In this document: one piece after another, positions 1-64,000 of the stretch
Numbering within the stretch: the first letter of the stretch is position 1
How the letters are laid out: each line of letters opens with the position of its first letter
NCBI GenBank assembly: GCA_963767735.1
Contig: CAVYES010000002.1
Location: 85,862-149,861, forward strand
Source: Candidatus Bathyarchaeota archaeon
GTDB lineage: Archaea; Thermoproteota; Bathyarchaeia; Bathyarchaeales; Bathycorpusculaceae
Direction of reading: 5' to 3'
Length of the DNA stretch: 64,000 bases
Notes under the pieces: model-generated
What the model was told of the DNA's origin: nothing
Seen by the model: the letters and a program-made list of their open reading frames with translations, nothing else
Databases searched by the model: none
Program-made: the position numbers and the translations under genes

Positions 1-1562
1 TGAGACATACTGAGCGTCCAGAATGCTTGCTTTAGTTGTTCGCCTCGTGTCCAACCGTAGTAGAAGCCTGCTATTCTGCCTGCATATGGAATAACTATTT
101 GATCCAACGCTTTGTATAGGATAGGGTTGTGTAAACGGTTTTCAAGGAATGTTGGCTTCCAAATTCTAATGTTATATTCCCAGCATTTTATGAAAAAGTC
201 CCAGCGCACTTTGGAGAGCGAATCCATCTCAGCGCCTTTCTTATTCATAAGCACACAGTTCTCCAGTGGAACAAAAAACAAGGGCACATAGAACGCGTTA
301 TAATCTTTTAATTTGTCCATTAATTCAAGAGTTTGCAGTACATCTTCCTCTTTCTCGTCTGGAAGGCCGACAATCAATGTTGCCAGCGGATACCAGTCAT
401 TATCGTTAAATATGCCAAAAGCGTTCTCGACGACTTCTTGCCATTGTTCAGGTTTGAAAGGCAACATTTTGCCAGCCATATACTTCTTCATCAATCTTGG
501 GCTACCCGTTTCAATTCCTGTTTCAGCCGTAATTATATCTTTTTTGTCAAAAGAATACCAGCTGCGCTCAATCAATATTTCTGCAAGTTCCTTCACCATT
601 TGCGGGTTATGGACTGCCGGCGCCAACGACATGTGAGAAGCTTGAATACTTTTAACGCCTGGATACTGAGCAACGCTTTTTACTAATTTTACGACGGCTT
701 CCTTGTTTGGAACGAATTTTTGATCTTTCGAACCGTATAAAAACAGGTCTTCGGTAACTAGCGTTATGTGGTCGCTGCCTTCTGCAGTGGATAACGCAAC
801 TTCCTTCATGATTTTTTCAAGGGGAACATCTATTTTGTGCTGCATGGTTGGCGTGCAAAACTGGCAGTTTCTTCCGCAGCCTTTTGAAATCTCGACGGCG
901 CCATGGATTCCGGCATGTTTGGTTATCGGCATTATGGCATTGTAATCCCAGTTGCTGATTGATTCATCAGCCTTGACGATGCGTGGAAGAGGTTCGCCGT
1001 TTACTGCCTTCTTGAAAACTTGAACTATCGGCTCCGGTCTTCCGCCGAGCAAGACGCAATCTACACCATAACTGTCAAAGACCTTTTTGCGTTCAAGTTG
1101 CCAAGAACCGAATCCGCCAACGATAATTTTTGGCCTAAACTTTTTTATGTTTGGGTGAGTGACCAGTTTTTGGAATTCTACTGCGTTCATGGGTTCGCCG
1201 CCCCCGATTATCGACGAGTACGTCTTACTTACGTATCCCATGCCTGTTGGATCCATTGAAGATATTCCCACTACCTTAGTTTCTGACCCTATGAAGTCTT
1301 CAAGGTCGTCAGGGTGAACGACGGCTACATCTTTTTCTGTGAAGCCGTTTTCCAGCAGTATGGCTTCAACTTTCCTTAAGCCGTAAGGTGCAAACCTTGC
1401 CTGACCGTTTGGCTTGCGTTCTACTGGGGGATAAACTGTTTTTCTCATAAAAGAAAGCGGCAATGGACCCTTACCGAAGCCGGCGAAGAAAGCGATAAAA
1501 TGATTATTATAAAAATCGCTCATTTCAGTTGATGACGCCGTAAGAACTATTTTTACGCCCAA
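1..1562 (-). CDS. Radical SAM protein (B12-binding/radical SAM type), 3' end runs off the window
   Basis: Not in the ORF track. Manual minus-strand translation from TTG at 1562 is open to position 1 and contains KGCGRNCQFC (CxxxCxxC), IIVGGFG, GIETGS and LIVGLPDE. An alternative in-frame TTG lies at 1574. Confidence 0.85.
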   Translation of the reverse strand, partial: MGVKIVLTASSTEMSDFYNNHFIAFFAGFGKGPLPLSFMRKTVYPPVERKPNGQARFAPYGLRKVEAILLENGFTEKDVAVVHPDDLEDFIGSETKVVGISSMDPTGMGYVSKTYSSIIGGGEPMNAVEFQKLVTHPNIKKFRPKIIVGGFGSWQLERKKVFDSYGVDCVLLGGRPEPIVQVFKKAVNGEPLPRIVKADESISNWDYNAIMPITKHAGIHGAVEISKGCGRNCQFCTPTMQHKIDVPLEKIMKEVALSTAEGSDHITLVTEDLFLYGSKDQKFVPNKEAVVKLVKSVAQYPGVKSIQASHMSLAPAVHNPQMVKELAEILIERSWYSFDKKDIITAETGIETGSPRLMKKYMAGKMLPFKPEQWQEVVENAFGIFNDNDWYPLATLIVGLPDEKEEDVLQTLELMDKLKDYNAFYVPLFFVPLENCVLMNKKGAEMDSLSKVRWDFFIKCWEYNIRIWKPTFLENRLHNPILYKALDQIVIPYAGRIAGFYYGWTRGEQLKQAFWTLSMS

Positions 1563-1766
1563 ACCTGATTCCAAAGCACTCTCTTCCTTCGAATAGAATA
1601 AGAGAATGTTCCGTAGCCCTTTTAAGAATTACTATCGGAGGCATGTTATTACCGGTAGGTTAGAAGCAAAATTAGTGGCCGTCTAAGCAGCTTGTTTACA
1701 TAGATGTTAACGTTCAAGTAACTTTATTTTTAGGCTTTTTGTAGTGTTTAAATTCAAGAGTTTGCA

Positions 1767-2450
1767 CTATTCGTGAAAGCCAAGTATCTTATTGAGCTTA
1801 TCTAAAGCTCTGTCCGATGCTTCTTTGTCTGGAAACTCAAGGTCATCTTGCTTTGGTTCGGTGCCAGCAAAAAGGCACAATGCTTCAATGCCCTTACGCT
1901 TCGACAAGCCAAATATCAGCCCCGAGAAACCCATGAAGGGTCCTTTGTACCCTATGTCGATACTGTATTTTTCCTTCATCTCAGAGACTAATTCTTTGCT
2001 GGTAGCGGCGCAGCATATTTTCTTGTCTTTTGAACCGTAACCTGCAACGACTATTATTTTTTTGACGTGGTTTTCAGCTAAGAAATCTAGAACTTTTATC
2101 GAAACTTGATATTGGCCTTCAAAATTTGCGTGATACCCTTTCGTAATGATTAAAGAAGGAGTGGAACAAGCGTAAAACTGGACTTTAGGAAAGTCTGCTT
2201 CACCAGATTCAACAATAACTCCGCCCATGCCAGGCAACATTGGATCAGCAGCGTAGGAGGGTTTGGTTTCGTAGATTGAAGGCATATGAATCGAATACAG
2301 GTCTGCAATTTTCGTGGCATTTGTTTTGGCTATTAGGCTGTCCATAACAATTTTGCCTATAGATCTCAACCCGGGCGACCCAACAACAGCGATAGGTTCG
2401 ATGAGTTCAACATCGCCGCGTCGTTCTATCCACGTTTCCTTCTGCATCAA
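1767..2450 (-). CDS. PAC2 family proteasome assembly chaperone-like protein
   Basis: VVGSPGLRSIGKI, GYHANFEGQY, GFSGLIFG, CLFAGT and PDKEAS match the PAC2 family pattern. Confidence 0.83.
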   Translation of the reverse strand: MMQKETWIERRGDVELIEPIAVVGSPGLRSIGKIVMDSLIAKTNATKIADLYSIHMPSIYETKPSYAADPMLPGMGGVIVESGEADFPKVQFYACSTPSLIITKGYHANFEGQYQVSIKVLDFLAENHVKKIIVVAGYGSKDKKICCAATSKELVSEMKEKYSIDIGYKGPFMGFSGLIFGLSKRKGIEALCLFAGTEPKQDDLEFPDKEASDRALDKLNKILGFHE

Positions 2451-2462
2451 AGCATCCTCAGT

Positions 2463-3248
2463 TCAAGTGACGTAGGCGGGCTTCTTACCTGAACCAGCCA
2501 TTTCCTCTCGTATCCGCCGCTCAATTTCAACCAATTTCGCAATTGCCTCATCCATCTGCACCACCTGCTTCTCCATGGGCTCCATATCTACTTTCAAATT
2601 CAGCATTGAAGTCAACACTTTCAAAGCCGCCTTCGCTGCCCGGGGATCTATAACATATTCTCCAGTTGGCGTCTGGTACCCGTGAGTTTCCGCCAGCAAA
2701 CACACGGCTTCTTTATTTTTCTTTTTGGCGAGACCCGTTATTATACCGTTTTCGCCTCCGATGATTCCATTATTCAGAAGTTGGGCGCCATGCGACTTAG
2801 CTTCTTCAAGCAAAGCTAATGTTGCTGTAGTACAGAAGACGTTGGGGACCTCGAATGGTCTCTCCGTTATGTAGGCCGCAACAGTGTATACTCTTTGTAC
2901 GCCATTGTTGATTGCCCAATCCAAAACCGCATCCGCAACCTCGTATTGGCCCTCAGGTGAAAAAGCTTGTGCGTTGCCGGTGAGGAAAATGATTGTTCGT
3001 CCCGATTCATCTTTGAATTGATGGAGTTCGTTTCGAAGAAGCTCAACAAGTCCGTCTTCACTTATAACGACAAAGGGTGGAAAATACTTTGAGTAGACTT
3101 CCCCAACCAGTTCAGCTTTGAGTTGCTGGATAAGGTAGTCAACTGAAAGTTTTCCAATATAAGCTGTTCCAGGCAATCCGCATACGAGTATTAATTGATT
3201 TGGCGTAAACTCCTTTAGCATTTTAATTTCAACACTCATAAGATGCAA
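2463..3248 (-). CDS. PAC2 family proteasome assembly chaperone-like protein
   Basis: GLPGTAYIGKL, YSKYFPP, GNAQA, IIGGENG, CLLAET and DPRAAK motifs; coiled C-terminal tail ending YVT. Confidence 0.87.
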   Translation of the reverse strand: MHLMSVEIKMLKEFTPNQLILVCGLPGTAYIGKLSVDYLIQQLKAELVGEVYSKYFPPFVVISEDGLVELLRNELHQFKDESGRTIIFLTGNAQAFSPEGQYEVADAVLDWAINNGVQRVYTVAAYITERPFEVPNVFCTTATLALLEEAKSHGAQLLNNGIIGGENGIITGLAKKKNKEAVCLLAETHGYQTPTGEYVIDPRAAKAALKVLTSMLNLKVDMEPMEKQVVQMDEAIAKLVEIERRIREEMAGSGKKPAYVT

Positions 3249-3487
3249 ACCAACTTTGATTCAAGATAAGTGGTGACACAAATGAACTTTTTGTTTAAAC
3301 CTTTGCACACTTGCCTATGATGCCTAAGGTTTTACCCATTTTTGTATGTATTCAGATAAACTCCAAGACTTTCTAAAACCTACTTCTTAGGCTTAGCGCT
3401 TGTTTCGCCGGCTTTGCAAATTAGCGGAATTTGCTTCTCAAAAATGCTCAAAAGCCACCCATTAGCTTAGGTGTTTGACGATGTAAA

Positions 3488-3778
3488 ATGATGACTAGCC
3501 ATCGCTTCGAAGCCTCAGTTAACCTTTTCGTCGATCCGAGTCAGAAAAAGCAGGTTATAGCCGCCCTCTCAAAGATCGAAAACATCGAGGAGATCTATGA
3601 TGTCAAAGGGGAATTTGACATCGTTTCCAGAGTTTCGGCAGCGAGCGTGGAAGAGTTCCGCAATGTCTTGCAAGAAAAAATAAACAAGATCAAAGGCGTC
3701 AAAAGCACCGTAACCTCAGTCGTACTCAAAGCCCACAAACACCCCAAAGCCGCCCTGAGCAATGCCCACATGCGTTAA
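3488..3778 (+). CDS. Stand-alone Lrp/AsnC ligand-binding (RAM) domain protein
   Basis: IEEIYDVKGEFDIV...IKGVKSTVTSVVL pattern; no N-terminal HTH. Confidence 0.8.
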   Translation: MMTSHRFEASVNLFVDPSQKKQVIAALSKIENIEEIYDVKGEFDIVSRVSAASVEEFRNVLQEKINKIKGVKSTVTSVVLKAHKHPKAALSNAHMR

Positions 3779-4205
3779 ACGAGAGCCAACCAAGGCCCCA
3801 AAACCCATGCCTATAGAGGGAGACTTGCCTGAATTTAGCCTATCACCAGAATATAGAAAAAATATAAAATAGTGTATAATCTGGGTTAACTATTGTTAGT
3901 TTACAATCAAGGTGTAAAAAGACTTGTGCCATTCTCTCTTGCGCAAACCTGCGCATTTTCGTGAGTTCAGTGTTTTCAGCCATGATGCATCGAAAATACC
4001 ATTATTCTGGTAGTATCAAAGGTTAGTCGTACCTTGCCGTCTGAGTAACTCTGAACTTTCATCCAATAAAGTCAAGCTAATGCCTTCTCATCATCCGGCC
4101 AGAACAACTTAGTGCAGGCGAGATAAAAGCATATACATCGAATTAACCGTTAAGGAACCCTTTTATTTTCGCTTAGAAACCTTATTTTATAAGGAGTTAT
4201 CTAGC

Positions 4206-4778
4206 ATGAATTTTAGTGGTAGTCAAACAGAAAAGAACGTTCTAGCAGCGTTTGCAGGCGAATCACAAGCACAAACCAGATACACGTTCTTTGCAAGCGT
4301 TGCCCGAAAAGAAGGATACGAGCAAATTGGCGGCATTTTTGATGAGACTTTAGCCAATGAGAAAGAGCATGCGGAACTTTTCTTTAAGCATCTCAAGGGC
4401 GGCATGGTTGAAATCAAAGCTTCTTACCCAGCGGGCATAATTGGGTCAACCCCCGAAAATCTCAAAGCGGCAGCTGACGGAGAAAAACTCGAGTGGGGTA
4501 CACTTTACCCTAATTTTGCTGAGGTCGCTGACAAGGAAGGTTTTTCGGATGTTGCCGACACATTCCGGATGATTGCAAAAGTAGAAGCCTATCATGAAAG
4601 AAGATATAATAAACTGCTGGAAAGCGTAAAGCAAGGCAAAGTTTTCAAGAAGGAACAGACGATTAAATGGAAATGCAGAAACTGCGGTTTTGTCTTTGAG
4701 GGAAAAGAAGCACCAGAGAAATGTCCCGTATGCGCTCATCCGAGAGCCTATTTTGAAGTTTGGGTTGAAAACTACTAA
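4206..4778 (+). CDS. rbr: Rubrerythrin
   Basis: AFAGESQA, NEKEHA, GEKLE and EAYHE di-iron motifs plus C-terminal CRNCG...CPVC rubredoxin domain. Confidence 0.94.
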   Translation: MNFSGSQTEKNVLAAFAGESQAQTRYTFFASVARKEGYEQIGGIFDETLANEKEHAELFFKHLKGGMVEIKASYPAGIIGSTPENLKAAADGEKLEWGTLYPNFAEVADKEGFSDVADTFRMIAKVEAYHERRYNKLLESVKQGKVFKKEQTIKWKCRNCGFVFEGKEAPEKCPVCAHPRAYFEVWVENY

Positions 4779-4822
4779 ACCCACATTTTTTTCTTTTAAC
4801 AAACGTAAAGCGTATACGTGGG

Positions 4823-5329
4823 TTACACGATGTATTTCCCTGTTTTTTCAAAATCCTTAACAATTTCCATGACGCGTTTCGGAGCATTAAAAGGGCCAAG
4901 CGGAACATCTTTAAGCAGAACCCATGGACTTTTGCAAGCTAACACCGTTGCAATATGTTGTTCTCCGAAGCATTTCTTGGCAACTTGAACCACCATGCGG
5001 CGCACCTCAACCTCTGAAAGCTCACCCAGAGCATGCAAGTACTCGTGCAACAGCAGATTGTAAGTTAAAGCGTTAACTGTTGGCTTGGAGCTAACTGAAC
5101 TCTCAACAATCTCGACGAGAGAGCGATTCAAAACGATGTTGTTGGTTCCTACAGGGTAGTAGGCTCCAAGCTGCAAAGGTAAATCATCTAAAAACAGCAT
5201 CATGCCCTCCCTCTTTTTGCCCTGCGCGAACTCCACTGTGTCTTTTACTATTTGCCATACTTGACTGTAGTTTTCAGCATTATCGAGACGTGAAGCAAAC
5301 TGCCCCTCTGACTGTGAATTAGCACTCAA
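4823..5329 (-). CDS. Hypothetical protein with HExxH motif (putative minimal zinc metallopeptidase)
   Basis: LLLHEYLHALG followed by E; upstream LGAYYPVGTNNIVLN resembles zincin strands. Confidence 0.65.
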   Translation of the reverse strand: MSANSQSEGQFASRLDNAENYSQVWQIVKDTVEFAQGKKREGMMLFLDDLPLQLGAYYPVGTNNIVLNRSLVEIVESSVSSKPTVNALTYNLLLHEYLHALGELSEVEVRRMVVQVAKKCFGEQHIATVLACKSPWVLLKDVPLGPFNAPKRVMEIVKDFEKTGKYIV

Positions 5330-5463
5330 AAACTAAGGCTCACCTTCATGAAAGAGTGAGTGAAAACAAGGCTTTAAGTTTTGCACAAATAGCGGCGCCG
5401 CGATAAACAAAAAATTGATAAATGAGGTGTGCTTTTCTCTTAGACGTTAAGGTGAAATTTGAA

Positions 5464-5886
5464 ATGGCAAGCAATGTTCTCGTGAGAGACATAATGTCGA
5501 AAGATGTTAAAACTGTGCGCAATGATACGTCAGTCAAAGAAGTAATTGCATTAATGAACAAGTTTGATAAAGATGCAATACTTGTTGAGCAAAGCGGAAA
5601 ACCGACAGGAATCATAACAGTCAAAGACGTTCTGGTGAGAGCAGTTGAACATGGTGTACCTCTGAGCACAATCATAGCAAGAATGGTCTACACAAACCCG
5701 CTGGTGACGATAGGTGAAGAAGCTACCGTTGAAGAAGCAGCAAATCTGATGAAAGAATGGCGAATCAAGCATCTACCAATCGTTGACAAAAACGGCGCCC
5801 TTGTAGGCATGCTAAACGATAGGGACGTAATCTACGCTGTTCCTTCATTAATGTCAACGATGGAAGAGTTCTGTCGAACAAAATAA
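5464..5886 (+). CDS. CBS domain pair protein
   Basis: VRDIMSKDV, GIITVKD, HLPIVD...LVGML; start moved to ATG 5464 within ORF 5422..5886. Confidence 0.9.
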   Translation: MASNVLVRDIMSKDVKTVRNDTSVKEVIALMNKFDKDAILVEQSGKPTGIITVKDVLVRAVEHGVPLSTIIARMVYTNPLVTIGEEATVEEAANLMKEWRIKHLPIVDKNGALVGMLNDRDVIYAVPSLMSTMEEFCRTK

Positions 5887-5965
5887 GTTCAATCCCAAAT
5901 AACTCTTTTTTATCCTACAACTTTTGAAACTTTCAAACAATTGCACTATATACTTCGTTAACGGT

Positions 5966-6340
5966 TTACTCATGTTCGATAAATGTCTCTTTTGCAGCTT
6001 CTTTTTTCATATACTCCCTGAGTTTGTTTGGGGGTATACAATTCTTGAGCTTAGGGCAATATTTGTTTGTATGAAAAGATAGAATCTCAGAGAGCGGTTC
6101 AATGATTTCTCTGTTTAAAGAGTACAGCTTTTCTTTTCCTGACCCCTCTGATCGCAAGAAAGCGGAACGCTCCAGTCGTTTAAGGTTGTAGGAGACTGCT
6201 GTTTCATCTTGTTCCAGAACTTCTGAAATCCCTGAAATGTTTTTGGGGCCTTCTCTTAAAACGTCAATTATGGCTAGACACGTTCTATTTGCCAGGGTGG
6301 AGAAAAAGATGTAATAAGCTTCATTGGAGAAATTTTCCAT
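5966..6340 (-). CDS. ArsR/SmtB family transcriptional regulator
   Basis: LANRTCLAIIDVL...ISEVL...AVSYNLKRL...G....YSL winged-HTH pattern; C-terminal Cys pair. Confidence 0.8.
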   Translation of the reverse strand: MENFSNEAYYIFFSTLANRTCLAIIDVLREGPKNISGISEVLEQDETAVSYNLKRLERSAFLRSEGSGKEKLYSLNREIIEPLSEILSFHTNKYCPKLKNCIPPNKLREYMKKEAAKETFIEHE

Positions 6341-6568
6341 TTTAATTCACCATGGAGATTATTGTTAACAAAATATGTTTGGGTTGTAGTACTTTAATTT
6401 TGCTTAATATTAACGGTAATGTTTTTTCAGGAGGAAAAATTGCTTAGGTATAACGAATCAAAATACGTTGAAAAACATTAAGCACGATTCACAAAAAAAA
6501 ACAATTTCGGGAATTTTCCTTTTTGAAAACAAAAAAAAGGGAAATATAGTTTTTTGTGTTTGGCGTTT

Positions 6569-9565
6569 TTATGGTCGTTTTCTAAGCATTAACAATGCTA
6601 ATACGACAGCTACCACGATGATTACAACGAATAGACCAGCGATTGCAGGTACAAAGTATGTGTTTGCGACAGATGTTGGAGTTGCTGTAGGTGCAGCGGT
6701 AGAAGATGCGGCTCCTTGCACGGTCATGTCAGTTTGTGCGCTTGATCCCCAGTAGCCGTTGGTGCCAGAGAATGTTGCGGTGACGAGGTAGTTGCCTGGA
6801 ATTGCTGGAGGAGTCCAAGAGTAGTAGTATAAGCCTTTTTCGTTGGTTGTTGCGGTGCCTAGGGTGATGAAGTTGCCGTTGGGATCAGTAGCTGTCAATG
6901 TGACGGTTACGCCTGTGAAGTTGGTGGGTGCTGCTTGCTGCTGGTAAACGTAGCTCATCCAAGGCGTCATGCTTGCGTCAGATGCGCATGGAACGCCATT
7001 TGGAAAGTCAGCTTTTTGTTCTGTCTGCTGTGTGCCTGCGGAAGTGTCCATCACTGTGCCCTGTATAACTACGTTAGTACCTGCGGTGATAGCGGTTTGT
7101 GGTGCCTGTACTGTGGTTGCGCTTGGTCCTCTGCCTGTAGTGTAAATTTGCATGTCGTAGCCATTGAGGAATGTTGTATAGCCATCTGCGAGAGCAGGGC
7201 TGGCTTGACTGCCGAAACATGGAAGTTCCCATATTAGTTGTCCTGTGGTGGCGTTAACCGCGTATAATAGCGCGCCCTTGTAAATCGGGTCGGTGACGGT
7301 GTGCTCATTGGTCATTAGATATACTAATCCGTTACCACTAATAGGCCCAGAGGCGAATGGATACTCACCGTAAGGAGAGCTCAAGCTCGCAGTGCTGTTG
7401 TCAGAGCCTATAGGTCCGTTGCCGTAGGTCCATAATACTTGTCCAGTTGTATCGCTATAGCAGTAGCATACTCCTCCCATTGAATCAAAGTAATATCTGC
7501 CGGCAGCTACTTCACTGAAGTAGGCATAGCCTAATGCATAGTATTGGAGTGCAGGTGTCATAGTGGCAGTTGGACCCCATAGTTGAGCGCCTGTTGTTAG
7601 ACTGTATCCTACAAATTGCATTGTTTCCTCGTAATACATAATGAAGGTACGGGTTTGCCAGTCAACTCCTTGGATACTGAGAGTGAGGTTGCCTGCTGGC
7701 GGTTGATACGTTTTCGTCCATAGCATCGAACCGATTGCGCCCGCAGATGCGTTGAGGTTGATATAGAACATTGTGTAGGGAAGTTGCGGCCAGCCTGTGC
7801 TAGTTGTCGAGAAACCCGTTGGTAGAGGGCCGTATCTGCAAAGCATACCATCGCCATAGTCAGCTGCAACTATTGTTATAGGACATGATCCGCCTGCCGC
7901 AAAATCACCGACAGCCGTTCCCTGCATTACTCCTGGCACTGTTGTCCCTGTGACGGTGCTATAGCTGGGCGGTACAGTCATGGTGTTGAGCCATGGTATC
8001 GAAACGTTCCAGTCAAAAGTAGTTCGTGCACCAAGGTTGTTTGGGTATATAGTTGTGGCGTTAAGAGGGATGAATGCATTATCTGTTATTGTGGAACCGT
8101 AGGGGATGAAAACGCTTCCTCCCGTTGGCGTGGTACCTGTGGTGCCCAAAGTTGTTTGAGGAATGCCTGCAGATGAAACAAGGACCCCGTTGGATGCATT
8201 TATAACTGATGGTGACAGACTTCCACCGAAAGTGTATGGATTTACATCGTATTGGTATAGGTCGCTTGAGTTCCACTGAGCCAAATACCAGTTCGGATTC
8301 GCGGCGGTGCCGTCGTTCATAAAGACGTACTTGATCATTTCGCTGCTTGGACCCGCTACTGTCGCTGTTGTGAGAGCTACTGCTGGCTGACCGTTTACGG
8401 TTTGGCCTGTTTGTGCTGCAAAGCCTGGAACATTAGTAACGTTGAACAATTGCGCGCCTGTGAATCCATCCCAAAGCGTCCACATCGAAGGCATACCAGT
8501 AAGGCCGCCTCCTGCAGTTGAAACCAGGATTGGCGGAAAAACTCCGTGCTGTTCACCATTCCAAAGGTTATAGATGTAAGCGAATGATACTGAATGTATA
8601 GCATTTGAAGACCAAACAATTTGTCCTGTTTGCAGATTAACGCAAACGAATGGTCCAACAGCGCCTCCAGTGAATGATGCTGGTTCATTGAAGTACAGGT
8701 ATCCGTCCACTATTATCGGATTGGCGAATCTTCCTATGTAGCAAGAGCCCTCGAAGTAGCCGACTCCCTGAGCATTGGTATACTCGTTTCCTCCAACAAT
8801 TCCACCTGCTTGAATCGGCAGCGTCCACATGACATGAGCAGTCACAGAACCTACAGAATCAGCATGGTACACGCCATATACAGAGTAGCTATAGCCTGCT
8901 ATAGGTGGCATACCTGTGCCTAGCCAGTTTGACGAAATTGTGTACCAGTTAGTGTTCTCGCCGAATATTGGTCGCGTCCAGAAATCTGTAGGCAAAGGTT
9001 CGCTGGTTACAGCGGCAGGTATTGGAGTTGACTGAACAGTAAGTGTTGTTGATGCGCTGCTGGGTAGATAAGTATCGTTAACCAATATTGAACCGGCGTA
9101 GCCGTTGCCGTTCGCTCCGTAGACTTGTCCTGGATAATTAAAGGTAAAGTTGTAGGTGCCGACCTGGCTAGGAGTGAAGGATGTATACTGATCTGATGTT
9201 GGGTCTGCGACGACTGCCCAAGTCTGTGTTGTGACTGCCCCGTTTGGCGCTGTGATGGTAAGTTTATAGTTGTCGAATCTGTAGTCGTTCGACGTCAATG
9301 CTGCGCTGCATGTGTAACCATTCGTGCCAACAACGGCAGATGTTCCGCCAGCTGCTCCGTAACAAGGGTTAAGCCAGAAATAAACGGTTATTGTCTGACC
9401 GACGCCTATAGTGCTTGGTTCCGCACTAATGTAGGAATACGTTGGAATTTGCCATGGAGGTGTATGCGCACTAGCGCTTGGTAATAGTGTCGTTGAAGCT
9501 CCTATAGAAATTGTTAAAATTGCTGCAATCAAAATAGCCAAAGTTTTACCTTTTAGATTTTGCAT
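6569..9565 (-). CDS. Secreted, C-terminally membrane-anchored PQQ-binding-like beta-propeller repeat protein (copy 1)
   Basis: Signal peptide, repeated xNxxTGxxxW blades (VNLQTGQIVW, YSLTTGAQLW, SDTTGQVLW, VNATTGQLIW), Ig-like C-domain, Thr/Pro linker, TM helix + LRKRP. Confidence 0.88.
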   Translation of the reverse strand: MQNLKGKTLAILIAAILTISIGASTTLLPSASAHTPPWQIPTYSYISAEPSTIGVGQTITVYFWLNPCYGAAGGTSAVVGTNGYTCSAALTSNDYRFDNYKLTITAPNGAVTTQTWAVVADPTSDQYTSFTPSQVGTYNFTFNYPGQVYGANGNGYAGSILVNDTYLPSSASTTLTVQSTPIPAAVTSEPLPTDFWTRPIFGENTNWYTISSNWLGTGMPPIAGYSYSVYGVYHADSVGSVTAHVMWTLPIQAGGIVGGNEYTNAQGVGYFEGSCYIGRFANPIIVDGYLYFNEPASFTGGAVGPFVCVNLQTGQIVWSSNAIHSVSFAYIYNLWNGEQHGVFPPILVSTAGGGLTGMPSMWTLWDGFTGAQLFNVTNVPGFAAQTGQTVNGQPAVALTTATVAGPSSEMIKYVFMNDGTAANPNWYLAQWNSSDLYQYDVNPYTFGGSLSPSVINASNGVLVSSAGIPQTTLGTTGTTPTGGSVFIPYGSTITDNAFIPLNATTIYPNNLGARTTFDWNVSIPWLNTMTVPPSYSTVTGTTVPGVMQGTAVGDFAAGGSCPITIVAADYGDGMLCRYGPLPTGFSTTSTGWPQLPYTMFYINLNASAGAIGSMLWTKTYQPPAGNLTLSIQGVDWQTRTFIMYYEETMQFVGYSLTTGAQLWGPTATMTPALQYYALGYAYFSEVAAGRYYFDSMGGVCYCYSDTTGQVLWTYGNGPIGSDNSTASLSSPYGEYPFASGPISGNGLVYLMTNEHTVTDPIYKGALLYAVNATTGQLIWELPCFGSQASPALADGYTTFLNGYDMQIYTTGRGPSATTVQAPQTAITAGTNVVIQGTVMDTSAGTQQTEQKADFPNGVPCASDASMTPWMSYVYQQQAAPTNFTGVTVTLTATDPNGNFITLGTATTNEKGLYYYSWTPPAIPGNYLVTATFSGTNGYWGSSAQTDMTVQGAASSTAAPTATPTSVANTYFVPAIAGLFVVIIVVAVVLALLMLRKRP

Positions 9566-9647
9566 TTTTCTTTTCCTGCCGTTTTATTTTTATTGAGAAA
9601 AAGCTCTATGCCCTCTCTCAATAGAGCCTCTGTTTGCTATGACCATA

Positions 9648-9663
9648 CTTATAAAACTTTGCA
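9648..9663 (-). promoter_or_regulatory. Archaeal BRE/TATA promoter of beta-propeller gene copy 1
   Basis: Minus strand TGCAAAGTTTTATAAG, identical to the 16-mer upstream of copy 2. Confidence 0.7.
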
Positions 9664-9841
9664 GAAATAGTGGCATTTATAAGTGTTTTATTACGAAGAT
9701 TAGTTGAAAATCATAAAGTAACTAATTTATGTAAATTAGCTCGAAGATAAACTCGTCAATACCCTTTAATTTAACAACAAACTTGATAAGAGATAACTTG
9801 GTTGAAATGAGAAAAAAGCAACTGTCTTTAAAAGGGATAAA

Positions 9842-10318
9842 ATGAGCAGTTCAGTGGAAATCGACGAAATAGATATTAAGATTCTAAGGTTGCTGATAAA
9901 AGATGCACGCACAAGACTAAAAGAAATCGCTAAAGAATGCGGCATAACCTCCGTTTCAACGCTAAATCGAATTAAGCGTTTAAAAGCCCTTGGAGTGATT
10001 ACAGGAGCAATAATTTGGCCTCGCCTAGATGCACTTGACATTTCAATAACAGCAACCATTGGAATTGATTTGGATTCAAATCAGGATGAAGTCATCACGT
10101 TCATTAGAGAACAAATGAATTTTGGTGAAGCTTCAGCGGCCGTGGGAAAATACGATTTGCTGGTCTTTGCTGTAGCTAAGAACATTACTGAACTGGACAA
10201 GGCAGCGTATGAAATAAGACGTTGCGCGGGAGTAAGGAAAGTTATCGTTAACGTGTGGGCTGGTAAGCCACACCAGTTATTTGAAAACGTAGACCTGCGA
10301 CCTGATGGAGTGGAATAA
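9842..10318 (+). CDS. Lrp/AsnC family transcriptional regulator
   Basis: IDEIDIKILRLLIKDARTRLKEIAKECG...RIKRL HTH plus RAM domain (GKYDL). Confidence 0.9.
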   Translation: MSSSVEIDEIDIKILRLLIKDARTRLKEIAKECGITSVSTLNRIKRLKALGVITGAIIWPRLDALDISITATIGIDLDSNQDEVITFIREQMNFGEASAAVGKYDLLVFAVAKNITELDKAAYEIRRCAGVRKVIVNVWAGKPHQLFENVDLRPDGVE

Positions 10319-10319
10319 A

Positions 10320-10802
10320 ATGGATAAACTTGACCACCTGATACTAAGCGAACTGCTGAAAGACGCACAATTATCTTTCGTTACAATCGCAAAGAAGTTG
10401 GGCACCTCGCCCTACACTATTAGAAAACGATACGAAAGAATGAAGGAAGAAGAAATAATCGCCAGAAACATCGTGTTAATTGATCTTTCAAAATTAGGAT
10501 ATCAGGGTAAGGTCTTCCTAATGATAACCATATGTCCTCAACGAGACAAATCGAATACTGTATCAGCCCTGGAGAAAATAAAGAACATCTTCGTAATCAC
10601 CGAAATAATAGGAACTTTTGATATACTCGCGATCGCCCCAGTCACTGACCTCAAAAGCATCGGATCCATAGTGAACGAAATCAACAAGTTACCTGATGTA
10701 CAAAAAGTGGAAATAACATGCATCAACAATACTGACTTCCCATTTAATGCAAGTTGGGGCAAATTATTCAGCCAGAAAAGTTACGATTTGGCAACTGCCT
10801 AA
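10320..10802 (+). CDS. Lrp/AsnC family transcriptional regulator
   Basis: MDKLDHLILSELLKDAQLSFVTIAKKLG...RYERM plus GTFDIL; ATG at 10320, one base after the upstream stop. Confidence 0.9.
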   Translation: MDKLDHLILSELLKDAQLSFVTIAKKLGTSPYTIRKRYERMKEEEIIARNIVLIDLSKLGYQGKVFLMITICPQRDKSNTVSALEKIKNIFVITEIIGTFDILAIAPVTDLKSIGSIVNEINKLPDVQKVEITCINNTDFPFNASWGKLFSQKSYDLATA

Positions 10803-11072
10803 GCAGGCTAAGTTCTTTAAATAAAGCATTGTTTTCAAATCTCCGCGCTTGGAAGAAAGTTCTTTTCTTAAAAAAGAAAAATAATGGGCGAAATTAGTGC
10901 TATTAGGGTTTGTTGAGCTCTCGGATTTTTTTTAGGAGATAAGAATGTAAGCTCGCCTAAAGTCATGGTTTTTTGTGAATTTGACTAGAGCCTTCGCAGG
11001 TCTGACGTTTTCTCAAAAGATTTTAAAAACTAAAAAAAGAAAGAGGGATTGTGGTTGTTTTATTTTGTGGTT

Positions 11073-14000
11073 TTATGGCTTTTTTCTTAGTAAGAGCAAG
11101 CCTACTATGGCGATTGCGATTATTATTGCGATTACTGCAACTGCGATTCCAATAGTTAAGCCTGTCATTGTTGCTAGGCCTGATGCAGGTGTAGGTGTAG
11201 GTGCGGCTGTAGCGGAAGGTCCTTGTACGACCATGTTGGTTTCAGAACTTGATCCCCAATAACCGTTGGTGCCTGCGAAAGTAGCGGTGACACTGTAGGT
11301 GCCTGGGACATCTGGAGGAGTCCAAGTAAAGTGGAACATGCCGTGTGCATCGGTTGTTGCGCTGCCGAGGGTGACGAAGTTGCCGTTAGGATCCGTAGCG
11401 GTTAACGTTACAGTAACGCCTGTGAAATTAGTTGGTTCCGGCTGCTGATCGTAAACGTACGCCATCCAAAAAGGCATGCTTGCGTCAGACGCGGCTGGAA
11501 CGCCACCTGGGAAGTCAGCTTTCACTGTTGATAGCTGTGAGCCAGCTGAAGTATCCATAACTGTGCCTTGTATAGCTACACTGGTGAGTGCGGTGATAGA
11601 AGTCTGTGGTGCTTCTACTGTCGTTGCGCTGGGTCCTCTGCCTATACTGTAAATCATGTTGTTATAGCCGTTCATGCACGCTATGTATCCGTTTGCGGCG
11701 ACAAATGCGCTACCAGGAGTAGACCACTCGCTTGGATAATCTGAAAGTGTCCATAATTGTTGTCCTGTGGTAGCATTAATAGCGGTTATCACTGCGCCCT
11801 TGTAAATCGGGTTGTTGATAGTGTGCTCGGAAGTAGCTAGGTAAACGACTCCGCCAGCAATGGTTTGGATGCAGGTTGGATAATCACCATAATCCACGTT
11901 ATAGCCAGCGTAAGTAGTGTTACCTTCTCCGCCGTTGCCGTAAGTCCACAATAGTTTTCCAGTGACATCATTCATGCAGTAGGTTATTCCTCCGAATTGA
12001 CTGCTGTATATGTTGCCGTAAGCACATACACTGAGCATAGTGTTGCCGAGGCCATAGTAGTCCCAGTCGTTTTGAGGTGCAGTTGTCCATAGATAGTCGC
12101 CTGTTGTCAGACTGTATCCTGCCCAGTTAAGAGTTTCCTCATAATTGAAGTAGAAGATACGGGTCTGCCAGTCGACTGCGCCGAATGCCATAGTTAGGTT
12201 GCCTGCTGGCGGGTTATATGTCTGCATCCAAAGTATTGAGCCGATTGGACCCACAGTTGCGTTGAGGTTGACAAGTTCCAATGTGTATGGAAGTTGTGGG
12301 TAGCCTGTGCTTGTTCCTTTGAAACCTGTAGGCAGGGTGCCGTTTTCGCAAAGCATTGCGTCGCCGTAGTCAGTTGCGAGTACCCTTGTTGGACATACTC
12401 CAGGCGATAAGTTAACATTTCCGCCCTCTGCAAGGTAGCCTACAGCGGTTCCTTGTTCATATGCAGGTATTAGATTTGCTGAGACAACAGGGTTATAAGT
12501 GGCCTGCAAAGGCATGGTGTTTAGCCAGGGTATTGAAACGTTCCAATCATACTTTCCTGACGGATTAGCTGAGGATATAGCTTCACCTTGCGCGATAGTA
12601 GTGCTTGCATCAGCTATGATTGTGGAACCATACGGGATAAAGACGCTTGCTCCACTTGGAGCGGTACCTGTTTCGCCTATGATTGGAATTGGTAGTGTTG
12701 GAACCATCCAGCCGTTGCTTGCATTCATGACTGATGGTGAATAACTCCCTCCGCCTGTGTATGGGTTAATGTCGTATTCAAATATTTTAGACATGTTCCA
12801 CTCAGCCAAATACCAGTTCGGATTCGCGGCCGTGCCGTCGTTCATAAAGACGTCTCTTATTACTTCACCGCTTGGACCCATGGTTTGCCCGTATGTGAGA
12901 GCTACTGCAATCTGGCCATTTATCGTCTCGGGTATAAGTGATGGAGGCTGACCCGGAGCTAGTACTGTTAGGACTGATGGTGCTGCAAAGCCTGGAACAC
13001 CGGTTATGTTGAACAGTACGTCCCCTGTGTATGCATCAAAGCACTCCCACATCGATGGCAAACCTGTAAGTCCGCCTCCGATAGCTGCAACTAGTATTGG
13101 GGGATAGGTTCCGTGCTGGTCAGGATCCCATAGGTTGTATATGTAAGCGAATGACAGCGGCGGTACAGTGGTGCTACTCCAAAGCTGTTGCCCTGTTTGA
13201 AGGTTAACGCAGACGGTTGGTCCACTGCTTGGACCCGTGAATGATACTGTTTGAGTGTAGAATAGGTATCCGTTTATTATTATCGGATTGCTGAATCTTG
13301 GCTGGTATGAAGAACCCTCGTAGTACTGGACTCCTGCGCCGTTGCTTGGATCAGAACCGCCAGCTGGAAAGTAGTTTCCTCCGACAGTTCCTCCGAATTG
13401 AAGCGGCGTCTCCCACATGATATGGCCAGTGAGAGGTCCTACGTTATCTCCATGGTATAATGTTGAGCTAGTATAGCCTTCTAGAACTGGTGTACCTGTT
13501 CCTAGCCAGTTTGACGAAATCGTGTACCAATTAGAGTTTTCACCGTATATTGGGTTGCTCCAGTAATTTGTCGGTAGCGGCTCGCCGGTTATTGCGCCAG
13601 CGATTGGTGTTGACTGCACAGTAAGCGTTGTTGATGCACTGCTTGGCAGATAAGTATCGTTAACCAATACTGAGCCAGAGTAACCGTCGCCATTCGCACC
13701 ATAAACTTGCCCTGGATAACTAAAGGTGATATTATATGTGCCGACTTGGTTTGGAGTATAGGTTATGTACAGTGATGAAGTTGGATCTTGGTCAACAGCG
13801 AAAGTCTGTGTTGAGACTGCACCATTAGGCGCCGTAATGGTAATCTTGTAGTTATCGAATCGGTAGTCATTTGCTAGCAATGCTGCGGAGGTTGTGTAAG
13901 CGTTCCCTATAACAGCCTCAGATGCTCCACCAGCAGCTCCGTAAACGGGGGCAAGCCAACAGTAAATGAGATCGGACTGACCGACACCTACAAGATGTGG

Positions 14001-14147
14001 TGCAGCTTCGATGTATGCATATGTTGGAATTTGCCACGCAGGAGTGTGTGCACTAGCGTTTGGCAGTAATGCTATTGAACCTCCAATTGAAATTGTTAAA
14101 ATTGCTGCAATCAAAATAGCCATAGTTTTACCTTTTAGATTTTGCAT
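11073..14147 (-). CDS. Secreted, C-terminally membrane-anchored PQQ-binding-like beta-propeller repeat protein (copy 2)
   Basis: Clear paralog of 6569..9565 (near-identical signal peptide MQNLKGKT..AILIAAILTISIG; same blades and anchor). Confidence 0.88.
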   Translation of the reverse strand: MQNLKGKTMAILIAAILTISIGGSIALLPNASAHTPAWQIPTYAYIEAAPHLVGVGQSDLIYCWLAPVYGAAGGASEAVIGNAYTTSAALLANDYRFDNYKITITAPNGAVSTQTFAVDQDPTSSLYITYTPNQVGTYNITFSYPGQVYGANGDGYSGSVLVNDTYLPSSASTTLTVQSTPIAGAITGEPLPTNYWSNPIYGENSNWYTISSNWLGTGTPVLEGYTSSTLYHGDNVGPLTGHIMWETPLQFGGTVGGNYFPAGGSDPSNGAGVQYYEGSSYQPRFSNPIIINGYLFYTQTVSFTGPSSGPTVCVNLQTGQQLWSSTTVPPLSFAYIYNLWDPDQHGTYPPILVAAIGGGLTGLPSMWECFDAYTGDVLFNITGVPGFAAPSVLTVLAPGQPPSLIPETINGQIAVALTYGQTMGPSGEVIRDVFMNDGTAANPNWYLAEWNMSKIFEYDINPYTGGGSYSPSVMNASNGWMVPTLPIPIIGETGTAPSGASVFIPYGSTIIADASTTIAQGEAISSANPSGKYDWNVSIPWLNTMPLQATYNPVVSANLIPAYEQGTAVGYLAEGGNVNLSPGVCPTRVLATDYGDAMLCENGTLPTGFKGTSTGYPQLPYTLELVNLNATVGPIGSILWMQTYNPPAGNLTMAFGAVDWQTRIFYFNYEETLNWAGYSLTTGDYLWTTAPQNDWDYYGLGNTMLSVCAYGNIYSSQFGGITYCMNDVTGKLLWTYGNGGEGNTTYAGYNVDYGDYPTCIQTIAGGVVYLATSEHTINNPIYKGAVITAINATTGQQLWTLSDYPSEWSTPGSAFVAANGYIACMNGYNNMIYSIGRGPSATTVEAPQTSITALTSVAIQGTVMDTSAGSQLSTVKADFPGGVPAASDASMPFWMAYVYDQQPEPTNFTGVTVTLTATDPNGNFVTLGSATTDAHGMFHFTWTPPDVPGTYSVTATFAGTNGYWGSSSETNMVVQGPSATAAPTPTPASGLATMTGLTIGIAVAVIAIIIAIAIVGLLLLRKKP

Positions 14148-14246
14148 TTTTCTTTTCCTTCCATTTTATTTTCATTGAGCGAAAAGCAACATACATACTC
14201 TCGTATGCAAATTCTCCCGCCCATAGAATCTCGTTAGTCATAGCGC

Positions 14247-14262
14247 CTTATAAAACTTTGCA
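14247..14262 (-). promoter_or_regulatory. Archaeal BRE/TATA promoter of beta-propeller gene copy 2
   Basis: Minus strand TGCAAAGTTTTATAAG, identical to 9648..9663. Confidence 0.7.
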
Positions 14263-14604
14263 AAAACCATCTTTCTTTTTAGCGATGAATATAAAGATTG
14301 CTGAAGATAAATGGTGGAAAAAACGAGAAAAAAGGGAAAAACACTTAACCTTCGAGATAAATTTAAAAAAAGAGTGTTGTTTGAAGTTTCGGCTCTAACT
14401 TTACCAGTCTACTAAACTAAAGTCAAGCAACTGGAATGACAGGCTGTGTCTTGACAAACAAAATGACGTTAAACGGAGCTTAGATGCATTTCGATTAGAA
14501 GCAAAAAGATTCCTAAATTTATTGTACCTGTAAACACGAACCTATGGTATAAGCTTTTATACGAATGTTGAGGTGAGACTTAACAGTTAAATGGTTAGAG
14601 CTCT

Positions 14605-15456
14605 ATGAACAAACTTGGCGGCTTCATTCGGTTAATGCGACCTGTCAACTGTGTCATGATGGGTTTCGCTGTGCTTGTAGGGGCAGTTCTCGCCAGCTCC
14701 CAATTTGGTGGACTTAACTGGCTTAGCATCACGTTCGGTTTCTTAACGGGCTTCACTTTTTGTGCTGCAGCCATGGTTATTAACGATTATTATGACCGCG
14801 GTATTGACGCAATCAATGAGCCATCACGCCCAATTCCAAGCGGTTTGGTGAAAACGCGTGAAGCTTTGGCTTTTGTTGCTGTGCTTTCTGCAGTGGGTTT
14901 CTTTTTCGCTTTTAAAGTAAGCGTCGTATGTTTTGCTGTGGCGGCGGCATCTCTTGTTATAACTGCAACGTATCTTACTGTAGGCAAGCGAAGCGGTTTA
15001 CCTGGAAATTTTTTGGTCAGCATCTGCGTTGCTATCCCCTTCCTTTACGGCAGCATAGTTGCTTTCGGTTTTGTCAAGTTTGATGTGGTGTTGTTTGCAT
15101 CTATGGCTTTTCTATCAAACACAGGCAGAGAAATCACAAAAGGAATCGTTGACGTTAAAGGCGACAACGCAAAAGGGGTGAAAACTTTAGCAGTCCGCTA
15201 TGGCGAAAAAAAGGCTGCGATTGCAGCCACAGCTTTTTACATTACGGCAGTGGCTTTGACGCCCGTTACTTGGCTTTTAGGTTTGGTATCAATCTGGTTT
15301 GTGCCGTTCGTTCTGGTTACGGACTGTGGGCTTGTAGCCTCTTCAGTGCTTTTACTAAGAGACTATTCACGTGACAATTCTAGGCGAATAAAAAATACGG
15401 TTCTTTTATGGTTCATTTTTGGATTGTTAGCATACATTTTTGGCACTTTCAAGTGA
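14605..15456 (+). CDS. UbiA family prenyltransferase, digeranylgeranylglyceryl phosphate synthase-like
   Basis: LMRPVNC, INDYYDRGIDAINEPSRPIPSG, REITKGIVDVKGD...GVKTLAV; multiple TM helices. Confidence 0.9.
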   Translation: MNKLGGFIRLMRPVNCVMMGFAVLVGAVLASSQFGGLNWLSITFGFLTGFTFCAAAMVINDYYDRGIDAINEPSRPIPSGLVKTREALAFVAVLSAVGFFFAFKVSVVCFAVAAASLVITATYLTVGKRSGLPGNFLVSICVAIPFLYGSIVAFGFVKFDVVLFASMAFLSNTGREITKGIVDVKGDNAKGVKTLAVRYGEKKAAIAATAFYITAVALTPVTWLLGLVSIWFVPFVLVTDCGLVASSVLLLRDYSRDNSRRIKNTVLLWFIFGLLAYIFGTFK

Positions 15457-15870
15457 AAACCGATTTTTTGGTGACAATCACCCGCGCACAATTCCACTTT
15501 TTTCTTTTTTTGTTTTTGGAGCGAGCCTTCCAATATTTTTGGGTTAACGCCGATAAGGTTAAGTGAAAACTGTCTTCCTTGCTTGTGGATGATTGCAGCA
15601 ACCGGCACAAGAAATGCTGGAATAAATTTATGAGAACGCGGAGCGACCAAGCAAGTTTAAAAAGCATAAACCTGAAAAATTCAATACTTTAACAAATAGG
15701 TAACATCTAATTAACAGAAAATAGAAAAAGCAGTAAATTAATAATTTTTAGGTATTCGCAACTAAAAACTTTCAAACATAAAATTTTCAGTATTTCTTAA
15801 GACGCACATTTACTAAAATATTTAATTTAAAATTTATTATCAGTTAACATACCTAAAGAGTTAACCTAAA

Positions 15871-16092
15871 ATGGCAATCCAGAAAACTACAAGTGAAATT
15901 CGGCAACTTCTAATCAATGCAAAGTTAGATTTTGAGTCAATACAGAATAAGGCATTGAACGATTATCTTCCAAAAATACTTCATATCTGCCCATTTATAG
16001 ATGAACCATGCGCAACAAAACAATGCGTAGAATGTGAAGTCTTCACCAACAGCACAAACAAACGAAACTTAAAGGGGAAGCAAAAAACCTGA
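15871..16092 (+). CDS. Small hypothetical protein with four-Cys cluster
   Basis: ATG-start 73-aa ORF, CPFIDEPCATKQCVECE; no competing gene. Confidence 0.5.
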   Translation: MAIQKTTSEIRQLLINAKLDFESIQNKALNDYLPKILHICPFIDEPCATKQCVECEVFTNSTNKRNLKGKQKT

Positions 16093-16179
16093 GCTTGCGC
16101 TCAAAGGACAAAAAGATAAGTTGTTGCTTGCCGAGCTCACCCTTATGCATGCTTGAACATTAATGCCCCTATTGCTTTT

Positions 16180-16341
16180 CTAAGGAATTTCAGGAATCAT
16201 ATCTCTTCTGCTTTTTGGTTCAACTATTGAACGATATCTTCCACAATACAGATAGGGACCAGAAATGCAGGTTTTGGCGTCAGCCTTATAGAGTGTACAA
16301 ACCTTACGTTTGGGACAGCCGCCAAAGTTATGAAATAACAT
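16180..16341 (-). CDS. Small Cys-rich hypothetical protein
   Basis: From ATG 16341: CPKRKVC...TC...YCGRYR, four spaced Cys. Confidence 0.4.
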   Translation of the reverse strand: MLFHNFGGCPKRKVCTLYKADAKTCISGPYLYCGRYRSIVEPKSRRDMIPEIP

Positions 16342-16560
16342 TTGCTTATATGATTTCAAAATCGTGCATCCCAAGCATTCTTAACCTTAATTGAAACATT
16401 ACGTTCTGGGTTCTTAAGGCATATTTCGATAATTGAAATATGCCGACCGAAATCGGCAAAAACTCGCAAAAACTTGCTGCTATTTTGAACATATATACGT
16501 GCATGTTAGCAACAATTAAATCCCTCGTATGTTGAATCAACCATTAAAGAGGATGTTAAC

Positions 16561-17214
16561 ATGTCTGAAAATTTCGCTAAAAAATGGGAACCTAAAAGAG
16601 AAGAAGAATCGTTCAGCACCTCAATTCGCAACACAGTTACGCGGCCGCCACCACTAAAGACAGCTTTAGATGCAGCTGTTAGAAAACTCGACTTGCAAAT
16701 CAACAAGTTAGACCAAGCTAACGAACGTTTCACAGAGAAAGACAAGTCTCTGTTCGCTAAATTAGTAAATGCTTACACGCAACATGATACGGCGCACGCT
16801 AACATTTATGCTACTGAACTAGCTGAAATACGAAAAATGTCAAAGCTTATCATGAACGCAAGACTTGCACTAGACCAAGTATCGCTACGCATAAAGACAG
16901 TAACCGAACTGGGCGATGTTGTTACTGCACTGGGACCATGCATCGGAGTAATACGCAGTGTCAGCGGGGGACTATGCGGTGTTTTACCAGAAGCCGAAAA
17001 TGAGCTGAGCGGCATCGGTGATATGCTGAGCGGTTTAATGTTTGAAGCAGGAACAAGCAGCGGAATGTCATTAAACTTCAACTCTGTAAACGAGGACGCA
17101 GCAAAAATCCTTGATGAAGCAGCAATTGTTGCAGAACAGAGAGTTAGCTCGAACTTCCCCGATTTACCTCCTGGAATGCCATCTGGTGCAGCAAACAACA
17201 AAACGAGAACTTAA
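16561..17214 (+). CDS. cdvB: ESCRT-III / Snf7 family protein (CdvB paralog)
   Basis: ANIYATELAEIRKM, RLALDQVSLRIKTVTELGDV, LPEAENEL, EDAAKILDEAAIVAEQR...FPDLP: typical archaeal CdvB/Snf7 core. Confidence 0.9.
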   Translation: MSENFAKKWEPKREEESFSTSIRNTVTRPPPLKTALDAAVRKLDLQINKLDQANERFTEKDKSLFAKLVNAYTQHDTAHANIYATELAEIRKMSKLIMNARLALDQVSLRIKTVTELGDVVTALGPCIGVIRSVSGGLCGVLPEAENELSGIGDMLSGLMFEAGTSSGMSLNFNSVNEDAAKILDEAAIVAEQRVSSNFPDLPPGMPSGAANNKTRT

Positions 17215-17351
17215 ATCAAGCTAAGTATCTTCTTCCTTAGCCTCTTCTTTTTTCTTATTTTTAACTACAATTTAAACAATCTGATCTTTGTTCTTGTAAT
17301 TTTTAAGTAAGTATTCATGGATAATAAATCTTAAATCTGCATAGCAAAATA

Positions 17352-17591
17352 ATGCCAAACAATGGTGAAACACTGGACATGAATAATAAAACCTTCGCCT
17401 TGTTCATGTTGCTTGTGGGTTTAGCCCTCTCAGTTGCAGGGGTTGGAATTGCGATATCTTCAATGAACCAAGCGATAGACAGCCCTTTCAATACAAATGT
17501 TAACAGCACTTGGAATACTGAAACAGTCGCTATTGTGATGGCAATAGTTGGAATTATTATGGTTCTTTATGGAATATTGATTCTTTTTTAG
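17352..17591 (+). CDS. Small two-TM membrane protein
   Basis: Two hydrophobic helices separated by an Asn/Thr-rich loop. Confidence 0.6.
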   Translation: MPNNGETLDMNNKTFALFMLLVGLALSVAGVGIAISSMNQAIDSPFNTNVNSTWNTETVAIVMAIVGIIMVLYGILILF

Positions 17592-17612
17592 AAGCCAAGA
17601 AGCGCGGCGCGC

Positions 17613-17889
17613 TTATGCTGGTTCTATGGTGACTTCCATAATGCACCTTTCAAGGCTTGGCTTATCGCGCTTCAACAAGGTCAGTGTCAAATCTGGAATA
17701 CGTATTCGCCCATTTTTTTGCATTTTAGCTAGAAAACTCTCCCTAACGCCCAGAAAACCAACGATGGTAACTGTAACTTTTAAGGTCTCAGACGATCCAA
17801 CTTGAATCATGGCGTACCAACCTGGGCATTTGCAGACGACCTGCTTTCTGCAGCTTCGTTTTGAAACTTACTGTTTGGCTCAAAGGCAA
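17613..17889 (-). pseudogene. Frameshifted tandem AbrB-like (swapped-hairpin) protein
   Basis: TTG 17889 gives MPLSQTVSFKTKLQKAGRLQMPRLVR, then stops near 17788. FKLD reads in a second frame, and SETLKVTV...FLAKMQKNGRIRIP...MEVTIEP in a third. Two internal xQKxGRxxxP repeats. Confidence 0.55.
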
Positions 17890-18125
17890 CTTAAACAGTC
17901 CTCCTCTGCAGGATACTTCACGGACGCGAAAATATTTTCTTATCCTTCTGTTTCCCTACTTGTCCTTCCATGTCCTTTCCCGTACGCAACCTGCAAACGA
18001 TTTAAGCTTTGCTTCAAAAAAGCAACCCAAAACGCAAAGAACAAAATTCTGCGGAAATATTTCGCTCTTATTTTTATCCACTAATGTAAAAGCGTTTAAT
18101 TATTCTTGTTTATGGAAAAGTCATC

Positions 18126-18704
18126 TTATCTTTTTTCTGGCGGCTTCTCCCATAGTTCAAGCTTCTGTTTCTTTAGCTCGGTTCTCTTTTTCTGCAAATA
18201 GTTGTACATTGTGTGGTGCTGGCAACCTTCAATAATCATTTGCACCGCGTTATGTGCTGTGTCAACCTGTTCGAAACTGCCGATAAGCCCGACAGTGTGA
18301 CCATACACAACTACGTCAGCCTCAGTTAACTCTTCAATTAGCTTTCTTGTTTTACCGTCGGCACCGATTATTCTTCCTTTTATCCGTTTAATGTCAGATT
18401 CTGATCGGCCAAAAATGACGCGCAAATCTATCATGTCAAAGATTTCGTCTTCGTTGCGAATCAGGCGGAATGCTACTTCAGGAGTAAAGCCTCTGCCGAT
18501 GGCTGTGGCAACATCTTTTGCTTTTAGCAGCAAGGATGGGTCAGTTGCTTTTTCTGAGAGCGTAAGGGTGACGTTTCCGTCGCTGTCAACGTCCAGTTTC
18601 ACCTGAAGCTTCTCTTCAATATACTGCTTAACTTTGCCTTCGGGACCAATAAGTATCCCAACGCGCTCTTTTGGAATCCTAACAAACGTGTCTAATCCAA
18701 CCAT
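18126..18704 (-). CDS. KH-domain rRNA processing protein (Dim2/Pno1-like)
   Basis: RVGILIGPEG, AIGRGF, RIKGRIIGADGKTRK...H..Y..L. Confidence 0.93.
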   Translation of the reverse strand: MVGLDTFVRIPKERVGILIGPEGKVKQYIEEKLQVKLDVDSDGNVTLTLSEKATDPSLLLKAKDVATAIGRGFTPEVAFRLIRNEDEIFDMIDLRVIFGRSESDIKRIKGRIIGADGKTRKLIEELTEADVVVYGHTVGLIGSFEQVDTAHNAVQMIIEGCQHHTMYNYLQKKRTELKKQKLELWEKPPEKR

Positions 18705-18706
18705 TT

Positions 18707-19537
18707 TTAACCCACAACCATCTTATGCAACTTTTCAAGGGGATAAACTTTTACGTTTAACCGACTAAAGAACCTATTCAAATTCGTTAAATCCCTTGTC
18801 AGCATGAAATCAGCCATCGGATGTTCGATGGAAACGGACTGGGACATGTCAAAAACCACTATTTTGCCTTTCCAAATCATAATGTTATATTCGCTTAAGT
18901 CACCGTGAACAAGTTTGGCTTTCTTGTAGAGGCGCTTTACATAAGTAACTAGTAAGCGGTAGGTTCGCACGGGGTTAGTTGGAGGCCGCTCTTTGAGTGA
19001 TGGCGCGCTAACGCCGTCTTTCCCGATGAACTCCATGACTACCACGTTGCTTTTGACAGCAAGGGGTTTGGGAACAGGAACCTTTGCTTCCGTGGCTTCC
19101 TTTAAATTGCGAAACTCCTTCGCTGCCCAAACAGCAATCAGCGATCGCGTGTCACGTTTAATGTTTTTGAAGCGAGGGTCCCCTTCAATGTATTTTAGCA
19201 TACCCTTCTTGAACTCAGCAGATGAGGTTAAGTAAATTTTCACCGCTAAATCTTTGCCTCCCTTGTCCGTACCCCAGTACACGCGTGCTTCCTTGCCTGA
19301 ACTAACAACCCCATTGAGCTCATAGAAAACCCCACTGTTTAGCATGTCAAAAACAACCATGCGCGTGGTTTGGTCAAAAACCTCCTCCACGGTGGCACGC
19401 TCCTTTGTCATATCATGTGTAAGCATTTTGTCTCTCCGTTCCACTCGCCTTTCGGTATGGGCAAGGCGTTCTTGAGCTTTCCTAGACATAATATCAATCA
19501 TGTTAACTGCTTCAGGATATTTAAAAGCATCAACCAA
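18707..19537 (-). CDS. rio1: RIO1 family atypical Ser/Thr kinase
   Basis: SSGKEARVY, AVKIY, EFRNL, VMEFIG, VHGDLSEYNI, FDMSQ; true start may be a downstream Met. Confidence 0.93.
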   Translation of the reverse strand: MVDAFKYPEAVNMIDIMSRKAQERLAHTERRVERRDKMLTHDMTKERATVEEVFDQTTRMVVFDMLNSGVFYELNGVVSSGKEARVYWGTDKGGKDLAVKIYLTSSAEFKKGMLKYIEGDPRFKNIKRDTRSLIAVWAAKEFRNLKEATEAKVPVPKPLAVKSNVVVMEFIGKDGVSAPSLKERPPTNPVRTYRLLVTYVKRLYKKAKLVHGDLSEYNIMIWKGKIVVFDMSQSVSIEHPMADFMLTRDLTNLNRFFSRLNVKVYPLEKLHKMVVG

Positions 19538-19635
19538 GAAAAAAGAATATTATAGTTGAATTAAAAAAATTAGAAAACGACGAGGCACGTCGCTGTTGAA
19601 GGGCTAAAATGAATATTAAGATTAAATTTTGAAGA

Positions 19636-19941
19636 TTAAAGAGTTAGTATGCCCTTTCGCCGTAGTGTATCGGCTTGTGAGTGTGTGTAGCGCCAGACAA
19701 CGTCGCCGCGTGTGTCAGTTTGGAACTCCCAGGGTGAAACTATAACTATGTCGCCTTCGCGGATCCATACGCGTCTTTTCATTTTGCCTCTGATTCGGCA
19801 TAAACGTTCGGCGCCGTCTTGGCATTTAACCATGATTCGGTCGAAACCAAGCAGTTTAACAACTACGCCTAACACTTCATTTTCCCTAGGATAAACTAGC
19901 TCGCCGATTGCGCCTTCGCTTAACACTTTTTTCTTTCCCAA
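19636..19941 (-). CDS. eif1a: Translation initiation factor aIF-1A
   Basis: LGFDRIMVKCQDG..RLCRIRGKMKRRVWIREGDIVIVSPW..Q..RGDVVWRY. Confidence 0.96.
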   Translation of the reverse strand: MGKKKVLSEGAIGELVYPRENEVLGVVVKLLGFDRIMVKCQDGAERLCRIRGKMKRRVWIREGDIVIVSPWEFQTDTRGDVVWRYTHSQADTLRRKGILTL

Positions 19942-20473
19942 ACGTAAACCCCTATTTTAGATGCTTGAAAATAATTGCTTTTCGTGCTTAAAAGCGTGTT
20001 CATTGAATTCTGCAGATTTAACACGAAAAATCAGAAACTACATAATAATAGTGCACTGAAAGCTTTTTTTCCATAAGTCCACAACCAACTCGTGATTGGA
20101 TTGGTACCACTGATAGACACAGAGACAGACCGGGGGGAGGGTCATCTGCTTTAATTTCTAGTCAACGGAGACGCCCCTGTCAATCTTTCTATACATGCAA
20201 TAAACGGTTAAAGCTCTTAACGATTCATGAGCAGCCATCTACTAAAAAACTTTGTCGAACGCTATCCCTACAAAACCTTAACTTCTATGAATAATTACTT
20301 GCAGGTCAAACAGGGATTTTAGCCCAATCAAGCTCCAAACCGCACAGAAAGCCCTTGAAATCTTCAGACAAACATCTCTTACAGCTAAGCCTGCACCTAA
20401 GGCTTCTGATCTCCACGTAACATTGTTTTTTTTACCTATTTTCCAATAGCCAAAATAGTCTATCTGCCACCCA

Positions 20474-20512
20474 TTCAATTTTGCTATTGAAATTTGGTTG
20501 CTAAATTGATAC
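20474..20512. repeat. 39-bp imperfect palindromic dispersed element, copy A
   Basis: TTCAATTTTGCTA-TTGA-AATT-TGGT-TGCTAAATTGATAC; 31 invariant positions shared with copies B and C. Confidence 0.85.
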
Positions 20513-20602
20513 TCTCTCCCCTTAGTGCGTTTTTCAAAAACCATTTATTCTCACCCAACTAGAATACCAGTTGACCCGTTTGAGTTAGTTTGGTGTTGGT
20601 TG

Positions 20603-21217
20603 ATGATTGTTGGGGCTGTTGTGTTGGCGGCTGGCAAATCTGAAAGGATGGGGCAGAACAAGCTTTTTTTGCGTTTGAAAGGAAAAGCGCTAATAGATAA
20701 CGTTTTGGATGCAGTTGAGGCTGCAGGATTAGCTGAGCAGGTTATTGTGTTAGGACATGAAGTTGAACTGTTAATTGAAGCATTAAAACCAAGGGTGAAC
20801 ACGCTAAAGATAGCAGTTAATGAAGATTACGAGCAAGGGATGACTTCTTCTTTTCAAAAGGGGCTTCGAACGCTGCCTTACGTGGATGCCGCGTTTTTGG
20901 TTCTCGGCGATGAACCCATTTTTGAATCTAACTTTTTGAAGTTAATGGTGCAGCAGATGGAAAATAGCCAAGGCAAAGCGTTGATTGTTAGTCCGATTCA
21001 TAAAGGGAAGAAGGGGCACCCCCTGCTTTTTCATAGGCAACTTTTCCCAGAAATATTAAGCCTTAAAAACTCTCAAACTATACGCGAAATTGTTCATAGA
21101 TACACTGATCGGCTGCTTACAATTGAGGCGCCCCAGTGGACAATCATGGACATTGACACTCCAGAGGACTACGCACGGGTCAGGGGCTTAATAAAAACTG
21201 GCACCTGGGTTCTTTAG
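20603..21217 (+). CDS. Molybdenum cofactor cytidylyltransferase (MocA-like nucleotidyltransferase)
   Basis: VVLAAGKSERMGQNK, GMTSS, LGDEP, GHPLLF, DIDTPEDY; start moved to ATG 20603. Confidence 0.9.
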   Translation: MIVGAVVLAAGKSERMGQNKLFLRLKGKALIDNVLDAVEAAGLAEQVIVLGHEVELLIEALKPRVNTLKIAVNEDYEQGMTSSFQKGLRTLPYVDAAFLVLGDEPIFESNFLKLMVQQMENSQGKALIVSPIHKGKKGHPLLFHRQLFPEILSLKNSQTIREIVHRYTDRLLTIEAPQWTIMDIDTPEDYARVRGLIKTGTWVL

Positions 21218-21224
21218 AATCGCT

Positions 21225-22022
21225 TTACTCATGCCGTTTTCTTTGGGATTGGATAATTTCGGCAAGTATGCTTATCCCGATTTCTTCAGGCGTCTCTGCA
21301 CCTATATCTAAACCCGATGGAGTATGCAGTGCTTTTATGTGAGTTTCCCTAACGCCTTCAGTTCGAAGTTTCTCAGTGAGAATTTCTTTTTTCTTTGGGC
21401 TACCAAGTAAGCCGACATATGCGGTGTTTTTTTCAATTACGGCTTTTAACGCAGCATAATCATGTTCAGGTTCACCGTGAGCGATGACTACAGAGTCGGT
21501 TTGGCTAAACTCGAATTCGCTGAGGATTTTTGCGTAGTTGCCTGCGATGATGGTTTCAGCCATAGGGAACTTTTCTTTGCTTGCAAGTTTGCGTTCGTCG
21601 TCAACGATGACTACTTTGAAGCCTGCAGTACTGGCTAGCTTTGCTAAGGGCAGGGCCACGTGACCCGTGCCTACTATGACCAGTCGGGGGGCGGGTTCGA
21701 TTGCGTCGACTAGTATTGTTAATTCGCCGCCGCAAATCATGCCTGTTCCAACGGTGCCGTCTTTCTGGTTTTTACTCAGATTAAAAGTGACGACTCTTGA
21801 CCTATGCTCTTTTATGGATTTTAAGCACTCGCTGATTAAGGCGCGCTCAACGTTGCCTCCGCCTATGGTGCCATAAGTTGATCCGTCCTCTCTGACAATC
21901 ATCTTGGCTCCAACATCGCGGGGACCAGAACCTTTTTTCTCAACAACTGTACATAAAGCAACACTTTTTCCTTTTTCGAGTAACCGAGTCGCTTCAGTTA
22001 AAACTTCTAAATCAGTAGGCAT
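21225..22022 (-). CDS. xdhC: XdhC/CoxI family molybdoenzyme maturation factor
   Basis: GSGPRDVGAKM, GTIGGG, CGG, GTGHVA, YVGLLGS, GLDIGAETPEEIGISILAEI. Confidence 0.93.
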   Translation of the reverse strand: MPTDLEVLTEATRLLEKGKSVALCTVVEKKGSGPRDVGAKMIVREDGSTYGTIGGGNVERALISECLKSIKEHRSRVVTFNLSKNQKDGTVGTGMICGGELTILVDAIEPAPRLVIVGTGHVALPLAKLASTAGFKVVIVDDERKLASKEKFPMAETIIAGNYAKILSEFEFSQTDSVVIAHGEPEHDYAALKAVIEKNTAYVGLLGSPKKKEILTEKLRTEGVRETHIKALHTPSGLDIGAETPEEIGISILAEIIQSQRKRHE

Positions 22023-22059
22023 TAAAAAACCACATTAATAAATAATTAGAAATTGGCAT

Positions 22060-24084
22060 TTAGGCTTTCGCTTCGAGGAGTTCTTGGGGTTTAACAGGCG
22101 TGTGTCTTATGTGTTTGCCCGATACTTTTTCTATGGCTCTTACTACGGCTAAGGGTACACCAATCGTTGGGGCTTCACCTAAGCCTCTGGCATGATGCGG
22201 CATCTTCGAGGGGTGCTCAACGATTTGAATGGTGAATTTAGGCATGTTTTCGGCGATGGATAAGCCTGCGTCGAATAGGTTTTTTGTTAGCAGGTTGCCT
22301 TCTGCGTCATGTACGACTTCTTCGTAGAGTACTTGTCCGATACCTTGTATAGTTCCGCCGATGATTTGGCTTTCAATCATCTTTGGATTAAGTGCTCTGC
22401 CAACATCGTAGCAGCCAGCGCATTCCTTCACCTTAACTATGCCGAACTTGTCGATGCTGACCGTTGCGAGGACTGCGCCAAAAGAGTTTAATTGCACATT
22501 TTGGTTTTCATAAACCTCTGATGAATAATTGCCCCTCAACAAGTTTTCTACTGTGTAGTTTCCTTCCTTGTTTTCAACTTGTTTCTTCAGTTTTCGGGCT
22601 GCTGCAACGACTGCGGCTCCGCCGACAACGGCGGTTCTGCTTCCCCAACTCCCCACGCCATCCTTAAGCATGCTCGTGTCGCCTCTGTTCAAAGTTACTA
22701 TGTCTTGGGGGATTCTGAGTTCTTCGTTAAGCAGTTTCTTGACAAAGACATAGTGTTCTTGACCGTGCTGGTTTCCGCCCAGCCAAACGTTTACTTTGCC
22801 GTCTTGCACATTTATTCGGGCAGACTCTCCTCCCCAGATGGCTGAGAGTAAAACGAAAAATCCAAGCCCTGCCTTATCGCTTCGTGATTTTTCCTTGTAT
22901 TTTAAGTCTAAGGCGGCTTGCTTAAAGAATGGGCGTGAAGCTTCAATCTCTAACCCCAAGGGGGATTTGAAGTTCTCTGTTGTTGTGTTAATGAGGCGAA
23001 CTTCGTCAGCTTCCATTCCAAGCTCATCAGCCAGCAGATCCATCATGCGTTCCCTAAAGAATGCCGCTTCAGGTCTGCCTGCGCCTCGATATGGACCCTG
23101 CGGGGGCTTGTTAGTCATAACTGAAGTTGCGAGCACATGTGCTTTTTCGATGCCGTAAGGACCAGTTAACTGCATACCGATGAAAAAAGGCGACGCTGAC
23201 CCAGCGCTTCCGCCAAAAGCACCCGCATCTACCAGCACTTCGCCACGCCACCCCGTTACTTTGCCGTCTTTGTCGGCGTATATCTTCATTTTGCCTCGTA
23301 CTCCTCTTCCAGGTTGGCTAGCGGCTAGGTGTTCACTGCGGCTTTCGATCCATTTTACAGGTCGTTTGTACTTCATAGCGGCGTAGGCTGCTATGATATA
23401 TTCTGGGTAAAGGGCGCTTTTCGAGCCGAACGCGCCTCCAGTATCTGCCTGAATAACCCGCACCGTGGACTCATCTATTTTAAGTGTCGATGCCAACCCT
23501 TCTTTGATGCTGAAGACCGCTTGGGTGGAAATGTAGATGGTTAATTGGGAGCCGTCATAGTCTGCAATTAAGCCTCTTGGTTCTAAAGGGTTATTTACGA
23601 TTCGCGCAATTGAAAACTCGTCTTCCAAGATAACGGGTGATTTGGGGTCTTCAAAATCGGTGCCCAGCCATCTTTGCATGATAATGTTTGATTTTGTTCC
23701 TCTATGCAGAGGTTCGCCTAAAAGGGCTTCATCTATGGTCAGGATGGGCTTTAGCTTTTCATATTCGACTTCTACTTCATCTAGTTTATCTTCAGCAGCG
23801 TAACGGTCGTCTGCAAAAACTGCCGCAACAGGTTGCCCCACATAGTTTACGGTATCCTGCGCAAAAACGGGGTGTGCCGAAGCAGGGTTTACGGGTCCGC
23901 CCCAACCTTCCCCTCCGCCGCCTACAACTGCTTTTAAGTCACTTTGGTTCAAGCCGCCTTTTACCGAAAGCACCCGCGCCCGCGCATGAGGACTCCTTGC
24001 CACCGTCATATGCAACATATTGGTCAGCTTGATGTCATCAACGTATTTTCCTGCGCCTCTAACCAGCAGTTTGGATTCGCTCAC
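22060..24084 (-). CDS. Xanthine dehydrogenase family molybdopterin-binding large subunit (CoxL/CutA-like)
   Basis: GKYVDD, RSPHARA, GGAFGSK, GPYRGAGRPEA, SWGSR, SQIIGG..QGIG, GLGE; active-site loop is not the form I CODH AYxCSFR motif. Confidence 0.92.
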   Translation of the reverse strand: MSESKLLVRGAGKYVDDIKLTNMLHMTVARSPHARARVLSVKGGLNQSDLKAVVGGGGEGWGGPVNPASAHPVFAQDTVNYVGQPVAAVFADDRYAAEDKLDEVEVEYEKLKPILTIDEALLGEPLHRGTKSNIIMQRWLGTDFEDPKSPVILEDEFSIARIVNNPLEPRGLIADYDGSQLTIYISTQAVFSIKEGLASTLKIDESTVRVIQADTGGAFGSKSALYPEYIIAAYAAMKYKRPVKWIESRSEHLAASQPGRGVRGKMKIYADKDGKVTGWRGEVLVDAGAFGGSAGSASPFFIGMQLTGPYGIEKAHVLATSVMTNKPPQGPYRGAGRPEAAFFRERMMDLLADELGMEADEVRLINTTTENFKSPLGLEIEASRPFFKQAALDLKYKEKSRSDKAGLGFFVLLSAIWGGESARINVQDGKVNVWLGGNQHGQEHYVFVKKLLNEELRIPQDIVTLNRGDTSMLKDGVGSWGSRTAVVGGAAVVAAARKLKKQVENKEGNYTVENLLRGNYSSEVYENQNVQLNSFGAVLATVSIDKFGIVKVKECAGCYDVGRALNPKMIESQIIGGTIQGIGQVLYEEVVHDAEGNLLTKNLFDAGLSIAENMPKFTIQIVEHPSKMPHHARGLGEAPTIGVPLAVVRAIEKVSGKHIRHTPVKPQELLEAKA

Positions 24085-24578
24085 TCTTCGTCACCGCCTT
24101 GCTTTCTCATCAATTCATTTGCATACTTGACGGCTTCCACAATTCCATAGTAACCCGTGCAGCGGCATAAATTGCCTGAGAGCATCTTCTTTATCTCTTC
24201 ATCACTAAAATCCCTGTTTTGCCTCAAAATCCAATAAGAAGTCATTATCATCCCCGGCGTGCAAAAGCCGCATTGCAACCCTTGCTTTTCGATAAACGCC
24301 TTCTGCAGCGGATGCAAGTCACCTTCTTTTGCCAATCCTTCAATGGTGAGTATTTCTTTGCCGTTTGCCTGCACGCCAAGCATCGTGCAGGATTTGACTA
24401 CTTTACCATCCACCAAAACTGTGCATGCACCACAATTCGTCGTATCACAGGCATTGTGCGTGCCTGTTAGCCCAAGGTCTTCTCTAAGCACACTCACAAG
24501 TAACCTTCTTGGCTCTAATTCAAACTCAACAGGTTTCCCATTCACCTTAAAACTTGTCTTAACTTTTCTCATAGTCAC
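24081..24578 (-). CDS. 2x[2Fe-2S] small subunit (CoxS/CutC-like)
   Basis: CDTTNCGACTV, QCGFCTPG, NLCRCTG. Confidence 0.94.
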   Translation of the reverse strand: MTMRKVKTSFKVNGKPVEFELEPRRLLVSVLREDLGLTGTHNACDTTNCGACTVLVDGKVVKSCTMLGVQANGKEILTIEGLAKEGDLHPLQKAFIEKQGLQCGFCTPGMIMTSYWILRQNRDFSDEEIKKMLSGNLCRCTGYYGIVEAVKYANELMRKQGGDEE

Positions 24579-25446
24579 CCATCACCGCTCGCTTAAACGC
24601 AGCTTCCAGAGCGTCTTTCACTAAGATATCGAGCACTTTGCGCCGATAATCTTCTGACGCAGTAATATCCGTAACCGGTTTTGACGCTTCTACCGCCAAC
24701 TTTGCAACATTATCCAGTGCAGTTGCTTCAAGAGTCTTTCCTATGAAAGCCTGTTCAGCTTCTGGAGCCCTCAACGCCTTAGGACCGACAGCAGTCATTG
24801 CTAGCCTGCATTCAGAAACCATATTATCATCCGAAACCGAAACATGCGCTGCAGCACCAGCTATAGCGAAACCGCCAGAGCCTTTCTTGACTTTGCGGTA
24901 AGCACTCCCAACCCTGCCTTCCTGCAGGGGTATCTGGATTTCAGTAAGAACCTCGTTTGGTTTAAGTACGGTTTTAAATTTGCCTAAAAAGAATGCGTCT
25001 GAATGGATAATTCTCGTTCCCTCTTTACTAGCTATCGCAAATGATGCGTTTAAGGCAAGCATCGTCGCTGGCAGGTCGTTTGCTGGGGCCGCATGGCATA
25101 AGTTGCCGCCGACGGTGCCCAGGTTCCTGACTAATGGGTCAGCGATTTCCGCTGCGGTCTCCGTTAAAATCGGCAGTAAAGCAGCAATCGCATTGTCATT
25201 TTCTAAAGTGCCCGTAGTTGTTAAAGCGCCGATTCTAAGCGTATTTTCTTCTTTGCAGATGTAATTGAGCTCTTTGATGCCCGTTATATCCACTACGTTT
25301 TTAGGAGAAAGAGTCCTCAGCTTCAAAGCAGGTATTAAGCTCTGCCCGCCCGCCAAAATTTTCGTTTCAACGCCCAACGTTTGAAGAAGCTCTAAAGCGT
25401 CGGCAAGGTTCTTCGGCGAAAAATAATCAAAAGGTCGAGGAAACAT
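24559..25446 (-). CDS. FAD-binding medium subunit (CoxM/CutB-like)
   Basis: LAGGQSLIP, IGALTT, VRNLGTVGGNLC, SEDYRRKV; start moved to ATG 25446. Confidence 0.93.
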   Translation of the reverse strand: MFPRPFDYFSPKNLADALELLQTLGVETKILAGGQSLIPALKLRTLSPKNVVDITGIKELNYICKEENTLRIGALTTTGTLENDNAIAALLPILTETAAEIADPLVRNLGTVGGNLCHAAPANDLPATMLALNASFAIASKEGTRIIHSDAFFLGKFKTVLKPNEVLTEIQIPLQEGRVGSAYRKVKKGSGGFAIAGAAAHVSVSDDNMVSECRLAMTAVGPKALRAPEAEQAFIGKTLEATALDNVAKLAVEASKPVTDITASEDYRRKVLDILVKDALEAAFKRAVMGDYEKS

Positions 25447-25539
25447 AACAAAGACCCTGTTAAACAGAAAGATTTTGCGAAATATAAACACTATTGGATG
25501 CGCACAAATCGTTTTCTTTAAGTGCTAGCCGCTTCTGCA

Positions 25540-25578
25540 TTCAATTTTGCTAAAGCAATTCAATTGCTAAATTGATAC
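25540..25578. repeat. 39-bp imperfect palindromic dispersed element, copy B
   Basis: TTCAATTTTGCTA-AAGC-AATT-CAAT-TGCTAAATTGATAC. Confidence 0.85.
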
Positions 25579-25663
25579 CTACTCTCGAAAGAATTAAAAA
25601 TAATTAATTAATACGGTCAAGCTAACAAGTAACTATCATTAACATTAATGGATATAGTGATGT

Positions 25664-25888
25664 TTGTTGACGGATAAATCAACGGAGCAAAATAAGAAAA
25701 GAAAATTTTCAGTTAAATTCTGTCCAAAATGCGGTTCACCTGATGTGTTCTGGGCTCAAGGCATGCCTCAACTATGGTCGATATGGCAGTGCAAAAACTG
25801 CGGTTACCGGGGAGCATTGATTCTTGAAGATGGTAACCTTGCCGAAAAGCTTCAAAAAGAATGGAAAGGCACACACTTGAAGAAATAA
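25664..25888 (+). CDS. Small zinc-ribbon protein
   Basis: FCPKCGS...WQCKNCGY. Confidence 0.75.
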   Translation: MLTDKSTEQNKKRKFSVKFCPKCGSPDVFWAQGMPQLWSIWQCKNCGYRGALILEDGNLAEKLQKEWKGTHLKK

Positions 25889-25998
25889 AATCTTAATGGC
25901 AAGCAAAATCGTGTTTTCATGCGGCTACCCGTTGAAAGGTTTAATGTAAGTTTTTAAATCACTTAGCAGACTTAACATGTACATGGAGCAAGCGTCAA

Positions 25999-26820
25999 GT
26001 GTCTTACCACTTTAACATCCCATACCGAAGTAACACCAAACTCAAGGCAGTTATGGAGAGAATAAAAGAAGACAAGAAACTGCAAACTTACTGGAAATGC
26101 GCCAACGTTATGGCGATTGAGCGAATGGGCTATACTGATCATGGTCCGACGCACGTTAAAATTGTGGCGAACCTTGGGTTGAAGCTGCTGAGAATTCTTG
26201 TTGAGAAAAAACTCATAACGCCGAGCATAGTGGAAAATTATGGAATGACAAATGATGATGCTGAAGTTGTTGTTGTTTTAGGCTCAATCTTCCACGATTT
26301 AGGCATGATTGTCCAAAGGTACAGACATGAAGAGTACGGTGCGCTTTTAGCTTTAGAGTTTTTGGAGAAATGTTTGCCGCCAACCTACAGTGAAGAAGAA
26401 ATCGCAATAGTGACTTCGGAAGTCCTCCATGCAATCGTAACCCATGATGGAGATGCCGGCAGCAACAAACCGCCTCACAATAAGATATTAACCAAAGAAG
26501 CAGGCATAGTCAGCATAGCTGACGCATTGGACATGGAAGCAGGAAGAGCCCGAATCCCCTTTCAAGCTGGAAAAGTAGACATCCACGCCGTCTCAGCCCT
26601 CTCCATTGAAAAAGTGGAAGTGGAATGTGCCGAAAACGTTGAAAACGGGCAAAAACCAATCAACATAAAAATTAAAATGTCCAACTCAGCAGGCGTATTT
26701 CAAATAGATGAGCTCCTAAAACCAAGAATCGTAAATTCAGGACTTGAACAATTCTTCCACGTAATCGCAGAAATCACAGGAGAAAAAGAAAATAGAATAA
26801 TAGAGAAATTCGAGATCTAA
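25999..26820 (+). CDS. HD superfamily phosphohydrolase
   Basis: DHGPTH, FHDLG, HAIVTH, ADALD motifs. Confidence 0.9.
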   Translation: MSYHFNIPYRSNTKLKAVMERIKEDKKLQTYWKCANVMAIERMGYTDHGPTHVKIVANLGLKLLRILVEKKLITPSIVENYGMTNDDAEVVVVLGSIFHDLGMIVQRYRHEEYGALLALEFLEKCLPPTYSEEEIAIVTSEVLHAIVTHDGDAGSNKPPHNKILTKEAGIVSIADALDMEAGRARIPFQAGKVDIHAVSALSIEKVEVECAENVENGQKPINIKIKMSNSAGVFQIDELLKPRIVNSGLEQFFHVIAEITGEKENRIIEKFEI

Positions 26821-26965
26821 AATTCTTTTTGCCACTTACTCGAGCTTGCTTGAGATAACTTTTTTTATTTTTCTTTATATACTCAAATTTGTAGAAAACT
26901 CTACTTAAAACGTTAATTCAAACCCTAAATCCGAAAACAACTTCAAAAACAAGCCAAAACCCCGC

Positions 26966-26978
26966 CTACCTATAGACC
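26966..26978 (+). repeat. 13-bp intergenic motif CTACCTATAGACC (also at 33153..33165 on the minus strand)
   Basis: Exact 13-bp match in two intergenic regions between convergent genes; a looser AAAACCC..CCTATAGA lies near 3800..3818. Confidence 0.5.
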
Positions 26979-27021
26979 ACCCTACTATTTGTGCCCAAAA
27001 CCAGCCACAAAAACGGGGGGT

Positions 27022-28371
27022 TTATCCGTCTGTGCCGTAGCCGCTGATTGTGACAACTGCGTTTGTTGAGCTGGCGCTTGATTGTGCGTCTATCACAACG
27101 CCTGAAATTATGTCTTGCGAGGGATACAATTGCATCATTTGGTCGTTACTTAGCCATACTGCTCCGCTGCTGGTGAAGGTTTGAGTTACGCCGTTTGAGA
27201 TTACGTTGTCAGCAAATAGCAAGCGAATTCTGACGGTGACGGTCTCGTTGTTGGCGAAGTTGCCTTCAACTTGAATTTGGGGTTCGAAAGTGAAAATATC
27301 TAGCGGAAGCACTTGGATAGTCGTGTTAGCGCCATACTGGCTGTTTACGCCTACTGGAATATTGACGTTTTCTCTTTCAAATGCGCTGCTGACTCCAGAA
27401 ATCCATATGCCATAGGGGTTATGAATGCTCGCTGTCCAATTGCCTAAGAAGTTGACGCCGCCGTCGATAGTTGGGGCAGGATTACATGTTTGTTCAAGAC
27501 CTATCGCGAACATGTCATTTGGAACATCAGTGAAGGATTCAAACACAACACCAATTAGCAGGGTCTGGTCCATTGAGCCGCCAACTAAAAGTCCGGTTTG
27601 ATTAGTTACTCCATCTTGACCCATCCACATTCGGACATCCTGCAGTTGACTATCCGAAAACTGAGCAGACGGCTCAACGTTGATGCCGACGGAATTGTCT
27701 CTAATGTTGAAGAAGCAGCTGTCGATTTCTGAGCTGGCATAGGAGCCAGTAGCGTTGCCAACGGGCGTCAGGAAAGCTATGCCTTGTGTGGCATTTATGA
27801 AACTGCAATCTTCAATTTTTGTGTCTTCACTCCAAGATCTCGTATTAGCTAATTCGATGCCAACTGAAGTATTCTCGAAAATCATGTTAGAAATCGTTGT
27901 TCCAAATGAGTTCTCAACTGCAACGGTTCCATCGATTATAGTTAAACCTGAAATGGTCGCGTACTGGGAATCCGTGTAGTTGTCGCCGTAAATGATTATT
28001 TCATGTCCATTGCCAATTATGGTTGCTCCGTTGCCAACGATTTGAGCATTTATTTTGTTGGAAACCAAAACGTTCCCGCTTAAAGTGTAAGTTCCAGGGT
28101 TAAGATAAACAGAGTTCCCCTGAGCAAACGCTGAATTAATAGCTAACGAAGCACTTCCCGAAACGCTTGATGTGGAACCAGTTAACATGTTTTTTAATTG
28201 ATAATTATTACCGTTTTGGGAAACAATAAAATCATATGGTATTGCGGAATCTCCAGAACTGCTGGGTCGGCTAAAAATCATGTAGGTGTTAAATGCGGAC
28301 AGCGCAAGCAAAGCTACAAGAAGAACGGCGATAAGACGTTTAGATATAGTTATCTTTGAGTTTGCTTGCAT
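27022..28371 (-). CDS. Membrane-anchored/secreted right-handed beta-helix (pectin-lyase-like) protein
   Basis: N-terminal hydrophobic helix; AINSA...VYLNPGTY opening; Asn/Ile/Gly-rich repeats (ISGLTI, ISNMIFEN, IEDCSFIN). Confidence 0.72.
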   Translation of the reverse strand: MQANSKITISKRLIAVLLVALLALSAFNTYMIFSRPSSSGDSAIPYDFIVSQNGNNYQLKNMLTGSTSSVSGSASLAINSAFAQGNSVYLNPGTYTLSGNVLVSNKINAQIVGNGATIIGNGHEIIIYGDNYTDSQYATISGLTIIDGTVAVENSFGTTISNMIFENTSVGIELANTRSWSEDTKIEDCSFINATQGIAFLTPVGNATGSYASSEIDSCFFNIRDNSVGINVEPSAQFSDSQLQDVRMWMGQDGVTNQTGLLVGGSMDQTLLIGVVFESFTDVPNDMFAIGLEQTCNPAPTIDGGVNFLGNWTASIHNPYGIWISGVSSAFERENVNIPVGVNSQYGANTTIQVLPLDIFTFEPQIQVEGNFANNETVTVRIRLLFADNVISNGVTQTFTSSGAVWLSNDQMMQLYPSQDIISGVVIDAQSSASSTNAVVTISGYGTDG

Positions 28372-29028
28372 TTTGAGGGCTCAAGCGGTTTTGAATTACA
28401 TGTATAAACCATCGTTAATTAAATTTTATGCCATAAACGCATATTCAAACGCTTTTCAGGCACAACGCAAAATCCTTAAGATTGAATGTTGCAAAACAAA
28501 ACAGCGAGGGAAGTTCTGAATGGCTCATCTCAAACGCCTCCAAAACATCAAAGCTTCTCTTGGCGTACTTTCTGTGCTTGTGCTCGTGCGTGGTCGCAGA
28601 AAACCTTATGCAGGGCAACCGATGCTTCTCCGTCTATTTTTTCAGTACTACTAGCCGTCTCCTTTCCCCTGTGTACTCACAGTTTCGACCCGATTTAAAG
28701 CAGATTTCGCGTACACTAATATGTAAAAAATTAAAATATTATAGCAATCGCCCTCGCATGCATTTCTGCTTCACATGCACGTTGAACAAAAATAGCTACG
28801 GAAAAAACTGGCTTTGAAACGTTTTCTGTGCGGTAGAAGTTGAATGAGCTTGTTTACTATCTAATCAATGATTCGTGTTTTTCAAGCGATAAAGGCAATA
28901 CGCAGATAACGCTAGCTCTGCAACTAATGGAAGCTGGATTGGACGTTGTAATCACTGATCCAGACTGCACACAATACATTAGAAAACTAATGATGACAGA
29001 AAAGTTTATTATTTGTCCAAAAGCAAGG

Positions 29029-29325
29029 TCAAAGTTTCACTATCTGGGCGTGGGGTATACCCTCTATATTCAGAACCGCATCAGGATGAACGTAACCTTC
29101 TTCTATAGCTTTTTTTACACAGCATTTGCCTACAAGGTTCACTATGGTTGAATTATCAATCATGCCCATGGCTTCTTCAACAGTTGCTTTTCTGCCATTA
29201 TAAAATTCATCTTTAATATGGAAGACAATTTTGCCTTCCCGAAGAGTTCTGCCGAGCAGTTCACAGTCGCAGACCGCTAACAGTACATTTCTGCCCGCTT
29301 GCTTGAGGTTCACGTAGACTTCCAA
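29029..29325 (-). CDS. DUF424 family protein
   Basis: LLAVCDCELLG...EFYNG...IVNLVG...AIEEG...IEGIPHAQ; start moved to TTG 29325. Confidence 0.9.
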   Translation of the reverse strand: MEVYVNLKQAGRNVLLAVCDCELLGRTLREGKIVFHIKDEFYNGRKATVEEAMGMIDNSTIVNLVGKCCVKKAIEEGYVHPDAVLNIEGIPHAQIVKL

Positions 29326-29335
29326 TTTAGGTCGC

Positions 29336-29746
29336 CTATAACTGTTTAATAGATGATTTTGCTCCGCAAGCATTGCATACTAGAAAAGATAATCGTTTTT
29401 CCTTAACGATTCTGGTGTCAGGTCGTTTGCATATTGGGCAAACTACGTAACTATCTAAATACCGCTGTAGTAAGCGTTCAAAACTGTCGCGACGAAATTT
29501 TCCTTGAAAAATCGCTCTGGAATCTTGAAAAGTCGCCGCAGTAGCCATTTCACGAGTTAAGAACTTCAAAATATGCTGAGGATCGCGGTCCAAAGCATCA
29601 GCCACTTCTTTGAAATTAGCAATAATCGTTCGCATACCAACCGTGTTAACATATAGGTTTGGCATTTCCAAGCGCTCATGCTTAGTGGAAACTTCGGGCA
29701 TTTGAGCGCACGCCTTCTTCAGCAGATCCTCATAATTAAACGACAT
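29336..29746 (-). CDS. eif2b: Translation initiation factor aIF-2 subunit beta
   Basis: YEDLL, TIIANF, RDPQH, YVVCPICKRPDT...CNACGA; start moved to ATG 29746. Confidence 0.95.
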   Translation of the reverse strand: MSFNYEDLLKKACAQMPEVSTKHERLEMPNLYVNTVGMRTIIANFKEVADALDRDPQHILKFLTREMATAATFQDSRAIFQGKFRRDSFERLLQRYLDSYVVCPICKRPDTRIVKEKRLSFLVCNACGAKSSIKQL

Positions 29747-29914
29747 AACATTTACCATCCCATCAATCATTGTGACAGCCTGTATTTAAAAATTATAATC
29801 TGGAAGCAAGGGTTTACCATGTTAATCTACATATTTTGTACAGAAAATCATTATAAATGCTTATGTAACAATGCTCATTAGTTTCAACAATACTAGGTAG
29901 AGGGGCTAACATAA

Positions 29915-30886
29915 ATGTCAGAGCAGCAAAAACCTGTAAAAATAGAAGACATTAATCAGCAAATTGAAAAATTAAGAGAACAAGCTAATACAGCAGACGT
30001 TCAAATAAAAAAGTATATTGAACAAAGAAACCAGCTAAACGATCAAGTAAAACTTGCCCGTGAAGAAATTGACGATTTAAAAACCGAGCGCGACAGCATA
30101 AACGAAAAAGTTAAGCTGCTAAAACAGCAAAGAGATGAAATCAGAGCTAAAACTTCGCCAATCACCGAAAAAATAAACGCCATAAAAGAAAAAATCGATG
30201 AGCTTAAAAAGAAAGTACCGCGTGAGAGGCAGCAGGACTTGCAAGAAGAGCTGGAAGCTATCGAATGGAAGATTCAGACAACTTCTCTTGATTTGCAAGA
30301 GGAAAAAGGGCTAATTGAGAACGTCAAGCAGCTTGAAACACTGCTTAGCAGTTACAAAAAAATAGACCTTAAATACAAAAAAATGAAGGAGTTAATAATC
30401 CAGCGGCAAGCCATCGAAGCCCAAGCTGACGTATTTCATAATGAATTAACTGATTTAGCCAAGAAAAGCCAAGACATACATTCCAAAATGATAGAAAAAG
30501 TAAACACCGCCAAAATAACCAGAGCCCAAGCTGACAGTCTACATCAAGCTTACGTCAAAACGAAAGAGGACATCCTTCAGATTCACGTGAAAATCGCAGA
30601 ATTAACTGGGCAAATTCAAGGTTTGCGCGCAGCTATGAGAGAGGAAGATAAAGCAAGGCGACTTGTAGCTCAGCAGGCTTTTATGGAAAGACAGTTGGCT
30701 GATAAAGAAAGACAACAAGCGGATAAAGAAAAACAGCAGGTTGTCAAGGAAAAAGAGAAGGCTATTAAAGAAAAGCTTGGGGCTGAAGCGAGGGATAAGC
30801 TGCAGAAGGGCGAAAAATTAAGTTGGAATGAGTTTCAGCTTGTCATGGGAGAGGATGAAGGGGACGAGTCTAAAACACAAGATTAA
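29915..30886 (+). CDS. Archaeal coiled-coil protein (COG1340-like)
   Basis: Heptad-rich; IEWKIQTTSL...EK; C-terminal KLQKGEKLSWNEF. Confidence 0.82.
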   Translation: MSEQQKPVKIEDINQQIEKLREQANTADVQIKKYIEQRNQLNDQVKLAREEIDDLKTERDSINEKVKLLKQQRDEIRAKTSPITEKINAIKEKIDELKKKVPRERQQDLQEELEAIEWKIQTTSLDLQEEKGLIENVKQLETLLSSYKKIDLKYKKMKELIIQRQAIEAQADVFHNELTDLAKKSQDIHSKMIEKVNTAKITRAQADSLHQAYVKTKEDILQIHVKIAELTGQIQGLRAAMREEDKARRLVAQQAFMERQLADKERQQADKEKQQVVKEKEKAIKEKLGAEARDKLQKGEKLSWNEFQLVMGEDEGDESKTQD

Positions 30887-30920
30887 AGTTAAGTGGCAGT
30901 ATTAGGGAATAGAGATGTAG

Positions 30921-32156
30921 ATGGCTAAAAAGGAAACGCAGGACCAAACGCAAAAGCGTATCCTGATTCTATGTGTGGATCGAGATGGCGATATCGAGGT
31001 CAAGACAGGAATAAAAACGCCTCTACTTGGGCGAACCGCAAACTTGGACGGCGCAGTTGCCTTAGCTCTAAAAGACCCGGAAGAGCCAGATGCAAATGCG
31101 ATGTTTGAAGCTGTCCGGCTTCATGACAGGTTACAAAACGAAAAGCAGCCTCAGGAAATTTTTGAAGTTGCTACGATTTCGGGTTCTGAGTTGGGCGGGG
31201 TTAGCGCTGACAGAAAATTGGTTGCTGAATTAAATAATTTACTAGATACTTTTAGTGCAAACGAAGTGATTTTGGTCAGTGATGGCTATTCTGACGAGGC
31301 AATTTTGCCGCTTGTTGAATCCCGAGTACCGGTTTCGTCGGTAAGGCGGGTAGTAATAAAGCATAGTGAGTCAATCGAAGAGACTGCTGCAGTATTTACA
31401 AAATACATTCGATTATTAATGAATAATCCAAGGTATGCGCGCGTGGCGTTAGGTTTGCCTGGGTTACTGGTTTTTATTTTCGGTGTTCTCTGGGCCATCA
31501 ATAACTATGTTTACCCAGGCGCCATCGACTACTACGGAATTGCCTTCGTTATTGTGCTAGGCGGTTTCTTGCTTATCAAGGGCTTTGGCGTTGACAGGTC
31601 AGCTAAAGACGCCTATACATGGATTAAAGAATATTCGCCGCCTCCTCTGCCAATGCAAATGTCAAATTACATGGTTTTCGCCGGACTTTTATGCGTCGCC
31701 GTCAGCGTTTATCTGGGAATAGCAAACGTCAATATTAATGCCGGACCGTTTCCCAGTGCTTTCGCTGGATGGATAGCAATCACTCCAAGGATAATTACGT
31801 TCTTCATTAAGGGTATTGAGGATCTTCTAGTGATAGGTTTAATTATAATTTTTTCTGGACGAAGCATACGTTTATACTTTGAGCGAGACTCAAGATTGCT
31901 TCGGAATGTTGCTTTGATAGTTACTGTTGCCTGGTTCCGTTTTATCCTAGAAGCAACCGCGAACGTAATCTACAGCATATACAACTCAGCGGGGCAGTCA
32001 ATAGTAACTCTTAGTAACCAGAATTTTTCAATGTTCATTTTTTCAATAATTGTAGGTATGCTAATCGGCATTGCGTCTGTGCTATTAATTTTAATAATTA
32101 GCAGGTCAACTAAAGGCTTCTTCCAAAAAACCGATAAGAACCGAGAACCAGAATAA
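30921..32156 (+). CDS. DUF373 family membrane protein
   Basis: LCVDRDGD, DPEEPDANAMF, SDGYSDE, SVRRVVIKHSESIEET followed by TM helices. Confidence 0.9.
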   Translation: MAKKETQDQTQKRILILCVDRDGDIEVKTGIKTPLLGRTANLDGAVALALKDPEEPDANAMFEAVRLHDRLQNEKQPQEIFEVATISGSELGGVSADRKLVAELNNLLDTFSANEVILVSDGYSDEAILPLVESRVPVSSVRRVVIKHSESIEETAAVFTKYIRLLMNNPRYARVALGLPGLLVFIFGVLWAINNYVYPGAIDYYGIAFVIVLGGFLLIKGFGVDRSAKDAYTWIKEYSPPPLPMQMSNYMVFAGLLCVAVSVYLGIANVNINAGPFPSAFAGWIAITPRIITFFIKGIEDLLVIGLIIIFSGRSIRLYFERDSRLLRNVALIVTVAWFRFILEATANVIYSIYNSAGQSIVTLSNQNFSMFIFSIIVGMLIGIASVLLILIISRSTKGFFQKTDKNREPE

Positions 32157-32283
32157 AGTTTTTCTTAGCCGATTAATCGGGAATTAGGGCAAGATTTAAT
32201 TGAAACACTCAAGGTTAAAGTATGAAGCGAAGTTTAAGAGAAAAATCCCTTGAAGAATCGTTTAACATCCGAGGTCAAGTTTA

Positions 32284-33081
32284 GTGCTTAAAAAAATGCT
32301 TTCTGTCATCGGCGCATACAAACTGTACGAGAATTGGCTTTGGCAGCAGGTTAAAGGTGGAGTAAAACCTGAACATATCGCAATAATTTTGGACGGCAAC
32401 CGGCGATGGGCAAACGAAAAGGAAAGTCACCCTTTCTTGCTGCAAGACAAATGGGGCCATCAGAACGGCGCTGACACGGTTGAGCAGCTTTTAGATTGGA
32501 CTCATCTGATAGATGTCAAGTACGTCACCCTATACACGTTTTCAACGGAGAATTTTTCCCGGCATTCAGACGAAGTGGAGAAAATCATGCAGGTTGCTGA
32601 AGAAAGATTCCGAAAACTGCTACATGATGAACGTTTACATCGTGATAAAATTCACGTGAAAGTCATGGGCAGAACTAACCTGCTGCCTAAAAGTTTGCAG
32701 GAAACTATCGCTGAGCTGGAAGCGGCAACGGCGAATTATGACGCTTACTTCTGGAACTTCGCATTTGCTTATGGTGGCAGGGCAGAAATTGTGGATGCAA
32801 CTAAAAAGATTGCTAGGGAAGTTAAAAGCGGCGCACTGGACGTGGATGAAGTGACTGAGAGCACTTTTGAAAAGTACCTCTACACGTCACATATGGATAA
32901 ACAGGACCCTGACATGATTATACGCACTTCAGGCGAAGAACGATTAAGCGGGTTTCTGCTCTGGCAAGCCGCCTACAGTGAACTGCTATTTTTGGATGTT
33001 TACTGGCCTGACTTCCGATTAATCGACCTGCTGAGAGCCATCAGAACCTTCCAGTACCGCAAACGACGGTTCGGTAAATAA
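32284..33081 (+). CDS. uppS: cis-prenyltransferase (undecaprenyl diphosphate synthase family)
   Basis: ILDGNRRWA, FSTENF, YGGRAEI, IRTSGEERLSGFLLWQ, RRFG. Confidence 0.95.
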   Translation: MLKKMLSVIGAYKLYENWLWQQVKGGVKPEHIAIILDGNRRWANEKESHPFLLQDKWGHQNGADTVEQLLDWTHLIDVKYVTLYTFSTENFSRHSDEVEKIMQVAEERFRKLLHDERLHRDKIHVKVMGRTNLLPKSLQETIAELEAATANYDAYFWNFAFAYGGRAEIVDATKKIAREVKSGALDVDEVTESTFEKYLYTSHMDKQDPDMIIRTSGEERLSGFLLWQAAYSELLFLDVYWPDFRLIDLLRAIRTFQYRKRRFGK

Positions 33082-33264
33082 ATAACGTTTAACCTTTAAC
33101 TATGTTCCATCGCTCTTTTTTTTGTGCTTGTTTTTGCCACAAAAATTTGGTAGGTCTATAGGTAGTGCTGGTTTCTGTTCAGGGCTTGTTTTGCGTTGAT
33201 TTTTCGATTCAGGGCTTATAGAGCACATAAAAAGAATTGCCCAAAAGAAGTAAGAGATAAAATG

Positions 33265-34488
33265 TTAAGCTCGTTTTTTGGCGCTTACGATGCTTATTAC
33301 GTCTCTGTCTTTGAGGATGGCGTCTTCGCCGATTCTTCTTTTGTCTCGGGCGTCGATGGCGTAGATGAAGCTTTCTCCGAGTTCTGTGTGGATTATGTAG
33401 GCGAACTGATGCGCGGTTGTTCCTTTTGGAATGAGGTATGCGTCTGGCAAAACTCTGCCGTTATGGTCAGAGAGGTGCTCTAAATCTTCTACGGGATAAA
33501 CGGTTATCATGTTAAGAAGTTTAAAGTAAGCCATGTTCATGGCTTCTTGGATGCCTGTTGTCCCGTTTTTCTGCAGCACTTTTTCACGTATAGCCTCTAA
33601 AGCCTTAATCTGGCCTGCTGAGAGCTTTTCTGGCTGCGTTATCTTGAAGTCGCGGTCGCCTGGTTTATAATCGATTAACTGTTTTTCGGCGGCGCGCCTA
33701 AGTGCAAGTTCGGCTTCGGCGGAGCATGGAATAACCATGTAATCCAGCTTCTTCATGCGTTCCACGTTAACTTCAGCCGTCGGCAAATCAATCTTGTTCG
33801 CTACTATCAGCATGGGTTTTGATAAACGTCTTAAATAATCAACGAAACGGTAGAAGTCTTCATCACTCCATGTGGCGGGTTTGTCAACATTCAAGTTTGC
33901 CAGCCTGATAGCTTCAGCGACATATTGTCGCCTTATGCCTAAACCTGTTAAACGTTCTTCAAGATGCGATGCTATGCCTTTTTTATCCGCTTCCGCTGTC
34001 CGAGAGATTTTAGACCAATCCTTCTTAAGGATGGCTACCATCCACATTGTTATTTCCCGTTCAAGAAACTTTACATCTTCTAAGGGATCATGTTCACCTG
34101 GTTTGCAAGTTTTTCCTTCGCAGTCTGTTCCGCCTGAAGCGTCAACTACATGTATGAGCGCGTCTGCTCTGCGTATTTCGTCTAGAAACTGGTTTCCTAA
34201 GCCGCGTCCTTCCCAAGCGCCTGGAACAATGCCTGCGATGTCGATTAATTCTACAGGAACAAGCCTGACGCCGTCAAGGCACAGAGAGTTTTTAGGGTTA
34301 TCTTTCACTTTGAATTCTTCATGAACGCAAGGCGTCCGTACATAGCCGACTCCCCTGTTAGGCTTAATTGTGGTGAAAGGATAATTGGCTATTTCTGCCG
34401 CTGCCAAAGTAGCCGCGCTGAAAAACGTGGATTTTCCCGTGTTCGGTTTTCCAACGACCCCAAGCAATCGCGAATAAGACCTTTGCAT
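33265..34488 (-). CDS. ychF: YchF/OBG-family redox-regulated ATPase with TGS domain
   Basis: GKPNTGKST, ANYPFTTI, DIAG, GLGNQFLD, NKID, C-terminal TGS. Confidence 0.93.
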   Translation of the reverse strand: MQRSYSRLLGVVGKPNTGKSTFFSAATLAAAEIANYPFTTIKPNRGVGYVRTPCVHEEFKVKDNPKNSLCLDGVRLVPVELIDIAGIVPGAWEGRGLGNQFLDEIRRADALIHVVDASGGTDCEGKTCKPGEHDPLEDVKFLEREITMWMVAILKKDWSKISRTAEADKKGIASHLEERLTGLGIRRQYVAEAIRLANLNVDKPATWSDEDFYRFVDYLRRLSKPMLIVANKIDLPTAEVNVERMKKLDYMVIPCSAEAELALRRAAEKQLIDYKPGDRDFKITQPEKLSAGQIKALEAIREKVLQKNGTTGIQEAMNMAYFKLLNMITVYPVEDLEHLSDHNGRVLPDAYLIPKGTTAHQFAYIIHTELGESFIYAIDARDKRRIGEDAILKDRDVISIVSAKKRA

Positions 34489-34831
34489 ATGTTACTTCAC
34501 GCAGTACTGTTGCATGTGTAGTGCTATATTATTTGTGCTTATAAACAATGAAAGACCTTGTGATTTCAATCTTGATAAGTAATCAAATCAAGTGCGGTTG
34601 TTTTCTCTTGAACGATGCGACTTTGGACAAGCGCTCATGCTAACCAAAAGGCGAGCCCAAGCATCTCGAGTTGAACAACATAGGATAAAAAAAATTCCAA
34701 AATTATTTCTTGTATTTTATATGTTCTGATGATAAGCTTTTGGATGGCAAGCCTAACTCTCTATATACTCCCCAGATTTTGCAAGGCCATGGTCACTTAG
34801 AATCATCCGGACAACACTTATCACAGGTCTT

Positions 34832-37096
34832 TCATCTCGGCTTCCTTAACTTTTGGCTATTCCTGAGCAGATAGATTGATAATCCGATTATTGCCGTTAT
34901 CAAGGCGGTGCCCATTATTAGTGAAACTGTTGAGTATATGATTTGGCTTTGCCAGTTCCAAGTGATGCTTGAAGGTTGATTTATCGTGAAGTGTAAATTG
35001 GTGTTTGTTCCTGTTGCTGGGGCGCTTCCTGTCCCTGTCCACCCCGTGCATACTTGCTCTGCAATAATGGATTGGGGAACAGAAGAAGTAACATCCTCGT
35101 TTATGTTTGAACTCGCATTAAACCAGCCGCTTTCCAGGCTTTGAGTACCATAAGCGGATGAAACGTTCAAGTAGTATTGGGTGACCCAAGTTGCAGTTGC
35201 GGTTTTAGGGGTATTCATTGTTATGCCGTAACTTGTTGCTCCTGAACCTGAAGAATCGCCACTCCAGCCAGTAAGAACATATTGGATGCCTGAGCCTCCG
35301 GATACAATGTTAGATGCAACATTGGCATAAGCTGTTGAACCGCTTTCATACCAGCCTGAGCCTGAGGGCGAACCATAGGTTGAAATTACAGCTAAATAGT
35401 ACTGGTGGATGTAGCTTGGGTTTACTGTAATTGCCCCAGCTATGTTTCCAGCAGTGCCTACCGAAGAACTCCACTTTTCAGTTCCTGATGTGGCTTCTAC
35501 AATGGCAGGGATCGACCAAGGCGTATTTGCATCTAGCCATGTTATCTGATTGCTGGTGGTGAGAACCAGTTGATAATTGGATCCGAATTGTGTTCCTGAT
35601 AACATGAGGCTAGATGACGTTGCGGAATCGTCTGAGATTGAATAGCTGGCTGTGACTTGATACTGGCGGTAATAAATTAGTAGATTTGGAATTTGATTCG
35701 CCTGTGATATGCTCCAGGATGATGTTGGAGTAGCCCATCGGTCTTGTGAAAGACCTGAGATATTATTGCTCACGGTGGCTGATGTTCCTCTCAGAACCAT
35801 TTCAGTTTGCGGAGAAATTTGAGGTAGCGAAATAGTATTAGTCGTTTGGCTGAATTGGGCAGATGCAGCTGAAGGAGCTGTGAAGTAGGTCAATGTTGGA
35901 TTAGCAGGGTTTCCACCACCTGATATTTCATAAGCGACTTGTTGACTGAGGATATCATAGTAATAGAAAGTTGAAGTGGATCCCGCAGGTACAGTTACGT
36001 TAGCACCTTGCGAATTCAACACCCATTCTTCAGTTGAGGAAGAACCCGTGGACACCCCAGATATCACCACGTTACTGCCGTTATCCACAGTTAATGTCAA
36101 CGTACCATCTTGGGCATAACTAGCCTGTGGTAGACTATCGAAAGTAAACGAAACCGCAAACTCGTTCGTGCCAGAAAGAGGGGTCGACCCGCCAGCAGGA
36201 AGCAACGTTATATAGGTCGTTTGCTGGACAATTGAGCCCGTGATAAACTGGTAGGCACTGCTGTATTCAGTTACTCCATGAGAGGCGAAAGATTGAAGTT
36301 GAGTTGGGCTCGAGTAAGTTACTTGGGTTTTGGTGCTCCATTGTCCCGACCAGTTAGGGTTACTTGGTTCCCATTCATCCATCCACATCCAGGCGGATGA
36401 AAGACCAAAACCACTGGAATAAGTAACCTGAGTTTCGTCTCCACTATATGGGGTTGCGTGGTACCATTCAGTCATAAGCCCAGTGAAGAATCCGTTGTTA
36501 CTTGGTGATGAAAGACCAATAAAAGAGGCGGTTTGGTTATCTGCATAGGCTGCTTGTGCGATTGCTCCTGTGTTCCAGTCTTTGGCGGACAAGGAAACGA
36601 CGCCGTTGCTAATGTAAATATCAAGAAGAACTAAATCTCCTGAATTAACTGTGCCTTCGGAGAATGATTTTTGTCCTCCGCTGTTAATTGGATAAACGGA
36701 TTTTCCCGCTGGATTAAAAACCTCGTAGTTAAAGTTAAAACCTTGAGCATATCCTCCGTTCGCATTTGGCCAGTTATATGATATGCCCACTTGATACCAG
36801 TAATTATCGTTTGATAATCCGTTTAGAAGGTAAGCTGGCCCGTAGCCTTCTGAATCGGCTTGAGACGTTGTAGTGACGTTGTAAGCGAGGCTTGCAAAGT
36901 TTTGAGTAAACGTTATTCCAAGCTGTTCATCATAGTTTGCAGAGGGAAGCGGAGATAACGGCACCGTTAATCCTGAGACGATGGGCAACAAGGCACTTTG
37001 CATGTGGCTAAAATCAGCTGTATCAGCTGTTTGTGCATGCACACCAGAACAGAAGCAGCAAGCAAGAACTAGAAGACAAGAAACAATGACAATCAA
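34832..37096 (-). CDS. Secreted, membrane-anchored multidomain protein with concanavalin/G1-peptidase-like N-domain and YGSPSGSGWY-type repeats
   Basis: Signal peptide, Ser/Thr/Tyr-rich body, two YYL.V.S.YG....GW repeats, C-terminal TM + basic tail. The peptidase call is inference. Confidence 0.7.
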   Translation of the reverse strand: MIVIVSCLLVLACCFCSGVHAQTADTADFSHMQSALLPIVSGLTVPLSPLPSANYDEQLGITFTQNFASLAYNVTTTSQADSEGYGPAYLLNGLSNDNYWYQVGISYNWPNANGGYAQGFNFNYEVFNPAGKSVYPINSGGQKSFSEGTVNSGDLVLLDIYISNGVVSLSAKDWNTGAIAQAAYADNQTASFIGLSSPSNNGFFTGLMTEWYHATPYSGDETQVTYSSGFGLSSAWMWMDEWEPSNPNWSGQWSTKTQVTYSSPTQLQSFASHGVTEYSSAYQFITGSIVQQTTYITLLPAGGSTPLSGTNEFAVSFTFDSLPQASYAQDGTLTLTVDNGSNVVISGVSTGSSSTEEWVLNSQGANVTVPAGSTSTFYYYDILSQQVAYEISGGGNPANPTLTYFTAPSAASAQFSQTTNTISLPQISPQTEMVLRGTSATVSNNISGLSQDRWATPTSSWSISQANQIPNLLIYYRQYQVTASYSISDDSATSSSLMLSGTQFGSNYQLVLTTSNQITWLDANTPWSIPAIVEATSGTEKWSSSVGTAGNIAGAITVNPSYIHQYYLAVISTYGSPSGSGWYESGSTAYANVASNIVSGGSGIQYVLTGWSGDSSGSGATSYGITMNTPKTATATWVTQYYLNVSSAYGTQSLESGWFNASSNINEDVTSSVPQSIIAEQVCTGWTGTGSAPATGTNTNLHFTINQPSSITWNWQSQIIYSTVSLIMGTALITAIIGLSIYLLRNSQKLRKPR

Positions 37097-37457
37097 TTCG
37101 ATAAATCGATAATTATTTTTCGTTTATTTCCCCCAAATCTGTAGTTTTCAATTTTGCTCTCTTGACGACTAATCTTATTCATATTGGAACTTATGGTTCC
37201 TCAAGACGCTCACTGCTTTAGGACTTGTGTGATAATGAATAACTCAATTTAAATAACCTTGTGCGTGCGCTGAGCTACCCAACAGTCTGCGTTTAAATGC
37301 TAAAGTTAAACGTAAAAGCGCACTACATATTGCTTCTCAAATAGAGAATTTCGCCGTTGCGTTGAAGTAGATTAGTTGCAGCTTTGTCGTCAATCAGCCA
37401 ATGCAAAGAATATTTTTATTTAAGCATGCTTGCTTGTTTACAGAAGGTTAGTTAGTT

Positions 37458-38837
37458 TTGTTGGATTCAGCCACGATGTCCCTCTTTGACCGTTTTCTTT
37501 TTGCTTTTACGATTGCATCTCACATTATACTTGTTTCTGTGAGCATAGCAATAATTGTTATAATTTCGATAGCAGAATTTATCTCACTACGCAGAAATGA
37601 CCGATACTACAGCGCTCTCTCAAAGCGGCTCTCCAGGGCGTTTGTGGTGATTTTTGGCATCGGAACAGCCAGCGGCGTAGTAATGGCAGTCGAGCTTGTA
37701 ACCCTGTTCCCCGCCTTCATGACACTCGTATCTGAAACTGGGGCAATCTCAATCTTCTACACCGAAATCTTCGCATTCTTCCTCGAAACCATCGCGCTGG
37801 TCATGTACGTCTACTATGCTGACTATTTGGGCAGATACACCCACTGGATGCTGTCAATCGTCATCGCAGCTGGCGCACTGCTTTCAGCCATACTCATCAC
37901 CATGCTCAACGCCTGGATGAACACACCAAACGGATTTAACCAATCTGCCTTCATTCAAAACGGAAAAGTCACTGGGCTTGCAATTTGGGCGCCCTTCGTC
38001 ACGTCATCAACCTTAGCTGAGGTGGCTCATGTGCTTCCGACGGTATTGTTCGCGGGAGTGATGCTTGTTGGGGGCTACTTCGCATGGCGAACCATCAGGT
38101 CAAAAGACATCGAAGAAAAAAAGATGCTGATGAAAGGGTTGAAAATTGCAGCTGCACTAGGAATAATAACGATAGTCATAGCGATGCTAACTGGAATAAA
38201 CGAGATAACGACGCTGCTTAAACTTCAGCCGCTGAAGTACGCAGCGATTGAACTCAATCCGTCGCCTGGTACTAACTTGCCAGAAAAATTGTTTGGCACT
38301 TTAGTTAACGGCCAGTTTACTGGTGGCATCCCAATTCCTCACCTGCAATCATTCCTTGTGCAGATTGAAACTGGAATCAAAGCTGTTCCGGGGCTTTCGC
38401 AGTTTCCATCCTCGAATTGGCCCCCGCTCTATGTGCATACAACCTTTGATACAATGGTAATTGGAGGCTTCTTGCTTGGTTTGTTCTTTTTAGCCTATTT
38501 TGTCGATTGGGCAGTTTTGAGAAGAAAGCCGCATGAGTCCAAAGTTTTTCTGTACAGTTGGGTTCCTCTTGCGTTTTTCGCTCTGATAATTATGGAGTTG
38601 GGTTGGGTGACAGACGAGGTCGGAAGACAACCCTGGATAATCTACAACGTGTTAACCAGCCAGCAGGCAGCCAACTTCAGCTCATCCTTTTTAATTCCAG
38701 GCATTCTGATAATCGCTTTCTACCTCATCTTGCTGCCGCTTACCTTCTACTTCTTCACGCGGGTCTTCAATTCCAGCTCAATGTCTAATGGTGACAAGGA
38801 ACAAAAAGAAGCAACCAAAAAGGGTGTGAACTATTGA
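37458..38837 (+). CDS. cydA: Cytochrome bd quinol oxidase subunit I
   Basis: SHI (haem His), GTASG, EIFAFFLET, NAWMNTP, AHV, QPLKYAAIE, FDTMV, TDEVGRQPW. Confidence 0.94.
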   Translation: MLDSATMSLFDRFLFAFTIASHIILVSVSIAIIVIISIAEFISLRRNDRYYSALSKRLSRAFVVIFGIGTASGVVMAVELVTLFPAFMTLVSETGAISIFYTEIFAFFLETIALVMYVYYADYLGRYTHWMLSIVIAAGALLSAILITMLNAWMNTPNGFNQSAFIQNGKVTGLAIWAPFVTSSTLAEVAHVLPTVLFAGVMLVGGYFAWRTIRSKDIEEKKMLMKGLKIAAALGIITIVIAMLTGINEITTLLKLQPLKYAAIELNPSPGTNLPEKLFGTLVNGQFTGGIPIPHLQSFLVQIETGIKAVPGLSQFPSSNWPPLYVHTTFDTMVIGGFLLGLFFLAYFVDWAVLRRKPHESKVFLYSWVPLAFFALIIMELGWVTDEVGRQPWIIYNVLTSQQAANFSSSFLIPGILIIAFYLILLPLTFYFFTRVFNSSSMSNGDKEQKEATKKGVNY

Positions 38838-39790
38838 ACGTAATATTTGAATTCTATTTTGCCGTCTTTGCGATATTTGCTTCACTTTTGATAACTGAGA
38901 TTATGGGCTCAGTTGTTTTGCTTCTTTTCTGGAAACAGGCAAACTCGAAGGTTCTCGAATACATTGCGCCCATCTGGGAAGTTACAGGCACGTTCGCGGC
39001 GTTTCTGGTTGTGATGGGAGACTTTGCCTTCCCCTCTCTTTTGGTTCCCATCTCTTCCGTCTTCGCGGCTTTGCTCACAGTGTTTTTGATTCTCTTTGTT
39101 GGAAGGAACGCGTCATTGGCTTTTGCAGAATTCATAATCAAAAGAAAGTGGCTCGATAAAGAAAAGCTCTACAAGATCTACGCTGTGTCAACGCTGATTC
39201 TCGGTTTTACCGTTCTTATTCTTCTCTCAGCTCTGGTCAGCGGCGCAGGCGTTAATTTTCCTGCAGGGGCCTTTCTACTTGGCGCTGGAACCTTTTCACT
39301 TGGCGCTTGGGTTTCCTCTTCCGGCTCCCTGCTTTTTGTTGTAGGCACGCTTGTCGTAGCTATCGGTGCTGCACCAGTATTCTTTTCTCTCAATTCTATG
39401 AAGAAAATCGTTTTGCCTTTGACCGCGGCTGGCGTTGGCATATCGGTTCTTGCTTACTACTTGTATTCGCCCACGTACGTCTCCGCCCTAATGCTTATAC
39501 CCGCCACCCTCACCCTGCTGGTCGCCGTTCTCTTCCTGACATCGAAAAAGACCGCGGCAATAGTTTCAAACAAGGCAATTTTCATAACATTTCTCACCAT
39601 CATAATATTCTCTCTCCAGTTTCTAGTCTATCCCACTGCAATTGGCGGCGCACTCCATGTTGACGCAGAAACAGCATCAGGTCCAATGACCACCGCGTAC
39701 TTCACCATTACAGCAGCCGGAGGAGTAATGCTTGCAATAATGCTCGGGTTCTACATGAATATCGCGGCGCGCTGGAAAAACTCCAAGTAA
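38834..39790 (+). CDS. cydB: Cytochrome bd oxidase subunit II (divergent)
   Basis: Overlaps the cydA stop; APIWEVTGTF and FP motifs; multi-TM. Confidence 0.78.
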   Translation: MNVIFEFYFAVFAIFASLLITEIMGSVVLLLFWKQANSKVLEYIAPIWEVTGTFAAFLVVMGDFAFPSLLVPISSVFAALLTVFLILFVGRNASLAFAEFIIKRKWLDKEKLYKIYAVSTLILGFTVLILLSALVSGAGVNFPAGAFLLGAGTFSLGAWVSSSGSLLFVVGTLVVAIGAAPVFFSLNSMKKIVLPLTAAGVGISVLAYYLYSPTYVSALMLIPATLTLLVAVLFLTSKKTAAIVSNKAIFITFLTIIIFSLQFLVYPTAIGGALHVDAETASGPMTTAYFTITAAGGVMLAIMLGFYMNIAARWKNSK

Positions 39791-39979
39791 AAAGGGCAAT
39801 CGACTTTACATACGGACATCTAAACCACTCATAAGTTAGTTGGGCAAACGGGACTGAAGAAAGAAGAAAAGTTAAATGTTGGCAAGACTATTTTTTTAGT
39901 GCAAAAGAATCTTACCTGGAAAGAATTATGGATTTTTGGGAATGGCTCCAAGTAACTTTGAGTTCCAAAGGGTGTCTTT

Positions 39980-40968
39980 ATGACTTATGACCTTGCCCCT
40001 CTTGAATGGAATGAACTGGCATATCAAACTTATCTTGAGCGAACAAGAAGGGAGATGGACACTGAGATTTCGAGTCTTATCCGAAAGGTCGCGAATCTTA
40101 GACTTAACGAAAAAATCGTTTACGTTCTGCAGACTCGGGGAAAACTGTTAAGACCAACATTGGTTCTGCTAAGCGGTCAGAGCGTAGGCGCGAACAAAGA
40201 GCCTTTGAAAAAGCTGGCTTTAGCCATCGAGTTGTTACATGAAGCCACGCTGGTTCATGATGACATTTTGGATAATGACGGCTTAAGGCGAGATGCTATT
40301 GCTGTTCACGCGAAATGGAGCGTTAAAGACGCAATCTTGGTCGGCGACGCATTAGCTTCTCTTTCCCTTAACTTGGCTGCTGATTACGGCAAGGAAATCT
40401 CCAAAGTAGTTTCGCATGCATGCCTCTTGCTTTGCGACGGCGAATGCATTGATGCATTAACGACAAGTACCGAGTTGTCTGAAGGTGATTATTTTGAGAA
40501 AATCATGAAGAAATCTGCCTCCCTCTTTAGTGCAGCAACTCTGTGCGGAGCCATCGCTGGAGGCGGTTCCTTGCTTGAAAACGATTGTTTGGAGGAATTT
40601 GGTGAAAACTTCGGGGTAGCCTACCAAATTCGGGATGACCTCTCTGATATAGTCTCTTTAAGAGGAGGTGCAACTCCCAACCCAATGACTTACAAACGCT
40701 GCCATTAATTCACATGAACAGCTCGGCAAACAGTTTAGAAAAAAATCTCCTCAAAAGTTTTCTTTCAGAAAAAGTAGAAAACGGTTCAGAACCAAAGATT
40801 ACTCCAGAAAAACTCTATGAGTGCCTGGAGAATTCTGGATCCTTGGCTTACTGCGCAGAAAAAATAAACGGTTACCTAACCAGAGCAGTTGAAAGCTTAG
40901 AACCACTTAAAAAAAGCGTTTATAAGTCTTACTTAATTAAGATGGCAGACTCTCTGAGAACGCCATAA
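39980..40968 (+). pseudogene. trans-polyprenyl diphosphate synthase, frameshifted
   Basis: GKLLRP, HDDILD..LRR and YQIRDD in 39980..40708; ..TLPLIH and the C-terminal helices in the 40714..40968 frame. A CCCAA tandem duplication at 40676..40685 explains the shift. Confidence 0.8.
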
Positions 40969-41046
40969 ACTCTTTCAGAAAGAAATCGAACCTAATAGTG
41001 AGCTTGATTCTTACTAAACAAATATTCGGGTTTTCCAAGCCATAAA

Positions 41047-41841
41047 TTACCCAGAGTTCTTGGACTGCAATAATGTCTGCAGGGTTTTATGGCATTTGCT
41101 GCATTCGAACATTGAGTTCCCGCATGAAGGACAAAATAATTCTTGCTTAAGCATTTGCTCCAAAAGCGTCAATAATTCCGCTTTATTGTTGACCGCAAGG
41201 GGGCTCTCTTGCTTTAGAGCAGGTTGCTCAGCAGTTTCGTTTTTTGTTTGCGTGTTTTCGCTTGATGCAATTTCTTGGTAAACTTTGGCAATGCTTGCCT
41301 TTCCTTCACGTAGCCTCTGCTTATCGTCTTCACTTGCTTTTTCCAGTATTTTTTTTCCTCTTTCAAAGGTTCGGGTTGAAACGCCTGCTTTCTTGGCTAC
41401 TATTTCTGTTGCTTTAGCTTTAAACTCGTGCTCCGCGTCATCTGGCGCTAACCCTAACTGCTGGTTTCGCCCGTTTTTGCCTCCCTTAGATTGCCTTTTC
41501 TTTGCGAGCGCTTTTTCAATCTCAAGCAACGGCACTGCTAACTCTACGAGTTGAAAATTGTTCAGGTGACGACGCCTAAGATTTGCTTCTATCACGAATT
41601 TTTTTTCTAAGAGTTTATCTTCAAACTTGCGCACTTCAAAATCTGGTTCAATGCCAAGTTCGGTGCATGCGCGGTACCTGTGGTGTCCATCTAAAACTTC
41701 CAGGTCCTCGTTTACTATTATCGGGTAATGCTGTCCTTCAGCTTGTATTGATGCTTTGAGCTCCGAGAATTCTTCCTCTGACATTTTGGGCAGCAGTTTT
41801 TCGTATTCAGGGTTTAATCGTAAGCTCATGTGCATCGCCAT
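41047..41841 (-). CDS. ParB/Spo0J-like protein with HTH and C-terminal Cys4 finger
   Basis: PIIV...VLDGHHRYRAC, NLRRRHL, AKKAGVSTRTFER, CPSCG...CSKC. Confidence 0.85.
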   Translation of the reverse strand: MAMHMSLRLNPEYEKLLPKMSEEEFSELKASIQAEGQHYPIIVNEDLEVLDGHHRYRACTELGIEPDFEVRKFEDKLLEKKFVIEANLRRRHLNNFQLVELAVPLLEIEKALAKKRQSKGGKNGRNQQLGLAPDDAEHEFKAKATEIVAKKAGVSTRTFERGKKILEKASEDDKQRLREGKASIAKVYQEIASSENTQTKNETAEQPALKQESPLAVNNKAELLTLLEQMLKQELFCPSCGNSMFECSKCHKTLQTLLQSKNSG

Positions 41842-42112
41842 TGTTTGAGCTATCTTTTGGTTGAATTATTATATAAGGTGAAGGGTTAAGCCTGCGGCAG
41901 GCGGGGGAGGCTACTTTTGGCTGATGAAAATAGGTCTAAAAAGAGGACGGATAGGTACGGGGCATGTAGCCGAAATACGATAATTTTATTAAATAGCATC
42001 GCCTAAATTGTATCAAACTAATAATATATTAAAAATCTCATCATTGCGAGAAACACTCGCTTTAATGTGATTTACATAATCAAATAAATTTACAAATAGG
42101 AAGTGCATATTT

Positions 42113-43279
42113 ACGGGAACATCCCAAACATTTACGATAAAGTACGTTATACATGCGAAATTTGAAATTGAAGGTGTAGTTGAAAAACCTGATGTGATAG
42201 GCGCTGTTTTTGGTCAAACAGAAGGGCTTTTTGGACCTGAACTTGACTTAAGAGAACTGCAGAAAACAGGCCGCATCGGCAGAATAGAAATAGAGTTGCA
42301 TTCAAAAAATGATAAAACCACTGGTTTTATAACGATTCCAACCAGCCTAGATCGGGTTTCAACAGCGCTGATTGCCGCAAGCATAGAGAGCATTAACCGT
42401 GTCGGTCCATGTTCAGCCAAAGTTTGCTTAGAAAAAATTGAAGACATTCGGGAAGCACGCAGGAAAATAATCATCGATCGAGCAAAAGAAATCCTGCATA
42501 AATGGACTATTGAGTCGATGCCAAGCGTGGATGAAGTTTATAAAGAAATCTCTGAGACAATGAAAATCGGCAAAGTCGAAAAGTACGGTCCAGAAGACTT
42601 GCCCGCTGGTCCTGGATTAGACAGCGCAAAAGAAATCATCGTTGTTGAAGGACGCGCTGACATAATCAATCTGATGCGTTGCGGAATTTTCAACACCGTC
42701 GCTCTTGAAGGCGCCAAAGTTCCTGAGTCAATAAAGAAGCTAACTAAAGAAAAAACAGCCACAGCCTTGCTGGATGGCGACCGAGGCGGCGATCTAATAC
42801 TAAAAGAGTTACAACAGGTAACAAATGTCAAGTTTGTCGGCCGCGCTCCAAGAGGCAAAGAAATCGAGGAATGCAACTGCAAAGAAATCGCCGAAGCCAT
42901 AGAAAATAAGCTTCCAATAGCTGAAGCCTCTGGCAAACCGCCTTCTAAAAAGCCTGAGCCGCCGCAGCGCATCAAAGTCGAAGTTCCAGAACCCGTCAGC
43001 AATGCAGCAAAAGCTTTGCTTGGCACCCTTGAAGCAGTCTTGCTAAATGACAAGTTCGAGTTGATTGAGCGTTTGCCCGTAAGCCAATTAGCAGAAAAGC
43101 TCCAGCAAGTAACCGGCGTTGACACAGTGGTTTTCGATGGAATCATAACGCAGAGAATAGTTGATATCGCAGGCGATAAAAACATTAGACGCATAGTTGC
43201 TTCGAGAGTTTCAGAAGCGGTAAAGCCAGCCCTAAACGTTGAATTAGTAACATTCCAAGACGCAATCCCTCAAGCTTAA
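42113..43279 (+). CDS. dnaG: Archaeal DnaG (TOPRIM, exosome-associated)
   Basis: KYVIHAKFEIEGVVEKPDVIGAVFGQTEGL, ELQKTGRIGRI, VVEGRADI, LDGDRGG. The conserved N-terminus extends 27 codons upstream of the tracked GTG, and the start coordinate is a putative ACG. Confidence 0.92.
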   Translation, partial: TGTSQTFTIKYVIHAKFEIEGVVEKPDVIGAVFGQTEGLFGPELDLRELQKTGRIGRIEIELHSKNDKTTGFITIPTSLDRVSTALIAASIESINRVGPCSAKVCLEKIEDIREARRKIIIDRAKEILHKWTIESMPSVDEVYKEISETMKIGKVEKYGPEDLPAGPGLDSAKEIIVVEGRADIINLMRCGIFNTVALEGAKVPESIKKLTKEKTATALLDGDRGGDLILKELQQVTNVKFVGRAPRGKEIEECNCKEIAEAIENKLPIAEASGKPPSKKPEPPQRIKVEVPEPVSNAAKALLGTLEAVLLNDKFELIERLPVSQLAEKLQQVTGVDTVVFDGIITQRIVDIAGDKNIRRIVASRVSEAVKPALNVELVTFQDAIPQA

Positions 43280-45660
43280 AGATAATCGGTAAGGCTTCTG
43301 CTTTCTTCACTTTCTTTCTTTTCACTTGTCAGTTCTTTTTCTGTTACACCGAAAAAGCCCAGTATTCTCGCCGCTGCAGGAACCACCTGATTACTCACAT
43401 AGTAGTCAACGTCTACTTCATCGTACTTGGCAAAAATGTAGGGTTTCACACGGCTGTAAAATCGCCCTTTACCTGAAAGTATGACGAAGCCTACTTTGTC
43501 GCCGCCTGTTAGCCGCCAGCCCTTTTCTTTGAGCATTTTTGCCGCTTCCACATGCGGAGTCCTAATCGCGTACTGCTCCGGTGGTTTTGTCAGTGTTTTC
43601 CAAATTATTAGGTCGTGTAACGGAACTTTCCTCTGCCTTAATTCTGCTATTACAGTGCGCACGTAGTCAACTGCCTTCACAGGGGACTGCTGTTTCAAAA
43701 TTATTTCTAGCACGTGTTCCTGCACTTTTTTAGCGACTTCCGCCCAATCTCCACGCATCACTTCTAACCCAACTATGTCTAATGTGCCGTCAAGCCTAAG
43801 TCCAGCATACCGTTTTTTGGCTTCAGTAAAGAAGATGCGTTTATAGACTTCGCTGATTTCCACTTCTAAGCCCAACTTCTCTTTAATTTCAGCTTTAAGC
43901 CCAAGAAGCTTCTTTTCGTCGTTGGTTAAGAAGAGACTGTCAGTGTCACCGTAAATGACCGCTAAGCTTTTGTCTTCGACTAATCGGGTAGCACTTAAAA
44001 TGGTATGTCTGCCCCAAGCGGAAGCTGCTTCAGCTACTGGTTTAAGGTACCATCTTGCGCCGACCCAGCCAGCGTAGCCATAGGCAGCATTTGTTATGAT
44101 TTTAACCGCTTTTTGCCTCGCATCCAAGATGCTGTATTCAACCGAGCTGTGGCTTAAAGTCTTCATCTCTAAGCGTATTTTCCCTCTTACTCCTATCAGG
44201 TAGGTTAATGCTTCCTTGTAGAATCCGGGCGGTGCTTTGCGGAATCGATGCTTAACTTCAGGGGCTTCGTAAACTCCAGCTGGCGGTACAGACTCATCAG
44301 GTGCAACGTAGGTGTCAGGCGAGAGGTTGTATCGTATCATGATGTTAGGGTACATTGATTTGAAATCTAAAACAGCTATGTCACTGTGCAATCCAGGTTT
44401 TGGTTTAAGCACCAATCCCCCGGCGTAAGGCCGATAGGGCTGCTCTACCCGTCTGGGTATGAGTTCACTGAGTTTGCGTGTTTGCTTAATTAGAAACCAC
44501 TCTACCCTAAAGCCTACTGCGGCGGTCATAACATGGTCCAGTGGCAAGCTAACTAGGCTTGAAAGTTGCATGGCGAAATCCAACAGCAACGCTGCTGAGC
44601 TTTGGATTTTGCGTGCGTTGTTTAGGCTGAATTCTTCAAGCGCTTTCCTCTTCTGTGGGTGTTCCCAATAATCGGCGAATTCAACATCCTCAATTTCGTT
44701 GCCCGATGCGATTTTCATTATCCCCAAATATTGGGCTAAGTTGGAAAGGGTCTTAACCTTAACTTCTGGAAAAACATCCATAAAATCGGCAAGGTCCACA
44801 TTAGCCACGCCAGTAAACGAAACGTGACCATAAATGCTGGTATGCGGCTCCTTTCTCGCACGGTCAACATCAAACGTTCTTCCAAGCCTGCGGCTTCGCT
44901 TTATCAAGTAATCCCAGTCTCGGGTGTTAGCCCCGAAACTAACGATTATATCAGGGTCACACTGGCAAATGTACTCAACGAACTGTTGAAGGATGGGCTT
45001 ATCATTTTTGTCGTCGGCTGCCACAAACTGCTTTTCTTGGCCGTTGCTGGCAACAGCGGATATTATTACCACGGGATTTCTGTCTGGTTTAGGTGAGCCT
45101 TCCCGGCTGTAACTTATCATTGAGAAACTAAGCGTTTTTAGCTTCGGCTTGTCAAAGCGGTCGAGCTGTCTTGGAATAGAATTTGCCAAATAAACCTTGT
45201 CAACTCTTACACCTGACTTGTTTTCTTCCTCTGCCGCCTCCACTTCATGCCATGCACATGGGGCTAAATCATTGTCGATTAGGTACCGCATGGCGACGCG
45301 AATATCGTCTTCGAGGCAGTCTTTTACCCCTTCGAGCCCTCGAAGCTCTTTGGCAAGCCTCCCCATTTCGGTTGCGCCTTTACAGTAGACCTTTATTGCT
45401 TGCACGGGCTTGCCGAAGAACCTGCACTCAACGGCTTCCGCCTTCAATATTGATGAGGGATAAGCGTTCATGATTTCCGCTGCAATTTTCGGCGTGCTAA
45501 ATCCTTCTTTGACCACAGCGTAAAAGTATGCAGTAACGTTTCTATTAATAATTAGCACTCGGTTTTCTTTTGCATCAATCCCCCAAAGCCACAACTCACA
45601 CGAGTCACATGTTTTATCTATTTTGGGGTTAATGTCTAGGAGCCAAAAAGTAACTTTCAC
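43276..45660 (-). CDS. polB: Family B DNA polymerase (PolB3-like) with degenerate exonuclease motifs
   Basis: DFKSMYP, KIITNAAYG, YGDTDS and KKRYA intact; ExoI/II/III acidic residues substituted. Confidence 0.95.
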   Translation of the reverse strand: MKVTFWLLDINPKIDKTCDSCELWLWGIDAKENRVLIINRNVTAYFYAVVKEGFSTPKIAAEIMNAYPSSILKAEAVECRFFGKPVQAIKVYCKGATEMGRLAKELRGLEGVKDCLEDDIRVAMRYLIDNDLAPCAWHEVEAAEEENKSGVRVDKVYLANSIPRQLDRFDKPKLKTLSFSMISYSREGSPKPDRNPVVIISAVASNGQEKQFVAADDKNDKPILQQFVEYICQCDPDIIVSFGANTRDWDYLIKRSRRLGRTFDVDRARKEPHTSIYGHVSFTGVANVDLADFMDVFPEVKVKTLSNLAQYLGIMKIASGNEIEDVEFADYWEHPQKRKALEEFSLNNARKIQSSAALLLDFAMQLSSLVSLPLDHVMTAAVGFRVEWFLIKQTRKLSELIPRRVEQPYRPYAGGLVLKPKPGLHSDIAVLDFKSMYPNIMIRYNLSPDTYVAPDESVPPAGVYEAPEVKHRFRKAPPGFYKEALTYLIGVRGKIRLEMKTLSHSSVEYSILDARQKAVKIITNAAYGYAGWVGARWYLKPVAEAASAWGRHTILSATRLVEDKSLAVIYGDTDSLFLTNDEKKLLGLKAEIKEKLGLEVEISEVYKRIFFTEAKKRYAGLRLDGTLDIVGLEVMRGDWAEVAKKVQEHVLEIILKQQSPVKAVDYVRTVIAELRQRKVPLHDLIIWKTLTKPPEQYAIRTPHVEAAKMLKEKGWRLTGGDKVGFVILSGKGRFYSRVKPYIFAKYDEVDVDYYVSNQVVPAAARILGFFGVTEKELTSEKKESEESRSLTDYL

Positions 45661-45853
45661 TGGAAATCGCCAATTAAAGCATAAGACAAATTTGCCTTTA
45701 AACCTTTAATTGGCAAACAGTTTTGATTCATCAGCGTAAAATCCCTTTTTTCTTTTGAGCTGTCTAACATGATTGATGCCGACCGGGTTAAGCGTCTGCA
45801 TCTTTTTTCAGCTAAGATCACTGGACAAAAAGGGTGTGCCCATCAACGCTACT

Positions 45854-45892
45854 TTCAATTTTGCTAGAGAAATTCATTTGCTAAATTGATAC
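45854..45892. repeat. 39-bp imperfect palindromic dispersed element, copy C
   Basis: TTCAATTTTGCTA-GAGA-AATT-CATT-TGCTAAATTGATAC. Confidence 0.85.
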
Positions 45893-45961
45893 CCCGTCCC
45901 GCCTTTCTTTCTGGAAGAGTTAGTTTTAAGTTTCTCGCTGTGACAGTATTTTTGATGTTTT

Positions 45962-46889
45962 ATGGGTTCTCAAGAAGTTCTAATCGAGGCGCAACAGTTA
46001 ACAAAGAAATTTGACGATTTCACAGCGGTAGATCACATAGATTTTAAAGTGTACAGAGGCGAATGTGTAGGTTTCTTGGGACCCAACGGTGCAGGCAAAA
46101 CCACCACTGTCCGCATGGTGTACTGTTTTCTGCCTCCAACGTCTGGTGAATTAAAAGTTGCGGGATTCAGCGTCAACACACAATGTCAGGCAAATAAAAA
46201 ACCTGGTTGGAGTGGCACCTCAAGAGGACAATTTAGACCCGGACTTCACCGTCATAAAAAACCTCACGGTCTACTGTCGCTATTTTGACATCCCAAAAGA
46301 TGAAGCGATAAAAAGAGCAGATGAACAGCTAAAGTTTTTTCAACTTGAGGAAAAAAAGAATGCGCCTATAGATGCCCTGTCAGGAGGCATGAAGCGCCGC
46401 CTAATTTTTGCGAGGGCACTGATAAATCAGCCTCAAATTCTTCTTTTAGATGAACCTACCACGGGGTTGGATCCTCAAGCGCGGCATTTAGCTTGGGATG
46501 AAGTGCGTAATTTGAAGAAGAAGCAGGTTACCATCATTTTGACGACACATTATATGGATGAAGCCGCTGTTCTATGTGACAGAATACTAATTATTGATAG
46601 AGGAAAAATTATCGAGGAAGGCAGCCCAGCTGAACTGGTAAAGAAGCATGCGGGCGAAGAAGTTTTGGAACTTGATTATGATGAGAAGCTTCTGCCAACT
46701 TTAAAGGAGGCTTTTCCTGATGCTGAATTTGAAAGGTTAGGTGATCGGCTGCAAATTTTCACTGATAAGCCCCATGGGGTTTTTGAAGGCTTCCTAAAAG
46801 ACCACCCGATGCAGAACGTAACTATCCGTACCGCTAACCTTGAAGATGTTTTCCTTAAACTAACTGGAAGAGGACTAAGAGAGGAATGA
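45962..46889 (+). pseudogene. NodI/DrrA-like ABC ATP-binding protein, split by a 1-nt frameshift
   Basis: Walker A GPNGAGKTT in 45962..46288; Q-loop, LSGG and LLLDEP in 46158..46889. Removing one base at about 46184..46187 (TGTCAGG) restores ..TQCRQIKNLVG. Confidence 0.82.
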
Positions 46890-47713
46890 GCAGCCCTAAC
46901 CTTCGCAAGTCACCGGCACGTTTCACCATGCCAAAATTAACCTACAGAGTTTGGAAGGTTTGGCGACGAAACTTTGACGTATTCACAAAAACTATAAAGG
47001 TTAATTTTTTGCCGTCCCTTCTTGAGCCTATCTTGTACTTGTTGGCTTTTGGGTTTGGCCTAGGAGGTTTAATCCCAAGTGTTCAAGGCCAACCATACAT
47101 CGACTTTTTAGCTCCTGCATTGGTAGCGATTGCAATTATGAACGGCGCATTTTTTGAGTGCACGTTTGCCTCTTTCGTGCGGATGTACTTCCAAAAAACC
47201 TTTGACGCAATCGTAGCCACGCCTGTTAGTGTTGAAGAAGTAGTTGCGGGAGAACTTCTTTGGGGCGCAACTCGCTCCACAATAAACGCGACAATCGTGT
47301 TGGCTGTGATTGCAACTTTCGGCTTAATTAAGAGCCCCCTGTTTCTGCTGGTTGTGCCGCTCGCGTTCTTCGGCGGATTAATGTTTGGCTCTATCGCAAT
47401 GTGTTTTACAGCTATAGCACCCAACATTGACTTTTTCAATTTTCCCTCGTTTCTGTTTCTGACGCCAATGTTTTTTCTAAGCGGCACATTTTTCCCGTTG
47501 ACATCTGTGCCACTTCAAATCGCAGCTATGGCTGTTTTGCCCTTAACCCACATAGTTAACTTAACTCGAGCAGTTGTCACAACTCATGTTACACCAATTC
47601 TAGGATTAAGCACAGGAATTCTACTGATCATTAGCATGGCATGGATAATAGCTGTTGGAATATTCTTCTTTATAGTCAGCATTAACCTTATGAAAAAGCG
47701 GTTAACAGCATAA
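46886..47713 (+). CDS. ABC-2 type permease (NodJ-like)
   Basis: EPILYLLAFGFGLG, YFQKTFDAIVATP, GELLWG, FLSGTFFP. Confidence 0.92.
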   Translation: MSSPNLRKSPARFTMPKLTYRVWKVWRRNFDVFTKTIKVNFLPSLLEPILYLLAFGFGLGGLIPSVQGQPYIDFLAPALVAIAIMNGAFFECTFASFVRMYFQKTFDAIVATPVSVEEVVAGELLWGATRSTINATIVLAVIATFGLIKSPLFLLVVPLAFFGGLMFGSIAMCFTAIAPNIDFFNFPSFLFLTPMFFLSGTFFPLTSVPLQIAAMAVLPLTHIVNLTRAVVTTHVTPILGLSTGILLIISMAWIIAVGIFFFIVSINLMKKRLTA

Positions 47714-47924
47714 CTCACGTTAAATGAGTTAGGAGCGTTTTAGTTTTTCTTTTTGTCGCTTTTTTTGGAGCAAATAGCAGGTATGCCTATGGTGAGCGAG
47801 TTTCTTAGTTAGGGCTTATTTTGGGCTGTTTTTTTGGTATTGAGCTTAATTTGAGGTTTAGCTCGGGGCAGTGGAACATAGGCGCGTGCAATTAATGAAA
47901 TTGCCCACTTTTTGTTTTGAAGAA

Positions 47925-48695
47925 TCATTTTTCAAAATCCATTTGGGGCAGATTGAATTGTCTTTCAATATCATGGGTAAACCCGGCGACGATGGTTACA
48001 AGAAGGACAAATGAGGCAAAGCCGAGAATGATCCAGTCAATCATTTGAAGCTGGTTCAGGTTGCTTACGCCGGGCAAAAACCCATAAATTGCGATTTCAA
48101 GGGCAAGTAAAAACATAAACGAAGCTGCAATTAGAAACAACAACCAAGTTTTGGCAATTGCCCTGCGAATGTCCACTGAGATATGTGCCTTCCACCATCT
48201 GAGAGGTTTGTTGATGCGGGTTGCAACAGCCCAAGTTAAAATGATAAAGGGTACTTGAGCGACGCCTCCGCCAACCAAAAAAAGGATTGTTCCGACAAGA
48301 AGAAAAATTGAGCTGCCTCTTTTAGCATCGATAAAACGGGCAGACCAAACAGCCAGTAGTAATCCGGCGATAATCACGAGGATGCCCGTTATTAAGAAGT
48401 TGGGAATTAACGTAAATGCTCCTTCACCACCGTTGGTCCATCTGGTATAGCTGCTCCCTTTGCCAACGGCGTTTATTACGAAGCCGTTTGTTTTATGATT
48501 TCCCTGCAGGGCTTCAAAAGTTCCGTGGCTGAAACCTGAAATTCCTGTTAACACGCCCATTGTTGACGCTATTGCTTTTGTAGCGTTAACGTTGCTTCGC
48601 CCTTTTTTGCGGTTTACTTTTGAGGTCAAGATCATGGAAATCATCGTTTCTCCACTATTTAACATTTGAATCTTCCACAGTTCCCGCACAGGCAT
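47925..48695 (-). CDS. Hypothetical multi-pass membrane protein
   Basis: About six hydrophobic helices; SHGTFEALQGN, GGEGAFTLIPNFLITG. Real start probably downstream of 48695. Confidence 0.72.
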   Translation of the reverse strand: MPVRELWKIQMLNSGETMISMILTSKVNRKKGRSNVNATKAIASTMGVLTGISGFSHGTFEALQGNHKTNGFVINAVGKGSSYTRWTNGGEGAFTLIPNFLITGILVIIAGLLLAVWSARFIDAKRGSSIFLLVGTILFLVGGGVAQVPFIILTWAVATRINKPLRWWKAHISVDIRRAIAKTWLLFLIAASFMFLLALEIAIYGFLPGVSNLNQLQMIDWIILGFASFVLLVTIVAGFTHDIERQFNLPQMDFEK

Positions 48696-48714
48696 TCACA
48701 AAAACCAAAAAAAG

Positions 48715-49653
48715 CTAAAAATTACGTTTAATGTTAAGCTTAATGTCTTTAACTTCAGCAATGATAAGATAGGAAGCAGCTAACCCCCTCCATCTGCCCC
48801 ACGACTCAGCGAGTCCCCGAGCCTCATCAGCGTTAATTGGTTTTCCACCGCAATAATACCTTGAAATAACCCGCCTGACGCCCAAATCATCAGCCGGCAG
48901 CGCATCCAGCTTTTGCATCCCCCTCAGCATAGTTAACTCAGCCGTCCAAACGCCAATCCCTCTAATTGCGTCAAGCTCAGAAATGATTTCCTCGGGGTTG
49001 CAGTTTTTTAGATGTTCAAGATCTAACTTGCCCTCTACTATTAACTTGGCTGCTCCTTGGATGTACTGGGCTTTGCGCTGGCTTAATCCGCAGCTTTGAA
49101 TTTCACTGATGCTTGTGTTCGCAATATTTTGATGGGTTGGATACGCGTAGAAGCTGTCGCCGTTTAGAAAGAGCGGTTCCCCAAACTTCTTGATTATCCT
49201 TTCCTCGAGGGCGTGTGCTACTTTGATGGAGATTTGTTGCTCAACAATTGAATCAATTAGGGCTTCGAAAACCGTTGGCGTAGTCGGGTTTTTAAGTCCA
49301 TACAACAGTTGAGCTATTTGCTGCATTACATGGTCGTTTTTGAGGTCTCGGTAAAAAGAGCACAAATCGAAGTCCAAGTTGAAAATGAATTTGACTGTTT
49401 CTTCAGCTTTTTTCTTGTCCTGCACTGTGAGTGGATTGTTAGATTTCAACTCAACACTTATCTTCGGGTCCTCAACAGTTCCGAGGGAAGCCACTTTTAA
49501 TTGGGCAAGTTTGTCATTGATGTAGACGACTTGGCTGAATTGGCTGTTTGTGTAGTTTCGGATTTGTTTGTCGCCGCTGCAGGATATTTGAGCGGTTAAA
49601 TCAAAGTTGAAAGGTGCTAAGGCTTGAACTGTAAAGGTTTCGGTGAACGTCAA
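48715..49653 (-). CDS. alkA: DNA-3-methyladenine glycosylase II (AlkA, HhH-GPD)
   Basis: FEALIDSIVEQQIS, IRGIGVWTAE, LPADDLG, WGRWRG. Confidence 0.92.
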   Translation of the reverse strand: MTFTETFTVQALAPFNFDLTAQISCSGDKQIRNYTNSQFSQVVYINDKLAQLKVASLGTVEDPKISVELKSNNPLTVQDKKKAEETVKFIFNLDFDLCSFYRDLKNDHVMQQIAQLLYGLKNPTTPTVFEALIDSIVEQQISIKVAHALEERIIKKFGEPLFLNGDSFYAYPTHQNIANTSISEIQSCGLSQRKAQYIQGAAKLIVEGKLDLEHLKNCNPEEIISELDAIRGIGVWTAELTMLRGMQKLDALPADDLGVRRVISRYYCGGKPINADEARGLAESWGRWRGLAASYLIIAEVKDIKLNIKRNF

Positions 49654-49747
49654 CTTGTTTCATCACTGAAGCGTTCTATTATTTCCGCTTGAATATTAAA
49701 GATTTTTAACTTTAAAGTGTGTTGTAAGCGAGTGTGGATGGTTAATT

Positions 49748-50422
49748 ATGCGTTTAGTTGTGCGGATAGGCGGCTCTGTAGTCGCGTCACCTGTTAATAC
49801 TGAATTAATGAGCAAATACGCTGACCTGATCAAAACTGTGCGGTCTCAAGGTCACGAGGTTGCCGTCGTGGTTGGGGGCGGAGCATTGGCAAGAGAATTT
49901 ATTCTTATCGCGAAAGATTTGGGGTTGGATATGCAGGCGCAAGATGAAGTTGCCATTTCCGTTTCACGCCTGTATGCTCAACTTTTCCTCAAACGCCTCG
50001 GCGAAGCTGGCTGCAGTAAAGTGGCTATAACTCTTGATGACGCTGCTCAATGCCTAAGTGAAGGGAAGATTGTTGTGATGGGCGGTTTGAAGCCTGGAAT
50101 TACGACGGATGCGGTTGCCGCTTTGGTTGCTGAACGGGTGAACGCGGATTTGCTTGTTAAAGGCACCGATCAAGAGGGTGTTTATGATAAAGATCCAAGG
50201 AAGCATGCGGATGCGGTTAAGTTGGATCGTTTAGGTTTTGATGATTTGCCTAAGATTTTTGAGCATAGCGAGCATAAGGCTGGGATTCATCAGATTATTG
50301 ATCCTGAAGCTGTCAAGGTTTTGAAGCGGAGTCGGTTGAAGTTGATTGTTGTTAACGGTTTTAAGCCAGAGAATATTTTGGCTGCGGTGAAAGGCGAAAA
50401 CGTAGGCACACTGATAAGTTAA
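49748..50422 (+). CDS. pyrH: Uridylate kinase
   Basis: RIGGS, VVGGGALAREF, PGITTDAVAA, GVYDKDP, IDPEA. Confidence 0.94.
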   Translation: MRLVVRIGGSVVASPVNTELMSKYADLIKTVRSQGHEVAVVVGGGALAREFILIAKDLGLDMQAQDEVAISVSRLYAQLFLKRLGEAGCSKVAITLDDAAQCLSEGKIVVMGGLKPGITTDAVAALVAERVNADLLVKGTDQEGVYDKDPRKHADAVKLDRLGFDDLPKIFEHSEHKAGIHQIIDPEAVKVLKRSRLKLIVVNGFKPENILAAVKGENVGTLIS

Positions 50423-50584
50423 ATTCATTTTTTAGTTTTTACCTTAAACACGACGACGGGATGCTGGAGAGTTAAAAAGGCTCGATACTCAGTCAGCGAT
50501 ACTTATCGTATAGACAAAACTTGAAGGATTACCCATAATAATATAGGGTAATGCCTACAATTTGGTAGTAAGTGCGTACTTTCT

Positions 50585-53500
50585 TTGGCGGATAGAAAAG
50601 GAATTATTGTGAGTAAAACTAAAAAAAAGCAAGAAAGCAGAAAAAACGAAGCTCGTAGCAGCCAAGTTAAACCGATTTTTCCGATTGCAGGTTTAGGTGC
50701 TTCTGCTGGCGGCTTGGAGGCTATCAAGAAACTTCTTGAAAGTTTACCTCAGGACACTGGCTTAGCTTTCGTTATTGTTCAGCATCTTGCCACAAACCAA
50801 GAAAGCATGCTGCCTGAAATTCTTGCGCGTTCCACCCAAATGCCCGTTAATAAAATTGAGGATGGAATGGTAATTGAACCTAACCAAGTTTACGTGATTC
50901 CCGCTGGAAAAAACGTTACAGTAGAAAATGGTCATCTAAACCTTGAACCAAAGGGAATTTCTCTAAAGCCCATTGATGAGTTTTTGTGTTCCTTGGCGTT
51001 AGAGCGGAAAACACATGCAATCGGCATTGTACTCTCAGGAACAGGTTCTGACGGAACTGAAGGGTTAAGAGCCGTTAAAGCTGAAGGCGGAATCACCTTC
51101 GTTCAAGATTTAAAATCCGCCCAATACCCTGACATGCCTAAAAGCGCCATAGCCGCGGAAGTCGTGGATTTCGTGCGCTCTCCAGAGCAGATTGCAGAAG
51201 AATTGTGCAGCATCGCTAAGCATCCAGAGATTACTCGCCAAAAAATTAATTTGGAAGAGCCTAAACCTCAAGAAGCTGAAAATAATCTGCAGACAATATT
51301 TACTTTGCTTCAAAGTTCATTCGGCGTCAATTTTGCCAACTACAAAAAAACAACAATCGACCGACGAATTAGCCGTCGAATGATCTTAAACAAAATTGAA
51401 AACGTAAACAAATATGTTGCATATTTGCGGGGGCACCGCGAAGAGCAACAAGCATTGTTTAACGACATGCTGATAAGTGTAACCGACTTCTTCAGAGAAC
51501 CAAACACGTTCTTGGCTCTGAAAGAAAAAGTCTTCCCAGACCTCGTTGAGAAAAAACAGTCCAATCAAACTATAAGGGTGTGGATTCCAGGCTGTTCAAC
51601 CGGCGAAGAAGTCTACTCAATAGCCATGGCACTTACAGAGTTCCTGGAAGAAAAAGGCTTGGCGTTTCCAATCTTAATTTTCGGAACCGACGTTAATGCA
51701 AAAAATATTGAGAAGGCCCGTCGAGGCATCTATCTTAAGTCCATTGAGAACGTTATCTCCCAAGATCGGTTGAAACGCTTCTTCACCGACTCAAACGGAA
51801 ACTATCAGGTTGCCAAGCGGATTCGTGACAAATGCGTTTTCGCGAAACATGATATCATGCAAGACCCCCCTTTCTCTAACATGGACCTAATTGTCTGCCG
51901 CAATTTACTCATTTACCTTGAGCCTTCACCGCAAGAAAGAGTAATGGCTACCCTTAATTACGCGTTAAAACCTGAAGGGTATCTTGTTTTGGGCGAATCT
52001 GAAAGCGTCGGCAAATTTACGAGCTTGTTTGAACCGTTAACAAAGAGAGGCGTAATTTTTAAGAAGAAAGGCGGTCAACCTAAAGCCGAATTGCCTATGC
52101 AAGCGCCCAATCCCTTTTCTAAGGAAATGGGCGCCTTGAACTTGCCTAAAAAGGCTGATGCCCAAGCGTTGTTGAAAGATGAAGTTGACAAGCTACTATT
52201 AACACAGTTTGCCCCTGCAACATTATTAGTTAACGACAATTCGGATATCCTTGCTGTACGCGGGCAAGTTAATCCTTACGTTTCAATAGAGCCCGGAACC
52301 CCAAGTTTCAACGTGGGCAAAATGGTGCGAAAAGATCTGCGGCCTACTGTTCAAACCGCATTATACAGAGCAAAAAAAGTTGGGAAAGATGTTAAGGAAA
52401 TAGTGCACCTTGAACATGACGGAGGCCAGAAAACAGTTAGCCTTCATGTTAAACCCATAAAATTATCAAATTACGAAGAGCCCTTCTTCCTCATACTGTT
52501 TGAGGAAAAAGAAAAGGCCGCAGTTGAAGTGCAAACAACGAAACCAACGTCTCCAAGGGACGTATTAGTGAAAGCTAAAGATCAACAAATAAGAGAGCTC
52601 AGCGAAGATTTAGAATCCACTAAGCAAACACTGCAAACCGTTATTGAGCAGCAAGAAGCAATAAATGAAGAGTTACGGTCAGCCAATGAAGAAATCCAGT
52701 CAAGCAATGAAGAGTTAATGAGCACAAACGAAGAGTTAGAGACCTCTAAGGAAGAGTTGCAGTCAGCCAATGAAGAATTAACAACGCTAAATGATGAACT
52801 TAAACAGCGAAATGGAATGCTCAAAGAATTGAACGAAGACTTGGCTAACCTGATGAGCAATGTTGACACCGCTGTGGTCATTGTAGGCAGTGATTTTAAG
52901 ATTAAACGTTTTACCGCTTCAGCTCAAGAACTTTTAAGGCTTATCCCAGAGGATGTAGGACATTCAATTTTAGGTATTCGCTTGGGCATTCCAACGGAAG
53001 AGTTGGAAAAGCCACTTTCATCGGTAATTGCCAAGAATGAGGTTGTTAGAGCAGAAATCAACGCTGGAAAAGACCGCTGGTATCAAATGCGTATCAGACC
53101 ATTCATTACTGAAGAGAAGAAAATTGGCGGAGCAGTATTGTCCTTTGTAGATGTCAGCGAAATAAAGACTTTATCGCATCAAGTTAAGGAGCAAGCAGAT
53201 AAGTTAGTTCAATCTGAAATTTTGGCGACAGTTGGTAAAACCGCGGGCATGGTTGGGCATGACATCCGCAACCCGCTGCAAGCTATAACCAGCGATGTCT
53301 ATTTGGCGAAGAACGAATTAGCTTCGATGCCTGAGAGCGATGAGAAAAAGAATGCATTAGAGAGCCTGACAGAGATTGAAGAGAACACTGAGTACATCAA
53401 CAAGATTGTTGCTGACCTCCAAGACTACGCAAGAATCCTAATGCCTCAGTTTACGAAAGTTAACGTTGAAAAAGTATTTCAAGAAGTATTGTCGTCTGTC

Positions 53501-53884
53501 ACTATTCCTAAAGATGTTGCTGTATCTTATTCTATAGCAAATGACTTCCCAATTCTCACTCTAGATGCTTCCTATTTGAAGAGGATAATGACGAATTTAA
53601 TTTCAAATGCTCTTCAAGCTATACCGAAGGAAGGAAAACTTACAGTTGATGCCTTCTGCCAAAATGGTAGTGCAGTGATTAGCGTTGCAGACACTGGTGT
53701 AGGCATTTCTGATGAAGTCAAGGATAAGATTTTCACGCCTTTGTTCACTACTAAGTCTAAAGGGCAAGGTTTCGGTTTACCGGTAATCAAAAGATTAACG
53801 GAATCTATGGGTGGAACCGTAACTTTTGATAGCGAAAAAGGAAAAGGCGCAAAGTTCACCATCAAATTCCCCATTTCCCAATAA
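50585..53884 (+). CDS. CheB methylesterase-CheR methyltransferase-coiled coil-PAS-histidine kinase fusion
   Basis: GASAGG / VQH / GSDG (CheB triad); WIPGCSTGEE, GTDVN, CRNLLIY (CheR); EELQSANEEL repeats; GHDIRNPL, N-box NLISNA, DTGVG, GFGL. Confidence 0.93.
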   Translation: MADRKGIIVSKTKKKQESRKNEARSSQVKPIFPIAGLGASAGGLEAIKKLLESLPQDTGLAFVIVQHLATNQESMLPEILARSTQMPVNKIEDGMVIEPNQVYVIPAGKNVTVENGHLNLEPKGISLKPIDEFLCSLALERKTHAIGIVLSGTGSDGTEGLRAVKAEGGITFVQDLKSAQYPDMPKSAIAAEVVDFVRSPEQIAEELCSIAKHPEITRQKINLEEPKPQEAENNLQTIFTLLQSSFGVNFANYKKTTIDRRISRRMILNKIENVNKYVAYLRGHREEQQALFNDMLISVTDFFREPNTFLALKEKVFPDLVEKKQSNQTIRVWIPGCSTGEEVYSIAMALTEFLEEKGLAFPILIFGTDVNAKNIEKARRGIYLKSIENVISQDRLKRFFTDSNGNYQVAKRIRDKCVFAKHDIMQDPPFSNMDLIVCRNLLIYLEPSPQERVMATLNYALKPEGYLVLGESESVGKFTSLFEPLTKRGVIFKKKGGQPKAELPMQAPNPFSKEMGALNLPKKADAQALLKDEVDKLLLTQFAPATLLVNDNSDILAVRGQVNPYVSIEPGTPSFNVGKMVRKDLRPTVQTALYRAKKVGKDVKEIVHLEHDGGQKTVSLHVKPIKLSNYEEPFFLILFEEKEKAAVEVQTTKPTSPRDVLVKAKDQQIRELSEDLESTKQTLQTVIEQQEAINEELRSANEEIQSSNEELMSTNEELETSKEELQSANEELTTLNDELKQRNGMLKELNEDLANLMSNVDTAVVIVGSDFKIKRFTASAQELLRLIPEDVGHSILGIRLGIPTEELEKPLSSVIAKNEVVRAEINAGKDRWYQMRIRPFITEEKKIGGAVLSFVDVSEIKTLSHQVKEQADKLVQSEILATVGKTAGMVGHDIRNPLQAITSDVYLAKNELASMPESDEKKNALESLTEIEENTEYINKIVADLQDYARILMPQFTKVNVEKVFQEVLSSVTIPKDVAVSYSIANDFPILTLDASYLKRIMTNLISNALQAIPKEGKLTVDAFCQNGSAVISVADTGVGISDEVKDKIFTPLFTTKSKGQGFGLPVIKRLTESMGGTVTFDSEKGKGAKFTIKFPISQ

Positions 53885-54072
53885 ACCGCTTCAGCGTACC
53901 TAAATTTTTTGACAACAAAACGTAATTCAGGACATCACATCAACATAAACAACTCATGTCCCCGCGCAAGACCGAACCAAGCAAGAGACTGCTCAGAATT
54001 CCAAGCGTTCTTGATTGGAGATGTAGTTAACAAATAAATACATGCAAAACTTAACGAACGAAGGCACATGGA

Positions 54073-54771
54073 GTGAAAAGCTTGCCAACATTGGTTGAAG
54101 CGGTAAACCTTGCGAAAACTTACATGCTTGGAAAAGTCCCCGTGGAAGCACTCCGAGGAGTTAACCTCAAAGTTGAAGCTGGAGACTTCGTTTCCATTCT
54201 TGGGCCATCCGGAAGCGGCAAATCAACGATGCTGAACCTAATCGGCGCGTTAGACAAGCCAACCTCAGGCAAGCTTTTAATTGACGGCGTTGACATCTCA
54301 AAACTCAACGATAACCAACTGGCTGATTTGCGCAGGCGGATCGGTTTTGTTTTCCAATTTTTCAATTTAATTCCACGATTAACCGCGAAAGACAACGTTG
54401 AATTGTCAATGGCTATTGCCGATATGAATAAGGCAGAGCGAAGAAAAAGAGCGGTGGAGCTTCTTGAAACTGTAGGCTTGAAAGAACGCGTAAACCATAA
54501 GCCTGCTGAACTGAGCGGTGGACAGCAGCAACGCGTCGCGATTGCACGCGCTTTGGCAAACAAACCTAGATTTCTTTTGCTGGATGAACCGACTGGAAAC
54601 ATTGACTCCAAAACGGCAAGCGAGGTTCTGGTTTTAATCAAGAAGTTGAATGTTGAAAGTAACGTCAGCATCATTATGGTTACTCATGATCAGCATTTAG
54701 CTCGTGAAGCGAAAAGAACTGTACAGATGTTTGATGGTCAAATAACATCCGAAGTGGCGAACCAACCATGA
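54073..54771 (+). CDS. ABC transporter ATP-binding protein (LolD/MacB type)
   Basis: GPSGSGKST, LSGGQQQRVAIARAL, LLDEPTG, VTHD. Confidence 0.95.
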   Translation: MKSLPTLVEAVNLAKTYMLGKVPVEALRGVNLKVEAGDFVSILGPSGSGKSTMLNLIGALDKPTSGKLLIDGVDISKLNDNQLADLRRRIGFVFQFFNLIPRLTAKDNVELSMAIADMNKAERRKRAVELLETVGLKERVNHKPAELSGGQQQRVAIARALANKPRFLLLDEPTGNIDSKTASEVLVLIKKLNVESNVSIIMVTHDQHLAREAKRTVQMFDGQITSEVANQP

Positions 54772-56099
54772 GAACAGTGGATATTTTCGGTTACTCTTTC
54801 AGCTCAATTAAACTCCGCAAGCTCAGAGCAGCATTGACCATTTTGGGCGTAGTCATAGGCATCGCCGCCATAGTAGCGTTGCTCTCCATCACCCAGGGTT
54901 TGCAGTCAACTATAACTACCCAACTTCAGAAAGGACTGTCAACCAACACGTTAATTGTCACTCCAGGACAAAATGCTTTATCGCAAGCCACCAGCACCGG
55001 AAGCGGTAAAGGCCTTGGCAGCCGTGGGGCAGGCGGAGGCGGCTTAGGTTTAGGCGGTTCAGGCGCAAGCAGTTCTGGCTTCAACCTGTACGTCAATTAT
55101 ACTCAAGTTATCGACGGTTTGTCGCCTGAGATAGCGGGCTCGTTTGCCGTGATAGAACGGGCGGGTTACGTTGACGCTGGCGGGGTCAATTCTTCAGTTA
55201 CTATTTACGGTGTTGATTTTGCCCAGTACGCTCAGCAGTACAGTAAAACTTTTGTGGCTGCGTCAGGAACCATCCCGTTGAACCCCTCCGACAACGAGAC
55301 AGTTGTTGGAACACTCGTAAATAATCCTGGACAAAACGGCACACTCCTCTTCAGCGCAGGCAACGACATTGGCATCGTATGGACTAACGGTACAACGCTT
55401 CCAGTCGTAAACGAAACTTACACGGCGCAGGTTTCAGCAGTGCTTCAAAGAATCGGCGGCTTCGGCCTTGGCGGACCTTCAGATTCAGGCGTTTATATTC
55501 CGCTAAGTCAGGCTGAGAGCTTTTTTGGAACTGACCAATGTAACATGATAATTGTTCAGCTGAAAAGCAGCGATAACGCGACGATTACAGATGTTTCTAA
55601 GGCTATTACCAATTATTTTGGCGGTCAAGTATCCGTTATTTCGTCAACGGCGGTTTTAAGTTTGCTCTCAACCGTATTCGGAACCATACAATTGTTCCTA
55701 GGCGGCATAGCTGCTATCTCCCTGTTAGTGGCAGGCATCGCGATAATGAACATAATGATAGTGTCGTTGATTGAGCGCACACGTGAAATTGGCATACTGA
55801 AAGCGTTAGGGATGAAAAGCCGAACCGTACTAACCATCTTCCTAGGCGAATCAGTTATAATCGGGGTAATCGGCGCATTAGTCGGCATAGCATTAGGCTG
55901 GATATTAGCGAACATTGTTGCGAAGCTTTTAGCTTCAGGAACCTTCGGCGGAAACGGATTCGTGGTGACACCGCTTTTGACTCCGGAAGTGTTTGTGGGC
56001 GCTTTAGGTTTCGGTATAGGAGTCAGCGTAATCTTCGCGCTGTACCCGGCGTGGCGTGCCTCTAAGCTCAAACCCGTAGAAGCTTTAAGATACGAATAG
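54768..56099 (+). CDS. ABC transporter permease (MacB/FtsX type)
   Basis: RAALTILGVVIGIA, ERTREIGILKALG, PAWRASKLKPVEALRYE. Confidence 0.94.
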   Translation: MRTVDIFGYSFSSIKLRKLRAALTILGVVIGIAAIVALLSITQGLQSTITTQLQKGLSTNTLIVTPGQNALSQATSTGSGKGLGSRGAGGGGLGLGGSGASSSGFNLYVNYTQVIDGLSPEIAGSFAVIERAGYVDAGGVNSSVTIYGVDFAQYAQQYSKTFVAASGTIPLNPSDNETVVGTLVNNPGQNGTLLFSAGNDIGIVWTNGTTLPVVNETYTAQVSAVLQRIGGFGLGGPSDSGVYIPLSQAESFFGTDQCNMIIVQLKSSDNATITDVSKAITNYFGGQVSVISSTAVLSLLSTVFGTIQLFLGGIAAISLLVAGIAIMNIMIVSLIERTREIGILKALGMKSRTVLTIFLGESVIIGVIGALVGIALGWILANIVAKLLASGTFGGNGFVVTPLLTPEVFVGALGFGIGVSVIFALYPAWRASKLKPVEALRYE

Positions 56100-56124
56100 C
56101 ACATACAACTAACGAGGAGTTCCC

Positions 56125-56574
56125 ATGAAGCGGTTATACCCTGATCAGCCAGTTGTAGGCGTTGGCGCAGTAATAGTCGATAACGGCAAGATTGGGCTTA
56201 TAAAACGAGGCAACGAACCCAGCAGAGGAAAATGGACAATTCCAGGCGGCTTAGTTGAGCTTGCTGAAAGCCCCGAGCAGGCGGTTGTCCGAGAAGCCAA
56301 AGAGGAAACTGGTCTCGACGTTGAAAACCCAGTTTTAGTTGACGTGGTCAGCAATGTTGATTTGGATGAAAACGGCAAAGTCAAATACCATTATGTCATC
56401 ATCGAATATTTTGTGCATGTAAAAGCAGGAACAGCTCAAGCTTTAAGCGACGCCGCGGAGCTACGTTGGGTTCCCTTCAGAGAAGTCGAAGATTACGATT
56501 TAACAAGGTCATTTAGACTTTTCTTCACCAACAATAGGGAAAAACTAGAAAAAGCAAACTCGTATAAACCTTAA
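56125..56574 (+). CDS. NUDIX hydrolase
   Basis: Nudix box GGLVELAESPEQAVVREAKEETG. Confidence 0.93.
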   Translation: MKRLYPDQPVVGVGAVIVDNGKIGLIKRGNEPSRGKWTIPGGLVELAESPEQAVVREAKEETGLDVENPVLVDVVSNVDLDENGKVKYHYVIIEYFVHVKAGTAQALSDAAELRWVPFREVEDYDLTRSFRLFFTNNREKLEKANSYKP

Positions 56575-56695
56575 ATGGCATGAAGAGCCGCAAGTTTACT
56601 GCACAATCAACTTAAGACTTAAATTAGAAATCATTGATTAGTAGCCTAATTTTCAGGATACGTTCTTAAATAACTAGTAGAGAATAAAATATTGG

Positions 56696-57295
56696 TTGAA
56701 TGAGGGAAAAATATTGACCGCAGACTATCTTTTCATAGTTAGGCATGGAGAAACCGAAGCTAACGAAAAAGGAATAGAGGCAGGCCCATTGGATTACCCC
56801 TTGACTAAGAGGGGCGTGAGAGGAGCGTTGTTCATCGCCAAGACCCTCTCGAAAGTAAAGATAAATGCCGTTTACAGCAGTCCAGTGTTTCGCGCCCACG
56901 AAACTGCAAAAATTCTGGCGCGCCCTCATAAGGTGAAGGTGAAAACTCTTGAGGAACTGACTGAAGCAAAAATCAAACCCGAATTCGTAGGCAAAAAGGG
57001 CCGACATCACATACTAACCACCCCTGAAGCCTTCACAGAGACAAACAATGATCTTCTAGAACGAACAAGTAAAGCCATCGAAATCATCAAAAAAGAAGCT
57101 GAAGGAAACGTGATTATGGTTTCCCACGGCGACGTGATAACCGCTTTGCTTGAAGGTGTGGTCGAAAGAAAAGTCAGCACCGAGAAATACTACGTTCTCG
57201 ACCCTTATCCCGCCGCACTAAGCATAGTTGAAATCAAAAATAGACCGCAACTTATCCTATACAATTATCATCGTAAGATGTTCGCCGACTTCTAA
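56696..57295 (+). CDS. Histidine phosphatase (phosphoglycerate mutase) family protein
   Basis: VRHGET, SSPVFRAHET, VSHG. Confidence 0.9.
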   Translation: MNEGKILTADYLFIVRHGETEANEKGIEAGPLDYPLTKRGVRGALFIAKTLSKVKINAVYSSPVFRAHETAKILARPHKVKVKTLEELTEAKIKPEFVGKKGRHHILTTPEAFTETNNDLLERTSKAIEIIKKEAEGNVIMVSHGDVITALLEGVVERKVSTEKYYVLDPYPAALSIVEIKNRPQLILYNYHRKMFADF

Positions 57296-57334
57296 TTCTC
57301 GACTCTGATAGGTTTGCTGTAAAAAACAGTTAAA

Positions 57335-58720
57335 ATGGAGCAAACAACTTTAGTGAACATGGCTCAAGAAGTTCCTGACGATTTAAAGGATTTAATCGTG
57401 CGTTTTGTACGAATTTATAGCGGCGTCACTGATTTAGCGCTTGATCATTACCTGAATCCTAAACCGTGGTTTATGCCGCTGAACAGTATCTTGGCGAAAA
57501 GAGAAGCTGCCCACTATTTTTTGCTTGCCGCATCGCTTAGCGACAATAGGCTTACAGGAAACCCAAGAAACATCCGAATCCTGCTCTACCATCTTTACAG
57601 CAGACTCGGAGGCAAACTATACACCACAAAAATCCCAGTGGAATTCACAGGTGAAATTCGGAAATTTGAGCAGGACATAAAAAAGCTAGATCAACTGGGA
57701 GAAGCAAAGGATGAGATTCCAGAAATATTATCCTCAGTCAACCGATTCATAGAACAGAGAGCTCATGGCGACTTAATTGAATATACAACTATGCTGAGTC
57801 AAAAAGGAAACAAGCCCAAAGACTTTGTTGAGGAACTAATGTATAAGGTAAAAAGAATGAATAAACACCATAAAGCAAAGTCTTGGCTGTATCTTCGTTG
57901 GATGACTCGAGGTCCACCTGACTTAGGGCTTTTCCCGTATAACCCTAAAGATTTGATGGTGCCACTTAGCACGCCTAAATTCAGAGTTTACGCTTCTTTG
58001 GGTCTTAGTGATAACGAGAATTTACCTTTCCAATTAAACGCCAAAAATAAACCGGAAAGCTGGTGGAACGGCACTGCAGAATTTGATGATGACGCAAACA
58101 GGTTAACTAGTTTTGCCCGCTCTCTTTTTCCCGATGATCCAGCCAAAGTAGATTTTCCCTTCTTTATCTTAGGTACCTGGCTCGAAAATTCTGACTTAAC
58201 ACCTGTTTCTTTAGAGAGGTCTCTGCGTTTTTTCATTCAGAAATATCAGGAATTGCTTCAGCCACTTATGCGATACTTAACTGTCGTTTCTCACTACAAT
58301 AAAGCGGGCGAAGAATTTGAGCTTGGAGTGTTTACCGGGTTAGAAAAAAATGTTTATGATTTTTTAAAGAACAAACAAGTGACGTTTAACTACGAGTTTA
58401 TGGAATTTCGCTTATCAAAAGAAAACCCAACAACAGACCGATCTCTAACCTACAAACCAGACTTTCTATTGCCGCAACTTACAGATAAAGGCAGAAAGAT
58501 TTTGCTTGAACCCCACGGAGTCAAAAACAACCTCAAAGGATTCCTATACAAGCTCTCAACATTCCGAAAACTCTACGGCGACTACTTCTGCCTCATCCTA
58601 GTTGTTCCAGACGATTTCATTGAGGCAATCGATAAGCTTGATCCGAAGCATTTGGCGTATGACTATATTTGGAAACAAAGCGAATACAAACGCAAATATG
58701 AAAAACTTCAAAATTCATAA
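57335..58720 (+). CDS. DUF2400 (TIGR02757)/HhH-like domain fused to a C-terminal PD-(D/E)xK-type nuclease domain
   Basis: WLYLRWMTR.PPDLGL...LMVPL.T..RV...LGL and DPAKVDFPFFILG resemble DUF2400; EKNVYDFL...NYE...YKPDFLL...LLEPHG resembles restriction-endonuclease-like nucleases. Confidence 0.7.
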   Translation: MEQTTLVNMAQEVPDDLKDLIVRFVRIYSGVTDLALDHYLNPKPWFMPLNSILAKREAAHYFLLAASLSDNRLTGNPRNIRILLYHLYSRLGGKLYTTKIPVEFTGEIRKFEQDIKKLDQLGEAKDEIPEILSSVNRFIEQRAHGDLIEYTTMLSQKGNKPKDFVEELMYKVKRMNKHHKAKSWLYLRWMTRGPPDLGLFPYNPKDLMVPLSTPKFRVYASLGLSDNENLPFQLNAKNKPESWWNGTAEFDDDANRLTSFARSLFPDDPAKVDFPFFILGTWLENSDLTPVSLERSLRFFIQKYQELLQPLMRYLTVVSHYNKAGEEFELGVFTGLEKNVYDFLKNKQVTFNYEFMEFRLSKENPTTDRSLTYKPDFLLPQLTDKGRKILLEPHGVKNNLKGFLYKLSTFRKLYGDYFCLILVVPDDFIEAIDKLDPKHLAYDYIWKQSEYKRKYEKLQNS

Positions 58721-58833
58721 AGATTTGCATTCTGCCGCGTGCTGAAAATTTTGTCTCCCACCTGCTGCACAATAACTGTGAAAAAGACCACAGTGTGCAA
58801 AGCCAAAGTGCCCAATGCATCTGTCCGCCTAAT

Positions 58834-60294
58834 TTAATTTATATCTTTAAAGAACAGCCGTGTCTCCCCCATTGTTTTGATGTCTAGGGCTCGGACGCGT
58901 GCTACAATAGGAAAGTCACTTACGACTTTGCCAAGTGTGAGGCAATGGTGGGGTGGCAGATCACGGGCGATCGAACGTACAGTTTCCGCATCCACGCGGG
59001 CAGCTCGGCTTACAACGTCTAAGTCGTGTTCGTTAGTGAAGTTGAAGAGAAAAATGTTGTCGGCTTGGCGATAAATCGTTTCTTGAATCGTGTCAGGCTG
59101 GTTCGTAATGAAGGTGGTGAATATGCCGAAGTGACGCATACGCGTTACGATGTCATCCCAGTAAGTCTCTCTTAGATAGAGATGAGCTTCTTCTGCGAAA
59201 AGAAATACTGCTTTCAGCTTCCAATTCGAGAGGGAATCAACAAGTTTTCCAAGAGCGTATTCAACTACGATTTGTCGGTCGATGTTCGAGGTGTTTTTCA
59301 GGTTTATGACGATTGCGCCGCCTTGATCCTTGGCTTTCAAGATGCTTTCATCCAGCAATGTTGCTTCACCTGGAGCGTCGGTGAAGAAGCCTGAGTTAGC
59401 AAGGGAATGGAACCGTGAGGCTAACGCGTCGCGGACATGCTGGTTGCAGTTTAAATCGCGAATCGCCTCGCCTAGTTCCTGCATGTTCAATTTTCCTTTT
59501 TCCTTAAGCATCTTCCATATGCGACGGAACTCACGCGCTGAAGTCCCAGGCAAATGCAGTGCATTGACCAGTATGCCCATTACCGTGTTTAGGTGGAGCT
59601 GTTCGAGGGCTACTTTGAAGTTCTGCCCCGGAGTCAGGGTGTGAATTTTGTCGTAGTACATGTTTCTTTTGCCGTCATTACTCATGCCTAAGCTAGTGTA
59701 TTCGCCGTTTAAGTCAAAAATGACGACAGTTGCCCTGTAACCAACCAGGTTAACCATCAACAGCTTTGATAGATGGGATTTGCCGCAGCCTTTCTTGCCC
59801 GTTATGATATTTAACGTTCCATCTATTGCTGAAGCATCAATCGTTAAAAGCGATGAGTCTTTGGTGCCGCCCAAAATTATGGGAAGTTTACCATCAACCT
59901 TTGCCAGTTTCATAAGCATGGGAATGGACAGTTTTTTGATGGTTGATTGCGAACGGCTTGGAAGCCAACTGCTGCTTGGACTAAGCACTCCATTTTCCAA
60001 CGTTGCCCTAATCTTGCAAATCAGCAAGCTAGCGTCTTGGATGTAAGTTATGTGGGGAGCGATTTCCATGGGGTCAATGTCTTCGCCCTGCAAGGGTTCG
60101 CCACCGTCCGGAAGAGTCCGCAAAAGCTCCTCAAGCACTCCGGGAACCGCTGCAAACTGAACATCGATGACCTGCGCAATCAAGGCTTTGGCGGCGTCTT
60201 GGTCTTCGACGAGTAGGTAGTCGCCTTTTTCAGCGCTCTCCGTTGGGAAACTGATGATTTGCAGCATGTTGCCTTCTTTTCTGTAGAGTTTCAT
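58834..60294 (-). CDS. HerA/DUF87 family ATPase (helicase/translocase)
   Basis: N-terminal HAS-barrel-like region; GKKGCGKS Walker A, FDLNGEY, FAEEAH Walker B, RMRHFG. Confidence 0.88.
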   Translation of the reverse strand: MKLYRKEGNMLQIISFPTESAEKGDYLLVEDQDAAKALIAQVIDVQFAAVPGVLEELLRTLPDGGEPLQGEDIDPMEIAPHITYIQDASLLICKIRATLENGVLSPSSSWLPSRSQSTIKKLSIPMLMKLAKVDGKLPIILGGTKDSSLLTIDASAIDGTLNIITGKKGCGKSHLSKLLMVNLVGYRATVVIFDLNGEYTSLGMSNDGKRNMYYDKIHTLTPGQNFKVALEQLHLNTVMGILVNALHLPGTSAREFRRIWKMLKEKGKLNMQELGEAIRDLNCNQHVRDALASRFHSLANSGFFTDAPGEATLLDESILKAKDQGGAIVINLKNTSNIDRQIVVEYALGKLVDSLSNWKLKAVFLFAEEAHLYLRETYWDDIVTRMRHFGIFTTFITNQPDTIQETIYRQADNIFLFNFTNEHDLDVVSRAARVDAETVRSIARDLPPHHCLTLGKVVSDFPIVARVRALDIKTMGETRLFFKDIN

Positions 60295-61370
60295 GCGTAG
60301 ATTTCCCCCGAGCCGAACGGACCAAAAAGCAGCCGATGCATGTCTGGGCGGTTTATCATTTGTATGCCGTGTTTGCGTGTGATGAAGTGTTTGATGGCTA
60401 AGACTTCGTTAGCGGTGAAGGTACAGAGGATATGTGATAACCTCAAAGTTTCAGGGTAGCTTTGCTTGTAGAGATCGTTACCGATTAACTTCTGCAAAGC
60501 AGCCATTCTCTGCTCTGACGGGGTTTCTTTATCAATATCTAAACGAAACGCAAAATTTGCCTTGTTTAAACGCGCAACATAAACATCGCCCAGCAGCGTT
60601 ATCGGCGGTTTAAAATGTACACCTGTGGTTTCAAGCAGGTAGGGCGGGTCATGGTTTGGCAGCTGCTCAGTTATCAGGATGCCGTTAGCTCTAAGAGTTG
60701 TTGCTTTTGAGAATGCAAGAACGGTGCTGTCGTTTCTTCTTGCATAACCCAGAATTTCCCTGAGGCGCTGAACAGGTGTATCGATTGTGCCAGAGATTAA
60801 GGAGCCGTCAAAGAGGATTACGCCATGGCTCACGGTTTTGGCAAGCATAGTTTGCAGCCACCTCTCCAATAAGCCGGCAAGTCGCATGGGCATCTGCATG
60901 ATGTTTGGGGCGGCTTGGTGGCTGGCTCCATAGCTGGTGCTGAAATAAGCGTGTTCCAGCGTATTGTAGAGAGCGTTTTTGTTTTCCTCTGTTATGTGGA
61001 ATATGAATGGCCCGAGGCGCGTGTACTTGTAGCTTTGGTTTTGGCGCCACGTGGTTGCTCCCCTGATGGCCACGATTATGCCGGTGCTTGTTTCGCCTAT
61101 TTTTATGGTTGAGGTGTCTATGGCGGCGATTAGGGTTTCTTGGTGGTCTGGTTTTATGGGGATTGATTGTGGTTTTAGTTGTATGCTGGAGGGGTATTGT
61201 TCGGTTACGCTGAATTGTTGCAGGTTTTGGGGGTTTAGTTGGAAGGGTTGGTGCTGGACTTGTTTTAGGGAGTGGAGGCTTTGTTCTAGGAAGCGTTGTG
61301 GGAGTGTTGTGTCGATGGTTGGTTGTGGAAAGTTATATTTGTCAGTAATTGTATATTGTTCAATCACCAT
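60291..61370 (-). CDS. NurA-like nuclease with Gln/Pro-rich N-terminal extension
   Basis: IAAIDTS, VILFDGSL, FSK, YPETLRLSH; its stop overlaps the HerA start (ATGA). Confidence 0.8.
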   Translation of the reverse strand: MVIEQYTITDKYNFPQPTIDTTLPQRFLEQSLHSLKQVQHQPFQLNPQNLQQFSVTEQYPSSIQLKPQSIPIKPDHQETLIAAIDTSTIKIGETSTGIIVAIRGATTWRQNQSYKYTRLGPFIFHITEENKNALYNTLEHAYFSTSYGASHQAAPNIMQMPMRLAGLLERWLQTMLAKTVSHGVILFDGSLISGTIDTPVQRLREILGYARRNDSTVLAFSKATTLRANGILITEQLPNHDPPYLLETTGVHFKPPITLLGDVYVARLNKANFAFRLDIDKETPSEQRMAALQKLIGNDLYKQSYPETLRLSHILCTFTANEVLAIKHFITRKHGIQMINRPDMHRLLFGPFGSGEIYA

Positions 61371-61459
61371 GATTCACCAATATTCAATATCTTATTGGTG
61401 AAATATTTAAATATTGTGCATGCGCATCTTGCACAATACAATATGCAACAAGTGAGAAC

Positions 61460-61867
61460 TTGACAGAAAAACAGCAAAACCCACCAATACGCGTAAAAAT
61501 GAAAATCGGCGACATAGAATTCGAAATCGAAGCTCAACCAGACCAAATCCAAACCGCCGTAGACAGAATACTCGCCACAGTCACCGAACGACTAAAAAAC
61601 ACAAACCTCGCCCAAGTAGCCGAACGCCCAGCCCCACCACCCAGAGCAGAAACATGCAAAGGCATAATCCAAAAACTCTGGGAAGAAAACTGGTTCAGCG
61701 AACCAAAAGGCCTAGACGACGTTCACACTGAACTCGCTAGACGCGGATTCCACTACGACCGCACCGCCGTAGCACACGCACTAGTAGACCTAGTCAAAGA
61801 CAACATACTCACACGCTTAGGCAAACCACGACGATACCAATACGCACAAAAAAGACCCCCAATTTAA
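61460..61867 (+). CDS. Hypothetical protein with C-terminal winged-helix-like domain
   Basis: IQKLWEENWFSEPKGLDDVHTELARRGFHYDRTAVAHALVDLVKDNILTRLG. Confidence 0.75.
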   Translation: MTEKQQNPPIRVKMKIGDIEFEIEAQPDQIQTAVDRILATVTERLKNTNLAQVAERPAPPPRAETCKGIIQKLWEENWFSEPKGLDDVHTELARRGFHYDRTAVAHALVDLVKDNILTRLGKPRRYQYAQKRPPI

Positions 61868-61929
61868 CATTTGCAAAAATCCCGAAGCAGTTGCCAAATT
61901 TTAAATAACAATTTTATATAATACAGTTT

Positions 61930-62421
61930 ATGCAAGTCACTGATTTAGTGCGTTATAATCACGTTGTTCGTGGATTCTATCTGGATGCTATGGCAAAGTT
62001 GCCTTGGGCGGCGGTTGTTGAGCCTAAAGGGTTAAGTTTTGATTCGATACGTAATGTGTTTTTGCATTTGACGTTTGTTGAAGACAGGTGGATAAACTGC
62101 ATCATCCCTGGCCATTCCGATGAGTGGGTTGACCTAAGCTTCGATGATTTCAAAGACATGGACTCATTAAAAAAATACGTGCAGCAAACCGAGATTAAAA
62201 CTGAAAAGTACTTAGAGAAACTCTCAAACGAAGAATTGAACAAACAAATCGTAATTCCCTGGGGAAACAAGCCAGACATGCGCATCAGCATCGAAACGGC
62301 TCTTTGCCAAATTGTCACGGAAGACCTGATTCATTATGGTGAATTATCGGCGCTTTTTTGGCAAATGGGCATCGAGGCACCATACCTTGGCTTTTGGCGC
62401 TACAAACATATGCATCCGTAG
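61930..62421 (+). CDS. DinB/YfiT family protein
   Basis: SIRNVFLHL..VEDRW...IHYGEL..L..QMG.E.P four-helix pattern. Confidence 0.85.
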   Translation: MQVTDLVRYNHVVRGFYLDAMAKLPWAAVVEPKGLSFDSIRNVFLHLTFVEDRWINCIIPGHSDEWVDLSFDDFKDMDSLKKYVQQTEIKTEKYLEKLSNEELNKQIVIPWGNKPDMRISIETALCQIVTEDLIHYGELSALFWQMGIEAPYLGFWRYKHMHP

Positions 62422-62497
62422 ATTAGCAAAGGTTTATACTTTAATTTCTTTATTGTATTCTTGTTTTTTAGGTTTAATTTTGAGTGGAGGTGAAATT

Positions 62498-62938
62498 TTG
62501 GCTGATATTGTAGATACTGCGATGGGTTCAGACATGTTTAAGACGCTTGTAATGGCTGTAAAAACTGCTGGGCTGGTTGATGCGTTAAAGATGCCGGGTC
62601 CATTTACGGTTTTTGCGCCCACTGATGAAGCATTCGCTAAAGTACCTAAAGCTGACCTTGACATTCTTATGAAAGACACCATGAAGTTGAAGGATGTTTT
62701 GCTGTTCCATGTGGCTGAAGGAAAAATGATGGCTGCAGATTTGGCTAAACACGAGTATCTTAAGGCGCTTCAGGGAGGAGAATTAAGGATAGACGCGAAA
62801 ACTTGGCATTTGCACAGAAACATGAAAATTAACGGCGCAAACATCATCAAACCAGACATGGTCGTTGATAATGGAGTCATCCATGCCATAGACAAAGTGT
62901 TAATGCCCAAGATGGCAATGATGAATCCAAAAATGTAG
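62498..62938 (+). CDS. Fasciclin (FAS1) domain protein without signal peptide
   Basis: DIVDTA, FTVFAPTDEAF, NGVIHAIDKVL; GGAGGTGA SD upstream of TTG 62498. Confidence 0.92.
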   Translation: MADIVDTAMGSDMFKTLVMAVKTAGLVDALKMPGPFTVFAPTDEAFAKVPKADLDILMKDTMKLKDVLLFHVAEGKMMAADLAKHEYLKALQGGELRIDAKTWHLHRNMKINGANIIKPDMVVDNGVIHAIDKVLMPKMAMMNPKM

Positions 62939-62980
62939 ATAAAGCCTGTAATTTAATAGGAATCTCTATTTTTTTTAAAA

Positions 62981-63166
62981 TTGACGCAAAAAAAGAAAGT
63001 GAAATTTGGGGCTTATTTGCTGGTTTTCGGGCTTGGTTTTGCGCTTGCTTTAGGCTTTGCCGTTGCTTTAACCGGTTTCATTGGTTCGCCACAACACATT
63101 ATCTCTGTTGTTTCGCAACCGCATGGTTCTTCAACTAAGATTACTAGCCCACAATCTTCACAGTGA
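62981..63166 (+). CDS. Small single-TM hypothetical protein
   Basis: Basic N-terminus, one hydrophobic helix, Ser-rich tail. Confidence 0.4.
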   Translation: MTQKKKVKFGAYLLVFGLGFALALGFAVALTGFIGSPQHIISVVSQPHGSSTKITSPQSSQ

Positions 63167-63301
63167 TATTTGTCGCCTTTTTTATTTGCCAAAAATTAAC
63201 ACTTCCTTAAAATTTCGCTATATTATAATGTAATGAACATTCTAATAAAAATATCCAAATTAATTCGAAGCGTCAACGCATTTGATGCCGAGGAAAAGAA
63301 C

Positions 63302-63742
63302 CTAGGAGGTTAAGCAGTTTTTTTTAATTTGTTGTTCCATCTTCCTTGCTACATGGTCAAGTTTCGCTCTTTCAACCTCTTTTAGGCTGTTGAAATTTGG
63401 CAGTTTCTGTCCTTCAAATCTGGGAACTACATGCACATGGATGTGAAAAATGTCTTGTCCAGCTGCCCTGCCGTTTTGCTGAATAATGGTGATGCCGTCG
63501 CTGTTTGTAACTTTTTTAACTGCTGTAGAAACTTGTTTAGTCACCTTGTAAATTTGGCTAAGCACCTCTTCGGGAATATCAAAAATATCGACGTAGTGCT
63601 CTTTTGGAATAATAAGGGTGTGCCCCTCGTTTAAAGGCCGTATATCCATGAAAGCCATCACCGTTTCATCCTCGTAAACGATGCTTGCCGTGGCTTGTTT
63701 TCTTACTATTTTGCAGAATATGCAGGATTCGTCAAAGCTCAA
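63302..63742 (-). CDS. HIT family protein
   Basis: CIFCKI, GHTLIIPKEH, GQDIFHIHVHVVPR. Confidence 0.94.
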   Translation of the reverse strand: MSFDESCIFCKIVRKQATASIVYEDETVMAFMDIRPLNEGHTLIIPKEHYVDIFDIPEEVLSQIYKVTKQVSTAVKKVTNSDGITIIQQNGRAAGQDIFHIHVHVVPRFEGQKLPNFNSLKEVERAKLDHVARKMEQQIKKNCLTS

Positions 63743-63836
63743 ATCAAAGTCACCTTTGAAGGAATTAACATGTTTGCAATCAGTTTATATGTTAAGGCAA
63801 CTTCATATTTATTTCACTGACCAGAGGGTTAAAAAA

Positions 63837-64000
63837 ATGACTGAGTTAGAAGATAAAGTACGCGTAGAAGTAGGCAAAGTGCAAGACCCAGAAACAGGAC
63901 AAACATTTGAAGAAATGCAGATGATCCAAAGCGTAAAAGAAACTGAGCCCGGCACAGTCACAGTAGAATTCGTCCCCACCAGCCCATTCTGCCCCATAGC
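63837..64000 (+). CDS. DUF59/MIP18 (FeS assembly SufT-like) protein, 3' end runs off the window
   Basis: Manual translation MTELEDKV..EVGKVQDPETG...VEFVPTSPFCPIA. Confidence 0.85.
   Translation, partial: MTELEDKVRVEVGKVQDPETGQTFEEMQMIQSVKETEPGTVTVEFVPTSPFCPI

Follow-up and report, generated by a model that had tools for sequence, protein, structure and literature searches.

The locus examined here raises the question of what a protein does when it joins an all-helical, glycosylase-like domain lacking its catalytic residues to a nuclease. The gene lies in a 64,000-nucleotide stretch of a Candidatus Bathyarchaeota genome, referred to below as the window. An earlier note made from the letters of this stretch had placed an open reading frame of 461 aa plus stop at 57335..58720 on the + strand and had read it as a DUF2400 domain fused to a PD-(D/E)xK nuclease. 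Our analysis recovered the same ORF (P0001, the type A paralog of the fusion), and it contained every string that the note had quoted: LRWMTR (aa 187-192), PDLGL (195-199), PLSTP (210-214), DPAKVDFPFFILG (268-280), GLEKNVYDFL (335-344), YKPDF (373-377) and LEPHG (391-395). The true start is probably the ATG at 57359 (M9), giving a protein of 453 aa, because the N-termini of homologs begin at the equivalent of M9 (MAQEV...) and a TATA-like AT-rich stretch lies upstream at approximately 57318-57334. Pfam, AlphaFold and Foldseek delimited an all-helical DUF2400 N-domain (aa 1 to ~307, 57335..58255). A linker of short strands follows in the AlphaFold model (~aa 308-333, 58256..58333) and is its least confident part, with pLDDT values of 50-69 over aa 310-330. 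A PD-(D/E)xK nuclease domain identified by profile and Foldseek occupies the C-terminus (aa 334-461, 58334..58717). All of these features, and those described below, are on the + strand.

The N-domain matched the Pfam DUF2400 family (PF09674) with an E-value of 2.3e-8 (34.8 bits; gathering cut-off 25 bits), and a six-frame search of the genome likewise recovered this match. The score against TIGR02757, the NCBIfam hypothetical equivalog, was 37.2 bits, far under the curated cut-off of 139.2 bits. A search of the fusion protein for HhH-GPD (PF00730) at E<=1 returned no match; three bona fide PF00730 genes are found elsewhere in the genome. Solved structures were searched with the single N-domain sequence and with a 28-sequence profile; both returned only spurious helical-bundle matches, and none of the solved glycosylases was matched at the sequence level. 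The fold was accordingly assigned from the AlphaFold model (pLDDT 82.8, pTM 0.82) and from Foldseek, which matched the N-domain to Qng1/DUF2419 (PDB 7u07; prob 1.00, TMt ~0.5) and to MjOgg (3knt, 3fhf; prob 0.96-0.99, TMt 0.58-0.59). The model has the two-lobe helical organization of an HhH fold, with only moderate TM values of 0.48-0.59 of the target. These results agree with the DUF2400/HhH assignment that had been proposed for this half of the protein. In the literature that we searched, DUF2400 was mentioned once, incidentally, and TIGR02757 never, and a functional paper was not found.

Stand-alone DUF2400 proteins offer a hint as to the substrate of the family. Eight of the 19 that we aligned contain a C-terminal loop with four Cys residues, most commonly C-x6-C-x2-C-x7-C, with a variant in two relatives (P0219/P0205). 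This loop resembles the Fe-S cluster loop of EndoIII and MutY, and the nuclease of the fused proteins is attached at the same end. As judged from these sequences, the Fe-S-loop-like tails appear to point to DNA as the family substrate.

Alignments were used to compare the presumed active site of the N-domain with that of its stand-alone relatives. The second helix of the HhH-like motif (A181-K182-S-W184LYLRWMTRGPPDL197, 57875..57925) has A181 at the position occupied by Lys in the A-R-K-K-x-W motif of stand-alone DUF2400 proteins. Further downstream, in P210-L-S212-T-P214 (57962..57976), S212 takes the place of an Asp that is conserved in P-[VL]-D-x-N and is equivalent to the one in VDTHV of Nth; the genome's own Nth proteins read GVARKTANIV and GVGPKTADVV in the same region. 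Both replacements separate the two groups of proteins. The Lys is kept in 34 of 35 stand-alone proteins and in none of 127 fused ones, while the Asp is found in all 35 stand-alone proteins, by the classification that we used, and in none of the 127 fused proteins, which have Thr or Ser. The sequences placed in the tree gave the same picture for the Asp (P-x-D in 24/24 stand-alone proteins vs Thr or Ser in 16/16 fused ones). The earlier note was thus correct that the Asp of a PLDTH-type motif had been lost, and this loss is specific to the fused clade, but the PLDTH form itself was not borne out, as the nearest stand-alone relatives have P-[VL]-D-x-N, with His rarer than Asn. The loss of the Lys of A-R-K-K-x-W, a further catalytic position, had escaped the note. 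The Lys and Asp are separated by 32 residues in 30 of the 35 stand-alone proteins. The catalytic residues K199 and D231 of Qng1 are also 32 residues apart, and they are the sole invariant, catalytically critical residues common to Qng1 and the HhH DNA glycosylases (PMC9881137). The catalytic signature of HhH-GPD enzymes, an Asp after the HhH motif together with a Lys in bifunctional members, is absent from the N-domain of the fusion.

The remainder of the pocket was retained. W184, R188, W189, R192 and D196 are invariant in fused and stand-alone forms, as are D268, P269 and D273 within the conserved DUF2400 block D268-P-A-K-V-D273-F-P-F-F-I-L-G280 (58136..58174), the whole of which is kept in both. 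K182, the neighbor of the lost Lys, is present in 122 of the 127 fused proteins. One could suppose from these residues that the N-domain is still a working glycosylase, excising a base by means of D196, D268 or D273 together with K182 and leaving an abasic site for the nuclease to cut. However, these Asp residues are just as invariant in stand-alone proteins possessing the canonical Asp, and hence they are not replacements for it, and both canonical positions were lost together in every fused protein. We consider this the least probable of the readings examined. Loss of the catalytic pair from an otherwise invariant pocket is instead, to judge by the alignments, the pattern of an enzyme converted into a binding module.

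We then turn to the C-domain, for which a restriction-endonuclease-like fold had been claimed. A profile of this domain (A2) searched against the PDB matched 1m0d, 2pfj, 1fzr and 3cae with E-values of 8.7e-11 to 1.4e-9, and the match to T7 endonuclease I spans ~80 residues, aligning G-L-E, F-x-Y-E, Y-x-P-D-F-L-L-P and the E-x-K strand. The claim can accordingly be made more specific: the C-domain is a homolog of T7 endonuclease I (E=8.7e-11). The single sequence matched Pfam Phage_endo_I (PF05367) weakly (E=0.01; 15.9 bits vs a cut-off of 29.1). In the AlphaFold model (pLDDT 84.9) the domain adopts the PD-(D/E)xK fold, an alpha-beta-beta-beta-alpha-beta core whose strands 2 and 3 bear the active site, and Foldseek matched it to PspGI and VC1899 (prob 1.00), to Card1 and Cdn1 (~0.9), and to phage 'Endonuclease I' models (E=5e-6), which were the best viral fold matches. 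E337 in the first nuclease helix (58343..58345) aligns with the first-helix Glu E20 of T7 endonuclease I, D376 of YKPDF, the 'PD' Asp (58460..58462), with D55 of its TYTPDF, and E392-P393-H394 (58508..58516), the '(D/E)xK' site, with E65 and K67.

Among 27 homologs with at least 44% identity, E337, E354, D376, K388, E392, P393, H394 and G395 are invariant. Down to ~25% identity D376 and E392 remain invariant, and E337, E354, P393 and H394 are at least 90% conserved. Homologs with as little as ~30% identity still have the fusion and the E...PD...E-x-H residues, which answers in the affirmative the homolog survey that had been proposed. H394 occupies the position of the Lys in the E-x-K of T7 endonuclease I, and E-P-H is near-invariant in the clade; P0227, a stand-alone relative, has E-A-K. 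Because His stands in place of this Lys, nuclease activity cannot be assumed.

T7 endonuclease I is an intertwined homodimer that resolves four-way junctions, and a Holliday-junction resolvase is the only significant sequence relative of known function that we detected for the fusion. A structure-specific endonuclease that cuts four-way junctions, forks or flaps, with the N-domain serving as a generic HhH DNA handle, must therefore be weighed. The phage Endonuclease I models at the top of the viral fold matches and the presence of XPF-ERCC1 among weak Foldseek matches are in its favor, loss of the catalytic pair would be equally expected of a mere handle, and the nuclease-plus-(HhH)2 arrangement of XPF, Mus81 and Hef provides a parallel in design. 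However, a generic handle would need neither the pocket residues nor the DP.K.D..F..LG block, both of which were kept over long distances. This genome encodes Hjc, the canonical archaeal resolvase. So do 11 of 13 genomes sampled from the same genus, and the remaining two are <60% complete. In the AlphaFold monomer the first nuclease helix packs in cis, unlike the swapped T7 arrangement, although monomer models cannot reveal swapping. On balance we regard cutting of branched DNA as unlikely.

The fold matches of the two halves also bring to mind a nuclease switched on or off by a ligand. In this scheme a dead, Qng1-like pocket would sense a nucleoside, nucleotide or base in free form that it can no longer hydrolyze, such as a 7-deazapurine or a nucleotide derived from damage or infection, and would gate the nuclease allosterically. 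The ligand-activated nucleases VC1899, Card1, Can2 and Cdn1 are among the best PDB fold matches of the nuclease domain, stand-alone DUF2400 proteins have the 32-residue Lys-Asp spacing of Qng1, and Qng1, the top fold match of the N-domain, encloses free queuosine-5'-monophosphate (PMC9881137). However, the Fe-S-loop tails of the stand-alone relatives indicate a DNA substrate, a signal-synthesizing gene was not found linked to the fusion loci, and the Card1 and Can2 matches reflect the common PD-(D/E)xK core (TM ~0.2 of the target). Ligand gating of this kind seems very improbable to us.

The fused proteins formed one clade (support 95/91) nested inside the DUF2400 tree, and the loss of the Asp falls in the same part of the tree. 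The phylogeny indicates that the fusion arose by a single event. It is carried by 112 of the 120 species genomes of the genus, including all 73 of high quality, and we conclude that it has been inherited genus-wide. The type B paralog, present elsewhere in the same genome (G000:C4:559010-560146), is near-universal in the genus, syntenic within it and also found in several other genera, a distribution that looks like vertical inheritance. Type A, to which the gene studied here belongs, is patchier (~38/120 species) and has variable neighborhoods, which would also be expected of an accessory or defence gene. Several type A copies are split or stop-bearing, and many of the 'internal' stops precede the real start. 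Most of the split copies come from few-contig MAGs, in which frameshift errors are plausible, and neither kind of break was taken as a sign of pseudogenization of type A.

The neighbors of the fusion gene are ordinary chromosomal genes (PolB, Toprim, UMP kinase, NadA and LeuRS), and those of distant homologs are unrelated housekeeping genes. Within the window a HerA/NurA-like pair faces the gene in convergent orientation, and its HerA matches the PADLOC 'mad8' and antiphage HerA models. This adjacency was found at none of 20 other type A loci. A conserved operon partner was also sought; NUDIX, histidine phosphatase, HerA, NurA and ABC genes adjoin the fusion in none of ~30 other loci. Residence in a mobile element or island was rejected, as the window contains no tRNA genes and an integrase is absent among the genes scanned, at ~40-63 kb. 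The scanned genes are housekeeping genes, the only recognized defence genes among them being the HerA/NurA-like pair. A PADLOC-DB v2 scan of the fusion protein at E<=1 returned 0 families.

These results bear on whether the protein is a modification-dependent, Type IV-like restriction enzyme that would use its dead pocket to recognize modified bases of phage type and its nuclease to cut foreign DNA. A reader joined to a PD-(D/E)xK nuclease follows the logic of MspJI and PvuRts1I, and MspJI, AspBHI and PspGI are among the fold matches; the patchiness of type A, its changing neighbors and the HerA/NurA-like pair also fit such an enzyme. Against it are type B, which is near-universal and syntenic in the genus and occurs in several other genera, the housekeeping surroundings lacking an integrase or tRNA, the confinement of the HerA/NurA adjacency to one type A locus of those compared, and the absence of a PADLOC match. 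Restriction is quite unlikely in our estimation. Of the two options in the earlier note, repair fits better, because nearly all members of the genus have inherited the fusion vertically, because it lies among housekeeping genes, and because neither a PADLOC match nor conserved defence or mobile neighbors were found.

Among 20 other genomes, 8 have a gene for an AlkA-like HhH-GPD glycosylase no more than ~3 kb from type A, arranged in several different ways. Of the 15 genomes having both genes, 10 show this proximity. This repair-type neighbor counts for a protein that reads lesions. The adjacency is limited to one genus and could reflect inherited synteny. The same genome encodes Hjc, NucS, EndoV, an Endo IV-like protein, two Nth and AlkA-like glycosylases. 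The idea that the fusion replaces a missing nuclease was therefore discarded; with all of these enzymes present there is no repair gap to fill, which also counts against a lesion-directed role.

The most likely explanation for the combined results, to which we tentatively assign a probability of roughly 0.45 on the basis of sequences and models, is that the fusion is a pseudo-glycosylase that reads a lesion or AP site and directs an endonuclease to it. The N-module would have descended from a DUF2400 enzyme, itself a divergent HhH-fold N-glycosylase. Because both catalytic residues (A181 for the HhH Lys, S212 for the Asp) are gone and the rest of the pocket is kept, it would still bind its old target without excision, the target being a base that is damaged or modified, or an abasic site, either within duplex DNA or beside it. 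The C-module, with a complete putative metal-binding acidic set of E337, D376 and E392 together with H394, would then cut the backbone near the bound site. We infer, in other words, that the ligand is DNA, that recognition is lesion-specific, that the nuclease is active and that the two domains are coupled; that base recognition licenses the nuclease is reasonable from the sequences and models. A single polypeptide acting as an 'incision' endonuclease would do the work that a glycosylase and an AP endonuclease usually divide between them, or would back up that pair. This lineage would thereby have added an enzyme of its own to an archaeal repair set that is complete in other respects. Two properties of the relatives count against lesion reading: T7 endonuclease I is a junction resolvase rather than a lesion nuclease, and the best structural match of the N-domain acts on the wrong kind of substrate, as Qng1 processes a free nucleotide and not DNA (PMC9881137).

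The fused clade amounts to a natural experiment in which a nuclease was gained, both glycosylase-like catalytic residues were lost and the pocket was kept. Most likely, as far as sequences and models indicate, it represents a repair nuclease of a type not yet described. If the protein is directed by lesions or modifications, it would be a new type of archaeal repair enzyme, a one-protein 'read and cut' system alongside EndoV, NucS and EndoQ; the fusion would also expose what DUF2400 enzymes recognize, and might serve as a reagent for cutting DNA where a particular base is damaged or modified. If instead it is gated by a ligand, it would define a new class, in which a pseudo-glycosylase gates a nuclease in response to small molecules. 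In either case a T7-endonuclease-I-type nuclease with E-x-H for E-x-K has been recruited to an archaeal chromosome. As Bathyarchaeia are both abundant and uncultured, a lineage-specific function in genome maintenance there is new ground.

Comparison with known systems places each half of the protein close to a familiar one. The N-domain shares W-x-Y-x-R-W-M-x-R-x-x-P-D-L and D-P-x-K-x-D-x-P-F-x-x-L-G with DUF2400/TIGR02757 proteins, but lacks the Lys and Asp of the family and is followed by a nuclease of ~130 aa, where stand-alone members stop or carry the 4-Cys loop. Those stand-alone members have the Lys...Asp spacing of Qng1 and the Nth-like helix [PA]-V-D-x-[NH]-V-x-[KR]-V, whereas the fusion differs from the HhH N-glycosylases Qng1, MjOgg and EndoIII/Nth in having both catalytic positions replaced. 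With T7 endonuclease I (gene 3, PF05367) the fusion has in common the first-helix Glu, the PD Asp and the Glu of E-x-K (E337, D376 and E392), but it has E-P-H-G, with His for Lys, and its nuclease stands behind a 300-aa domain in an archaeal chromosomal protein. A precedent for an HhH glycosylase fold without chemistry is Mag2 of S. pombe, a catalytically inactive glycosylase-like protein that binds abasic DNA. The fusion may be analogous to this damage binder, although Mag2 has no fused nuclease and is not known to be related to the fusion in sequence. Should the fusion be ligand-gated, its logic would be analogous to that of the CARF-nuclease effectors Card1 and Can2. EndoV, NucS/EndoMS, EndoQ and MspJI have recognition domains unrelated to that of the fusion, but on recognizing a base that is aberrant or modified they cut the nearby backbone without excision, which is the mode of action that we propose for it.

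The open reading frame at 57335-58720 on the forward strand is unbroken and encodes a protein of 461 amino acids, in which every motif string quoted in the earlier note was found in place. Homologs fell into ~170 clusters, mostly of ~450 residues with some as short as ~250, and were called, where named, 'DUF2400 family protein [Candidatus Bathyarchaeia archaeon]' or 'hypothetical protein'. Because the N-termini of the homologs align with M9 (MAQEV...) and a TATA-like, AT-rich stretch lies directly upstream of 57335, translation probably starts at 57359 (M9). Residue numbers count from 57335.

The N-terminal part had been proposed to be a DUF2400/HhH-like domain. Pfam assigned residues 109-229 to DUF2400 (E=2.3e-8; 34.8 bits vs a cut-off of 25), and the NCBIfam equivalog TIGR02757 was matched weakly (37 bits vs 139). 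Comparison of the N-terminal domain with the PDB by sequence alone gave no genuine match, so assignment of the fold rests on an AlphaFold model of the fusion protein built on 27 homologs. This model was confident (pLDDT 82.8, pTM 0.82) and all-helical to about residue 307. Its best Foldseek match in the PDB was the queuine-salvage nucleotide glycosylase Qng1/DUF2419 (7u07, 7uk3, 7u5a and 7ulc; probability 1.00, ~305 aligned columns, TM ~0.5 of the target), and the archaeal 8-oxoguanine glycosylase MjOgg (3knt and 3fhf) was also among the best matches (probability 0.96-0.99, TM 0.58-0.59 of the target); these TM-scores are moderate. Together with the Pfam assignment, the model bears out the proposal and suggests that the domain adopts an HhH glycosylase fold.

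The fused proteins were aligned with stand-alone DUF2400 relatives (those lacking the nuclease) of 250-300 residues from an exhaustive HMMER search. The stand-alone consensus reads A-R-K-K-x-W-M-Y-M-R-W-M-V-R-P-x-P-D-L...(V/I)-P-(V/L)-D-x-N-V-A-K-V, and the two endonuclease III homologs of the genome read G-V-A-R-K-T-A-N-I-V...I-A-V-D-T-H-V-R-R-L and G-V-G-P-K-T-A-D-V-V...I-P-V-D-T-H-V-N-R-V. Judged by sequence, the R-K... and V-D-x-[NH]-V-x-[KR]-V elements plainly correspond between the two groups. Among 35 relatives counted as stand-alone type on the basis of having the Asp, the first Lys is kept in 34, and 30 place the Lys and Asp 32 residues apart. Qng1 and HhH DNA glycosylases have only two invariant residues critical for catalysis in common, a Lys and an Asp; in S. 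thermophilus Qng1 they are K199 and D231, likewise 32 apart (PMC9881137).

In all 127 fused-type sequences the Lys is replaced by Ser, Ala, Glu, Asp, Gly or Pro and the Asp by Thr, Ser or rarely Asn; the fusion protein of the window has A181 and S212, respectively. Other family invariants are unchanged in the fused proteins (W184, R188, W189, R192, D196, D268, P269 and D273). The earlier note had recorded loss of the Asp, which extends to the whole fused type, and of a His. Loss of the Lys, equated with the HhH catalytic Lys by motif and spacing rather than by residue-level structural alignment, is an addition. As the Lys is missing besides the Asp, it is much more likely that the glycosylase-like site would be catalytically dead, and a glycosylase still active through other residues is the least probable of the readings that we weighed.

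As a single sequence, the C-terminal domain matched Pfam Phage_endo_I only weakly (E=0.01). A profile of 20 such domains, from fused and stand-alone proteins, matched all four PDB entries for T7 endonuclease I (E=8.7e-11 to 1.4e-9). In this alignment G-L-E-K-N-V pairs with G-L-E-D-K-V, F-x-Y-E with F-E-Y-E, Y-K-P-D-F-L-L-P with Y-T-P-D-F-L-L-P and L-E-P-H-G with V-E-T-K-G; we take the aligned T7 positions to be E20, D55, E65 and K67 in the usual numbering. The domain modelled separately (pLDDT 84.9) matched the PD-(D/E)xK nucleases PspGI, VC1899, Card1, Cdn1, BstEII and XPF in the PDB and phage 'Endonuclease I' models in BFVD (E=5e-6). The PD-(D/E)xK domain suspected earlier is thus supported by both profile and predicted fold. 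Given the T7 endonuclease I homology, we also considered a structure-specific or junction nuclease in which the former glycosylase domain serves as a DNA handle; this reading is unlikely, but it is the foremost of the alternatives.

Ten residues (E337, E354, P375-D376-F377, K388 and E392-P393-H394-G395) do not vary among 27 homologs, the most distant of which are 44% identical. Down to ~25% identity D376 and E392 remain invariant and E337, E354, P393 and H394 show conservation of 90% or more, so the PD...E-x-H residues picked out in the earlier note persist among homologs. Because of this conservation, we conclude that the predicted nuclease site is under selection. Its single departure is the His of E-x-H where the canonical Lys stands. 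A Lys/Arg on the helix after E-P-H (K406) is also conserved, and PD-(D/E)xK variants are known in which the Lys has migrated there (PMC3424549). Stand-alone T7-endonuclease-I-like proteins of 177-282 residues occur in other archaeal lineages (P0227 from Marsarchaeota, P0236 from Micrarchaeaceae, P0231, P0232 and P0237); most have E-P-H, and P0227 has the canonical E-A-K.

In a maximum-likelihood tree of 41 N-terminal domains, all 16 nuclease-fused proteins formed one clade nested within DUF2400 (support 95/91). Its sister, the 330-residue metagenomic protein P0141, also has Thr for Asp. Because the fused proteins are one clade and the Asp is kept in 24 of 24 stand-alone proteins outside the fused and P0141 group, the fusion event coincides on this tree with the predicted loss of chemistry. 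In the nuclease's place P0141 carries a ~50-residue tail that by eye resembles a HicB/UPF0150 antitoxin-type domain (...PGCITQGETEEEVLKNMEEAI...). Other architectures were seen in the metagenomic proteins P0158 and P0160, where DUF6884 is fused ahead of a DUF2400 domain with the Asp kept, and in P0161, whose C-terminal tail is Cys-rich and zinc-ribbon-like.

A four-Cys loop, most often C-x6-C-x2-C-x7-C, ends 8 of 19 aligned stand-alone relatives (P0176, P0181, P0191, P0205, P0206, P0208, P0209 and P0219, with variant spacing in P0219 and P0205) and resembles the Fe-S cluster loop of EndoIII/MutY. The resemblance suggests that a subset of DUF2400 consists of iron-sulfur DNA glycosylases, and we infer that the nuclease may be attached at the protein end that touches DNA in EndoIII. 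Because of these loops DNA is argued to be the DUF2400 substrate and the likely ligand of the fusion protein; that a free nucleotide bound in a Qng1-like pocket gates the nuclease is very improbable.

The fusion was matched in 112 of 120 species genomes of the genus (73 of 73 when only high-quality genomes were counted), in 19 of 151 genomes of an order sample and in 29 of 301 of a class sample (7 of 107 genera). Two paralog types were found. Type B (~416 residues, 36-42% identical to the window protein) is near-universal in the genus, whereas type A, the gene of the window, occurs in ~38 species, usually besides type B, with 60-82% identity among members. The type B copy of this genome (G000:C4:559010-560146; locus L028, 8005-9255; 416 residues, 36% identical) shares the changes VPLTKENANV (Asp-to-Thr) and VLEPHF (E-P-H). 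Immediately downstream of it lie genes for a small HExxH protein (125 residues) and a JAB/MPN-type protein (142 residues, HSHPSGNxxPSxxD motif), syntenic with type B only in close relatives (at least 80% identity). The patchiness of type A agrees with a modification-dependent restriction enzyme but the universality of type B does not, and we consider this reading quite unlikely, behind a junction nuclease.

The fusion gene has ordinary chromosomal surroundings, with genes for a family B DNA polymerase, a Toprim protein, UMP kinase and a polyprenyl synthase as well as ABC transporters and an AlkA-like glycosylase, and distant homologs adjoin unrelated housekeeping genes. The window contained no tRNA genes, the flanking genes scanned (~40-63 kb of the window) included no integrase, and no PADLOC model matched the fusion protein. 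The gene is last in a short-gapped co-directional run (54073-57295, forward) of an ABC ATPase (54073-54771, forward; Walker-A and signature motifs by eye), a permease-like protein (by eye) and two enzymes assigned by Pfam, a NUDIX hydrolase and a histidine phosphatase; such an arrangement is peculiar to this genome. Convergent on it from downstream (58834-61370, reverse) are a HerA-like ATPase (486 residues; Pfam DUF87, E=7.7e-15; PADLOC 'mad8', E=9e-17; antiphage HerA and CedD models weak) and a NurA-like protein (359 residues; weak match, E=0.0015), whose genes overlap by 4 bp. Of the immediate neighbours, neither the NUDIX and histidine phosphatase genes nor the HerA/NurA-like genes stood beside the fusion gene in ~30 other loci, and the HerA/NurA-like pair was next to type A homologs in 0 of 20 other genomes. 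Farther upstream, a 1099-residue frame (50585-53884, forward) shows by eye a CheB/CheR-like methyltransferase region, a long coiled coil, a PAS-like region and a histidine kinase.

The sole recurring neighbour of type A, in several arrangements and in other species of the genus, was an AlkA-like HhH-GPD glycosylase gene (~320 residues). It lay within 3 kb in 8 of 20 loci: adjacent in L037, L038, L041 and L045 (directly downstream in three, directly upstream in one) and 1-3 kb away in L039, L047, L048 and L050. Among 15 genomes having both genes, the distance was within ~3 kb in 10. A different AlkA-like gene (48715-49653, reverse) lies 7.7 kb upstream of the fusion gene in the window. The adjacency is suggestive of a repair context and could also be inherited synteny within one genus.

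Because DNA is the likely ligand, inheritance is vertical and genus-wide, the gene sits among housekeeping genes, often has an AlkA-like gene near it and showed no defence hallmarks (PADLOC models; flanking genes scanned), we tentatively favour, at a probability of roughly 45%, an endonuclease that would make incisions at lesions, AP sites or aberrant bases in genome maintenance, a function that we infer entirely. In such an enzyme the old glycosylase pocket would be retained as a reader, its chemistry removed, and joined to a cutter with an intact predicted metal site. The genome already encodes Hjc, NucS and EndoV together with an Endo IV-like protein, two Nth and AlkA-like proteins; the fusion protein fills no obvious gap and would represent an extra lineage-specific pathway.

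The argument from computation is clean and open to direct testing, and our literature search found no description of a DUF2400-nuclease fusion or of any DUF2400 function. The fusion protein is a DUF2400 member by HMM but is without the family's conserved Lys and Asp; it has the predicted fold of HhH glycosylases without their catalytic residues, and is homologous to T7 endonuclease I without the Lys of E-x-K. With known enzymes that join a reader domain to a PD-(D/E)xK nuclease it shares the general design.
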